Assembly: GCA_963514005.1 (NCBI GenBank)
Contig: OY740812.1
Coordinates: 17,980,001-18,044,000 of the forward strand
DNA: 64,000 nucleotides
Direction of reading: 5' to 3'
DNA from: Raja brachyura
Taxonomy: Eukaryota
A program made the translations under genes and the position numbers. The notes under the pieces are model-generated. The model worked only from the letters and a program-made list of their open reading frames with translations, had not been told where the DNA came from and searched no databases. Below are positions 1 through 64,000 of this stretch, in pieces. The stretch's first letter is position 1; each line of letters opens with the position of its first letter.

Positions 1-367
1 AGCAGGCCATTGTAAGCTGTTTCTGGTGTGAAAATGAGAAGCTAGTGCGACTTGGGGGGGGAGATGGAGAAGGAATGTCAGGGCCCGAGGGCTGAGGGAG
101 AGGTGCGGGGGTGGGGGGAAAGGAGCAGTCTGGGTTAACAGAATTGAGAAAATTCAATGTTTAAGCCCAGAGGATGCAGACTCCCCAAGCGGAATATGAG
201 ATGTTGTTCCTCAAACTTGCGGTGTTGTTCACTCTGGCCATGGAGGAGGCCCAGGACCGAGAGGTCGGATACGGAGTGGGAGGGGGAGTTGAAGTGCTGA
301 GCCACCGGGAGGTCGGGTTGGTTATTGCGGACCGAGCGGAGGTGTTCGGCGAAACGATCGCCTAGCC
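1..367 (-). mobile_element. Penelope-like element fragment (GIY-YIG C-terminus and pLTR), continuing beyond the window
   Basis: Near-identical reverse complement of about 11695-12062. Confidence 0.9.
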
Positions 368-836
368 AGGTGACCGATGGGTGGTGTGGATCTGATGGGC
401 CGAAGGGCCCGTTTCCATGCTCTATCTTTCATTCAAAAAGCCATCCAACGAATGTGTCACTGTTATTAAAGGGCAATGCCAGACAACTATTTTTTTTTAC
501 TGAAGAACGGTCAAGACCCAAAACGTTGCTGGTCCATTTCCCTCCACAGATGGTGCCTGGCCTGCTGAGTTAATCCAGCACTGTTTTTTTTAAAAATTGT
601 AACTCAATATTTGCAGTTCCTTATATCTCAACTTTTTTTCCTGCAAGTTATGGTTATTTTAGGTCAGACCTCAAGAGTGTGAATAAAATCAATATGTGGC
701 ACTGACATTGCCATGCTTTCCCTGCAAAGGCTCGGATTGCCAAAGCAAATACATCTTAAAGGCATAATGCAAAAGTGTAGTACATGGAGGCACTCATACG
801 GATCAGATGAATACTAGGAAACTGACTCCTAGAAGG

Positions 837-1116
837 AGGCACAGTGGTGGTGTAGCTGCCTCACAGCGCTAGAGACCCGGGTTCGATTCTGAATACGGGT
901 GCTGTCTGTACAGAGTTCGTACATTCTCCTCGTGACCGGCGTGGGTTTTCTCCGATTTCTTCCCACACTCGAAAATGTACAGGTTTTGTTGGTAAATTAG
1001 CTGGGTATAATTGTAAATTGTCTCTAGTATGTGCAGGAAAGTGATAGCGTGTGGGGATCACTGTTCAGTACGGACTCAGTGGGCCGAAGGGCCTGTTTCC
1101 ACGCTGTATCACTAAA
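837..1116 (+). mobile_element. tRNA-derived V-SINE/HE1-type SINE
   Basis: tRNA-like head with B box ggttcgattc, central gtacattctcctcgtgacc..gtgggtttt domain, CR1-like tail gggccgaagggcctgtttcc. Confidence 0.8.
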
Positions 1117-1158
1117 ATAAAGGCGGCTTTCCGCAATGCAGACACGTACCATGGTTTC

Positions 1159-1272
1159 TCAGCTCCTCCTCCTGCGCAGGAAGACATGGACAATCCACTG
1201 AGCAACGAAGGGCCACAAAACCAGAAAGATCAGGGTGCGTCTGGATGGGCTGAACAGCCACCTGGAAGTTCT
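1159..1272 (-). CDS. ACBD4: ACBD4-like last coding exon, tail anchor (RTSRWLFSPSRRTLIFLVLWPFVAQWIVHVFLRRRRS*)
   Basis: Hydrophobic TM segment with WPF.AQW motif and basic tail typical of peroxisomal tail-anchored ACBD4/5; acceptor cttttag|; TGA at 1159-1161. Confidence 0.93.
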   Translation of the reverse strand, partial: RTSRWLFSPSRRTLIFLVLWPFVAQWIVHVFLRRRRS

Positions 1273-2005
1273 CTAAAAGTAACAGAGAATGAACCGGCTG
1301 AGAGAGATGCTATGATGTATCATAATAGCGATCATAAAATTACAATCAAACGAGTCTTCCCTCACCTTCCCTATTCCAAAGAAGAGTCTCCTAATAATTT
1401 TCCCATTTTCCTCACCGACAATAAAAATGGTTCTATGGTTCAATAAATTTACTATGGTTCAATGGTTCAAGAATTACATACTGGAAATGTTGTTTGTTAT
1501 ACAATCTGATAACCTTCCCACCTCACGCAGCGGATTGATGCATCCGACCTGTGTGAGCTTGGGACAGTTGTTATGTATCAGCAATTTATTTTTAATGTGC
1601 AGTAATTTCATATTGGACTGTAATAAATATTTCTGATTGAGGTGTGAAAGAGACAAGAAACATGGCCATGAAGTGTGGACATGTCAGCTTAAGTAATCAG
1701 TATACTCTCAATGGTCACTGAAAATTGACGAGGTGGGTGACCAGTCTTGGTGATGATCCGAGATCGGCTTGGGAAGTGGAACAAGGAACCTCTGTGCTCA
1801 GAAACGGAAGGGCCTATGCTGGAGGCGATTAATGTAATATTAGCGGAAGCCGCAGGTTGTGGTGTCACCAGAGGCGGCCGCGGGAGGCCCTACAGCAGTT
1901 GGGTGAGCTAGCTGACCAAGCACGGCCTGTGGCAGCTACACGGAGCAGCGGCATAAGGAGCCGACAGCATATCATAGGGCCAGGCCAACCCCTATTTCAT
2001 TGACG

Positions 2006-2232
2006 AGACACAAAATGCTGGAGTAACTCAGCAGAACAGGCAGCATCTCTGGAGAGAAGGAATGGGTGATGTTTCGGGTCGAGACCCTTCTTCAGACTGG
2101 AGTCTGAAGTAGGGTCTCAAGCCAAAAATGTGACCCATTCCTTCTATCCAGAGATGCTGCCTGCTCCGCTGAGTTACTCCAGCATTTTGTATCTATCTTC
2201 AGTTTAAAGCAGCAGCTGCAGTTCCCTCCTAC
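2006..2232. repeat. Inverted dimer of a Penelope pLTR-derived repeat
   Basis: ...gtttcgggtcgagacccttcttcagact is followed by agtctgaagtagggtctc...; arms of about 90 bp; homologous to the 3' end of the element at 12155-12290. Confidence 0.8.
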
Positions 2233-2736
2233 ATCCTACATCATTGTTTCAGCATCACCAGGATATTGGGTGTTAAAGTGAGAAAATAAAAAAATGCATA
2301 TTTCCTTATGCCAAAAATTGGACTTTTCAGAGACTTGGAAATTGCAAGATGATTCTGGAATGTGGTTCCCTTCTGCATGCTGTTCCAGAAGAGTCTACTT
2401 ACAAACACATCAATCCTGTCGGTGTATGATTGTACTCATGTGAAGTATGATTTGACCTGATAGCATGCAGAACTAGCTTGTCACTGTATCATGGCACACA
2501 TGACAGTAATAATCTACTGTAAACTAGAAAAAAAAGTTAAATTCAAGCTGATATTCCAATGAAAAAACTGAAGAAATCAGTGACTTTGTGTCAGTTGTAA
2601 ATGATCATCCACTCTCGGGTAAAACAAAACATTACATGTTGAAGGAGGATCTGGGGTAGAACAATAGGGGTTGGAGGAGTGAAATGATGAAACCATTATC
2701 CTCTCAATAGAGCAGCACTGTGGCACAGTGATGGGA

Positions 2737-3025
2737 GGCACAGTGGCGCAGCGGTAGAGTTGCAGGTTTACAGGGCCAGAAACCTGGGTTCAATCCTGTC
2801 CACGGATGTTGTCTGTACGGAGTTTGTACATTCTCCCCATGACCATTTGAGATTTCACCGGGTGCTCCAGTTTCCTCCCACATTCCAAAAACGTGCAGGT
2901 TTGTAGGTTAATTGGCTTTTGAAAATTCTCCCCAGTGTGTAGGATAGTACTAGTGTACACCTGATTGTTGGTTGATGCAGACTCGATGGGCCGAACGACC
3001 TATCTCCACGCTGTATTTCTATAAA
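2737..3025 (+). mobile_element. tRNA-derived V-SINE/HE1-type SINE
   Basis: A box tggcgcagcgg, B box ggttcaatcc, central gggtgctccagtttcctcccaca domain. Confidence 0.82.
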
Positions 3026-4995
3026 CCAATTTCATAGATCACAGTCACATTGCTGTTTGCAGGCTCGTTGGCTTTTTTTCTTCATAATAACAGTGACTAC
3101 ACCACAAACATAGTTTATTTTAGTCCAAACTCCGTACAGACATCACCCGTAGTTAGGATCGAACCCAGGTCTCCAGCGCTGTAAGGCAGCAACTCTACCG
3201 CTGCACCACTGTGCCGCAGTACTTCACTGATTACAAGATGCTTTGTAACATCAGGAGAATATATAAAGTGGATATTCTTTTCTTAATATTGAACGGGAGG
3301 AAGTATTGTCTACTTAAAATTTAAGGTTGAATGAAAGTAGCCAAGAAGTCAAAAGAGATAATTAACTGGTAAAAGCCACAAAATTAAACATGAAAACTAA
3401 TTCTATGACTATGCCAAGGGCACTACTATAAACGTAAGGAAAGTGTGGGACAAATCATCGTGAAACTTAAGGAGAATTGACATACAATGGGCAGAATCCC
3501 AAAAGGTGTTTTTCCATGATGTGCAATGCTGGGGTTTTCTCTTTAGATAGTTGTAACCGGAATGGGACATAGCTGGAGGTCAGCATCAGAACATCACAGA
3601 TGATTGAAAATTATCCTGCTTTTTTATCAAGGATCTGTTTTTTTTGAGGAGGTACAGAGGATAGAAAAGATGGAGGGATGGTGGTTGACATGAGCAGGCA
3701 GCCGTCATGAACGGGTGAACATTTATAAGATATTTGTACAGGTACACAGACAGAAAAGCTTTAGAGGGATATGGTTCAAATGGAAGCTAGTGGGCCTAGT
3801 GTTGATGGGGCATCTTCGTCAGCATGTGCAAATTGGGTTGAAGGGCCTGTTTTCCTGCAGTATGACTCTATAACAGTGTGCAGATCGCATTCAGGGCTGA
3901 TGGACACCATGTCATGCAATGGTGGAAGTGATGTTGGGTGATGGAGAACCAGGATATCGTTGCTGAATGCAAATACATTATTCTTCATTAAACTGTAGAT
4001 AGGGCTGATATAATCATGTAACAAGATTTACTTAAGATTGAAAATATCTGCTCCAGATTTACAAAAAGACAGATTAAAAACAATTTGAAATATATTTACA
4101 CAAAATATAAATGTACACAAAATTCAATAGAGCATGAAAAAATAAAATGGCTATGTCAAAGTTTAAACCCATTATATTCGGCAAAATGGCAGGGTACTTG
4201 GATGTTCCAATTAAATTGTCTATTTGATTTCTGATGCCCGCAGTTCACTAAAACTGTTAATAACTTCAGCTTTCATAAGCACAATACATAATTTTGTAAA
4301 AAAGACAAATACAAAGGGGAGCAGGAATAATGTCAACATGATTAAATTAGTAGATTGCCTTTCTAAGATATGAATGATATGGACCTGCAATTGCTGTGAC
4401 GTGCATATTAATACACAGACCCAGTTGTTCCAATTCAGAAATAATCTATTGTACACGGAATGTTCTAACACCTTTTAGAATGTGACACTGTGGCATGGAG
4501 GTAAAGTTAATGCGCCAGATACCAAGGCTTCAATCCTGACTACGCATGCTGTCTACATGGAGTTTGTACGCTCACCATGTGACTGCATGGGTTTCCTCCC
4601 ACAGTGCTCTGGTTTTCTCTCACAATCCACAGACATGCAGGCTTGCAGGCCAATTGTTTCCGGTAATTTGCTCGTAGTGTGTAGGATGTGAAACTGGGAT
4701 AACAGTGCAGGGGTGATTGTTGGTCAGCACAGACTCGGTGGGCCGAAGGGCCAGTTTCCATGCTGCATCTCTAAACTCAATTTCTCAGTTGGCACAAAGA
4801 CATTGCAACAATATACTTTAATCAAAGTTGAAAACACACAAGTCAATAGGAATACACCAATTGATCTGCATTTTATGAAAAAGATTGTAATTTTCAAATA
4901 AATGTGCAGAAAATTTCTCGAGAGCTAATCATATTTTGGTTCTGGTTCTATCTTTTAAAAAAATTCAAAACTTTTTGGTTCAGAAGAGAGCCTAA

Positions 4996-5242
4996 TGGGC
5001 CTGTCCCACTTAGGCTATTTTTAGGCGACTGTCATAGTCGTAGCAGGTCCCCGAAAAAACGGCGACTGGACCACCCTTCGATATAAAATTTGAAATAGAA
5101 TCATTACTTGAACAACCAAAAAAAACTCTTTGGGCGAATAAGGAGACTACTCACGGCCATACAGGTGACACCCCGGCGACCATGTGGTGACAGCCTTGTC
5201 GCCTGTAGTCGCCTAAAAAATAGCTTAAGTCGAACAGGCCCT
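4996..5242. mobile_element. PIF/Harbinger-type MITE, related subfamily
   Basis: TIRs gggcctgtcccacttaggctatttttaggcgact / agtcgcctaaaaaatagcttaagtcgaacaggccc; flanks TAA/TTA. Confidence 0.7.
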
Positions 5243-5342
5243 TTAGTCTTTAGAGCTGAAGCAACAAATCTTTTTCAAGGCAACTATGATTTCTGGGCAT
5301 TATTTAAAGAAGTCAGACAATAAATAACAAAGTCTGTAGATA

Positions 5343-6560
5343 TCTATATTACTAAAAGTCTGATCTTGACCACTTCCTGTTGTACTGTATATTGATTTTA
5401 GAAAAACCGCTGCCACTTATGGCTGTGATTTTTGGCCATCTTACTCAGTCCACCTCCGCTGCGCAGGACAAGAGGATTTTCCCCATTGATGAAAAATAAA
5501 AAGAGTTATTAGTGTTTAAAAAATGTTGATATTCTCTCTCCTGAAGGCCACCTCCCTTCCGGAGGGACCATAAAACCCGGAAGTGTTGAGTGCCTCAGTC
5601 TCTGCAAGATGGGGGGTGCGAGAGGGTCACATCTCTCAGTCTGAGTTGTGAATAACACTGAACACATGTCTACTAAACTGTGAGTGGTTTTACTGACCTG
5701 TCATTGCCCTTAATGTGGTTTGAAGATATAGTTTGGAAATGCCAAAGCTGTGTTGCCTTTGGTTTGGAAATGCTAAAGCTGTGTTGCCTTTGGTTTGGAA
5801 ATGCTAAAGCTGTGTTGCCTTTGGTTTGGAAATGCTAAAACTGTGTTGCCTAATTAAAGTTGCCTTGCCTAATTAAAGTTGCCTTGCCTATATAATTAAA
5901 AGTCTAATCTTGTCCACTTCCTGTTTATGCTTTATATTGATTTTAGAAAAAAAAGCTACCACATACAGCTGTGATTTTTGGCCATCTTACTCAGAGTCCC
6001 CCTCTGCTCAACAGGTGCCGAGAATTTTTCCCATCGATGAAAAATAAGCGTTATTAGTATTTTGTAACTGTTGAGATTCTCTCTCCTGTCAATCATGCCA
6101 TGAAGGCCATGCCCCTTCTGGTGGGAGGCGGGGGAGGGACTATAAAATCCAGAAGTGTGGACGTGGCTCACTCTCTGCAAGATGGAGGAGGGAGTGGTCA
6201 CGACTCGCTGTCTTTAATGGCCTTGCACCCTGCTTGAAATGGTATGAAACTGCACTTGAATTTGGTGGCCTTGCACCCTGCTTGAAATGGAATTTCAAGG
6301 AATAGCCGTGAGTCAACTGCCAGCCGACCAGCCATGAGTAAGTGAGCTGCCAGCACAACAGGCTTGAGTGACTGAGCAGCCAGCCCAAGAATCCATTCGG
6401 CCCACAATGTCCATACTAGCCCTCTGAAACCAGTCCCTTCAACCCACAACATGCATACTAACGCTCCAGAAAGCCCCCCCCCCCCACCACAGGCCACAAA
6501 TATGTTAATTTGTGGAGAGGTGGAATATTGCATTGGGGGACTAGCGCTCCCGTGTGATGC
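5343..6560 (+). mobile_element. Probable non-autonomous Helitron remnant with internal duplication
   Basis: Starts A|TCTATATTACTAAAA, a Helitron-like 5' end; about 5350-5640 recurs at about 5895-6180; internal minisatellite; no clean 3' hairpin with CTAG|T found. Confidence 0.45.
5731..5850. repeat. 31-bp minisatellite, about 4 copies (gtttggaaatgctaaagctgtgttgcctttg)
   Basis: Units start at 5731, 5762, 5793 and 5824. Confidence 0.9.
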
Positions 6561-7360
6561 TCGGATCTTAAAATTTGATGCACAAATTTTTTGTTAGAAT
6601 ACTAGACAGATATCATATTTCAGTTCAAGAATGATTGGAAAACTAAACTAAGCAATTGAAAATCTGTTATTAATCCAACATCAGTTACAGGCGTGTTCTC
6701 ATAATTTAAGTAGCCACTTAAATGTATTTTAACGGATGAATCCATTTAACTCAATAAAGGTGTCTCAAAGAGAGCTTGGTACAAGAATTTAGATATAGGC
6801 TTCAAGAAAAAAAAATGTATGAGCTCAAACAGAAAAAGCTAATGAAAAATTAGGACTGGTTCAAATGGACATTCTAATGGGCTGGTAAGAGAGCCTTAGC
6901 TTCCACGTCCTCAAGGTTGGCTGCGGGAGGCATTCTCACGGCACAAAGGCTGAAGGTGGCCGGGCGAGGAGAGAGAGTTCTCCTCGCCCGGCCACCTTCA
7001 CTGAACAATATGGACAAAGGCAATATAGTTCACTGAACAATATGGACAAAGGCAATTGCTGAAGGTCCTGCAGCAGCCTGGGGCTGGCCTGGATCGGACA
7101 TCTGCATGGATCAGACTGGACTTTGAAAATGGTGCCAAAACCTGCCACCTCTTGCATGCAATGTCTCAGTGGACTATATCGATGCACTTTGTACTAATCA
7201 GGGATTGTACTTTGAGTATGGTAATACTTTACTGAACTGTATGGAAAAAAAAGAATTTTACTCTACGTCCGTACTTGGGAAAGTAAAAGAACATTTACCA
7301 TTGGGGAAATTGTAAGTGAATTTCACTGGTGCCAAGTGATAGGAAGCGACCCTCGCTCAC

Positions 7361-7408
7361 CTGCCTCGGGCAGTGTGCCTGGCTCAAGTGATTTGAAACT
7401 ATCTTACT
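7361..7408 (-). CDS. ACBD4: Probable small ACBD4-like exon 9 (SKIVSNHLSQAHCPRQ)
   Basis: 48 nt, phase 0 to 0, strong donor CAG|GTGAGC, acceptor actgcag| with a weak pyrimidine tract. Position fits the short exon between coiled coil and TM exon in this family. It can be skipped without a frameshift. Confidence 0.6.
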
Positions 7409-8611
7409 CTGCAGTCTCGGGATTGGAACTGGTTTTCTATTTGTTTCATGGGATTGTAAGAAATCTTCTGTTGTTAGTGTTGGCTTTAAGTTATTTTTTA
7501 AGTTGAAAGATACAGCGTGGAAACAGGTGCTGCAGCCCACCAAGACCGCGCCGACCAACAATCCCCGCACACTAATGCTTTACCACACAAGCAAGAGACA
7601 ATTTACAATATTACCAGTTCAATAAACCTATAAACCTGCACATCTTTGAAGTTTGGGAGGAAACCAGAGCTCCCAGAAAAAGCCCGCACAATCACAGGGA
7701 GAATGTACAATCTCTGTACAAACAGCATGTGCAATCAGGATTGAACCCAGGTAAGTCAATTATTATTTGTAAAAAAATAATTTGACTTAAGTATAAAGGA
7801 ACACAGTTATAAAATGTATTTATAACAGGAATTTGGTGCAGGAGTAGGCCACAGCTATTCTGACATTTAATAACAGATCACAACTGATCTGATTGTAATC
7901 TCACATCCACATTTCTGAATATCCAAGGTAAACTTTCACCCCAACTCTGTGTTGTTCAAGACTCTTAACTCTGCTTCCCGTATATTGTGCACTAAATGAA
8001 TGTATCTCACACCTTAATCTGATGACATTGTTCTAAGGGTGTTACATTTAGTGTTTGTTTTTGGTGTGGAGATGTTGGAATATGTTCTTGTGATCCCCAA
8101 AACGCTATGCCATGGTCAAGGTGAATTTATTATTTTCACAAGACACATAGATTTGAGTTCATCGGAGACGGGGATTATTGTGTTAATGTCAGAAAACACA
8201 TTCACAACCTGTTCTTCCTATTGTACTTCAGACAGAGGTTAATGAGGAAGAAATCAGCCTTTACAACATTGACAGCAGCAAGTTTTTTTCAGTATAATTG
8301 TGATGTCATATGTAATGTGCATTGCACTGAAGCAAACACTGATATTTAAGAAAGTATGATATTATTAAAATAATTACTTTCATGACATTATTCACCTTAA
8401 ACAGAGTCATTTTCAAGCATGAAGGTTGCAACTCTGTTGCTTCCATCTAGAATAAGAAAGTAAAAATAAGTATTAATCATAAAAACTGATCTCATATTTC
8501 AGTAGGCTGTGTGTAAGAATTGCATTACAAAGCTTGTTTTCATAGTATTCAATGATCTGCCCATAAAAGGATTAAGCTTGAAGTGAGTGTATTTGTGGGA
8601 ATGAGTGTCAA

Positions 8612-9237
8612 TGAACAAAGAAAGCAAATGCAATGCTAGCATTTATTTCAAGAGGGCTTGTATACAGGGATGTCATGCTGAGGCTCTATGAGGTGCTGGT
8701 CAGGCTGCATTTGGAATATTGAGAGCAATTTGGGGCTCCATAACTGAGGAAGGATGTGCTGGCTCTGGAACAGTTCCAGAGGAGGTTTACAAGAATGATC
8801 CCAGGAATGAGTAGGTTAACTTATGATGATGACACAGGTTCTATATTCGCTGGAGTTTAGAAGAATGAGGGGGGACCTCATTGAAAACTACAGAATAGTG
8901 AAAGGCTTGGATAGAGTGGATGTAGAGAGGATGTTTCCACTAGCGGGAGAGTCTAGGACTAGGGGTCATAGCCTCAGAATTAAAGGACGTTCTTTTAGGA
9001 AGGATATGAGGATGAATTTCTTTAGTCAGAGGGCAGTGAATCTGTGGAAACATTTGCCACAGAAGGCTGTGGAGACAAAGTCAGTGGATATATTTAAGGA
9101 TAGATTTTGGATTAATATGGGTGTCAGAGAGAAGGCAGGAAAATGGGGTTAGGAGGGAGAGATAGATCAGCCATGATTAAATGGCGGAGTAGAGTTGATG
9201 GGCCGAATGGCCTAATTTTACTACTATCACTTATGAT
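8612..9237 (+). mobile_element. CR1 LINE 3' fragment
   Basis: LYSLEFRRMRGDLIE.Y.I.KGLDRVD...TRGHSLRIKG...FFSQR.VNLW and CR1 3'UTR. Confidence 0.88.
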
Positions 9238-11177
9238 CTGGAGGGCCATTCTTTGGAAAGTGAACCCAAATGTCACATCCGTGAAATACATTAAAAAAAT
9301 CTTGTAAGAGATTAATCTTATTCATTGCTATTTTCCTACCTACAGAACTATAATGCATGTCTGCTAAAAATATGAACATTCTTGCTTTTTAAAATTCAGA
9401 GTTTGTAAGATAAAACAGTTATGAAAAAAATGCTTCCGTGTGAGGTCACCAATGTGACCAGTCAGGTTTGACCTCTGACCCCAAACAAACATTGTCAGCA
9501 TAACATAAAAAATTCACTTGATAAACTTCGAAAAAAATGAATCACATATACAATACAAAGCAATATACCTGTGATGCTTTCAGAATTAGAACAGATGTAT
9601 TCCACAATTTTTCATATTTTGGTCACACACGTGACTAAGAATGGGCCTGAGTTTAGTTCCTCTCATGCTACTTTGTGAGAATTTATAGTTAAAAAGCAGG
9701 CCCAAATGAACAGATGTTCATGACCATGTACCATTGCAAGAAAACCTTAAACTTTTCTACCAACTGCTCAATATTTCTAATTATTGATAAGCACAAGTTA
9801 ACGTTTAGGTTAGTTTAGAGATACAGTGCAGAAACAGGCCCTTCGGCCCACCGACTAGCGATCCTCGCACACTAACACTATCCTACACACACTAAGGACA
9901 ATTTTACATTCCTCCTCCCCCCCCCCCCCCCCCCAAGCCAAATAACCTGCACAGCGGTTTTCTCCCACACATCCCAACATAAAGAAGATCTTGGAGAAAA
10001 CCACGCAGGTCACGGGAAGAACATACAAACTCTTTAAAGACAGCACCCAAATAGCCTCATTCTTTGCCATTAGGAAGACTGAACCCAATACCTTGAGCCT
10101 AACTGAAGTTCTCTAGGTCTAGTTTGTAATACAGCTGTTTCTATTCTATCCCTATTTTCCATACAGTAATTAACTTTTCCCCTGGTTACACTTCAGCTGA
10201 TTGTGACTATCAATAGGGACATTTGCAATATCACTTTACTCCAAGTAAACAGTATGAAAAACTTTGAGACACAAGGAACTGCAGTTGCTGGTTTACAAAT
10301 AAGTGACAAAGTGCTGGACAAACTCAGACACATCTCTGAAGAATATGGTAGATGATGTCTGAAGAAAGCTTCCAAACTAAAATGTCATCTATCCATGTTC
10401 TCCAGAGAAACTGCCTGATCTGCTGAGTTACGCCAGCACCTTGTGTACTCTTTTTTCAATTGAGAGAAAAAAAAACTTAACGTGCAGGTTTTACTCAGGG
10501 TGAATATTAAAAAACAACTTAATTCTGCTGAGTTGGCGTTATTCTCAGAATACGGCATATACAACTATTCCTGGGCGCACCTGTACAGGTGATGTTACTT
10601 CAGGTGCATCACCACACAATGCACATCACAACGGCACCAGTTCAATATTAATCACAGATCCTTCAAGCAGGAGTAGAATTCCAACTTTGGTAAGGGAAAA
10701 CAAAAAGCCTGCTCCAGATCCCCATCTGCTGATCTTTTTTGGGAACGTCATTTATGGAGCTCAGAAAGAGAGGATATGATCTGGCTTGTTTATATTGACA
10801 TCCTTTGCTGAATAGGACTGTCAAATTGCTCACTGCTATGCTAACACAGTCCCAGATAAGTCAGTGACAATGGACAATAGGTGCAGGAGCAGGCCATTCG
10901 TCCTTCGAGCCAGCACCGTCATTCAATATGATCATGGCTGACCTCAGGGAAAAAAAAAGGTAAAACCCCAGAGAGGAAAGTGTAAATTTTCACAGGTTTT
11001 GCCACACAAGAAATAATTTGCTCTAAGTGAAGTATTTAACCAGCTATTAATCACAATACATGTATGTTATCACTGTGGATATGACACTAATGATTTTGTA
11101 GAAATAATGCTGTGTTTTTAAATATTCTGATTCCACAAGTTTATTTGTACTGCAGAAACAATGCAGTTTGAATAGTA

Positions 11178-12290
11178 GGTTACACAAAATGTCCTCGTTC
11201 TTCAGAGAACGGGGTTTCCCCTCCCCCACTATGGATGAGGCTCGCACCAGGGTCTCCTCCATACCCCGCAACACTGCCCTCTCTTCCCATTCCTCCACTC
11301 ACAACAAGGGCCGAGTCCCCCTGGTCCTCACCTTTCACCCCACCAGCCAGCGCATACAACAGATAGTCCTCCGCCAGTTTTGCCACCTCCAACGTGACCC
11401 CTCCACTCGCCACATCTTCCCATCTCCCCCCGTCTGCCTTCCGCAAAGACCGCTCCCTCCGCAACTCCCTTGTCAATTCTTCCCTTCCCTCCCACTCCAC
11501 TCCTTCCCCGGGCACTTTCCCTTGCAACCGCAAGAGATGCTACACTTGTCCCTTCACCTCCCCCATCCACTCCTTTCAGGGACCCAAGCAGTCCTTCCAG
11601 GTCCGACAGAGGTTCACCTGCACCTCCTCCAACCTCATCTACTGCATCCGTTGCTCCAGATGCCAGCTGATCTACATCGGTGAGACCAAGCGGAGGCTGG
11701 GCGATCGTTTCGCCGAACACCTCCGCTCGGTCCGCAATAACCAACCCGACCTCCCGGTGGCTCAGCACTTCAACTCCCCCTCCCATTCCGTATCCGACCT
11801 CTCGGTCCTGGGCCTCCTCCACGGCCAGAGTGAGCAACACCGCAAGTTGGAGGAACAGCACCTCATATTCCGCTTGGGGAGTCTGCATCCTCTGGGCTTA
11901 AACATTGAATTTTCTCAATTCTGTTAACCCAGACTGCCCCCTCCCCCCCCCCACCTCTCCCTCAGCCCTCGGGCCCTGACATTCCTTCTCCATTCCCCCC
12001 CCCCCACCCCAGTCGCACTAGCTTCTCATTTTCACACCACAAACAGCTTACAATGGCCTGTCTCCTTTATCATCAATACTTTTTTGCATATCTTTCATTC
12101 ATTGTTCTTTATCTCTCCACATCACTGTTTATATCTCTCGTTTCCCTGATCCCTGACCAGTCTGAAGAAGGGTCTCGACCCGAAACGTCGCCCATCTCCT
12201 TCGCTCCTTAGATGCTGCTGCACCCGCTGAGTTTCTCCAGCTTTTTGTGTAACCCTCGATTCTCCAGCATCTGCAGTTCCTTCTTTAACA
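11178..12290 (+). mobile_element. 5'-truncated Penelope-like element (RT C-terminus, GIY-YIG endonuclease, 3' pLTR)
   Basis: ORF 11394..11927 has a Cys linker (CNRKRCYTC) and NLIYCIRC..CQLIYIGETKRRLGDRFAEH; frameshift near 11425; TSD gtttgaatagta at 11166-11177 and 12291-12302. Confidence 0.92.
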
Positions 12291-14683
12291 GTTTGAATAG
12301 TAAGCAGTTGTGCATGATAGCTTTTGCAAAAATGTGTAAAAGCTATCCCCAATATGGACTGCTGTTGCGAAATACTGAAAGTACTGAATTACAGTAACAT
12401 ACAGTAAAAAAGAAACACAATTGGAAAATATCACACCTGACACATGGGTATGGATCATATGCAGGCAGAAGATATTAAGTTTTATCTGCCATCCTGTTCA
12501 GCACAAACATTGTGGGTCAAAAGCCTACTCCTGTGCTGTTTTATGTTGCCGTGTTGGATGTAGACAAATTCCGCAACTTGAGCAAGTACCGCAACCGAGC
12601 AAGTACAGCATCTGTGCCTTAATAACACAATCGTTACCAAACATATGTTATATATTGAAGGAGGTTTTTTCATGCGCTACATCTAGTGACACAGTCAAAG
12701 CTATTATCCAACCGGGGGGGGGGATTCGCTGTACTCCTGCCAGAATGGTTCCTTTGCCATTCAGCCCCTGATCATCATTGTGGGAAATCTCTCGGCAGAG
12801 TCCTGGCCAGTCTCCCCCATTTTTCAGTGACAGGTCTAGGAGCACTCTTGGCTCCAGGACTAAGCAAAATGTGTGAGATAAATTTTTGGGGGAAATTCAC
12901 AGGACTGAATGAATCAAGCAAGTCAAGTGTCAGCAAATGAAATACGTCAGAACAGCAGCCGGCTTGCAGCTGGAAGTAGGATCGATTTTCAGCAGGGAGG
13001 ATGATGTGCAGAGGTTTTTGAACATCAACAAAAAGGTAAACATTTTACAGTAACTGTGTTCAGCTGATTTTTCCATGACCATTACCTAGTTGATTTGTGA
13101 GAGTAGATTTATCACTTTACCTCTAGTGACATGATTTACCCATTGGGGGATACATGGATGACGTCATTCCCTTTGCCACTGTTCAGAGAGGACTGCAGCA
13201 AAACGTGCATCACCTATCCCAAGACTTATTATCGTTAGAATTTCATGAGGCAAACCGGTCTTTATACTGCAGGTCTGGTCTGGGTCAGACAGGGAATTAC
13301 CACTTGGTCTATCCAGTCTTGCCATCCCTGTTGGCTCTGCACCCTCACAGTCATGACCTCCGAACCTTCACCACCCCTGACCTCAATCATGATCCAAACA
13401 ACTCCATTTCCAAAGACCATCTCTCTCATGTCCTGCTCCTCCGATCCGGTGATCCACCAAACCTCAAGTCCCCATCCTCAGGACCAAGCCCACTTTAACC
13501 AAAAAAATATATATCTATATATCTGTTCCTTATGAAAATCCTTAATATCTGCTTGTATCTCAGCATTTCATAGTGTGAAATGAAATACCATGGTATAGAG
13601 ACTGAAATTCAGTGTTTCATCCCTAGATAGCTGTGGAATAAGAGGCAAGCTGCTGAACTTTAGTCTCCTGAAGATTGGAGCTGACTCGGGTTACACATTA
13701 AGGGATTGTTTACCAAATATGCAAGATTGCAATTATTCCCCAGTGCAGTTTCACCACCATTAACGACTGACAATTGTCAGAACTCCTACGAGTCTCCCCT
13801 TTATCTCCTTGTTCATCATTGATGATGACATGCCCCGCATGGCAGTAACATGAGTTGTGTTGCAGTGCCCGCATTGATTTGCAGTGTGTTCGCAGGCTGC
13901 AGAGAGTGAACCCCCATTAATTGATGGCTCTCTGCCTTTTGACGGGATTTCTTCCTCTAACGGCACCCCATTTCAGGAAGGGAAGGATGTGGAGGCGAGG
14001 GGGGGGGGGGGGGGGAGGGAGGAGACGATGAGGGGGGGAGAGAAGTGGGGAGAGGGAATGATTAGAGGAGTACAGGGAGGAATGGAGCATGAGGATGGGG
14101 GGCGCGAGGGGGATAAATGGGGTGTGCGAGAGTAAGGGGGTGCGAGGAAGGAGGGGTAAGGGGGTGTGGCAGGGGAAGGAAGAGGGGGGTGTGAGGAAGA
14201 GGGGGGTGTGAGGAGATTGGGGAGGGGGGAATTCAGGATAATTTTTCTTTAATTGATACGCTGGAATTTTGACAGTCTTTGACATCCTCTGAATTCCACC
14301 AATTTATAAATGCTAAAATTTAAAATTACAACAATGGAAAAAAAACTGAACAAATTAAGTGGGCAATAAAAAAAATCCCCAGCTAGGAAGAGTCATCAGT
14401 ATAGTCTCTGGAATGTTGGAGGCATGAGAGGCATAGAAAGGGTAGACGGTCAGAATTTTACTACCAGGGTGGAAGTGTCAAAGATTAAATGTCATAGGTT
14501 TAAAAATAAGAGGGATAAAGTTTAAAGGACAATTACAGGGCAATTGATTTCTTTGTCTTTTAGTTTTTTTTAAACACAAAGTAGTGGGTCCTGGAACGCA
14601 CTGCCACGGGTGGTAGTGGAAGCAGAAACAAGGGTTTCAGTGGGTAGAGGGTTTCAGTGAGGCATAGTTATACAAGGAAATGT

Positions 14684-14718
<35 letters not shown>
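14684..14718. repeat. G35 homopolymer inside a CR1 3' fragment
   Basis: 35 consecutive G; other long G or C runs at about 25066-25091, 33868-33890 and 51612-51632. Confidence 0.9.
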
Positions 14719-14719
<1 letters not shown>

Positions 14720-14829
14720 TATGGATCATGTACAGCCAGATGGAATTGTTTTAATGTGACGTCATGTTCAGCACAGATATCGTGGGCCAAAGGGTCTGTT
14801 CCGTGGCCTACGTTCTATTATTTGCAAAC

Positions 14830-15035
14830 CTGAGATGTTGCCAGGTTTTCAAGATGGCCGAGTCGCCGTAAGACGTTCTGCATATCTTCCTGCAGCTGAA
14901 CAAGAACCATCCCAACCTTGTCACCGAGGCTGGCTGCACCCATTTCTTCGTGTGTCCGTCTTTTGTTGTCCTCCATGCTGTGGACAAGGCCATTTCTCAG
15001 TCTCTGCGAGGACCAACCTTCAACCTGCCACAAGC
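14830..15035 (-). CDS. ACBD4: ACBD4-like coding exon 8, coiled coil (...LGDKVGMVLVQLQEDMQNVLRRLGHLENLATSQ)
   Basis: LQEDMQNVL.RL..LE motif of the ACBD4/5 coiled coil; acceptor ccaacag|, donor CAG|GTTTGC; 206 nt, phase 1 to 0. Confidence 0.9.
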
Positions 15036-15212
15036 CTGTTGGAACAAAGTTGGGATGTAACAAAACAAAGTTCGGATGTAACAAAGATAACACAAGGATA
15101 AAGTTAGGGTCTACTTAGGGTCTTGAACATTGCATAACACTAACCTCAGCAGCTATAAGCTACAAGTGTCTGCGTCTTTGGTTGAACTACACACTTCAGT
15201 TTTTCCCCTTTA

Positions 15213-16060
15213 GATTCAAGATTCAAGAGAGTTTATGGTCATGTGTCCCTGATAGGACAATGAAATTCTTGCTTTGCTTGAGCACAACAGAACATAGTAG
15301 GCATGACTACAGAACAGATCAGTGTGTCCATATACCATTATATAAATATATACACACATGAATAAATAAACTGATAAAGTGCAAATAAACAGATAATGGG
15401 CTATTAATGTTCAGAGTTTTGTCCGAGCCAAGTTTAATAGCCTGATGGCTGTGGGGAAGTAGCTATTCCTGAACTGGTCATTGCAGTCTTCTGGCTCCTG
15501 TACCTTCTACCTGAAGGTAGCGGGGAGATGAGTGTGTGGCCAGGGTAGTGTGGGTCCTTGATGATACTTCCAGACTTTTTGAGGCAGCGACTGCGATAGA
15601 TCCCCTCGATGGAAGGGAGGCCAGAGCCGATGATGGACTGGGCAGTGTTTACTACTTTTTGTAGTCTTTTCCGCTCCAGGGCGCTCAAGTTGCCAAACCA
15701 AGCCACGATGCAACCGGTCAGCATGCACTCTACTGTGCACCTGTAGAAGTTAGAGAGAGTCCTCCTTGACAAACCAACTCTCCGTAATCTTCTCAGGAAG
15801 TAGAGGAGCTGATGTGCTTTCTTAATAATTGCATCAGTGTTCTCGGACCAGGAAAGATCTTCAGAGATATGCATGGCCAGGAATTTGAAGCTCTTGACCC
15901 TTTCAAACATCGACCTGTTGATATAAACGGGACTGTGGGTCCCCATCCTACTCCACAATCAGTCCTTGATTTAGCTGGTGTTGAGGGCCAGGTTATTGTG
16001 CTGGCACCATATGGACAGTTGCTCGATCTCTCTTCCATACTCTGACTCATCCCCATCAGT
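15213..16060 (-). mobile_element. Rex1/Babar-like LINE 3' fragment
   Basis: ORF 15434..15958 has FKFL..HISEDLSW..N..AIIKKAHQ.LYFLRRLRR (DUF1891-type C-terminus); 3'UTR ends in a TCTTGAA repeat. Confidence 0.8.
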
Positions 16061-16789
16061 GATTACCCAATGTAACTGTTACTAATCAATTGTATTAGTG
16101 ATGTATATTTATCTGTGTGTTTGTGTTGGCAGGCTTTTAAGCAACAATAAATTTAGAACCTCATTGTTCCGTTACAGGTACATATGACAATTGAACACTT
16201 GACTCACGAGTGACTTCCAGTTTCTTTAAAATCACATTCTGTGTTCTTTTTAGATATTTACGCATGCTCCCTGCTGGTCATTCTGTAAAAATATTCTCAT
16301 TTATAAACTAAGTCATTTCTCCATAGCTTAATCAGGGTTTGAGTCGACAAAGACTGGGCGGAATGGCTTAAAGAGATCTGTTTCACTGAGTTACTCCAGC
16401 ATTTTGTGTCTATCTTCGCTGCATTTCTACATTTGTGTATTCACACTCCAGCGTTTCATCTTCCCAGTCATTTAAGTCATGAATCAGCCCCTTAGAGCAG
16501 CGGATACCCATATGAAACCTCACCTAAGAAACCATTGTCATTTGTAAACATCGGCAAGAGGGGCTAGAATTTTCTCCCAGAGGACTTCTGGCAGGAGATG
16601 AGATCCAGACATCAATCCAGAGGGGCCATGATCCCAAATTCCACAGCCAGGCATTGTTCCATACTGATTGTGGATACTGTAAACCGTTCATCAGTACACA
16701 CCTCACTGGAGGAGCAAGCTCCACAAAGCAATGAGAAGACTATGTATCCCTAAAAGGGTAAACGGTTTAGCCAGTTCAACCCTACTGTT

Positions 16790-17070
16790 AGACTTAGGGG
16801 ATACAGCGTTGAAACAGGCCCTTCGGCCCACCGAGTTCGACCCACCAGCGATCACTCCATATACGAGCACTGTCCTACACACTCGGGACAATTCACAGAA
16901 GCCAATTAGCCTACAAACCTGTGTGGGAGGAAAACGGGAGCACCCAGAGAAAACTCACGCAGTCAATAGGGGAATGTACAAACTCCGTACAGACAGCACC
17001 CGCTAGTCAGGATCGAACCCGGGTCTCTAGCGTTGCAAAGCAGCAGCTCAACTTCAGGGCCACTGTGCCA
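16790..17070 (-). mobile_element. tRNA-derived V-SINE/HE1-type SINE
   Basis: Reverse complement of the same family (aaacaggcccttcggcccacc...ggatcgaacccgggtctct). Confidence 0.8.
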
Positions 17071-17814
17071 TCCTGAGATGATCTCAAAACATTTGTTGAC
17101 CAGATTCCAGCAGTCCAACATGCCTGTTAAATGGGAAGTTTATAATGACAGACATAGAGGCAGGTTTCTTGCAAGTGACATCATTCCACCAGCACTTCCG
17201 ATTGCAGTAACTGCTTTCAGTTGTGCTACACTGGTAGTGCTCTTGCATCCAAGTCTAAAGTTTCTGGGTTCAAGATTCACTCCACACTGACTCAGAATTT
17301 AAGACCACATTGCAAAAATATTGAAGATCATCTGCCATGAAATAGGGTACTAAGATGAGTCTCAACCCAAAACATCACATACTCATTATCTCCAGAGATG
17401 CTGCCTGACCCGCTGAGTTACTCCAGCATTTTGTGTCTATCTGCCCTACTATAGGCCCAGTTTATTGGACTGGATGTGCATTTTGTCCAAGTCAGGTCAT
17501 GCTGTGCTGGCCTGCATAATCAAGGTCGATGCGACGCAGTGACTTTTGATAGAGGTAACCGTGTTCAAAGGACTTTCTCCAAAGAGGGTGGTTGGTATCT
17601 GGAATGAGCTGGCAGTGGGTGTAGTTCAGGAACGTACTATAATATTTAAAATGCATTTGGACAGGTACATGGATAGGAAATATTGAACAGAAATAGCAAC
17701 ATTTGCCACCAATGCATTACAATGCAGTTCCAGCGAATGGTCTTAACAACGCACAATTCTTACTTCACAATGTAGTTTGATGACAGTTGTATATTTAGAA
17801 TTGTTATTGAAATT

Positions 17815-18280
17815 AGAATGGTGGCTGGATCAGAGGGTGTTAGCTGTGGGATGGTTTTGGACAGACTTGGATTGTTTTCTCTGGAATGCCAGAGTGTGCG
17901 GGAGAACTGATAGAAGTATATAAAATGATGAGAGGCATGGATAGGATAGACAGTCAGTGTCTTCTTTCCCCCAGGATCGATAAATCAAATACTTGAGGAT
18001 ACAGCTTTAAGGTGAGAGGGGCAAAGTATAAGAGAGAGATGTGTGGAACAAGTATTTTCTTTATATTACAGTGGGTGGGTGCCTGGAATGTGCTGGCAGT
18101 GGAGGCAGATATGATAGTGGCATTTAAGAGACTTTTGGATAGACACATACTGTATATGTGCAGGGAATGGAGGGATATGGATCATGTGCAGGCAGATAAA
18201 TGTTGGTCTTGGCATCATGATGGGTATGGCCATTGTGGGCTGAAGGGCCTGTTCCTGTGCTGTACTGTTCTATGTTCTGC
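17815..18280 (+). mobile_element. Degraded CR1 3' fragment
   Basis: Similar to the other CR1 3' ends (tttaaggtgagaggggcaaag...gggcctgttcctgtgctgtac). Confidence 0.75.
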
Positions 18281-20729
18281 TGAAATGAGTTCCAAAGGCT
18301 CAGTGCTAAACCACTGCGTCCTGCTGGAACTGGAGGCCTGTTCTGGTAATCAGAAGCAGCTGCACTCTCTTCTACATCAGTAAAGCTCAGTCAAGTGTTG
18401 GATGAATGAAAACAAGGAGTTGAAGCAATTTCCACAAAACAGATTTCAACAGCAGTCATATTTAAATGCCACAATACCTCATTAAAATAAATCACACAGA
18501 TTGTTTTAATAGTCCGTAGATTAGTGGAAAATCAGATGATGCAAACTGAGAGACAAAACTCCAGTACTCGATATTTATACCATTTGAAGTGGGGAACTTT
18601 CTCCATTTTAGCTCATATAATTCTGAAATAACTGCAAGTAAAATGGGAGCTGCACTTTCCATCACCAAAACAGACAAAAACAATTTAAAATTATGACTTC
18701 TTGTTCTAGTTTCTCCCTCAGAGGAAATAGTTACGTTCAACATCTTAAATAATTCAATCAAGTCAATCGCAATTGACTCAAAAGAACTCTGGCCACGTTT
18801 ATTCAACCTAGTCTCATAACTTAACCCTTTGAGTCACGGTATCACATTTGGCATTTTCAATCATTCTTTTCCGAGGTCCATTACCCAGAACAGAATTCAG
18901 TTCTCTCCGTAACAAAGAATGCCTTCCTTTATATTTCAAGCGTCAAGAGACTCAAGTCTTTAATTCTCTTATGTACTGACACGGAACAATGACATTCTTA
19001 CTTGCTGCAGCTTAACAGGCCCATAAATGCAGTACACACAGTTAATATATAATACAATAATTCAATACCAGTGCAGAAACTGAGGTTCCTGGTGCAACCA
19101 AGGACAGTTCATGGAAATTCATAGTTGCTGAGGTTACAGGATACAAGATACATTTATTTGTCACATGTGCCAATTGGCACAGTGAAATGTAATCACCATA
19201 CAGCCATGCAGTCAAAATAAAGAACACAACAGTGAGTTGATAAAATTCAACATAAAACATCCCCACACAGCAGGATCAAAGTTTCCCACTGTGAGGGAAG
19301 GCCCCAAAGTCAGTCCTCTTCCTCTAATGTTCCCCACTGTTCCCCGTGGTCGGGGCCTCTGGAGCCTCCGCAGTCACCGTTACGGACGGCCCGATGTTCA
19401 GGCCCGCTCGCCGGGGTGATGTAAGTCCGACGTCGGGGCTGGGGGACCTCCTCAGCGGCCTGGACCTCCGAGTCGGCCACCTCCTACTATATTCCGCGGC
19501 TCCCAAAGTCCTCAGGGCGTGCCGGGCAGAGATGCAACGCTGGCGGCCCTCGGCAAAGGGCCCCAGGACTCCACTAATTTGTTCAGCGCCGCCTGCGTTG
19601 GACGTTCTCCCCAAACCGCGGCTCCACGATGTTGGGGCAGCGGCCCAATGCTCCAGGGCTCCAAACGGCGACCCAGGTAGGCCTCGCCCGCTTAGGTTTG
19701 CGTAGTATTAACAATTCGATTGCTGTTAGGAAGAAACCATTCTTGAACCTGTTGGTCACCCATTTCAAGCTCCCGTACCTTCTACCCGATGGTAGGAGTG
19801 AAATGAGACCTTGGGATCTTTGATGATTCTGGCTGTCTTTTTGGGGCAACTCCTTCAATAGAAGATCCCTTTGATGGTGACGAGGTCAGTAACTGTGACA
19901 GAACAGCCAGCCTCAAATATGATACACAAACTATTTTTAACAGGATAGAATTGAGAAGCTGACAAAATGTGAAATTCATACAGAATTTCTATTGGACACT
20001 GTAGTTGGTACACGGTACACAATATCCATGCCCAAATTTCTACTGGACTGGGCTTGTGACAGAGTACAATTCTTAAGTCAAAATTCCCAAAGTATAAAGT
20101 GTAAAAATATTGACAAGAACAAAATCAGATATGTCAAGCCAAGAAAGGACTGATCCGAATGTAACCTTTTATGTAGGAAAGAGAAGATTGCAGAGGTCTG
20201 GTGACATCTTTACAATGATTAAAACAAGTTAATAGACTGCATGTAGGCGAGACCAGAAAACAGGACCTTAGGTGTAAGACGGACAGTATTAAGTCCATGG
20301 AGAGAATTAGGAAGCAACCTCCTTATCTGGAAAATGGTTAGAATCTGGGTATTGCAAGTACAAGTGCAGAGATGAAATGAGGCAGGAAGGCAGACGAGGA
20401 AGAAGCATTGGTAGGATTTGCCAAGAGGTTGAAATGTAGAAGGGTGGGATGGGGTTTTGCGTTGACCTGTTGAGATGTATGGCCTGTCCCTGCACAGAAT
20501 TTCTATTTCAAGGACTTTGAATCCTTGCTCAAAAGCTCAGCGAACTGGTTCCTATCATCACACATATCTCGTCCAATGTTAAAAGTAGCAAAGTGACAAC
20601 TCCTGCAAGGCATTCCAGATTAGGGGTACCAATTTTTTGTTGGGGTTCTTCCTTCCTATTGTGCTTGAGTGACATTGACAATGACCTCAGGAATGATATG
20701 CCAAATTGAACATGTTCTTATCTCTCACT

Positions 20730-21212
20730 CAGGTGCAGAAGAGATTTACCGGATTACTGCTTGGGATTAGAGGTCATTAGCTGCAAGGAGAGGTTGGACA
20801 AACTGGAACATCGGAGGCTGAGGGGAGACTTGATGTAAAAGGGCAGTATGTAAAATTATAAGAGGCATGGATAGGGTAGACTGTCGGAACCTTTTTCTCC
20901 AGAATGGAAATTTCAAAGACCAGAGGCACAATTTTAAGGTGAGAGGGGCAAAGTTTAAAGAAGATGCCTGGACAGGTTTTCTTTCAATACACAGAGGGTG
21001 CTGGGTGCCTGGAAGGCACTACCAGCAGTGGTGGTGGAGGCAGCCACAATAGTGGCGTATAAGAGGATTTTAGATAGCCACATGAATATGTATGGAAATT
21101 AAGCAATATGGATCATGTGCAGGCAGGGGAAATGTGTTTAATTTGGCATTGTGTTCGCCACAAACAGCATGGGCTGTAGGGCATGTTCCCATGCTGTACT
21201 GTTTTACGTTCC
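20730..21212 (+). mobile_element. Degraded CR1 3' fragment
   Basis: caggtgcagaagagatttacc...ggaggctgaggggagact...tttaaggtgagaggggcaaag, same pattern as other CR1 ends. Confidence 0.75.
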
Positions 21213-22194
21213 TAGTCCATGTCACCAGCAAAGAATCCATCCAGTTTCCTGGAGAATAGTTCATCATACATTCTTCTGAAGACTACATCTAACCAACAAT
21301 TGCAAGTCAAAGTGATGAGACAGTATTAAAAGGTGCAAATATTTTTTCCGTATATAAGCAAAGTTGATCTTTAACCTTACTGCAGTATGAATGGAATAAG
21401 TTGCAGGAATCTTATAATTACAATGAGAAAGATTGAGATTACAATGAGAAAGATTGGTTATTCCATTGAACTGTTCTTTAAATGATACCGCATGGAGAAA
21501 GGCTCTTCAGCTCACCGAGTCCATGATGACCATCGATCACCCAATCTCTTTAGTTCAATGTCATCTCACTTTCACACCTACTACCAACACTGGGGGAAAT
21601 TTACAGAGGCTAATTAAACTACAGCCCTGTGCTTCCTTGGGGTGTGTGAGGAAACCAGAGCACCCGGAGGAACAGGAAGAACACGATACGGACAGCATCC
21701 AAGGTCATGATTAAACCCGGGTCTCTGTCACTGTGAGGCAGAAACTCCACCAGCTGTGCCATCGTTCTGTTGTAGACAAAAAATATTTAATTTTGTCACG
21801 CAGAACCTCTTAAAGATGGTAGGTATTTTTTAACAATCTGCTAGTGGAGATAGTTGATGCTGGCACTTTAACATTTAAAAGGGAATTGGACAGGTCCATG
21901 GATAGATACGGTTTAGAGGGATATGGGCCAAATGTGGGCTGTTGGGGCTCCTGTAGATGGGGCATCTTGGGTTAGTTGGGCCGAAGGACCCGTTTCCATG
22001 CTATATAACTCTATGACTCCAAGTCCATGCAAAGCATCCGACTGTTAACTGCACAATTTTTAATGTAGTTTTTTGTCCCTAATCATATTAAATAAACATG
22101 TTTATAGACTGGCTGATGAGATGAAATCCAGTATGTGTTATGACATTGTTCTGCTCATCTCCCAGGACTAGGCAATTCTCTGACATTACACAAC

Positions 22195-22675
22195 ACGGTG
22201 GCACAGCAGTGGACCTGCTGCCTTACAGTGCCAGAGATCCGGTTCAATCCTGACTACGGGTGCTGTCTGTATGGAGTTTGTACGTTCTCCCCCAGACCTG
22301 CGTGGGTTTTCTCTGAGTGCTCCCGTTTCCTACTACACTCCAAAGACATACAGGTTTGTAGGCGAAGATAGACACAAAATGCTGGAGTAACTCAGGCAGC
22401 CTCTCCGGAGATAAGGAATCGGTGACGTCACCCATTCCTTCTCTGCATAGATACTGCCAGTCTTGCGGAGTTACTCAAGCATTTTATGTCTATCTTCGGC
22501 TTAAACCATCATTTGCAGTTCCCTAGAACACAGGTTTGTGGGCTAATTGGCTTGGTAAAATTGTAATTTGTCCCTGGTGTGTGTAGGATAGCATTAGTAT
22601 GCAGGGATAGCTGGTTGGCATGGACTTTGTGGGTCGAAGGGCCTGTTTCCACGCTGTTTCTTTTAACTAAACTAC
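22195..22675 (+). mobile_element. SINE interrupted by an inverted-dimer pLTR repeat (about 22362-22528)
   Basis: acaggtttgt occurs on both sides of the insert (about 22349 and 22529); head and tail match the SINE family. Confidence 0.75.
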
Positions 22676-23627
22676 AGACAATAGACAATAAATAATAGGT
22701 GCAGGAGTAGGCCATTTTGCCCTTTGAGCCAGCACCGCCATTCAATGCGATCATGTCTGATCATCCCAATCAGTACCCCGTTCTTGCCTTCTCCCCATAT
22801 CCCCTGACTCAGTTATTTTTAAGAGCCGTATCTAGTTCTCTCTTGAAAGCATCCAGAGAACCTGCCTCCACTGCCCTCTGAGGCAGAGAATTTCACAGAC
22901 ACATCACTCTCTGTGAGAAAAAGTGTTTCCTCGTCTCCGTTCTAAATGGCTTACTCCTTATTCTTAAACTGTGGCCCCTGGTTCTGGACTCCCCCAACAT
23001 CGGGAACACGTTTCCTGCCTCATCCTTCTAAACTCAGACATTTTAGTGAAAACTGTGGACTGGTAATGTTGAATGCAACAGTTTACAACAAACTGATAGT
23101 TCTGCGACCTTTGCCATCACATCACACGCACATTACAAGGTACAAGCCTCCTGTCTCCTAATCTAAACCTGTTATGTTGGGAAACTAAAAGCGCAAGGTT
23201 GCTCTCAGAATTGAGAAATAGTTCAATGGATTGTTCTCCTCCGTAAAGATTGAGGCAAAGTTCAGATGGAAAACATATTCCTCAGATATAAACAAACACC
23301 AAAGTGTGTCTGTGAAGGCAGAAGTGATGGTATGGATTTAAAATTCCATTCTTGACATTACATCAAAAGGCAAGTCTAAGTTTGCCCTAAACCAGAGCTC
23401 AAAACTTGGGCGGAAACCTGTTATCATCTATAAAGGTCATTGTCGGAGAGTTAAATATTCACGCAAATACTCCAGCCAGTTTATTTTCACATCTACTATA
23501 GCTAGGAGTGTGAGACTTCAATAGTCATGAGTACCAGCAACAGAACAATGAGATTCTTACTTGCTGCAGCTTAAGTGGTTGTCAACACAATAACACAAAA
23601 CATAATACATAATAATTAAAAACACAA

Positions 23628-23912
23628 GGGTGACACAGCGGTAGAGTTCGACCCGGGTTCGATCCCGACTACGGGTGATATCTGAACGGGGTTTGTACGT
23701 TCTCCCCGTGACCTGCATGGGTTTTCTCCGAGATCATTGGTTTCCTCCAACACTCCAAAGATGTACAAGTTTGTAAGTTAATTGGCTTGGTATATGTGAA
23801 AATTGTCCCTAGAGTGTGTAGGACAGTGTTAATGTGCGGGGATCGCTGGTCGGCATGGACACGGTGGTCCGAAGGGCCTGTTATCGTGCTGTATCTCTAA
23901 ACTAAATTAAAC
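23628..23912 (+). mobile_element. tRNA-derived V-SINE/HE1-type SINE
   Basis: B box ggttcgatcc, central domain, (CTAAA)n-like tail. Confidence 0.8.
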
Positions 23913-24133
23913 ATTTACTTAATGACCATAATACTAGGTAACCATAATAGTGCAAACCCAAAATCCACAGGGCAACCAAAGATGATCTGAGATGTTAAGG
24001 ACCTTAGTATAAAGATGCAGCTTGGAAACAGGCCTTTTGGCCCATCGAGTCAATGCCGACCATCGCTCACACCAGATCTAGGTTATCCCACCTTCCAATC
24101 CACTCCCTAAACACTAGGGAATATTCTACATAC

Positions 24134-24407
24134 TGTTTTCCTTGGTTGGCTCTCCAGGTTCCAAGAAATGGGTTGCAAATGCTGTTTTTCCTTTCTTCCG
24201 ACTTCCCACAACAAATGCATGTTCTCCATTGCCATTGATCCATGAATGTTGGCATTGGTGTGAATCGTCAGCTGTGGGCTGGTACCCAGCTGGCAAACCG
24301 GGAGGCAATGTGACACAGTGGACCAGTGGAGGGCGTGCCTTGTCTTGTGAAGGGGAAGAATCTTGAGAACACGTGGCGATCATACTACTGCTGTGATTCT
24401 CCAACAT
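24134..24407 (-). CDS. ACBD4: ACBD4-like coding exon 7, linker (MLENHSSSMIATCSQDSSP...EPGEPTKEN)
   Basis: Strong polypyrimidine acceptor ttctgtttccttgtgttttccag|, donor A|GTATGT; 274 nt open frame, phase 0 to 1, bridging exon 6 (phase 0) to exon 8 (phase 1). No recognisable motif. Confidence 0.72.
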
Positions 24408-26713
24408 CTGGAAAACACAAGGAAACAGAAAGGCTCTCAGCTGAGCAGCTCTTTCCTGGGAATACCCAGGAACACCAACGAAATCTCCACCTTGAACTTT
24501 TACCTGTTTTTTTTAGCTTCCTCTTTGGATTAGATGAATTGGACACACAACGTGACTGAACTTGACCCATTTCGTTTTGTTTAGTTTGGAGATATAGCAC
24601 GGAAAACACATGTCCTCCCACCTCTATTTCTTAGTTCCAGACACCATATACAGATAACGTAAGAATACAAGAAATAGAAGCAGGAATAGGCCATTCAACC
24701 CCACATGCCTGGCCTATCATTCAATAAGACCATGTCTGATAATTTACCCCAGAACCACTTCAATGTACTAAGCCCAAATTCCATCAGAACACAAGGAATG
24801 AAGATCCATCTCACGTTCTCTGCCCCAAGAAAGATCCCTTTACTTTTCATAAGATCACAAGAAATAGAAGGTGGTCTTGGTGGGGAGGATGCTCCTCAAA
24901 CTGAAGAGCATCCAGGACAATACAGCTCACCCCCTCCATAATACATTGGTCAACCTGAGAAGTACCTTCAGCAACAGACTGATTCCACCAAGATGCAGGA
25001 CAGAACGCCACAGGAGATCCTTCTTCCCTGCGGCTATCAAACTTTACAACTCCTCCCCCTTCTTTCGGGGGGGGGGGGGGGGGGGGGGGGGCGGTAGACT
25101 GAGACGGAGAGTGACTCCCTTCCCCCTCCTCATCTTTGCACTTCCCCAAGCTTTTCCACTTGTCACTTTAATTTCATGTATTTTGTGTTTTTTTTATGAC
25201 TGTTGGCAGATCAATTTCCCTCCTGAGATAAATAAAGTTCTATTGTATCATATCGAGTAGAATTAGGCCATTTGATCCATCAAGTCTACGTCGCCATTCA
25301 ATGAGGGCTGATCTATCTCTCCCTCCTAACCCCATTCTCCTGCCTACTCCCCATAACTTCTGACACCCGTAAAACCCGTACTTTTCATTCATGCTATTAA
25401 ATAACTTCATGTTAACTAACAAACACTGACATCATCCCAGGTGCACAAGGAACTGCAGATGCTGGAATCCAGACAAAAGCATAGAGAGCTGGAATTGAGC
25501 AGATCCGGCAACAGCTAGGGAGGGAATGGACAAAATGCTTAAGATCAGGATGCTTCTTCAGACCGATTGGAGGGAAGGGGGGGGGAGGGAAGTACTGGAG
25601 GAACTCAGTAGAACAACAAAACCAGCCTGGCATGTGATAGGTGGAGACAGGTGGGGGCGGGGGTGATTGGAAGATGGGTGGGGTAAGTGACAAAGGCTTG
25701 TGGTGAAAAAGAGACAAAAGGGTGTCAGACAAGGAGAGAGGAGGAGTGAAATGTAAAGCTGGAGGGAGAGATATGGGAGGAAGGGGAAGGGAAAGGAGCT
25801 GGGGTGTCCGTGGTAGTGGCAGATAGTGGCAGGAACGCGAGTGGATCCCTCTACGCGAGGGGTAGAGGAAGGAGAGGGAGTGCAGGGCGTGTTGGAGAAC
25901 CTAATTTCAGGAGAGTGTTAAAGAAGGAACTGCAGATGCTGGAGAATCGAGGGTTACACAAAAAGCTGGAGAAACTCAGCGGGTGCAGCAGCATCTAAGG
26001 GGCGAAGGAGATAGGCGACGTTTCGGGTCGAGACCCTTCTTCAGACATATCATTTCATGTGACAGACGGCTCCACATTAGTTCAGTGTTCTGGAGATTTG
26101 AGGAGGAAATAAACTATCAGGTTTTCTGCTGGATGTTTATCTGTGGCGGTTTGCCTCAGTGGGGACGTAGATTGGACAGGGCCTGCTTTAGGACTGCCCA
26201 TGTACGACACAGAGTAAGAAATAGCCTCGCCCTTCTTACCCAACTGAAGTTTGGTGTTTTTAGTTCTCAACCACAGTAAACTGCTCCCTCTTGTGGTCAC
26301 TTTGCAGCTGTTCAGGCATAGTTTAGAGTTTAAAAAGACAGCTTGGAAACAGGTCCTTCTGCCCACTGAGTCTCCGCTAACTATCGACCACCCCAGCACA
26401 CTAGTTTTGTTATCCCATTTTCTCACCCACTCCCTACATACTGGGGGCAATTTACAGAGGCCAGCTAGCCTACAAACCCGCACGTCTTTGGGATGTGGGG
26501 GGAAACCGGAGCACCCGTAGGAAATTCACGCAGTCACAGTGAGAACATGCGCACTTCAAACAAGCAACATCCAAGGTCAGGATCGAACCTGGGTCCCTGG
26601 AGCTGTGAGGCAGCAACTCTACTCTGAAATGACAATGAGGGAGTGAGGGTACCCGCAAATAGAATCTTTCCATTTCAGCTGTTCATAGGAATCCATTGTT
26701 GCCATTGTCATCA

Positions 26714-27393
26714 CCAGGGGCGCAGAGCGATTGGCTGCCCCGCCAACAGTCTGTTTGTTTTTTTGTCTTAAAAAAAAATTGAGTGCATTTGAGTTTGTCT
26801 AAATCAAGGTAAGGAACTGGTTTGTTTTATGTGAAGGGGGTGGTGGTGGGTCGGGGGAAACTTTGTTTCAGTTCCTTACCTTGCCGGAGACGCGATGTTT
26901 CTGGGTCGTGTCTCCGGTCGCTATGCGGCCTACCATCGATGGAGCTGGAGGCCTCCTCGGACTGACCATTGGCCGCACCACGGGGTGCGGGCTTAATATC
27001 GGAGCCGATCCCATGCCTGGTATCGCTCCAACCGCGGCCTGTGGGCTTACCATCAAAGCTCGCAGTCGGGAAAGGCTAGTGGGCAGCTCCGAACAACGCA
27101 GAGGCTTGGCCAACCCCGACGCAAGGTTCGATCGCCCGCCACAGGGTGCTGACATCCCTCAATGCAGGAGCTGGATCATCACGACTCAGAGAGCCCAAAC
27201 TGCCGCTGACTAGTCAAGATCGTCCCGTCAAGGGAGGGCTCGGGGCCCCCGACTGCGGGAGAGTTAAGGGAAGAGATTGAACTTTTTTTTCGCCTTCCAT
27301 CGCAGCGAGGAATGTGGAGGAGTTGGCAAATGAAACTCCTCCTATGTTGCAAAACATACTTGGCTAATAAAGTATTATTGTGTGATTATGATT
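26714..27393 (+). mobile_element. About 680-bp GC-rich non-coding retroposon-like repeat
   Basis: Homologous to the reverse complement of 51910-52657; ends ttgcaaaacatacttggctaataaagta and a short ATT-rich tail. Confidence 0.7.
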
Positions 27394-28751
27394 CTCCTGG
27401 GCAATACATAGATGGCTCGTCCACATCCACATCATAACTCAGCTATTACCCCTTACAGGTGGCTGAATTGAAGGAACTTCACTTAATTTTACGGGATGTT
27501 CTTCCTCAATCCCTGACATGCGGACAGCATGTGTATGAGTGGGGCTCGCCACGTTGACACAAGAGGATGCATATGCTGGACTCTTGAGCAAAAAATGAGT
27601 GCTGGAGGAACTCAGCGGGTCAGGTATCAGGTGGAGGGAGTGGGCCTGCGATATTTTGGGCCGGGACCCTTGTTCAGACTGATAGGACAAGAATCCCCCC
27701 CTCCCAAAAAAATGTGTGAAGAATGGCCCCAACCTCAAGTGACTCCACCACTTCCCCTTCATCTACTAATCACTTGCCAGGCTTCATTCTGGCCCCACCC
27801 TACTCTGTTCTGTCTTTCTCCAGGCCTATTAGAACAGACTGAAGAAAGGTCCCGACATCCAAATGTCATCTGTCCATTTCCCTCCACAGACGCTGCTTGA
27901 CCTGCTGAGTTCCTGCATCATTTTCTTTTTTGCTCGGGGATTGAAATGTTATCTGATAACCTTTCCTTTGAAGAGCAAAACCAGCTGAAACAAGAACGCT
28001 CGACAGGGAGGAGGTCTCTTTTACTGCAATTAATATTCTCACCCATCTTCAGTGAGATATCGATCCGCCCCATCCCAGCAGGTCCCCTTAACTGTCCCGC
28101 CATTCTTTATCCACGCTTCTGTTTGGCTGCATTGCAAGGAAATCCTTCAGAAGAAAAGAAATAGGTGACGTTTCAGGTCAAAACCCTTCTTCGGACCCGA
28201 AATGTCACCCATTTCTTTTCTTCAGAGATGCTGCCTGACCCACTGAGATACTAGTGCAGCTAGTAGGAATGCCATCATCCTGTTCCCATTCCACATGACA
28301 ATGAAATAGTCTTGATGGGAAAACAACCACAGAGTTTGCACCTTCTCCCCAACTGTGTTCCCACGTCCTTTTGCATTCCAGACGCGTGCTGACTGGTTGT
28401 AAATTGCCCTTGATTTAGGAGATTGGAGCACAAGGGTGAAGCTGCTGGGAATGTGAAAGACAACGTTGTATGGAAACAGATGGGGAGAATGGGATTGATG
28501 GCATGAGGGACAACAATGACTTGATGGGAGAATTGCTTCTCATGTTGAAAGATAAAAAAAGATTGTCATTGCTAAATCAATGAGCAGGGCTCGAAATTAG
28601 CGGTTACCCGGGTGCCAATGATCACTCAAAATGCCGCCGGGCAACATACACGCCGAGTCATTTTGCCCGGCTTGGCACGCAAATACTGGTTTATACCGAA
28701 AGACACAGAAAACTGGGTAACTCAGCGGGTTAGGCAGAATCTCTGGCGAAT

Positions 28752-31700
28752 CTCTGTCGGGGAGGATTTAAACTGTGTCAGGGGGATGGGTACAAGAGCA
28801 GAGAGGCAGGTGGGTGTAAAACGAGTGTAGAAGCAATAGGGAGCAAGGTGAAAAGTAAAAGTGGCAGGCAGACAAAACCAGGGCAAAAATCAAAAAGAGC
28901 TACTTCTCAACAAAATTGTATAAGGGGTAAGAGCGTTGTAAAAACAAGCCTGAAGGCTTTGTGTCTCAATGCAAGGAGTATTCGTAATAAGGTGGATGAG
29001 TTGAACGTGCAGATAGCTATTAATGATTATGATATAGTTGGGATCACGGAGACATGGCTCCAGGGTGACCAAGACTGGGAGCTGAACATCCAGGGATATT
29101 CAATATTCAGGAGGGATAGAAAGAACGGAAAAGGAGGTGGGGTAGCGTTGCTGGTTAGAGAGGAGATTAACGCAATGAAAAGGAAGGACATTAGCTTGGA
29201 GGATGTGGAATCGGTATGGGTAGAGCTGCGAAACACTAAGGGGCAGAAAATTCTGGTGGGTGTTGTGCACAGGCCACCTAACAGTAGTAGTGAAGTTGGG
29301 GATGGTATCAAACAGGAAATTAGAAATGCGTGCGACAAAGGCAAAACAGTTATAATGGGTGACTTCAATCTACATATAGATTGGGTGAATCAAATTGGCA
29401 GGGGCGCTGAGGAAGAGGATTTTTTGGAATGTATGCGGGATAGTTATCTAAATCAACATGTAGGGGAACCAACGAGAGAGCAGGCTATTTTAGACTGGGT
29501 ATTGAGTAATGAGGAAGGGTTAGTTAGCAGTCTTGGTGTGCTTGCCCCCTTGGCAAGAGTGACCATAATATGGTCGAGTTCTTCATTAGGATGGATAGTG
29601 ACTTTGTTAATTCAGAAACAATGGTTCTGAACTTAAAGAAGTGTAACTTTGAGGGTATGAGACGTGAATTGGCCAAGATTGACTGGCAATCAATTCTAAA
29701 AGGGTTGACGCTGGATACGCAATGGAAGACATTTAAAGACTGCATGGATGAACTACAAAAATTGTTCATCCCAGTTTGGCAAAAGAATAAATCAGGGAAG
29801 GTAGGGCATCCGTGGATAACAAGGGAAATCAGGGATAGTATCAAAGCAAAGGATGATGCGTACAAAGTAGCCAGAAAAAGCAGCATACTAGAGGATGGAG
29901 AAATTCAGAGACCAGCAGAGGAGGACAAAGGGCTTAATTATTAAAGGAAAAATAGATTATGAAAGAAAACTGTCAGGGAACATAAAAACTGACTGCAAAC
30001 GTTTTTATAGATATGTCAAGAGAAAGAGATTAGTCAAAACAAATGTAGGTCCCTTGCAGTCAGAAACAGGTGAGTTGATCATGGGGAACAAGGATATGGC
30101 GGGCCAATTGAATAACTACTTTGGTTCCGTCTTCACTAAGGAAGACATAAATAATCTGCCGGAAATAGCAGGGGACCATGGGTCAAAGGAGGAATTGAGT
30201 GAAATCCCGGTTAGTTGGGAAGTGGTGTTGGGTAAATTGAATGGATTAAAGGCCAATAAATCCCCCAGGGCCAGATAGGCTGCATTCCAGAGTACTTAAG
30301 GAAGTAGCTCCGGAAATAGTGGATGCATTAGTGATAATCTTTCAAAGATTCTGGAGTAGTTCCTGAGGATTGGCGGGCAGCAAACGTAACCCCTCTTTTT
30401 AAGAAGGGGGGGGGAGAGAGAAAACGGGGAATTACAGACCAGTTAGTCTAACATCGGTAGTGGGGAAATTGCTAGAGTCAGTTATTAAAGATGGGATAGC
30501 AGCACATTTGGAAAGTGGTGAAATCATTGGACAAAGTCAGCATGGATTTACGAAAGGTAAATCATGTCTGACGAATCTTGTGGAATTTTTCGAGGATGTA
30601 ACCAGTAGCATGGATAGGGGAGAACCAGTGGATGTGGTGTATCTGGACTTCCAGAAGGCTTTCGACAAGGTCCCTCATAAGAGATTAGTATACAAACTTA
30701 AAGCATATGGCATTGGGGGTTCAGTATTGATGTGGATAGAGAACTGGCTGGCAAACAGGAAGCAAAGAGTAGGAGTATACGGGTCCTTTTCACAATGGCA
30801 GGCAGTGACCAGTGGGGTACCGCAAGGCTCAGTGCTGGGACCCCAGCTATTTACAATATACATTAATGATCTGGGTGAGGGAATTGAAGGCAATATCTCC
30901 AAGTTTGCGGATGATACTAAGCTGGGGGGCAGTGTTAAAGTTAGTGAGGAGGATGCTAGGAGACTGCAAGGTGACTTGGATAGGCTGGGTGAGTGGGCAA
31001 ATGTTTGGCAGATGCAGAATAATGTGGATAAATGTGAGGTTATCCACTTTGGTGGCAAAAACAGGAAAGCAGACTATTATCTAAATGGTGGCCGATTAGG
31101 AAAAGGGGAGATGCAGCACGACCTGGGTGTCATGGTACACCAGTCATTGAAAGTAGGCCTGCAGGTGCAGCAGGCAGTGAAGAAAGCGAATGGTATGTTA
31201 GCTTTCATAGCAAAAGGATTTGAGTATAGGAGCAGGGAGGTTCTACTTCAGTTGTATAGGGTCTTGGTGAGACCACACCTGGAGTATTGCGTACAGTTCT
31301 GGTCTCCAAATCTGAGGAAGGACATTATTGCCATAGAGGGAGTGCAGAGAAGGTTCACAAGCCTGATTCCTGGTATGTCAGGACTGTCTTATGAACAAAG
31401 ACTGGATAGACTCGGTTTATACTCTCTAGAATTTAGGAGATTGGGAGGGGATCTTATAGAAACTTACAAAATTCTTCAGGGGTTGGACAGGCTAGATGCA
31501 GGAAGATTGTCCCCGATGTTTGGAAAGTCCAGGACAAGGGGTCACAGCTTAAGGATAAGGGGGAAATCCTTTAGGGCCGAGATGAGAAGGACTTTTTTCA
31601 CACAGAGAGTGGTGGATCTCTGGAACTCTCTGCCACAGAGGATCGTTGAGGCCAGTTCATTGGCTATATTTAAGAGGGAGTTAGATGTGGCCCTTGTGGC

Positions 31701-31836
31701 TAAGGGGATCAGAGGGTATGGAGAGAAGGCAGGTACGGGATACTGAGTTGGATGATCAGCCATGATCATATTGAATGGCGGTGCAGGCTCGAAGGGCCGA
31801 ATGGCCAATCTTGCACCTAATTTCTATGTTTCTATG
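28752..31836 (+). mobile_element. 5'-truncated CR1-clade LINE; ORF2 (APE + RT) broken by frameshifts
   Basis: APE motifs (CLNARS, GITETW, VIMGDFN) in 28848..29630; RT motifs (YLDFQKAFDKVPH, SGVPQGSVLGP, KFADDTK) in 30460..31746; 3' tail (TTTCTATG)n. Confidence 0.95.
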
Positions 31837-32844
31837 AATAGGAACGTGACGTTTCACGTCGGCGGGTCTATTGCGGGGCAAAGATACTAGGAGCGGGGTG
31901 ACGAAGGGTCGGAGCGAATGACGGGCTCCGAACAGTGGCAGCAGCGGCCGCGAGAGTGGCTCCACCGCCTCCTCGTCCCGCACCCTGCTCGGCGGAAGGA
32001 GACCTCCCACTCCCTCTCCCGACCTCGGCGTGCGAGAGGGGTTGTTTTGAAAGCACCATTGGTGGATTTGCAGCAGTATCTTTTGATTTGCAGGCAGCGG
32101 CCGCTATCGCCCTGATAACGGCCGCTGCTTGCAAATCCGCTAACGGCGCTTTCAAAACAACCCCTCTCGCACGCCGAGGCCGGGAGGAGGGGACGGTGGA
32201 ACCGCTGTCGCGGCCGCTGAAGCTATAGGATCTTTGAGCTGCACCATTGGATCTCCTGAGGAGATCCCAACCACCTCCCCCTTTGGCGGCGGCGTTGGGC
32301 AGGGACGGCCAAGGCAGCGGGCGATGTTGTCCGAGGAGCGCTGACCTTCCTTCCTCCCCACCTCCTCTGTCCCTTCCCCCCCCCCCGCTCTCTTGTACGC
32401 AACCCCCCACCTCTACCCCTCCTCTCCATCCCACACTGATCCCCATTCCCTCCTCTATTCATTCCTCACTGACATCCCCTGTGCTCCCCTCCCAATCTAC
32501 TCCCCCCCCCCCCAATCTATTCATCATCCTACCCACCTCGCATTGATACTCCTGCCACCGCCCACCCCCCACCCATACTACACTGGTCCCCCAGTTCATC
32601 TTGTACTGACCCCCCTTCCATCCATCCTGCACTTCTCCCCCCATTCATACTGCACTGTTCCTCCCATTCATCCCGTACTGACCCACCCTCCATTTACCCT
32701 GCACCAATCCCCCCCCCATCCATCCTGTAGGGATCTCCCCATTCATCTTTTACTGATCCCCCATTCATACTGTACTGATCCCCTCATGCATCCTGTACTG
32801 ATCTCCTCATTCATCCTGCTGTGTTTCTCCAGCACTTTTGTCTA

Positions 32845-34686
32845 CAGGGATCTCGCTTAACTTTTTTTCCCTTGACAGCTTTTTAGGTTGCCAAATGACA
32901 GTTTAGGTGGTCATTGAAGACGGTTTGCATGACACGTGCGATAATGTGCTCGGATGAAGTGCACAGTTACCAGTCAGAATTATGCTCAATGAAGCATTCA
33001 CATATTATGTTCAAGAAGGAACTGCAGATGATGGAAATCAAAGGTGGATAAAAGTGCTGGAGAAACTCAGGCGGGTGCAGCAGCATCTGTGGAGCGAAGG
33101 AAATAGGCAACATTTCAGGCCAAAACCCATCAGTCTGAAGAAGGGTTTCGGCCCGAAACGTTCCCTATTTCCATCCATCGATGGATGCTGCCGCATCCGC
33201 TGAGTTTCTCCAGCACTTTTTTCTACATTCATATATTATTTCTGCTTCAAATAACTCACAAACTAAACATATTCACCAATCAAGACATGATATATACCAC
33301 AATGACATGCAGCAAAATTATAATACAATATCTCAACTCTTTTTACACATTGCAATTAATGCAATTGCTATTAGTTCTTTCCACTTCCAAACAAAAATGT
33401 GGTTGGATTATTCAGCAAATGATCAACCAGTGTCAATAAATCCTGACCCATGCACACTACAGATTGATGCAAGCATGTTTTCAGTGAAGGACCGAAAATT
33501 ACCATGACATGGCCATAGCATGGGTCGTTATTGCTATTGGCACAGAAACACTCTGGCTTCCCACATAATTTATATAGAACAAAATATACAGGTTGCAAGG
33601 CAGTTTATGATAATAGCTGTTAAAACCGACTATACCCATCTGACAGGTTAAACATTACACTAACTGACAGAGATGGCCAAAGGACATAACTGCAGCAAAT
33701 GTTCTTTTGGTAATATGTTTAAAGGTGTCAAAACAAATAATAACATTGGGAATTAAAACACATTTGATTGCATTCCGTTATCAAACATAGTCAATGTTTG
33801 CTCCGAAGACCATGAATCACAATAGGGTCAGAGGGTGTGTGAATCAGTGCAGGGTGGGTAGATGGCGGGGGGGGGGGGGGGGGGGGGGGGTGGTTGAGAA
33901 GGCAATCGATGCGGAATGAATGGATTGAGGCAGGTGAATTAGTATGTGTTGGTTGGAGTATGTAAAATTGTGAGGGGAGAGCACGGGGGATGTCAGTGGT
34001 GTTGAATGGAGGGATCAGTACGGGACGGATGGGGGGGGGGGGGGGAAATCAGTACAGGGTAAATGGGGGTAGATAAAAATGCTGGAGAAATTCAGCGGGT
34101 GAGGCAGCACCTATGGAGCTAAGGAAATAGGCAACGTTTCGGGTCGAGACCCTTCTTCAGATTGTTCCCCCCATTCTTCTTGAATGGGAGAGGGAGAGGG
34201 AGAGGAGGTGGGGAGGAAGGAAAGTCAGCGCTCCTCGGACAACATCGCTCGCTGCCTCGGCCGTCCCTGTCCAATGCCAAAGTGCCGCCGCCAAAGGGGG
34301 TGGCGGTTGGGAACTCGTCGCCACCGCCTCCCTCCTCCGCCAGCCAACAGGAAGGTGCGGGGCCCGGGCGGGGTGCGGGAGGAGGAGGCCGTAGAGCTGT
34401 TGCCGCTGTTCGGGGCCCGTCATTCGCTCCGACCCTTCGTCACCCCGCACCTAGTATCTTTGCCCCGCAATCAAAGATACTAGAGGAATGAAGCCGTTGA
34501 CACGAAACGTCACGCTCCTATTCTCCAGAGATGCTGCCTGACCCGCGGAGTTACTCCAGTTTTTTGTGTCTACCGGTATTCTCCAGAGATGCTTGCCAAC
34601 CCGCGCAAAATGAGTCGGCATTTAGGTTGCCCGGCGGCACTTTGGGTGGTCATTGGCACCCGGGCAACCGCTAATTTCAAGCCCTG
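32845..34686 (-). mobile_element. Non-autonomous TIR DNA transposon B of the same family, nested in A
   Basis: Ends CAGGGATCTCGCTT... and ...AATTTCAAGCCCTG; exact 5-bp TSD gtcta at 32840-32844 and 34687-34691. Confidence 0.85.
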
Positions 34687-35219
34687 GTCTACCTTCGATT
34701 TTTCAGCATCTGCAGTTCCTTCTTGAACATAATATTTGAATGCTTCATTGAGCATAATTCCGACTGGTAACTACGCACTTCGTCCGAGCACATTATCGCA
34801 TGTGTCATGCAAATCGTCTTAAATGACCACCTAAATTGTCAGTTGGCAACCTAAAAAGCTGTCAAGGTTGCCCGGCTAGCAACAGAGAAAAAAAGTTAAG
34901 CGAGAGCCCTGATGAACTGTCTTCAGTTTCCCTTAAAAAAACAATTTTCAATTTGAGTCAGTCACACAGGGCAGAAATAGGCCCTTCAGCCCAATCTTTC
35001 CATTCTGACCAAGATGTAATTAATTGTTATCTAATTTGTTATCCTCCTAATGCTTGAGATTTAACAAATGCCATCTATTTTAATGTCATACAGGATAGAA
35101 ACAAGCCCTTCAGCCCAATTTATGCATCTGGCTGGATTAGCTGGAAGCTAGGTGGTGGGGCCCAGCTTGACTGCCTCATCCAAGCTGGTCCCATTTGCCC
35201 ATGCCTGGCCCATAACCCG

Positions 35220-35548
35220 CTAGATGCAGGAAACATGGTCCCCATGTTGGGGGAGTCCAGAACCAGGGGTCATGGTTTATGAATAAGGGGTAGGCCATTT
35301 AGGACTGAGATAGGGAAAAACCTTTGCAGCCAGAGAGTTGTAAATCTGTGGGATTCTCTGCCACAGAAGACAGTGGGGGCCAATTCACTGGATGTTTTCA
35401 AGGGACAGTTAGGCCTAAAGGGATCAAGTGATATGGGGAAAAAGCAGGAACGGATTATTGATTTTGGATGATCAGCCATGATCATATTGAATGGCGGTGC
35501 TGGCTCGAAGGGCCAAATAGCCTACTCCTACATCTATTTTCTATGTAT
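35220..35548 (+). mobile_element. CR1 3' fragment ending about 33 nt from the exon 6 donor
   Basis: gggagtccagaaccaggggtca...ggctcgaagggccaaatagcctactcc...tttctatg. Confidence 0.8.
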
Positions 35549-35580
35549 CTAACCCTCAACAACTTTCCAAAAAGGTTTAC

Positions 35581-35687
35581 CTTTTCAAGGCCCAGATCTT
35601 CTACAGAATCGCAGAACACCTCGCTCTCCGAGTCACTCGTGGGGCTATTGGCATCAATTACATCCACTGTGGAATTCCAGTTAATGC
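35581..35687 (-). CDS. ACBD4: ACBD4-like coding exon 6 with FFAT motif (GINWNSTVDVIDANSPTSDSESEVFCDSVEDLGLEK)
   Basis: Acidic tract plus EVFCDS.E FFAT core as in ACBD4/ACBD5; acceptor ttttcag|, donor AAG|GTAAAC; 107 nt, phase 1 to 0. Confidence 0.93.
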
Positions 35688-37169
35688 CTGAAAACCAAAG
35701 AGCAAAGTCGGTGTTCAACAAAGGAAAATCTCTCAGCCCGACCGTTTGTTGAATGTTTTCATTTTCAGTCCAAACTTGACTGGAGTAGCTTCATGTTCTG
35801 CTCTTGCAGATCACAATCCTTCATCTTGGTGTCAAAAGGGCACATTCATTATGGCTGGTTCTTCATGTGGGAAACAATTGCTTCAAAACCCACAGATTTA
35901 ACAATAAAAATGGACCAGTTGAAAAATGAGCACAAAAAAAAAATCAAAGTGCTGGAGGAGCTCAGTAGAACAGGCAATATCTGTTGAAGAAATGGACAGA
36001 TGAAGTTTGGGGTCGGGTTCCTCCTCCAGCCTGAAGAAGGGTCCCAATCCAGAACGTTGTCTATCCATTCCCTCCACAGATGCTGCCCAATCGGCTCAGT
36101 TCCTCCAGCAGTTTGTATTTTCTTCAGGATTCAAGCATCTGCAGTTCCTTGTGTCTCCAATTAAACACCGATTCTTACAAATGATTTCCCAAGCTTTCAA
36201 AATCAGTGATCAAACAAGACCTCACTGAACAAGAGAACATTTTGGGGAACACATGGGACTTGCATCCAGTCAGATTTTCTCAGTGCAGATTTTGAGAGCT
36301 TCAATGCAGAGCACAGCTCTGCAGAATGGTGAGTTGCTTGTTATGACAAAATATTTTACGTATTACAATTAGTTTGCATTAACTTTAGTTTAGAGATACA
36401 GATTGCAAACAGGCCCTTTGGCCCACCGGGTTCATGCCGACCATCGATCACCCATTCACACCAGTTCTATATAATCCCACTTTCTCTTCCACTCCCAACA
36501 CATCAGGAGTCAATTTTACAGAGGCCAATTAACCTACAAATCCGCATGTTGTTTGGGAAGTTGGTGAATCCCGTGCAATCACAGGGAGAACTTGCAAACT
36601 CCACATGAACAACACCCGGAGGTCAGGATCGAACTCGGGTCTCCGACACAGTGAGGCTGCATCCTTAGTAGCAAAAACAATTAATGTGGATGCAATGGAA
36701 AATATATTTTACATATAAAAAGTGCTGGATGAGAACGAAAGTACTGTAAATTATAATACCTAGCACTTAAAAATGCAGCAGATATTAATGGTTAAGTAAA
36801 TTAGTAAGCCAAGTAACAAAAAGAACCATCGACACTATTGACATAGTGATAGAAGTTGCACAGCAGGAACAGTGAGATCAGCTTAAATGGACCTTGTTTA
36901 TTTGTAGATAAATAGGTTCAATCAACAGTGTCAATGGTAACTCCATGCACTGTGGCTTAAAAAAAAGCCTTTTTTGACAGCAAAGACTTGCAGAGTTTGA
37001 AAGCTGCCCTGCCCTTCAATAGTTATGTCGTCCTTCTTGTTCACATATCCTGTTCATCAAGCATTTGTCGCAGTTCCTTTTTAATCTGCTCCCACCCTTT
37101 CAAGCATTGCCGCCTAGATCGTAACTCTCAGGTGGGTAAAATTCCACATGTTCCCTTTGGTTCATTTAC

Positions 37170-37376
37170 CGTTTGCCATATGTGTAGCTGCCTGAAGCTC
37201 GTGGGAACTCTCAAGAGGTTGTATGGTGTTTACAAGATCCTTGGTACTTTCCAGCTGAAAGATCTCCACCTCTGCATCAAGATCTTCACCTTCCGAACGG
37301 TCATCTTTCGTTAGATATGACCCGTTGTCACTGGCATCATCTTTCCCGACATCCTCGTGAAATCGGACCATTTTTA
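37170..37376 (-). CDS. ACBD4: ACBD4-like coding exon 5, acidic low-complexity linker (VKMVRFHEDVGKDD...AATHMAN)
   Basis: Open frame inside ORF 37162..37386; acceptor tttgtag|, donor G|GTAAAT; 207 nt, phase 1 to 1, compatible with both neighbours. Confidence 0.8.
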
Positions 37377-38202
37377 CTACAAACATAAATGCATCTCTTA
37401 AAATGGAGTCACACTGAAGTCGTTTAATGCCTACTGCACATATACTGCAAGTGGCTTCTCCGGAATATTTTATTTCCAGTCCTGCCCATCAGTTTATTCA
37501 ACAACGTCCGGTTTATTCAACAACCCTAGCTCCACCTCGACAACAGAACACTATGGCCCACTTAAGATAGACAAAATGCTGGAGTAACTCAGCGGGTCAG
37601 GCAGCATCTCTGGAAAGAAGGAATGGGTGACGTTTCAGATCTAGGCCCTTCAGAAGAAGGGTCTCCAGAGATGCTGCCTGTCCCGCTGAGTTACTCCAGC
37701 ATTTTGTGTCTATCTTCAGTTAAACGAGCATCTGCAGTTCCTTCCTACACTACGGTTCACCTGTCGCACTTCCGTAGACTTGTTTCTTTTTTAATCATGT
37801 TTCTGCACTGGCGACTTGTTTTTTTTTGGTACCATCTTTCTTTTAGAATTTTATGTATACTTTGGTTTCTTGTGTGCCTGTCTCCAGTCTGTGATGCTGC
37901 TGCAAGCAAGATTTTTCATTGTGCCTGTACCTCACTGTACTTGTGTAAATGATAATAAACTTGAACTTGTTCTGGCCTGTATGTGACTGCAGGCACAAAC
38001 CAATGCACGAATAAGATGGGCTGAAGATATGTTCCAGGAGGAAAATGTGTTCAGGAAAGGACAATAGATACCATGTTGATCAACATAAGCCACATGCACA
38101 AAGAAATAATAAATTAAATCTGCATCCCAACTACTTCACCATCTCATAATAATATCTCAGGGAAATATTGGTGACTCCAGCCCACCGTATCCCTGGTCTT
38201 AC

Positions 38203-38323
38203 CCGGTACTTTCTTCGGGTGAAAGCCAGGCGGCCGAGGCATATCCTCGATAACTTCGTAGAGCGGTTTGAACAGGAGGAAGTGCTGCTCCGCATTTTCA
38301 TCTCCGGCCATCTTATCCACAGC
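38203..38323 (-). CDS. ACBD4: ACBD4-like coding exon 4 (AVDKMAGDENAEQHFLLFKPLYEVIEDMPRPPGFHPKKVP)
   Basis: The F.PLY.VI.DMPRPP motif is the one I recall from ACBD4 rather than ACBD5; acceptor cactcag|, donor G|GTAAGA; 121 nt, phase 0 to 1. Confidence 0.92.
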
Positions 38324-41172
38324 CTGAGTGAATGGATTTCAGATAACATTAACATTTCTAGCTTGGCAGAACACCGCTCAGCCATTGTTCCTGTTGCAAG
38401 CCAAAAATAATAAACTTCTTGGATCTGCAATAATAAACAACTATTTTATTTTGAATTAAATATTGCTAACCAGGGACAAGCATCCGTCCACTGCTGTTTG
38501 CTCTAAATGCCTCATTAGTAATGTGAGCATTAGGCTCTTGTTTCAGAATTTGAAATTTGAATCCATAAAAGTCAATGGAGCTGACTTTCAGTCAGAGATT
38601 TCACTGTGCGCATGTTACAAGACCAAGCATTTACACTGTAGTTCCCTAAAATAATAAAATTAAACACATATTTTGACACCAATCTAAACGTAATGAATTC
38701 TGTAATATTATTTGTGAGGGGGGTGAAGATTTTAAGGTGAGGGGGGAAGATTAAAAACAAACATTTAAAACAAATAATTTATACAATGTGTGGTAAGTAC
38801 TTGGAACGAGCTGCCAGAGGAGGTAATTGAGGCAGGCACATTTAAAAAACATTTGGATAGGTATATGGATAGGAATGGTTTAGAGGGAAAATGGTCAAAC
38901 ACAGGCGGGTGGGACGAGTGTAGATCGGGCATGTTGATCAGCATGCGCAAGTTTCAACAGTGTATGATTCTGTGACTATTATTAATCCTGAATGATATGA
39001 CTAATCATTGAAAAAAAAACCTCCAGATTCAATTTGTGTACAAATGTATGGCAATGATGGACAACATCTTGTCCACAAAATGTTTGAAGTTTTTGTTACC
39101 TTTACCTTGTTCAGAATTAAAGGAATGATTTTTTGTGAATTGAGGTTTGAAATTCTGCAAATGTGCAATTGTAAAGATGAATCCACCCGTATCCCGCTGG
39201 TGGTTTTAAAATGTCCCAAGTAATTGGTTCCTGAAGTGAAGGGCCAATTAAAATGTCTTGTTGAAAAGCAAGTCGAAAAAAAAGATGCCAAAAAAAAAAA
39301 TCAGAAATGAAACCATGAAATACTGGAAACATTCAGCATGTCAGGCAGCATGTGCAGAGAGAGACAGCAGACAACGGTCTGAAGGGTCTCGACTGGAAAT
39401 GTCACCTATTCCTTTTCTCTAAAGATATTGATGGACCTGCTGAATTACTCCAGCTTTTTGTGTCTATTCCACCACGGTGTCCTTTGTGTATTAACCAGCA
39501 TCTGGTGAAAGACTTGGATAGAGTAGATGTGAAGAGAATGTATCCACCAGTGGGAGAGTCTAGTACTGGAGGTCACAGCCTCAAAATTAAAGGACGTTCT
39601 TTTAAGAAGGAGACGAGGAGAAATGTATTTAGTCAGAGGGTGGTGAATCTGCGGAATTCTTTGCCACAGAAGGATGTGGAGGCAAAGTCAGTGAATATTT
39701 TTAAGGCAAAGATAGATTCTTGATTAGTACAGGTGTCAGATGTTATAAGGGAGAAAGGGTTTAGGAGGGAGAGATAGGTCAGCCATGATGGAATGGCAGA
39801 GTAGGCTTGATGGGCCAAATGGCCTAATTCTACTCCTATTCCTTATGACCTTATGTGTAGTTCGTTGTTTCTACAGCTATGGTTCAGGTCATTGGTCTTT
39901 CATCACTTCCAGAATTCAAAGTTACAAGTATCACTGTCTCTGGTTGTGTTGGTACCACAGACAGCAGATACAGGCCTTTGAAACCACAGTTTCTCCTAGT
40001 TTAAAGAGGCAGACAGTTCCTGTTCCTTCAAAGCCTCCACAGCCACCAACAGAATTACTGTAATATCTGGATCCAATCCTCCCTCCACCAGTTCTCACTT
40101 CCCTCTTCCTGCCTACTTTCACATCCCACTCTGGTTCACACCTCACCTTGCTGGTCATCAGTTCTCCCAGTTTCTGATCCCCATGTCTTCCCAGGCTTTA
40201 TGTCTCTCTCATTCTGTAGCTGCCTATTAATTAATCTAACCCTTGACTATTCACCTTTAAATAGCACAGTTTGGAATTACATTTAACCATGCAGCAAATA
40301 TGCCACCTCACACATAATTTATGTCCTTTCCAGCTCCCAAAATGTTGGGTTTTGCAGCACACTGAAATTCCAAAAATTGGAACGAGGGTCAAATCTGCCC
40401 GTGTCTTGCCCGTTAAATGCAGGGCAAGAGAGAAGATGATGAATGGACCTGTGGGAAGCAGTTCAGTCACTAGTTTGGAAGAATATACAATTACTCTTTA
40501 ATCAGCTAACAGTTTGCATATTAATGCCCAGTCCACATCCCCCAACTGAAATATTGTCTATCCATGTGTAGGAAGGAACTGCAGATGATAGCTTATACCG
40601 AAGATAAACACAAAATGCTGGATCACTCAGCAGGTCAGGCAGCATCTCTATGTCCTAATGCCATAGTGACATAGTGCATGCAGTTGCCATTGTTGATACT
40701 ATTGATTGATCCTATTTATCTAAAAATAAACAAGGTCTTGCTTAATCCCACTGTTCCTGCTGTGGAACCTCCATCTGGAGATGTTGCCCAACTCGCTCAG
40801 TTCCTCCAGCAATTGGGGCTATATCCAGCAACTTTGTAAAACCCAAAGTATCTAAATTTCTACATAGCCAACCCCCTTGTCTACATTTCTTTTTGCGCTC
40901 CTCTCCAGAGAACTTGTGCATGACTCCTCAGTGACACTGATAAACTTGGCAGAACTTTGTGCAAGTTCACACTCTTGCTCACTTTATGACACATCAGAGA
41001 CAATTTTGCATCTTCTAGCATTGCCATTCCTTCATCAAGGGTTATAGGAATAGGCTAGCTTTCTTAGCTTATTTCCTTAAAATAAAATATCCATTAACAT
41101 CTTTTCAATGCAAGAAAAACAACTTTGCCTTTTGCACAGAGAGCTGGTGGAATCGAGCACTGGAGAACCTAC

Positions 41173-41257
41173 CTCCCCTGCGGATGTTTTAATCTCTTCC
41201 ACGTAGTTTGTCATGGCTTCTCTTTTTGACATGTTCCCGAGAGCTTTCCAAGCATCC
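41173..41257 (-). CDS. ACBD4: ACBD4-like coding exon 3 (DAWKALGNMSKREAMTNYVEEIKTSAGE)
   Basis: ACBP C-terminal helices DAW..LG.MS.EEAM..YV; acceptor cctgcag|, donor GAG|GTAGGT; 85 nt, phase 2 to 0. Confidence 0.95.
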
Positions 41258-42908
41258 CTGCAGGAGACAACACACCTGTTCACTGCCAGATATTGCCTAT
41301 TCCACCCTGTGCACATCCAATCAAATTTGCAGTGATCTTCAAACGTTGGGGAGAACATATAATCAGTAATGAAATCATTCACTGCAATTGTATCTACACA
41401 GGGCCATTATAAATTTGGCGCTGAGCAACACAACCATTTTACACACTCACACTACACATAATATACAACCTTTAAAAGGGTCCCATTGACCTACTTAAAT
41501 ACCCATATGCAAACCTTTTTTTGTTTATAAAGTGTTTTGAAATTTAATGATCTACAAAATGCTACTTATAGGCACAGAAAATATCAAATAATTTATCAAG
41601 CAATACTATACTGTGTAAGATTACTTGATTACCCTACCATGGGTGTATTTATATTGCGTTTTGCACTTGTCTATTTCTTTTCACATTCTTGTAGCATTTT
41701 CCTACCATTCTTCCATTTGTTTGGTTGATAATTGTCACGTGTAATGAGGTAGAGTGAAAAGGTTTTTGTTGCGTGCTATCCAATCAGCAAAAAGACCACA
41801 CATGATTACACAAGATGTCCACCGTGCACAGACACAGGACAAAGGGAATAATGTTTAGTGCAAGGTAATGTCCAATTAATGTACCCGTGGAGCTTCTGCT
41901 CGTTAGATTCTCATTGTGCCTGTACTTCACCGTACAGGCACAATGCATATGACAATATAATTAACTCAGCTTGATTACTTTGCTATTATCAATGTTAATA
42001 CAGCGCAGAAACAGGACATCCGGCCCACCGACCAGCGATCCCCGCACATTAACACTACCCTACACACACACTGCGGACAATTTACACTTGTACCAAGTCA
42101 ATTAACCAACAAACCTGTACGTCTTTGGAGTGTGGGAGGAAACTGAAGATCTCAGAGAAAACCCATGCAGTCACGGGGGAAACATACAAACTCCGTACAG
42201 ACAGATGCACAGAGTCTCTTGCCCAGAGCAGGTGAATCGAGGACCGGGGACATGGGTTTAAGGTGAAGGGAAAACATTCAATAGGAACCTGAGGGGTAAA
42301 ATCTTCACACAAAGGGTGGTGGATGTATTGAACAAGCTGCCAGAGAAGGTAGTTGAGGCACGGACTATCCCAACATTTAAGAAACAGTTAGACAGGTACA
42401 TGGATTGGATAGGTTTGGAGCGATATGGACCAATTGCTGGCAGATGGGACTAGTGTAGATGGGACATGTTAGCCAGTGTGGGCAAGTTGGGCCAAAGGGC
42501 AAGCACTGTAAGGCAGCAACTCTACCACTGCGCCACTGTGCCTCCCGTAACATAACAATATGTTAAGTATGTTTATTCATTTCTTGATGTATAATTCTTA
42601 CTGGATAAAATGAATTCACTGCTGCATCTTGTGCCCATTGGACTGTGGAAATACTGATAACATTGGGAATATGATTTGAGTGGAGACATTTCAGATTACA
42701 ACAACAAAAAAGACCAATTCAGACTTTGTTTTTGGAGCTTTTAAAAAATAATTAGTAACATTTTGGAGCCAGTGTGCTCTGGGATGAATGAAGGGAAAAG
42801 CTGATCATGGAAAGAATTGAATGACTGAAGGTTTGATCAGGAAAAAAAAAACATCTTGACAGGTCTTGGCAACTGGAGAGGGGTACATATACGTTTTACT
42901 CAGAGTAA

Positions 42909-43226
42909 TGGGGCGATCCCACTGTATGAGCTAATTCAAGAGTTCTCCCGAGTTTCCCCTGATTTGAACTCGGAGAATTATGGTAATAGCCGCTTGTAGG
43001 TACTCGGGGCTCTCGTGGACATTTTTCAACATGTTGAAAAATCTTCACGAGTCTTCACGAGATTACCGTGTTTCCAAAGTACCTGCCGTTAGCATTACGT
43101 GCCGCTAAGAGACGTCCCGAGCTTCGACGTACCCGCTACGTACAATCTACGTGCTTACCATGGGTGTGATTTTTTTTTAAAACTCGGGAGAGCTCTTGAA
43201 TTACCTCGTACAGCGGGACAGGCCCT
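42909..43226. mobile_element. PIF/Harbinger-type MITE
   Basis: Imperfect TIRs of about 45 bp (..tcccactgtatgagctaattcaagagttctcccgagttt / aaactcgggagagctcttgaattacctcgtacagcgggacaggccct); TAA on both sides. Confidence 0.8.
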
Positions 43227-43757
43227 TAACTCTCTGCCAATGGAGTTGGTGGAAATCGATAGAATCACCACGTTGGAGACATTTAACAACTTTGAATAAG
43301 TCAGGGAAGGGGCCCTAATAGGATTAGTGTAGGTACATTAAAAAAATCAGCGTTGACATGGAAAGTCAAGTAGCCCATTTCTGCACACTAACTATGGATT
43401 TTTAATTAGAATTATTGAACTTTGTTGTTTGCTTTATGATGTTATCAATTAAGTACTCTGCATACAGATCTGTTACGCTACTGGAAGTAAGATTGTCATT
43501 GTTCCGTTTCGGTACATATAACCATTAAACACTCTTGATTGAAAGTTATAATTCACAAGTGGCCAGCACAGTGGCGCAGCTGGTAGTGCTGCTGCCTCAC
43601 TGTGCCAAACACCTGGGTTCAATCCAGACCTCGGACCGTGCTCTCTGTCTGGAGTTTGCATGTTCTCCCTGAAAAAGCATGGGTTTTCTCCCACAACCCA
43701 AAGACCTGTGGCATTTTGTGGATTAATTGGCCTCTGCAAAATTGACTCTGGTGTGTA

Positions 43758-44421
43758 AACATAGAAACATAGAAATTAGGTGCAGGAGTGGGCCATTCGG
43801 CCATTCGGCCCTTCGAGCCTGCACCGCCATTCAATATGATCATGGCTGATCATCCAACTCAGTATCCCGTACCTGCCTTCTCTCCATACCCTCTGATCCC
43901 CTTAGCCACAAGGGCCACATCTAACTCCCTCTTAAATATAGCCAATGAACTGGCCTCAACTACCCTCTGTGGCAGAGAGTTCCAGAGACCCACCACTCTC
44001 TGTGTGAAAAAAGTCCTTCTCATCTCGGTCCTAAAGGATTTCCCCCTTATCCTTAAGCTGTGACCCCTTGTCCTGGACCTCCCAACATCGGGAACAATCT
44101 TCCTGCATCTAGCCTGTCCAACCCCTTAAGAATTTTGTAAGTTTCTATAAGATCCCCTCTCAATCTCCTAAATTCTAGAGAGTATAAACCGAGTCTATGC
44201 AGTCTTTCTTCATAAGACAGTCCTGACATCCCAGGAATCAGTCTGGTGAACCTTCTCTGCACTCCCTCTATGGCAATAATGTCCTTCCTCAGATTTGGAG
44301 ACCAGAAATGTACGCAATACTCCAGGTGTGGTCTCACCAAGACCCTATACAACTGAAGTAGAACCTGCCTGCTCCTATACTCAAATCCTTTTGCTATGAA
44401 AGCTAACATACCATTCGCTTT
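43758..44421 (-). mobile_element. Young CR1 3' fragment inserted in a SINE (SINE halves about 43566-43757 and 44435-44522)
   Basis: ORF 44053..44409 is almost identical to the RT C-terminus in 30460..31746; (CATAGAAA)n tail at the left end. Confidence 0.92.
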
Positions 44422-45024
44422 CTCAATTCATTCGAGAGGATGCGAAAGGATGAGAAAGTGGGATAACGTAATTAGTGTGAACGGTTGATGGATGGTCAGC
44501 ATGGACTCGGTGGGCCGAAGGGTAGGTTAATCCTGTAAATGAATGAATTGAGAAATGTGTTATAACACCCTTCAACTGAGGTGAAGTAACTGAACATCTC
44601 CAAAATCTTTCACCATTGTTAAAAACTTTAATATTTGAAAAATGTTTTCCTGGTGTTTAACCATAAGGCACCTGCTCACGTGGAAAAGCACAAGAGCTCT
44701 GGTCTGCCTCCATAGTCCCTGAAGAAGGGGCTCGATGCAAAACGTCACCCATTCCTTCTCTCCAGAGATACGGCCTGTCCTCCTGAGTTACTCCAGCATT
44801 GTGTCTATCCCTAGTGGGAGGCTCCAGTTAATGAACCCACACGTGCCTGAGGCAATAAGTGGCCAATTAGTGGTAGAGGATAAGAGTAGAGTTGTGAAAA
44901 TGGTCTTAGTCTAGTTTCAAATCCTATTATCTAATGAATCCCTAATATTACTTCAATTACATTGGCAAGAACAACAGCAATTTCCAAGGTTACATACAGT
45001 TCAAGAGTAATAATTAGGATTTCT

Positions 45025-45078
45025 GGGGTGGAAGATTGCAAACCTCACGTGGTCCGCCCTGTTTTGACTAATGCAGTC
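45025..45078 (+). ncRNA. Predicted minimal HDV-like self-cleaving ribozyme
   Basis: P1 GGGGUGG/CCGCCCU with G1-U wobble; P2 GAUUGCA/UGCAGUC; P3 ACC/GGU around L3 (U)UCACGU; J4/2 C-U-A-A with candidate catalytic C45068. Folded by eye; activity untested. Confidence 0.7.
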
Positions 45079-45119
45079 CTACAACTTTAGGCTGTGCACG
45101 CCACACGAAAGAAGAGAAG
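45025..45119 (+). mobile_element. 95-bp non-autonomous retroposon with HDV-like ribozyme head and AAG-rich tail
   Basis: Perfect 10-bp TSD taggatttct at 45015-45024 and 45120-45129; homologous copy at 51139-51257. Confidence 0.85.
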
Positions 45120-45155
45120 TAGGATTTCTAATGGATTGAAAGATTAGCAATGTAA

Positions 45156-45425
45156 TGGCCCTGTCCCATGGTACAAGTTCATTCCAAGAGCTCTCCTGAG
45201 TTAAAAAAAAATCAAACTCGTGGTAAGCACGGAGAATGAATGTAGCGGGGACAACTGTTAGCGGCTCGTAACGCTAACGGCAGGTCCTCGGGAAGACTGG
45301 CTAACGGCAGGTAAGCTCTGAGAGCCCAGAGTACCGACGAGCGGCCATTACCGTAAATTTCCAAGTTCGAATCAGGGCAAACTCGTGAGACTCTTGGAAT
45401 GAACACGTACCGTGGGACAGGACCA
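45156..45425. mobile_element. PIF/Harbinger-type MITE, same family as 42909-43226, opposite orientation
   Basis: TIRs tggccctgtcccatggtac... / ...gtaccgtgggacaggacca; TAA at 45153-45155 and 45426-45428. Confidence 0.8.
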
Positions 45426-45703
45426 TAAATCATGAACTGATTTGCCAATTTCCCCAAACGCGAAAAATTGTCCAATGAAGGGGAAATGTCTGGCATGAAA
45501 CTAAATAATTTGGCTCATCAAAGCCTCACTGGAAAATCCCCCATTTACTTTTTTCCAATTCCTTTGAGTTTCCAAACATCAAAGGGAAACCAAAACCAGC
45601 TCCGTCTACATATTAAAACAAAAGGCACAATGATTTATCTGTGGCTAGGAATCACCGTACTTCCTTCACCTTCATTTGATAGATAACACAAGGCAAAGGT
45701 TAC

Positions 45704-45824
45704 CATTTTATGCGTCCTACGGGGTCCCAGAAGCCAGGCCTGCTGATGGTACAGGGGCCAACAGTCGACTGTTTGTAGTAGCTGTAAAACTTCAGCATCT
45801 TCCCATGGGACGGCTGGTAAGAAC
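45704..45824 (-). CDS. ACBD4: ACBD4-like coding exon 2 ([41 protein letters not shown])
   Basis: ACBP signature YSYYKQ...GPC...RPGFWDP.GR.KW; acceptor ccatcag|, donor TG|GTAACC; 121 nt, phase 1 to 2. Confidence 0.96.
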
Positions 45825-45974
45825 CTGATGGCAGAGAGACAAATTAAAAATAGCGCACTTTATTTGGTCCTCTGCGATATTTCCACTTGGCCACCTGCTG
45901 CTGCCATTCACAGATGAAAGAAAAGATTAATATTTCTGGAGTGGTTCCCACATTCCACGTAAGAGAGACACCTA

Positions 45975-47365
45975 CGCCAGATTTTTATTCATAGAATACG
46001 GCTCTACTTTTAATACCATTACCCCATCCAGACTCAGCTCCAAACCTATGGAACGTGGAGTCAGCACTCATCTCTACAAATGGATCCCTGACTTCCTGAC
46101 CAACAGACCACAATCAGTGAGGATAGGAGACAAATCGTCCTCTACAATAATCTTCAATAATGGTGCTCCACAAAGATAGGTTCTCAGCCTCCTCCCTTAC
46201 TCCTTACACACCCATAACTGTGCAGCCAAGTGCAAGTCCAACTCAATTTACAAATTCATGGATGATATCACCGTAGTGGGTCATAATGATGAGACTGCGT
46301 AGAGGAAGGAGATTGAGAACCTCTTAACCTAGTGTCAAGGCAATAACCAGGTTAATTTTTCGGGATGGTGGGATTGACATATGATGAAAGAATAGATCAA
46401 CTGGGATTATAGTCACTGGAATTTAGAAGGATGAGAGGGGATCTTATATACAATTCTTAAATGATTGGACAGGCTAGATGCAAGAAAAATGTTCCCGAAG
46501 TTGGGGGAAGTCCAGAACCAGGGGTCACAGAGTAAGAATAAGGGGTAGGCCATTTAGGACTGAGATGAGGTTAAAAAAAACCTCACCCAGAGAGTTGCAA
46601 ATCTGTGGAATTCTCTGCCACAGAAGGCAGTGAAGGCCAATTCATTGGATATATTCAAGAGAGAGTTGGATATAGCTCTTAATGCTAACGGAATCAAGCG
46701 ACATGGGGAGAAAGCAGGAACGGGGTACTGATTTTGGATGATCAACCATGATCATATTGAATGGTGCTGGTTTGATGGGCTGAATGGCCTACTTCTGCAC
46801 CTATTTTCTATGTTTGTATGTTTCTGACCTTTCAATGTCAGCAAGACAAAGGACATAGTGATCGACTTCAGGAGGCAAAGTGGTACACACACCGTGGTAT
46901 ACATTGACGGCGCTGAAGTAGAGATACTGGGAGTCAATATCACCAGCAATTTGTCCTGGACTAGCCATATCGAATCCATGACCAAGATAGCATACCAACA
47001 TCTCTACTTCCTTAAAAGGCTTAGGAAGTTTGGCATGTCCCCTACAACTCTAACCAACTTCTAAAGATGGGCAGTAGAAAGCATTTTATCGGGCTAAATC
47101 ACAGCATGGTTTGGGAACAGCTCCATTGAAGACAGCAAGATATTGCAGAGAATTGTGGACACAGCCCAGACCATTACACAAACCAATCTTCCACTGACTA
47201 CATCTACACTTTGCGCTGCCTCACAATACCACCAGCATAATCAAGGACTAGCCTCAACCCAGACACTTCCTCTTCTCCCCTCCGCCATCAGACAAGAGGT
47301 ATAGAAGCAGGAAAACGCATACCTCCAGATTCAGGGACACTATTCCCAGCTGTTATCAGACAACA
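45975..47365 (+). mobile_element. Degraded Rex1-like LINE RT region, interrupted by a CR1 3' fragment (about 46349-46825)
   Basis: Remnants of WI.DFLTNRPQSVRIG, GAPQ, and LGVNITSNLSWTSHI...LYFLKRLRKFGMSPTTLTNF with stops. Confidence 0.8.
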
Positions 47366-50300
47366 CCAACTAGAGAGAGGTCCTGAGCTAGACTGCCAGA
47401 CTATCTTTAATCAGACTTTACCATGCACTAAATGACCATTCTACATTTCCTTGATCGTCATTTGCTTTGATCTGTCATTTTCACACCTTCCTCTTCCATA
47501 TCTCTACTTTCCTCCTCCCATGACTCACAGTCTGAAGGGTCTCGACGTGAAATGTCACCCATTCCTTCTTTACAGAGATGCTGCCTGTCCCGCTGAGTTA
47601 CTCCAGCATTTTGGGTTTTTCTTCGATATAAACCAGCATCTGTAGTTCCTTCCTACAGGTTATTCCCTTTATCCTGTATCTCTTCACTGGACTGCTCGAT
47701 TGTAATCATGCATAATTGTTTCGCTGACTGGATGGCGTGCATCAAAAAGCATTTCTCTGTACCTCTGTACATGTGACAATAAGCTATTAAACCTTTGGCA
47801 CCCTTATCAAGAACCTAAGAATCTCCACTTTAAAAATGCATTTTGCAATCAATTGCATTCATACTGAATTAATACTTTACCATCAAACTATAGCCCTAAT
47901 GAGAATTTTTAAGACAGCTTTGACTTAGACGAGTTGACAAGCAAAAATAGTTTAAAGATTAATGAAGCAGAATGCATTATTCATCCATTCACGAATATGG
48001 TTAATTGGAAATTTTATTTCATACTCCCATTACTTCAATAGTTTTAATATTGATTTTAAGCGCTCCAAAACGCATGAGCGCAAACCAATAATATTTTTTA
48101 AAAAACTAAATAAATGTTATTTCACCATTCATTTTTTGAAAATCCATTTACAAGCAATGAGTGGCACTTGCAAGGCCAACATTGATTGTCTACCTTAGAT
48201 ACCCTTGATAAGGTGTTGAACCTTCCAACTACATATATTTATACGTTCAATACATTCATTGAAATACATGACTGCATCTTAGCCTCATAATGTAAATGAT
48301 TTGCTCTGAACTTAGTGACATTTATTTTTTTAGAAACATATATTGTTACACCTAGGCCCAAATCCCTCAGGAAATATGTAGCAAAGGGAGGGTTCTTAAA
48401 ACATTTCAGTTAAATTTGAATAATAAATTATCAACGGTGTAAAATGTTATGGTGGCAATCTGGCTTCATGAACAACATGTTAAAATCCAGTGCCCATTCC
48501 TATATATATATATATATAGACACTAATCCACTGCAAGATATGCAGCCAGGACATTGCACTGAGGTACTGATTATTTTTCCTCAATTTGCAAAAGTAAATT
48601 AAAACAATAAGAATGAAATTTGGAATGAAATCCTACACTTGTTATAACTTTGTAGCTTGAGTAAAACATAAAGTGCTGGAGGAACTCAGCGAGTCAGGCA
48701 GCAACTGTGGATGGGAATAGACAAGTGATGTGTCAGAACGGGACCCTTCTTCCGACGGATGTAGGAAGTGGAAGAAAGCTGGAAATGAGAGGTTGGGGTG
48801 GGATAAATGCTGGCACGTGATAGGTGGACAAAGGTGAGGGGGAGTATGCTGGAAGGAACTGCAGATGCTGTGGGTCTATCATCCACAGAAGATGGACCCA
48901 AAATGCTGGAGTAACTCAGTGGGACAGACAGCATCTCTGGAAAGTAGAAATGGATGACGTTTGGGTTGAGACCCTTCTTCAGGTGAGGGGGAGGTTTGCC
49001 TGGCCTGACTTTCAATAAAATCCTGGCTGATCATGCACCTTGGAACAACATTTCCTGTACCAATCCCAAATTTCACTGGGTCGCAAGAAATGCTAAGTGA
49101 TTTCACTCTCCCTGACCCTAGCAGGGTCCCTTTACTTCTCAATCGTGGCATTGAACGGCTGCACATTTAATAATAAACCTCACAGAAACACAAGCCGAAA
49201 TCTTTCAGCAAAACACGATGTGCTGGAGGAACTCAGCAGGTTAGGCTGCGTACGCGGGGGGAAATGGACAGGTGACTTTTTGGGATGGGATCCTTCTTCG
49301 GACTGATTAGAATAGGGAGAAGAAAGCTGAAAAGGGGTGGCAGGAAAAGGCCTGGTGAGTGATAGGTGGATACAGGTGAGGGGGGGGACGGCATATGGAT
49401 GAAGCAAGTCAGAGGCTAAAGAAAAGATGAAAAAAGGTGTGATATATGGTGATAAGAGGGGGGGGGGGGGGGGAAAGGGAGGGGAAACTTTATCATCTAC
49501 CAATCAACCCCCCCTCCCAAACTGTATCCACCTATTGCTTTTGTAGAAAAGAGCTGCAGATGCTGGTTTAAATCAAAGGTAGACAAAATGCTGGAGTAAC
49601 TCAGCAGGACAGGCAGCATTTCTGGAGAGAAGGAATGGGTGACGTTTCGGGTCGAGACCCTCCTTCAGACCTATCACTTGCCATATTTTGTCCTGATTTT
49701 ACTTCATGCTCCACATGCATCAAAAGCCTTCCAATCCAGACACTGCACAATCTAGAACGCTGCTGACACAGACTACAGGACTGGGACGATGTCCAGTGGG
49801 AATTCTGACTGAGGATTGTGCGTGGATTGTGCCTGTCGGCTGCTCACAGCGAGCTCAGAGGTACCAAAAGTATTAGAAGATAGACTGAATATGCTGGAGT
49901 AACTCAGCAGGACAGGCAGCATCTCTGGAGAGAAGGAATGGGTGACCTTTCGGGTCGAGACCCTTCTTCAGACTGATCTGTCTGATCAGCATCTGCAGTT
50001 CGTTCCTACCAAAGTATTAGGTTAGGCCACACACCACATATAACCAACTTTATAAATAAGTTAAGCCAAAGTTATAATTCTTAGTTAGACACTGATGGGA
50101 CACCGAGGGAGACAACTTCTACACAACTTTCCCGTGTTACCTTCACTTCATTTGCTATTCTTTCTTTATTTCCACTAGGCATAAAGTTGCATTTAAGACA
50201 CTTTTGGATATATACATGGATATGCAGGGAATGGAGGAATAGGCATTATGTGCAGGCAGATAAGAGTTGGTCTCGACACAGCACAGACACTGCAGGCCAA

Positions 50301-50557
50301 AGGGCCTGTTCCTGTGCTATACTATTCTCTGTAAATCAATGTTGGAATTTGATATTTCTTTGAAAGGTCCGATGCAACCAGATAATGTTCTACCATTTCA
50401 ATTGTTTGGCTGATGCAGACTCATAATTTCACACGTAGATGTTCAAGTTATTATAGTTGACAGAATGTATTGCGATGGTATCTCCCTTGTGTTTATGGAT
50501 CAGACAGTGACTTAAAGTCCCATTTCAGAAATGTTTTCCTTTGTGCTTTATAGATCC

Positions 50558-50985
50558 ACATAGAAACATAGGTGCAGGAGAAGGCCATTCAGACCTTCAA
50601 GCCAGCACCACAATTCAATATGATCATGGCTGATCATCGAAAATCAGTACCTCATTCCTGCTTTTTCCCCCATATCCCTTGATTCCTTTTCGCCCTACAA
50701 GCTAAATCTAACTCTCTCTTGAAAACATCCAGTGAATTGGCCATCTGTAGCAGAGAATTCTACAGATTCACAACTCCCCGGGTGAAAAAGTTTTTCCTCA
50801 TCTCAGTTTTAAATGGCCTACCCCTTATTTTTAAACTGTATCCCCTCTTTCTGGATTCCCCCAACATCGGAAATTTTTTCCTGCATCTAGCCTGTCCAAT
50901 GCTTTAAGAAATTTATATATTTTTATGATCCCCTCTCCCTTCTAAATTCCAGTGAATACAAGCCCAATCAAACCATTCTTTCATC
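50558..50985 (-). mobile_element. CR1 3' fragment
   Basis: catagaaacatag tail followed by the reverse complement of the CR1 3'UTR and RT end. Confidence 0.8.
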
Positions 50986-51138
50986 TATGGTTTTTGCCAA
51001 ATTTCAAGATGACTAGAAGTTCATAGACACTCAGTGTCATGCTTGGGAGGGGAGGGCAGAGTGAAAGGTAGAAATCCGAGCCATCAACTTAGTAATCAAA
51101 CAGCAATATATCATCTCTTGAATTTCAAAGCAAATTAT

Positions 51139-51257
51139 CCTTCACGTGGTCCGCCCTGTTTCGACTATTGCAATCAACTCGACGTGCACAAACAGAAGAT
51201 GAAATAGAACAAGTTGTCCAACAACTTCAGGCTGTGCACGCCACACGTAAGAAGAAG
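51139..51257 (+). mobile_element. Second, 5'-truncated copy of the ribozyme-headed retroposon
   Basis: Shares cacgtggtccgccctgtt..gacta and acaactt.aggctgtgcacgccacacg.aagaag with 45025-45119 and keeps about 40 internal bases that copy lacks. Confidence 0.8.
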
Positions 51258-51909
51258 CATAAGATCTGCCGTGAAGCAGCACAACCAAGCCATATTTTCT
51301 TTCATAATAATCCAGATGCTTCTTAGAATGAAAATCTGCTCCAATTTTACATCTGAAAATCGGTTTAATAACATGAAGCATTTTTAAGAAGAGCTTTCAG
51401 TTGCCCATCTTCTTAATAACTTAAAAATGACAAAAGATGCCTTGTAGAAGTGTCTGTATTGATTCAAATACTTATTTCCTTTGTGCACATTTCTTGTTTT
51501 TTTAATATATGAATGAACTTTGAACACAAGGCTACTGATCTCTGTGTGTGATTGAACAAAATCTTGCGCAACTCAAAGAGCCTTTTCTAACTGATGGAAT
51601 CTTGCATTATCCCCCCCCCCCCCCCCCCCCCCAGGCAACTTTGAGAGAAGGATGCAATTCTGTGAATTAAACTTTAAATCAAAACAATAGATTGCAGAAA
51701 ATATATGCACAACCAGCCTGGGAGTAAGTCACTTTGGTTTACAGTTCTCCGAACTTTTCTGTCAAGCCTAGAGTGTTCCTGACCGTGGCAAATGAGAACA
51801 TGAGTTAATGTGCAATTGGTGATTATGGCCAAGAACAACATCAAAATGGATGAGTAATAATAGGTTGTTCTGGGACAACACAGAGAATGTAAAATAGACA
51901 CGTCTTTCT

Positions 51910-52657
51910 AATCATAATCGTACTTTATTAGCCAAGTACGTTTTGCAATATACGAGGAATTTGATTTGCCACAGTCATACCAATAAAAAGCAACAGAACA
52001 CATAAAATACATTTTACCATAAACATCCACCACAGTGACTCCTCCACATTCCTCACTGTGATGGAAGGTGAAAAAAAGTTCAATTTCTCCTTTCTTTGTC
52101 CTCCAGCAGTCGGGGGCCTCTAATCGTCCGTTGACCGGACGATATTACTCCCATAGCCAGCGGCGGGCCTCCTCAGCGGGGTGATCAAGCTTCTGCATTG
52201 GGGGAGTGGGGGGGGAACTCAGCTCACCCGCGCCTGGCGATCTACCCCGGGTCAGATAGAATCGAACGTCGTGCGGTTTTGGAGCTTCCCGACGTCGGTC
52301 TCAACCCGAGACTGCGAGCTCCTTGATGTTAAAGTCCGCAGGCTGCGGTTGGAGCGTCGATCCCAGGTAAGGGATTGGCTCCGATGGTAATCCATGCCCC
52401 GCAGTAGGGCTCAGTCAGTCCCGAGCAAGGCCTCCAGCTCCACGATGTTAGGCCGCTCTGCGGCCTAAAACAATAACATCTCCGGCAAGTTAAGATATTG
52501 AAAAAAAAATTCCCCCGACCCCCCCCACTCCCCCGCCCATAAAACAAACCAGAGAACATTAACACATACTTTTTAAACACAATAAAAATAATTTAAAAAA
52601 AGACGAAAAGGATAGATAGACTGTAGGCGAGGCTGCCATCCAAGTGCCACCCAGTGG
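51910..52657 (-). mobile_element. Second copy of the GC-rich non-coding retroposon-like repeat
   Basis: Shares tactttattagccaagta.gttttgcaa, ctcctccacattcctc and ggcctccagctcca.gatg with the reverse complement of 26714-27393. Confidence 0.7.
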
Positions 52658-53544
52658 AATACCTAGGTTTCCCGCAATATACCAAGCACCTTCCACTGAC
52701 ACAGATGATGACAATAATGGAAACCTGCAATATGATAGTGTCTGAAAAAAGGTCTCAACCAAAAACATCACCTGAACCTTTTCTCCAGAGCTGCTGCCTG
52801 ACCCGCTGAGTTACACCTGCATTTTGTGCCCATCGTTAGTATAAACCAGTATCTGTAGTTTTTTCCTACACATACTGCTGGTGACAGCGTGCATTATGGA
52901 ATGAATGGACTAGTGGTTATACTCAGAATTTCCGATGTTGAGCACCTAACAAAGCAGGTATTACAGGTTGAACCTGTTTGTTTACGGGCAGAAATTATGT
53001 ATAACCACCTTTAGTTTAGTTTAGACATAAAGTGCAGAAACAGGTCCTTCAGCCTACAGAGTCCATGCCGACCAGCGATCCCCATACACTCGCACTATCC
53101 CGCACACTAGGGACAATTTACAATCTTTAATGTATACCCCGATATATATAGGCAGGAGAATGGGGTTAGGAGGGAGAGATAGATCAGCCATGATTGAATG
53201 GTGGAGTAGACTAGATGGGCCGAATGGCCTACTCCTACCCCTTATGAACTTATGAACAGGCAAAATTCTGAAAGAAATGTGTAACACACATCAAAACCAG
53301 TCAGATCAAATATCAGCAAATTTGAACATTAGAAAATGTGAATGGTCTTTTCTTTAAAATGCAGCACCCCAGAGAGAGAATGGTTTTGTAATGTACAAAA
53401 CTGTTGAGCAATACTCCATGAAATGAGCCGAGATGCAGAGTGGAAATCAGAGATCAACACAGCCAGAGGCCAGAGAGGTGTTTGTCTGCCAGAGGGTCCC
53501 AGCAGGATCAGGCAAAGGGAAGGCGACAAAAGTAAATGGTTTTG

Positions 53545-53845
53545 TTTAGTTTGGAAATAGAGCGCGGAAACGGGCCCTTCGGCCCACCGAGCCCACACCG
53601 ACCAACGATCCCCGCACATTAACGCTGTGACACACACTAGGTATAATTTTACATTTACACCACACCGATTAACCTCCAAACCTGTACATCTTTGGTGTGT
53701 GGGAGGAAACCGAAGATCTTGGAGAAAACCCACGCAGGACACGAGGAGAATGTACAAACTCCGTGCAGGCAGCACCTGCAGTCAGGATGGAACCCGGGTC
53801 TCTGGCGCTGTAAGGCAGTAGCTCTACCGCTGCGCCACCGTGACG
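53545..53845 (-). mobile_element. tRNA-derived V-SINE/HE1-type SINE
   Basis: Full-length reverse-complement copy ending ctctaccgctgcgccaccgtg. Further copies at about 4483-4775, 7497-7752, 9806-10050, 21480-21765, 26320-26625, 36383-36665, 42000-42545 and 60138-60400. Confidence 0.82.
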
Positions 53846-54033
53846 CCCCATCGCAAATGGAGAGGAATACATGTCGTTGTCGCCACCGTTTACTATTCCC
53901 ACTAAAACCTCGGCACCATATCGGGTACTATGTTTATATGTGTGTTGTGCTGCTGCAAGTAAGAATTCCACTGTTCCATTTCGGGACATATGACAATAAC
54001 ACACTCTTGACTCTTAAAGGATAATTCACTCAC

Positions 54034-54109
54034 CTTTTTTTGGCAGGGCCTGGATGACAGAAACAGCCACCTGGAATTGTCTCTGGAAGTCCGATTGAAC
54101 CTCTACCAT
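54034..54109 (-). CDS. ACBD4: ACBD4-like gene, coding exon 1 (MVEVQSDFQRQFQVAVSVIQALPKK-G)
   Basis: ATG in good Kozak context (ACGATGG) with an upstream in-frame TAA. The peptide matches the ACBP-domain N-terminus (F.AAV.VIQ.LPK.G). Donor G|GTGAGT, phase 1. A likely acceptor lies at 54205, giving 5'UTR in the same exon. Confidence 0.9.
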
Positions 54110-57100
54110 CGTGTCCGTTTTCCGGCTTCGGGAAGGAATTTATTTAAAGTTTCCAATTTCAGAGAAACTGCACCAACACCTCAGAATCCCTGGTGGCCAC
54201 AGAAGCTGTCAGTGTGAACACACAACACGCACGGAATTACAAGTAGATCTGCCATGGCTCTATGGTACTTCCCAGAGAACCACGAGACACACTTCAAAAC
54301 AATATCTACAGATATATTTGCTGTTTACTTTTGATTTAGGGATTAGCATGCAAACAGGCCCTTCGGCCCACTGAGAGCATGCCGCCCATCGATCACCGGT
54401 CCACACTAGTTCTTTGTTATCCCCTATTCTCATTCACTCCTTACACACGAGGGACATTTTAAAAGAAATAGGCGCCAATTAACCTACAAACCTGCAAGTC
54501 TTTTGGGATGTGGAACTCCTAGAGGAAATCCATGCGGTCACAAGGGAGAACATGCAAACTCCACACAGACAGTGCACGTGAACCTCTGTCTCACCTGGAA
54601 GGTGATCCTGCGACGCCGCCAGGACAACAGATCTTCACGCTCAGATCAAGAACCCTACACTTACAACAATTGGGACTTGAAAAGGGTCCAAAACTGGCAA
54701 CTCTGATCTCTCGCAGTGCACCATTGCTATACACTTGCGCTGTATCTGAGATGCTCAGCTAATATGTATCCAAGTACTTGTGTATAGTGATACTTGTACT
54801 GAACTGTAATCAAAAATGAATTTCACTGCACCTCGATACAGGTGACAAATGAAGTACCAATGCCATACGTCTAAAGGACCGTTGGGGTCCCTGCAATAGG
54901 GGAAATCATTGTTCAAAATGTTGAACAGTTAGGACGTGAATACAATGGTAAACTCTTCCCAGGCCATGATTTGAGCGAGGTGGTGAGGTTTGTCATGGCC
55001 CTCACAGCGAGGTAGCGACACTGCTCACACTTCCGGCATTGGTCTTGGCTGACATCCATCGCCACTGTCTACACAGCGGCCTCTCAGTAAGGAGAGCAGA
55101 CTGGAAACACGAGACGCTCCCAGCAGACTTCACATATCCAATTTAAAATTAAAACCTTTCAAACAACATTGAACCCTACTAATCTCCAGTAGTCAGAGCT
55201 TCTGTATGTCACCCTTCATACCCGCAACTGCATTAATGAAACCTACACCCATGCATTGTACAGATGGAAAGGTTATATCGGTGGCTTACCAAAGGTGATC
55301 ATAAATTTCCACCTCCCTCAAATGTTACCAGGGCTTGCGTTATAGGGAGAGGTTTCTAGGCTGGAAGTTTTTATTTGGAGCAGAGGGTTGAACTTATTGT
55401 GGGGCAGAAGATCACGAGGGGCAAGGATGAAGTAAACACTCAGTCTTTTTTCCAAAGGATAGACGATTCTAAAATTAGAGTGCATCGGCTTAAGGTGAGA
55501 GGAGAATTAAGAGGGACCTCAGGGACACCTGTTTTTCATTCAGAGGGTATTCCATATATGGAATGAGCTGCCAGAGGATATAGAAATGGAAACAATTACA
55601 CAGGTTTTAAAAGAGAAAGATTGGACAGATATATGGATAGGGATGTGTCATGGGCCAAATGCAGGCAAATGACCAACTTGGTCAGCATGACCATGGTGGG
55701 CCGAAGGGCCCGTTTCCGTGCAGTACAACTCTATGAGCTTGTGAGCAACTTTAGATTTAGCTCAAGCTCTATTGCATTTACTGAAGTGGGAAACCATTTG
55801 TGCAAAGTGAACAGGTAAACATTCACGTTTAAAATTGAACTGCAGATGCTGGAAAATCGAAGGTAGGCAAAATTGCTGGAGAAACTCAGCGGGTGAGGCA
55901 GCATCTATGGAGCGGAGGGAATAGGCAACGTTTCGGGTCGAGACCCTTCTTCAGACTGATAACATGATCCGTGTAAACATTCACACTGAATCAGGTTGCA
56001 CTGACTGATCGCCAAAGGCTGCAACTGGTGCTCCTGAGCTACTTAACAAAGGATTGCAGAAATAAACCCCGCATAAAATACACTTGACCTAACCAGCATC
56101 GTTAACAAGCACCACAATTCAAACAGAACAGCCTAAAATTGCAACAACTAAAAAGAAAGGCCTGCAGCCCACATCCACTAACCTCGGTCACTGGAGTATA
56201 CAGGAAGTATAAACGGGGAGGTGGAGCCAGTCACAGGCAGCTTTAAAGGGACATTGTCTCCAATGCTGCACCATGGCTTTCGATTTCAATTCGCACCTTT
56301 ATACAGTATTGAGGAAGGAATTAATCTGAATATATCTATATCTGAGGAAGGAATTAATTGAATTTACTGTGTTGTTACCAGCTTCATTTTGTCCACGCAC
56401 CATTAAGGTATGCTGGAAATAGTTTTTTTTTGCTGATTCAACCTGAAATAAATAGCCAGGGTGGTACTTAGAATGTTGCATATTGCTATTGGCAATTGTT
56501 CATTATTGTCACATGTACCTAGGTACAGCGAAAAGCCTTTGATGGTGTTGTGCTATCCAGTCAAATCAAGAGTGGGTTTGAAATGGAACAATGAAAATGT
56601 TCCTTGCAGCACAAAAGGCATGTGAGTGCAGTACTCAGTAAATATCACAATGAACAACAAAAAGCAGTTAAATACTTTAAAAATATATATTATATTATAT
56701 ATACTGCAATAACATTAGCAAAACACACAATGAAATTCGTACTCGCAGCAGCACAACAGGTTTGCGAGCACAGTATTCAATAGAAAATATAATTATAAAC
56801 AAAAAAATGCAATTAAAAAAAATGTAGTGCGAAAACAAAACAAAGTCCCCAGTGAAACCAAGGCAGTTTATATTTTCGTTGTAGTTCATAGTAGAAATAG
56901 GGGGTTACAGCATATAAACAAGCCCACAAGGGCTATTTCTTCATCCATTTTGATTATCTATATTAATCCCATTTAAACTTTCCTTGATGGTGGGGAGGGA
57001 ATAAATTTAGTTTACCAACCCACCCCACACTTTAACTCAATGATAATCCCACTCGATCGTGCTCCCATGGACTCAGCCAGGTCAGACCAAAGGAGCAAAT

Positions 57101-58189
57101 ATAAAGAGGCCACCATGTATACAGTCCCCTTCAGGAAGAATAAGGAGTACTAAAAATGTATTTGCTTAATGGCTTTTTACTGTTCTGTGAAAATAATTAT
57201 GTTTTACACACATTGAACATTTTAAAATATTTGTTTATTATATTTGCTTAAGGCAAAAGGCATTGTGGGAGTCATGGCAATTGGCAGAGCGGGTTTTGGA
57301 TACTTTCCGTTGGCAAGGCCCAGGGCAAGGAGAGACATTATCTAATCCAGGAAGAGGTCATCTAAGTGATCTATCAGAGGCACTGCCTCAAGAAAAGCAG
57401 CCAATATCAGACCCGCATCAATCCTGGCCATGCGCTCGTTTCAATCCTACCATTGGGAAGAAGGGATAGGAATCTGAAAACAGTGACCACCAAGAACTGG
57501 ATAATCCTGGCAGCTCAGTCCTTACCTCAGTGTGTGAATGTAGTCCCTCACTGTCCATGGGCAGAAGAGGCACTAGCTTCTCAGGCCTGCCCTCAGGCCA
57601 CTATGTTTTAGCGTCAGTAGTCAGCTGGCTATCTAGAGCTTCTTCCCAGCAACCCAGTCTTGGCCTTATTGACTGGTGGTCTCAGGTTTATTCCAGTGGC
57701 TCAGTCTTCCTCAAACCTACAACAGGGGAACACAGCCATCTGGGAGGCACCCTTTTCTTCCTCCTCCCCCTATTCTTAGGATCAGTGTGGCATCCAAGAG
57801 AGGGGGGGGGGGGGGGCGCTGTCACAGTGTGTATTGTGTTTCCAGACATGCTGTTGCAAGTAAGAATTTCATTGTTCCATTGTCAGTAAATACGACAGTT
57901 AAACACTCTTGATTTATGACTACTTTCAGAATAATATACTGAATTATTTTCAACCAAGGACAAAAATCTTTCATTTGGTAGTTTGATAGTTAGTTTATTA
58001 TTATTATCACAGGTACAGTAAAAATCTTATTGTTGCATGCTGTCCAGTCAGTGAAAGGATTGCAATCAAGCCATCCAGTGTACAGATTACAGGTTAAAGG
58101 GATAATGTTTAATTGGAGATAAAGTTCAGTAAAGTCCAATTAAAGATAGTCCGAGGGGCTCCAAGAAGATAGATGGTAGCTCAGGACCA

Positions 58190-58700
58190 CTCTCTAGTTG
58201 GTGATAGGATGGTTCAGTTGCCTGATAACAGCTGGGAAAAAAACAATTCCAGAATTTGGAGATAAACACATTCACACATCTTTACTTCTTGCCTGATGGA
58301 AGAGGGGAAAAGACAGTGACTGGGGTGATACTCGTCCTTGATTATGCTGCTGGCCTTGCCGAGGCTGCGTTAAGTGTAGATGGAGTCAATGGAAGGGAGG
58401 TTGGTTTGCGTGATGGTCTGAGTTATGTCCACAACGCTCTGTAATTACTTGCGGTCTTGGATGGAGCTGTACCCAAACCATGCTATGATGCATCCAAATA
58501 AAATGCTTTCTATAGTGCATCTGTGGAAGTTGGTGAGAGTTGTTGGGGAGATACCAAGCTTCCTCAGCCTTCTAAGGAAGTAGTAGCCTTGGTGTTGTTT
58601 CTTGTTTCAACATGACTGGTCCAGGACAAATTGCTGGTGATACTTTGTCCAAAGAACTTGAAGTGTTCAACCATCTCTACTTTGGTGCTGCTAATTGATA
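58190..58700 (-). mobile_element. Degraded Rex1-like LINE 3' fragment
   Basis: VEMVEHFKF...ITSNLSWTSHV in ORF 58564..58896; similar to 46900-47365. Confidence 0.7.
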
Positions 58701-61700
58701 TGCAGGTGAATAACGGGTTCTGTGTATAAAATGTCACCATCACTTGTGCTGTAATATCAGAATATGGAGAATCATGATGTACAAATTTCTCATTTTTAAA
58801 TGGAATTTTGAAGATTTTAACCAAAATTATCAGCAACCACTTCAAGTTCTGGCCATAACAGCGTCTCCTGCAATCTCTATGCATAGAAATTGGCACAAAT
58901 ATATTTTAGCTCAAGCAACATCTCAGATATGAAATCATAAAAGTATTACAGCACTAAGGAAGATTAATTGGTCTATTGAGTTCATGATACTTGTGCTAAC
59001 TTGCAATCCAACATTATTTTCCAGGCTCTTTCCCTCTAGGCCTGAATTGTTTTTCTTGTTTGAATCTGTTTTTTTAGTTTTGTGCTCCTGGTTATAAGTA
59101 GTTGTGAGAATGATGTTACTTTCATGCATCCTGTCTTTCTGTTTCCAATCATATGGGCAAAAGATCATCAGCAATTTACTTTTAAAAAGTGGTGAACACT
59201 GCCCAGTTTATCACGAGTACTACATGGGATTTACAAGAGGTACTTTCTCAAAAAGACAGCCAGTTTCATCAAGGACCCATACCACCCTGGTCTCGCTCTC
59301 ATTTCATTCCTGCCGTAAGGAAGAAGGTGCGAGATCCTGAAAACTGTAACGTCCAGGATCAGAAACAGCTTCTTCCCAAGAACCATCAGGCTATTGAACG
59401 CTTTGAACCCCAACTAAACTACGAACTATGAACTGCTTTGATTGCACTAGGGACTTTGGGCATTGTTCCGCATTTTGCAGAAATTGGGTTCTTTTTTAAT
59501 CTATTGAACTTTTTTTGGTTGTTTATTAAAAATTCCATTGAGTACTATTTTACAAATCTGATGAGCTGCTTCAAGTAAGAATTTCACTGTTCCATTGCAG
59601 TGCATATGACAATAAAACTCATTCTTGATCTTTGTTTTCCCACGCCCGCAATATTTGCATCTTTTCATCTCAACAGGAAAACGCTTTGAATGGCAGTATC
59701 TTCTTATTTTCCTGTCTGCAGTTTTCAACCCTGAGTTTAGGTTGCAATGATTGGCTACAGGAAATACTGTCAATCTGGCGGTTAAATGTTGCAAAGCAGA
59801 CAGGAATTGCTGCAGCTAGAAATGGTCAATTTATGGACACAGTACATCGTACGTCACAGATGTAAGCGTGAGATTGACTACAGCAAAGTGCTTCAGTGTG
59901 ATAAATGCAAGGTAGCTTGGTATGTCATATTCAGAAAGAGATTGCAAAAAACCACCATAATTTCTAAATCAATTGGAACTGCGGGGGTTGGTATCGTGGA
60001 GGAAGAAGTGTTTTTACTTACATTTGATTTAGATTAGTTCAGAGAAACAACACGGAAACAAACTCTATTTGTTTCATGGGACTGTAAGAAATCTTCTGTC
60101 TTTACCTTCTGTGCTAAGTTTACGTTATTTTTTAATTTTAGTTTAGTTTAGAGATTCAGCGCGGAAATAGACACTTCAGCTCACCGAGTCCACGCCGACC
60201 AGGGATCATCCCAAACTAACACCATCCTACACACACTAGGGGGAATTTACATTTATACCAAGCCAATTAACCTACAAACCTTTGGACACCAGGGATCCCG
60301 GAGGAAATTCACGCAGGTCACGGGGAGAACATACAAACTCCGATTGAACCCGGGTCCCTGACATTGGCAGCAACTCTACCACTGTGCCACCGTGCTGCCT
60401 ACTGACAACCACTAAAATAAAAATAAGAAAGTCACATGCAGAAAGCTCAAACTACCTCTGCCACATTGTATGAAATAGTCCTGGCTGATCAAGAAGATGA
60501 AGATGCACAAGTCCACTGTGATTTGACATTGAGGATTGAGAATTGGCTTTTGTTGTGCATTATGATGAAAGGGTGCTTTTCCGGCTGGAGGTCATAGGGA
60601 TCTGTGATGGGATTTCAGTTCTTTGTGATATACATATAAATGACTTAGACATAAATGTAGATGGATTGGTTAATAAATTTGCAGATGACACCAGGATTGC
60701 TGGAGTGAGAAAGGCTGTCAAAGTATAGATCAGCTACAGAAATGAGCAGAGAAATGGCAGATAGAATTTAATCCAAGCGCGTGTGCGGTATTGTGCTTTG
60801 CAAGGTCGAATGTAAGGTAAAGTATACTATTAATGGCTGGGCAACTTTTTACACAGAAGTGGTGAGCGCTAGGTGTATGCTGTCAGGGCTGGTTGTGGAG
60901 GCAGATATGATAGGAGCATTATGGTGGCTTTTAGATAGCCACATGCTTAAGCTTGGAGGGATATGGATCATGTGCAGGTAAAAAAGATTTATTTTCTTGG
61001 CATCATGTTTGCTGCATGATTGTGGGCTGCAGGGCCCGTTCCGGTGTTGTACTGTTCTATTTTATAATTTCTAATTCCATCATGGACTTCCTGTGTCAGC
61101 ATTTCCAGAGGCTGATGTGCAGTGTTTTGGATAGTGAGCTTCCTCATCACTTCCCAGCACAAGAATTGCTGAATCCTTTATAAGCCAGGGTTACCTCTGG
61201 GCAAGGAGCACCATTTCCACATTGGGCAGATAATGTAATCACGCAAGGCTTGTAGTTCAGTCACGTGATCTAATTTTTCTTTGCATGCTTTGTCCCATGT
61301 GACTTGTAGCTTCCTCATTTGAAATGTTGAAAGTCCTCTAATTAGACTAAGTTGAAGTACATGTACATTTTCTGTCTGAATAATTACTGCGAGACAGATC
61401 ATTTACAAAGTTCCCTCTATTAAGGAGCAGATTTGTAATTAGGTGGTCGTAATTGGAATTGTTGAAAATATTTTGCTTTAGAAATAGGAAAGTTCCTAAA
61501 GTCTTGGACCCTTCTTCAGACTCACTGACTCTTCACCTCCACTGATACTAACTGACCCACTGTGCTCTTCCAGGATTTTGTTTTTTGCTGAAGTGTCCAG
61601 AAGAGTAAAGATATCCCTGTGCAATAACATTTGAGTCACAATGAGACCTTGCCCGGCATACTGTCTATTGATTTGGTCTCCCTTCATATGGAAGGACATA

Positions 61701-63144
61701 TTAAAATAGAAGCACAAAAACAAAAGTTTGGATGATAGATTCCTGAGTATCGTCAGAATTAAAGGACATTCTTTTAGGAAAGAGAAATTTCATTAGTCAG
61801 AGGGTGGTGAATCTGTGGAATTCTTTGCCACAGGAGGCTGTGGAGGCCGTCAGTGGACATTTTTAAGGCAGAGATAGATTCTTGATTAGTACAGGTGTCA
61901 GAGGTTATGGGGAGAAGGCAGGAGAATGTGGTTGGGAGGGAGAGATGGATCAGCCATGATTGAATGACGGAGTAGACTTGATGGACCAAATGGCCTGAAG
62001 AAGGATCTCAACCCGAAACGTCACCTATCTCCTTCACTCCTTAGATGCTGCTGCACCCGCTGAGTTTCTCCAGCCTTTTGTGTACCCTCGATTCTCCAGC
62101 ATCTGCAGTTCCTTCTTTAACAGGTTTGTGGGCTAATTGTCTTGGTAAAATTGTAAAGTGTGTGTGGAATAATGTTAGTGTGTGGGGATCGCTGGTTAGT
62201 GTGAACTCGGTGGGCCAAAGGGCCTATTTCCGCGCCGCATCTCAAAACTAAACTAAACTAAACTACTGAGGACCACAACAGGTCAGGCAGCATCTGTGGA
62301 GGGAATGGACGGACATTACTTGGGTTTGTGATCTTCCTTCAGACTCAGAGTGGTCTCAGAGTACCGCCAGATTGGTACCAAGGATGTGTTATGTCGGTAG
62401 AATGGAAAAACCAGAGCTGTTCCCTGTGGTGCAGGGACGATTGAGAAGAGATTTGATAGATATTCGCATGGTTCCATTCAAAGTAAGCAGGAACATCTCT
62501 CATTAGCTCAGGTTACAGATTTAGGTTGTTTTGCTGAAAGAACCAAAGGCAAAGTGAGGACAAAGTTCTCCAAAAAAATGAGTGGTTCGGATTTGAATTA
62601 AAATGACTGTGATGGAAATTAATATAGCATTGCATAAATAATTGAAATAAATAAGTTCTGCGGAAAAGGACTAGGAATGGGACAACCTAAACTGCTCCTC
62701 AAAAGAACTGGAAGAGATTTGATGGGCAGAATAGACTCTCTAGGAGGTGTATTCTTTTATGATTTCTTTCAATAACTCTGAATCCTCACCATAGATCTTT
62801 AATGGCAGATCACTTTATTGCAAAGTCTACAATTTTTGTTTGATAATCAGACAGGATGTGGGTGTGGGAGCATGTGCCCACAGTGCTAGAGAACGGAGTA
62901 ATGGGGGGGCGGTTGGGGGAGTTGAATTTATGGTGTAACCTCTTGCTGCAGTCAGTGACATTTCTATCTGGCTAGAATCTTGGTTGCAAAATGAAACAAT
63001 GATTTGGGGTTAATATCTAAGCGGTATTTTGTAATACTGAAAATATCTCATGATGCTTTAAAGAGGAAAGAGAAACTATTTATTTTCTGGTGGATTGGTA
63101 ATGAAAATTTCTTTCTTACTTTCTATTTGTAGTACGTCATTCTC

Positions 63145-63545
63145 TGGAAGATCAGAGGTTGAGGGGAGACTTGATAGAAGAAATGTATATACATTTATGA
63201 GAGGCATAGATATGGTGGGCAGTCAGAACCTTTTTCGCAGGGTGGAAGTGTCCAACTATAGAAGCTATAAAGTGAGAGGGAGAAATTTAAAGGAGATGTG
63301 CGGGGGCAGTTTTTCTATACAGAGAGTAGTGGGGGCCTGGAATGCACTGCCAGGGGTGGTGGTGGAGGCAGATATGGCAGTGGCGTTTAAGGGGCTTTTA
63401 GGAAAGCACAAGGAAGTGCATGGAATAGAAGTATATGGATCAAGTAGGGTCAGATGAGATCAGTTTAACTTGACATCATGTTGGGCACAAACAAAGAAGA
63501 CCGTAGGGTCCGTTCCCGTGCTGCACTGTTCTATGCTTTATATTC
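63145..63545 (+). mobile_element. Degraded CR1 3' fragment
   Basis: ORF 63095..63457 contains QRVVGAWNALPGVVVEAD...FK.LL.KH. Confidence 0.78.
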
Positions 63546-64000
63546 TAAGTTCTACTTAAGGTTGAGTTGAGCCAATTTACCCACATTTAGGAATCAATGT
63601 TATCTTTGGATAACTAAACAATAGATTATGTTTAATGCCTTATAGCTTTACTTTTTTACCAGAAAAAAGGAAATATTTTAACAACAGAATCATCTTTGCA
63701 AGACACCCTCAAGTCAAAGTGAGAAAATAATATACAACATGATTCCAATAATGTGGCATTAATTGTTTGGAAATCTTAAAGATCCAGAAATAGTCTTTCT
63801 CATTAGCCATTATGTGGACTACCCGCTAATTGAAAAAGTTGCCCCTCTCACCTTAAGCATATGTCCTCTAGTTTTAGAATCTTATACCCTGGGTCCAGAG
63901 TACTGAATGAATGCTGAATGAAGTACCATGGTTAGGGTCAGGAACATGGTTTAGGCTAGGGTCAGGACTGTGCGCTGAATGTGTAGCTGGAACTGGCAGT

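What the first reader, a model, noticed from the sequence alone, without database searches (positions are those of the whole stretch)
45025..45119. 95-bp retroposon that is essentially an HDV-like ribozyme plus a LINE-type tail
Seen: a perfect 10-bp TSD (taggatttct) brackets 95 bp. From its first base the element reads GGGGUGG (P1) AA GAUUGCA (P2) A-ACC (P3) UCACGU (L3) GGU (P3') CCGCCCU (P1', G1-U wobble) GUUUUGA (vestigial P4) C-UAA (J4/2) UGCAGUC (P2'), followed by a short 3' segment and an AAG-rich tail. Known: this is the nested double-pseudoknot order of HDV/CPEB3-type ribozymes, which cleave 5' of G1. Such ribozymes process the 5' ends of R2, RTE and L1Tc/Ingi retrotransposons and of R2 short internally deleted elements. 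Inference: this is a SINE-sized family with no tRNA/Pol III head that cuts itself out of host read-through transcripts and is mobilised in trans, possibly by an Ingi/Vingi- or RTE-type LINE. The insertion boundary falls exactly on the predicted cleavage site. I cannot tell whether the family is already catalogued.
Basis: partly seen in the sequence, partly recalled or inferred. Interest (0 to 1): 0.9.

Follow-up and report, generated by a model that had tools for sequence, protein, structure and literature searches.

The report
Ribozyme-headed miniature Vingi-type retroposon
This 95-base insert is a damaged, one-off copy of a very abundant 135-base jumping element made of the two ends of a longer retrotransposon; the element's first 54 bases are predicted to fold into a minimal self-cutting RNA that likely frees it from host transcripts.

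Summary
The 10-bp TSD and 95-bp insert are real, but 95 bp is not the family. The insert is a unique copy with a 43-bp internal deletion of a ~135-bp element (4,344 exact head matches in the genome; roughly 18,000 copies estimated). Of 90 copies chosen by the tail alone, 76 align from G1. The family head is a textbook CPEB3-spaced HDV-like fold without P4; this copy has two changes that break P3/L3 and is probably impaired. I found the autonomous partner: a decayed ~3-kb Vingi-type LINE (APE, RT, no RNase H match) sharing the first ~77 and last ~39 bases, with U5-A32 where the short element has U5·G32. Other Vingi-like LINEs here begin with covarying ribozymes; one scores 56 bits on Rfam's CPEB3 model. 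In a single-cell RNA run of a carrier species, 1,329 reads have a loose end just before G1 whose consensus is the template-switch oligo, so RNAs begin at G1 in vivo. Cleavage itself is untested; an internal promoter or exonuclease stalling could give the same end. Verdict: a short internally deleted element (known kind), unusual for its minimal ribozyme, size and vertebrate abundance.

The parts
45015..45024 (+). left target-site duplication (10 bp)
45025..45031 (+). P1 5' strand; 45025 = G1, predicted cleavage site and 5' end of the element
   Evidence: RNA 5' ends at the equivalent base
45034..45040 (+). P2 5' strand (after 2-nt J1/2)
45041..45053 (+). P3-L3-P3'; this copy carries C18A (45042) and U20C (45044) against the family majority, breaking the middle P3 pair and the conserved first L3 U
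45054..45062 (+). P1 3' strand, then G37 (predicted P1.1 partner of C22) and U38
45063..45067 (+). 5-nt linker in place of P4 (minimal ribozyme type)
   Evidence: other Vingi-like heads have 15-46 nt here
45068..45071 (+). J4/2, with the predicted catalytic C at 45068
   Evidence: C in 78 of 81 copies; C-N-A-A in all 6 heads where it was located
45072..45078 (+). P2 3' strand; crosses the 43-bp deletion junction (45075/45076)
45079..45107 (+). LINE-derived 3' end: last codons, stop codon TAG (45088-45090) and 17-nt 3' UTR of the partner LINE
45108..45119 (+). (AAG)n-type tail
45120..45129 (+). right target-site duplication
51139..51257 (+). second family copy in the window, 5'-truncated at about family nt 18, with the internal segment that the 95-bp copy lacks
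41258..45703 (-). intron of an acyl-CoA-binding-domain gene that holds the element in antisense (exons about 45704-45824 and from 41257 down)
   Evidence: weak Pfam ACBP match E 1.7e-5, under the cut-off; spliced reading frame and GT/AG edges; the name ACBD4/5-like is recalled

Best explanation
The insert is a deleted, likely impaired copy of a ~135-bp non-autonomous retroposon built from the first ~77 and last ~40 bases of a Vingi-type LINE; its 54-nt head is predicted to be a P4-less HDV-like ribozyme that likely cuts the RNA just before G1, and the LINE protein likely copied the freed RNA into new sites by recognising the shared 3' end. Shown: shared ends with the LINE, TSDs, tail, fixed start at G1, covariation of the fold across LINE families, RNAs beginning at G1. 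Inferred: that the G1 end is made by self-cleavage out of host read-through transcripts; that insertion is by target-primed reverse transcription in trans; that the 43-bp loss in this copy is a one-off accident at or after insertion.
For: Abundance: 4,344 exact head 33-mers and 4,018 exact tail 34-mers, reversed-pattern controls 0. 5' ends: 76 of 90 tail-selected copies align from nt 1, 82 of 90 within nt 1-5; a TSD was found in 71 of 90 and abuts G1 in 37, overlaps by one G in 8. Partner: L341 is a ~3.0-kb decayed APE-RT-zinc-knuckle element matching the short element at nt 39-77 (34/39) and at the 3' end (35/38); 20 LINE 5' ends follow the short element to about nt 77 and then diverge, and all 5 that start at nt 1-2 have A32 where the short element has G32, both pairing with U5; an older short copy is intermediate. 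Fold: 111 of 111 cells pair in P1, P2, P3 across 7 heads from 5 distinct head types, with two-sided changes at 4 of 7 P1, 2 of 3 P3 and 5 of 7 P2 positions; descriptor 0 hits in 15 shuffles of the window, both strands; the 7-8 changes that separate subfamilies A and B avoid all 43 constrained sites (Fisher p 0.009-0.018). RNA: in single-cell run X21, 1,329 of 3,760 laid reads have a loose end directly before G1, consensus the 30-nt template-switch oligo with no extra G, agreement 0.73; uncapped RNAs give no extra base, capped ones mostly one (PMC6885630, passages).
Against: No cleavage assay. Rfam HDV/CPEB3 models do not hit the short element or its partner's head. The window copy fails the descriptor. 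In bulk run X23, 826 of 3,077 laid reads run through G1 into mixed flanks and no start pile-up was listed, so many transcripts are uncut or antisense. The G-run blurs the RNA end (a capped start at G2 reads the same), the median loose length of 31 is unexplained, template switching favours 5'-G RNAs, and organism C may not be the window's species. Covariation among the short copies themselves is nil apart from position 32 against the LINE; the strong covariation comes from other LINE families, whose registers I set by hand. No single LINE copy was shown with both G1 and the tail (0 of 4 guessed 3' stretches). In 21 of 71 copies the TSD stops 1-6 bases before G1.
Confidence: 0.8

Rival explanations
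1. Same origin from the LINE's two ends, but the head works mainly as an internal promoter that starts transcription at or next to G1 (as Pr77 of L1Tc does); the ribozyme fold is kept but cleavage is minor or dispensable.
For: Pr77 is both promoter and ribozyme (PMC4035085, passages). RNA ends at G1 do not show their chemistry; sense reads exceed antisense about 4:1 over the head in X21.
Against: The plurality of reads lack the extra G typical of capped RNA; subfamily changes avoid paired and catalytic sites; no A/B boxes above chance.
Confidence: 0.12
2. The ribozyme is a dead relic; RNA ends at G1 come from 5'-3' exonuclease stalling at the G-run or pseudoknot, or from library bias, and full-length insertion only reflects the element's small size.
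For: The fold is said to protect against 5' exonucleases (PMC13708176, passages); template switching prefers 5'-G; only 32 of 81 copies keep all 18 pairs and core bases.
Against: Both subfamily majorities and the LINE keep every pair and core base; strand invasion at GGG would give a 27-nt loose end, not the 30-nt consensus seen (my reading of the table).
Confidence: 0.06
3. An ordinary tRNA-derived, Pol III SINE with a Vingi-type tail, the ribozyme look being chance.
For: A weak B-box-like stretch at nt 37-47 (3 mismatches of 11); SINE-like size and copy number.
Against: ARAGORN finds no tRNA in 6 of 6 loci; best A- and B-box matches are reached by 83% and 49% of shuffles; the head is the LINE's own 5' end.
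Confidence: 0.02

Closest known systems
Short internally deleted elements (SIDEs) of R2 in Drosophila (PMC3414825, passages)
   Same: 5' HDV-like ribozyme joined to the 3' end of a LINE, no ORF, no Pol III head, mobilised in trans
   Different: R2 SIDE is 529 bp, site-specific in rDNA, low copy; this is ~135 bp, dispersed, about 18,000 copies, APE-type partner
NARTc / RIME / SIDER of the L1Tc-ingi clade (PMC4035085, passages)
   Same: Short derivatives of an Ingi-group LINE that keep the 5' ribozyme; several were shown to cleave
   Different: Trypanosomatid; ribozyme drawn with P4 and doubling as promoter; partner has RNase H
Internally deleted non-autonomous derivatives of Vingi-1_EE and SINEs with Vingi 5' parts (PMC5786205, passages and supplement passages)
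   Same: Bipartite Vingi derivatives; printed Vingi-2_Gav and Vingi-1_BF 5' ends show the same L3/J4-2 pattern by eye
   Different: In the passages seen, Vingi is not among the six clades listed with a shown ribozyme; the original Vingi paper and Ruminski 2011 were not held, so they may say more
Minimal (P4-less) HDV-like and theta ribozymes (PMC10879173, passages)
   Same: P4 absent, catalytic C first in J4/2, active in vitro there
   Different: That study found nearly 99% in phages, next to tRNAs; here the P4-less form heads a vertebrate LINE and its parasite
Mammalian CPEB3 ribozyme (Rfam RF00622)
   Same: Same segment lengths and L3 UUCACGU, GU after P1, C-N-A-A (model consensus printed)
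   Different: CPEB3 has P4 and other stem sequences; the model does not hit this family, but hits another Vingi-like head here at 56.3 bits

Membership tests
HDV-like ribozyme (family majority) | Nested double pseudoknot P1, P2, P3, P1.1 in the right order | tested here: met
   P1.1 is a single predicted C22-G37 pair
HDV-like ribozyme (family majority) | Catalytic C first in J4/2; L3 U20, C22, G25; G1 pair | tested here: met
HDV-like ribozyme (window copy) | Intact P3 and L3 in canonical register | tested here: not met
   A18/G28 mismatch and U20C; descriptor fails
HDV-like ribozyme | Score on Rfam HDV, CPEB3 or HDV-F-prausnitzii model | tested here: not met
   no hit for short-element or partner heads; heads with P4 do hit
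HDV-like ribozyme | 5' end of RNA at G1 in vivo | tested here: inconclusive
   ends at G1 seen in one run; end chemistry unknown
HDV-like ribozyme | Mg2+-dependent self-cleavage lost with C-to-U | not testable with these tools
   bench assay
Bipartite non-autonomous LINE (SIDE) | 5' end shared with an autonomous LINE | tested here: met
   nt 1-77
Bipartite non-autonomous LINE (SIDE) | 3' end and tail shared with the same LINE; TSDs | tested here: met
Bipartite non-autonomous LINE (SIDE) | Mobilised in trans by the LINE protein | not testable with these tools
   inferred from shared ends and TSD lengths
Vingi clade (partner LINE) | Compact single ORF, APE + RT, no RNase H | tested here: met
   Pfam on 4 stop-free pieces of L341: APE, RT (weak), zf-RVT (weak), no RNase H; full-length relatives are about 1,000 aa with APE + RT and no RNase H family listed; definition from PMC13708176
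Vingi clade (partner LINE) | RT phylogeny with named Vingi elements | not tested
   no named Vingi protein was at hand; only pairwise scores (36-39% to another Vingi-like RT, 30% to a Nimb-like RT)
tRNA-derived SINE | tRNA-like head with A and B boxes | tested here: not met

The most novel reading that the evidence does not exclude
This is the smallest ribozyme-headed retroposon, and a P4-less minimal HDV-like ribozyme amplified to about 18,000 copies in a vertebrate, thousands of which still cut host transcripts today and release a stable ~135-nt RNA; and the Vingi 5' ribozymes of such genomes are the missing non-mammalian source of the CPEB3 ribozyme.
Probability: 0.4. Interest if true: 0.8.

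Novelty: new variant of a known kind. Interest (0 to 1): 0.6.

Why it matters
It gives a vertebrate example, with parent LINE, intermediate and two subfamilies in one genome, of the model that a ribozyme plus a LINE 3' end is all a retroposon needs. It places a P4-less HDV-like ribozyme outside phages. With 32 of 81 sampled copies still structurally intact, thousands of possible cleavage sites lie in introns and UTRs, which makes the effect of ribozyme load on host transcripts testable. Vingi UTRs are used in gene-writing platforms, and this element shows natural minimal cis ends. The side result that a Vingi-like 5' end passes the CPEB3 model points to a testable origin for the mammalian CPEB3 ribozyme.

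Tried and rejected
Rfam scans of the element: no ribozyme hit. MFE folding: uninformative. PF14529 search of the genome: the 30 loci read gave no match to the element; the 6 translated were a two-ORF Nimb/I-like LINE. First protein searches found other Vingi-like families (V1-V6) with different heads; V6 shares 17-18 terminal bases and was my provisional partner until one search found the true one. None of the 90 tail-selected copies continued into a LINE. Guessed 3' stretches of 4 G1-starting LINE copies held no tail. The look-up of sequencing runs listed no holder on record as RNA (no evidence either way). No earlier scan findings. Rejected: 95-bp family (junction unique); tRNA SINE; RTE partner (the partner's relatives and architecture fit Vingi better, by inference). 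Poly-A after the tail start in X21 (365 + 228 reads) was not used as evidence: it may be oligo-dT priming on the AAG tail. No covariance model and no RT tree were built.

Full report
Observation. The window shows a perfect 10-bp duplication at 45015-45024 and 45120-45129 around 95 bp. MFE folding is no better than shuffles (z 0.54) and Rfam gives no ribozyme hit on 44500-45700.

The family. A DNA search of the own genome (2.7 Gb) returned copies that match nt 1-54 and nt 52-95 of the query separately, about 40 bases apart (40 of 1,821 candidates scored). Full-length copies are 125-150 bp with TSDs mostly of 9-13 bp and (AAG)n tails. Exact patterns give 4,344 head and 4,018 tail matches, controls 0. 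I read 90 of the first 100 tail matches (contig C1 only; two are duplicates of one another and were kept). 21 of 90 carry the exact head pattern, which gives roughly 18,000 copies, probably an underestimate. 76 of 90 align from nt 1 and 82 within nt 1-5; 8 are truncated or rearranged. A TSD of 7 or more bases was found in 71: abutting G1 in 37, overlapping by one G in 8, stopping 1-6 bases short in 21, elsewhere in 5. The 81 copies with a recognisable head (9 dropped) fall into subfamilies A (20; 7.7% from majority) and B (61; 3.9%).

The window copy. Against a zero-divergence B copy it lacks nt 52-94 and has C18A, U20C and C41U. The junction is unique in the genome and the P3/L3 variant has 3 exact copies. 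So it is an accident of the family, not its unit. It lies antisense in an intron of an acyl-CoA-binding-domain gene and would not cut that pre-mRNA.

The fold. The majority head reads P1 (7 bp, G1·U), 2-nt J1/2, P2 (7 bp), P3 (3 bp), L3 UUCACGU, G37-U38, a 5-nt linker, C-(G/U)-A-A, P2': the spacing of the Rfam CPEB3 consensus printed, without P4. A descriptor I wrote finds family copies and three Vingi-like heads (one mismatch allowed per stem; two further hits in those 96 loci look like chance), gives 0 hits in 15 shuffles of the window under the strict setting, and rejects the window copy. 32 of 81 copies keep all 18 pairs and the core bases. Decay among copies looks neutral and CpG-driven, so it is not evidence of selection; but the changes between subfamilies avoid the 43 constrained sites (0 of 43 against 7-8 of 56; p 0.009-0.018). 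No tRNA (0 of 6 loci) and no A/B boxes above chance.

The partner. A recalled endonuclease motif and two protein searches showed at least six decayed single-ORF LINE families with ribozyme-like 5' ends and short 3' UTRs ending in an ACACG/ACTCG-like motif plus AAG repeats. One head is nearly the Vingi-1_BF 5' end printed in the supplement of PMC5786205 (compared by eye). A tail pattern that excludes the short element's own neighbouring bases gave 70 hits; 2 of the 30 read carry the element's last ~39 bases but continue into a zinc-knuckle C-terminus, the element's TAG being the LINE stop codon. That family has 687 first-look candidates and most of 30 loci end in the type A tail. L341 is a ~3.0-kb copy with APE, RT and zf-RVT matches and no RNase H match that begins at element nt 39 and ends with the tail. 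Of 20 LINE 5' ends (of 40 listed), most follow the element to about nt 77; 5 start at nt 1-2, and all 5 have A32 for the element's G32, turning U·G into U-A. An older short copy keeps A32 and LINE-like junction bases. Relatives in public data are ~1,000-aa APE + RT proteins with no RNase H family listed (75 hits). 'Vingi-type' rests on this architecture; no tree was built. Across 7 heads of 5 types every P1, P2 and P3 cell pairs (49/49, 41/41, 21/21; one head has no P2' scored; one row combines two copies; registers set by hand).

RNA. Runs of at least seven coded organisms hold the element. I laid 4 of 24 runs on a B copy. In single-cell run X21 (about 1% read; 3,760 reads laid) 1,329 reads have a loose end directly before G1; the consensus next to the junction is the 30-nt template-switch oligo (its identity is recalled), agreement 0.73, median length 31. 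I checked on another row that this consensus is anchored at the junction. So RNAs begin at G1. PMC6885630 (passages) reports one extra base for capped and none for about 90% of uncapped RNAs, which fits an uncapped end, but a capped start at G2 reads the same and 5'-G is favoured. In bulk run X23 (about 5% read; 3,077 laid) 826 reads run on into mixed flanks and no start pile-up is listed. 407 smaller loose-end rows were not shown.

Mechanism. Likely: host read-through (or the head's own promoter) makes RNA; the head cleaves before G1; the LINE protein binds the shared 3' end, nicks DNA and reverse-transcribes from the AAG tail; TSDs result. Shared ends, TSDs, G1 starts and RNA ends are shown; cleavage and trans-mobilisation are inferred. 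All LINE copies read are broken, so the family may now be immobile.

Comparison and novelty. The kind is known: R2 SIDEs (PMC3414825), NARTc/RIME/SIDER (PMC4035085), Vingi deletion derivatives (PMC5786205), general review (PMC6765202); I saw passages of each, not whole texts. New here: the P4-less head, reported almost only from phages in PMC10879173 (passages; its eukaryote set was human, mouse and protists), the size, the vertebrate copy number and the RNA ends. Searches 'Vingi + ribozyme' (6 papers), 'HDV-like + ribozyme + skate' (0), 'self-cleaving ribozyme + shark + SINE' (5), 'minimal HDV-like ribozyme + retrotransposon' (5) showed no listing that describes this family; Repbase, Dfam, Kojima 2011 and Ruminski 2011 could not be seen and may already cover it. 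That the host is a skate-like fish is recalled, not tested. Score 0.6: a well-supported variant of a known kind, with a side lead on CPEB3.

Noticed in passing
L155:1840-1914 (minus); also L142, L141, L162: The 5' end of a Vingi-like LINE scores 56.3 bits on the Rfam mammalian CPEB3 ribozyme model (gathering 35, E 4.9e-13); three other families score 24-31 bits. PMC8233481 (passages) says the CPEB3 ribozyme had not been found outside mammals; 'CPEB3 + Vingi' gave 0 papers. Suggests CPEB3 is a domesticated Vingi 5' end.
   Followed up: partly
L342-L361 versus L187-L280: Only 5 of 20 partner-LINE 5' ends start at nt 1-2, most lacking 3-15 bases, against 78 of 90 for the short element (Fisher 1e-7). 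Greater age of the LINE copies may explain part; otherwise reverse transcription of the long RNA often stops inside the ribozyme.
   Followed up: partly
L341:802-940; L145:1799-1940: Copies of the short element are inserted, with TSD in L341, into the endonuclease region of its own partner LINE and of another Vingi-like LINE.
   Followed up: no
L141, L155, L157, L162, L133/L145, L142: At least six other decayed Vingi-like LINE families, each with its own HDV-like head and P4 region of 15-46+ nt; in L172 and L168 the TSD abuts G1. Their own short derivatives were not sought.
   Followed up: partly
L006, L013, L004, L005, L003, L012: Other independent internal deletions of the family, two of them between the repeated GTGCAC words, all sparing the head and the last ~20 bases (these were found because they resemble the query).
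   Followed up: no
window 28734-31743 (+): Decayed APE + RT LINE unrelated to the partner (no match to L341).
   Followed up: no
L061-L090: An abundant two-ORF Nimb/I-like LINE family with open frames up to about 800 aa; the clade name is recalled.
   Followed up: no
run X21 on L190:1531-1535: Poly-A begins right at the first A of the tail in 365 + 228 reads: true tailing or oligo-dT priming on AAG repeats, unresolved.
   Followed up: no
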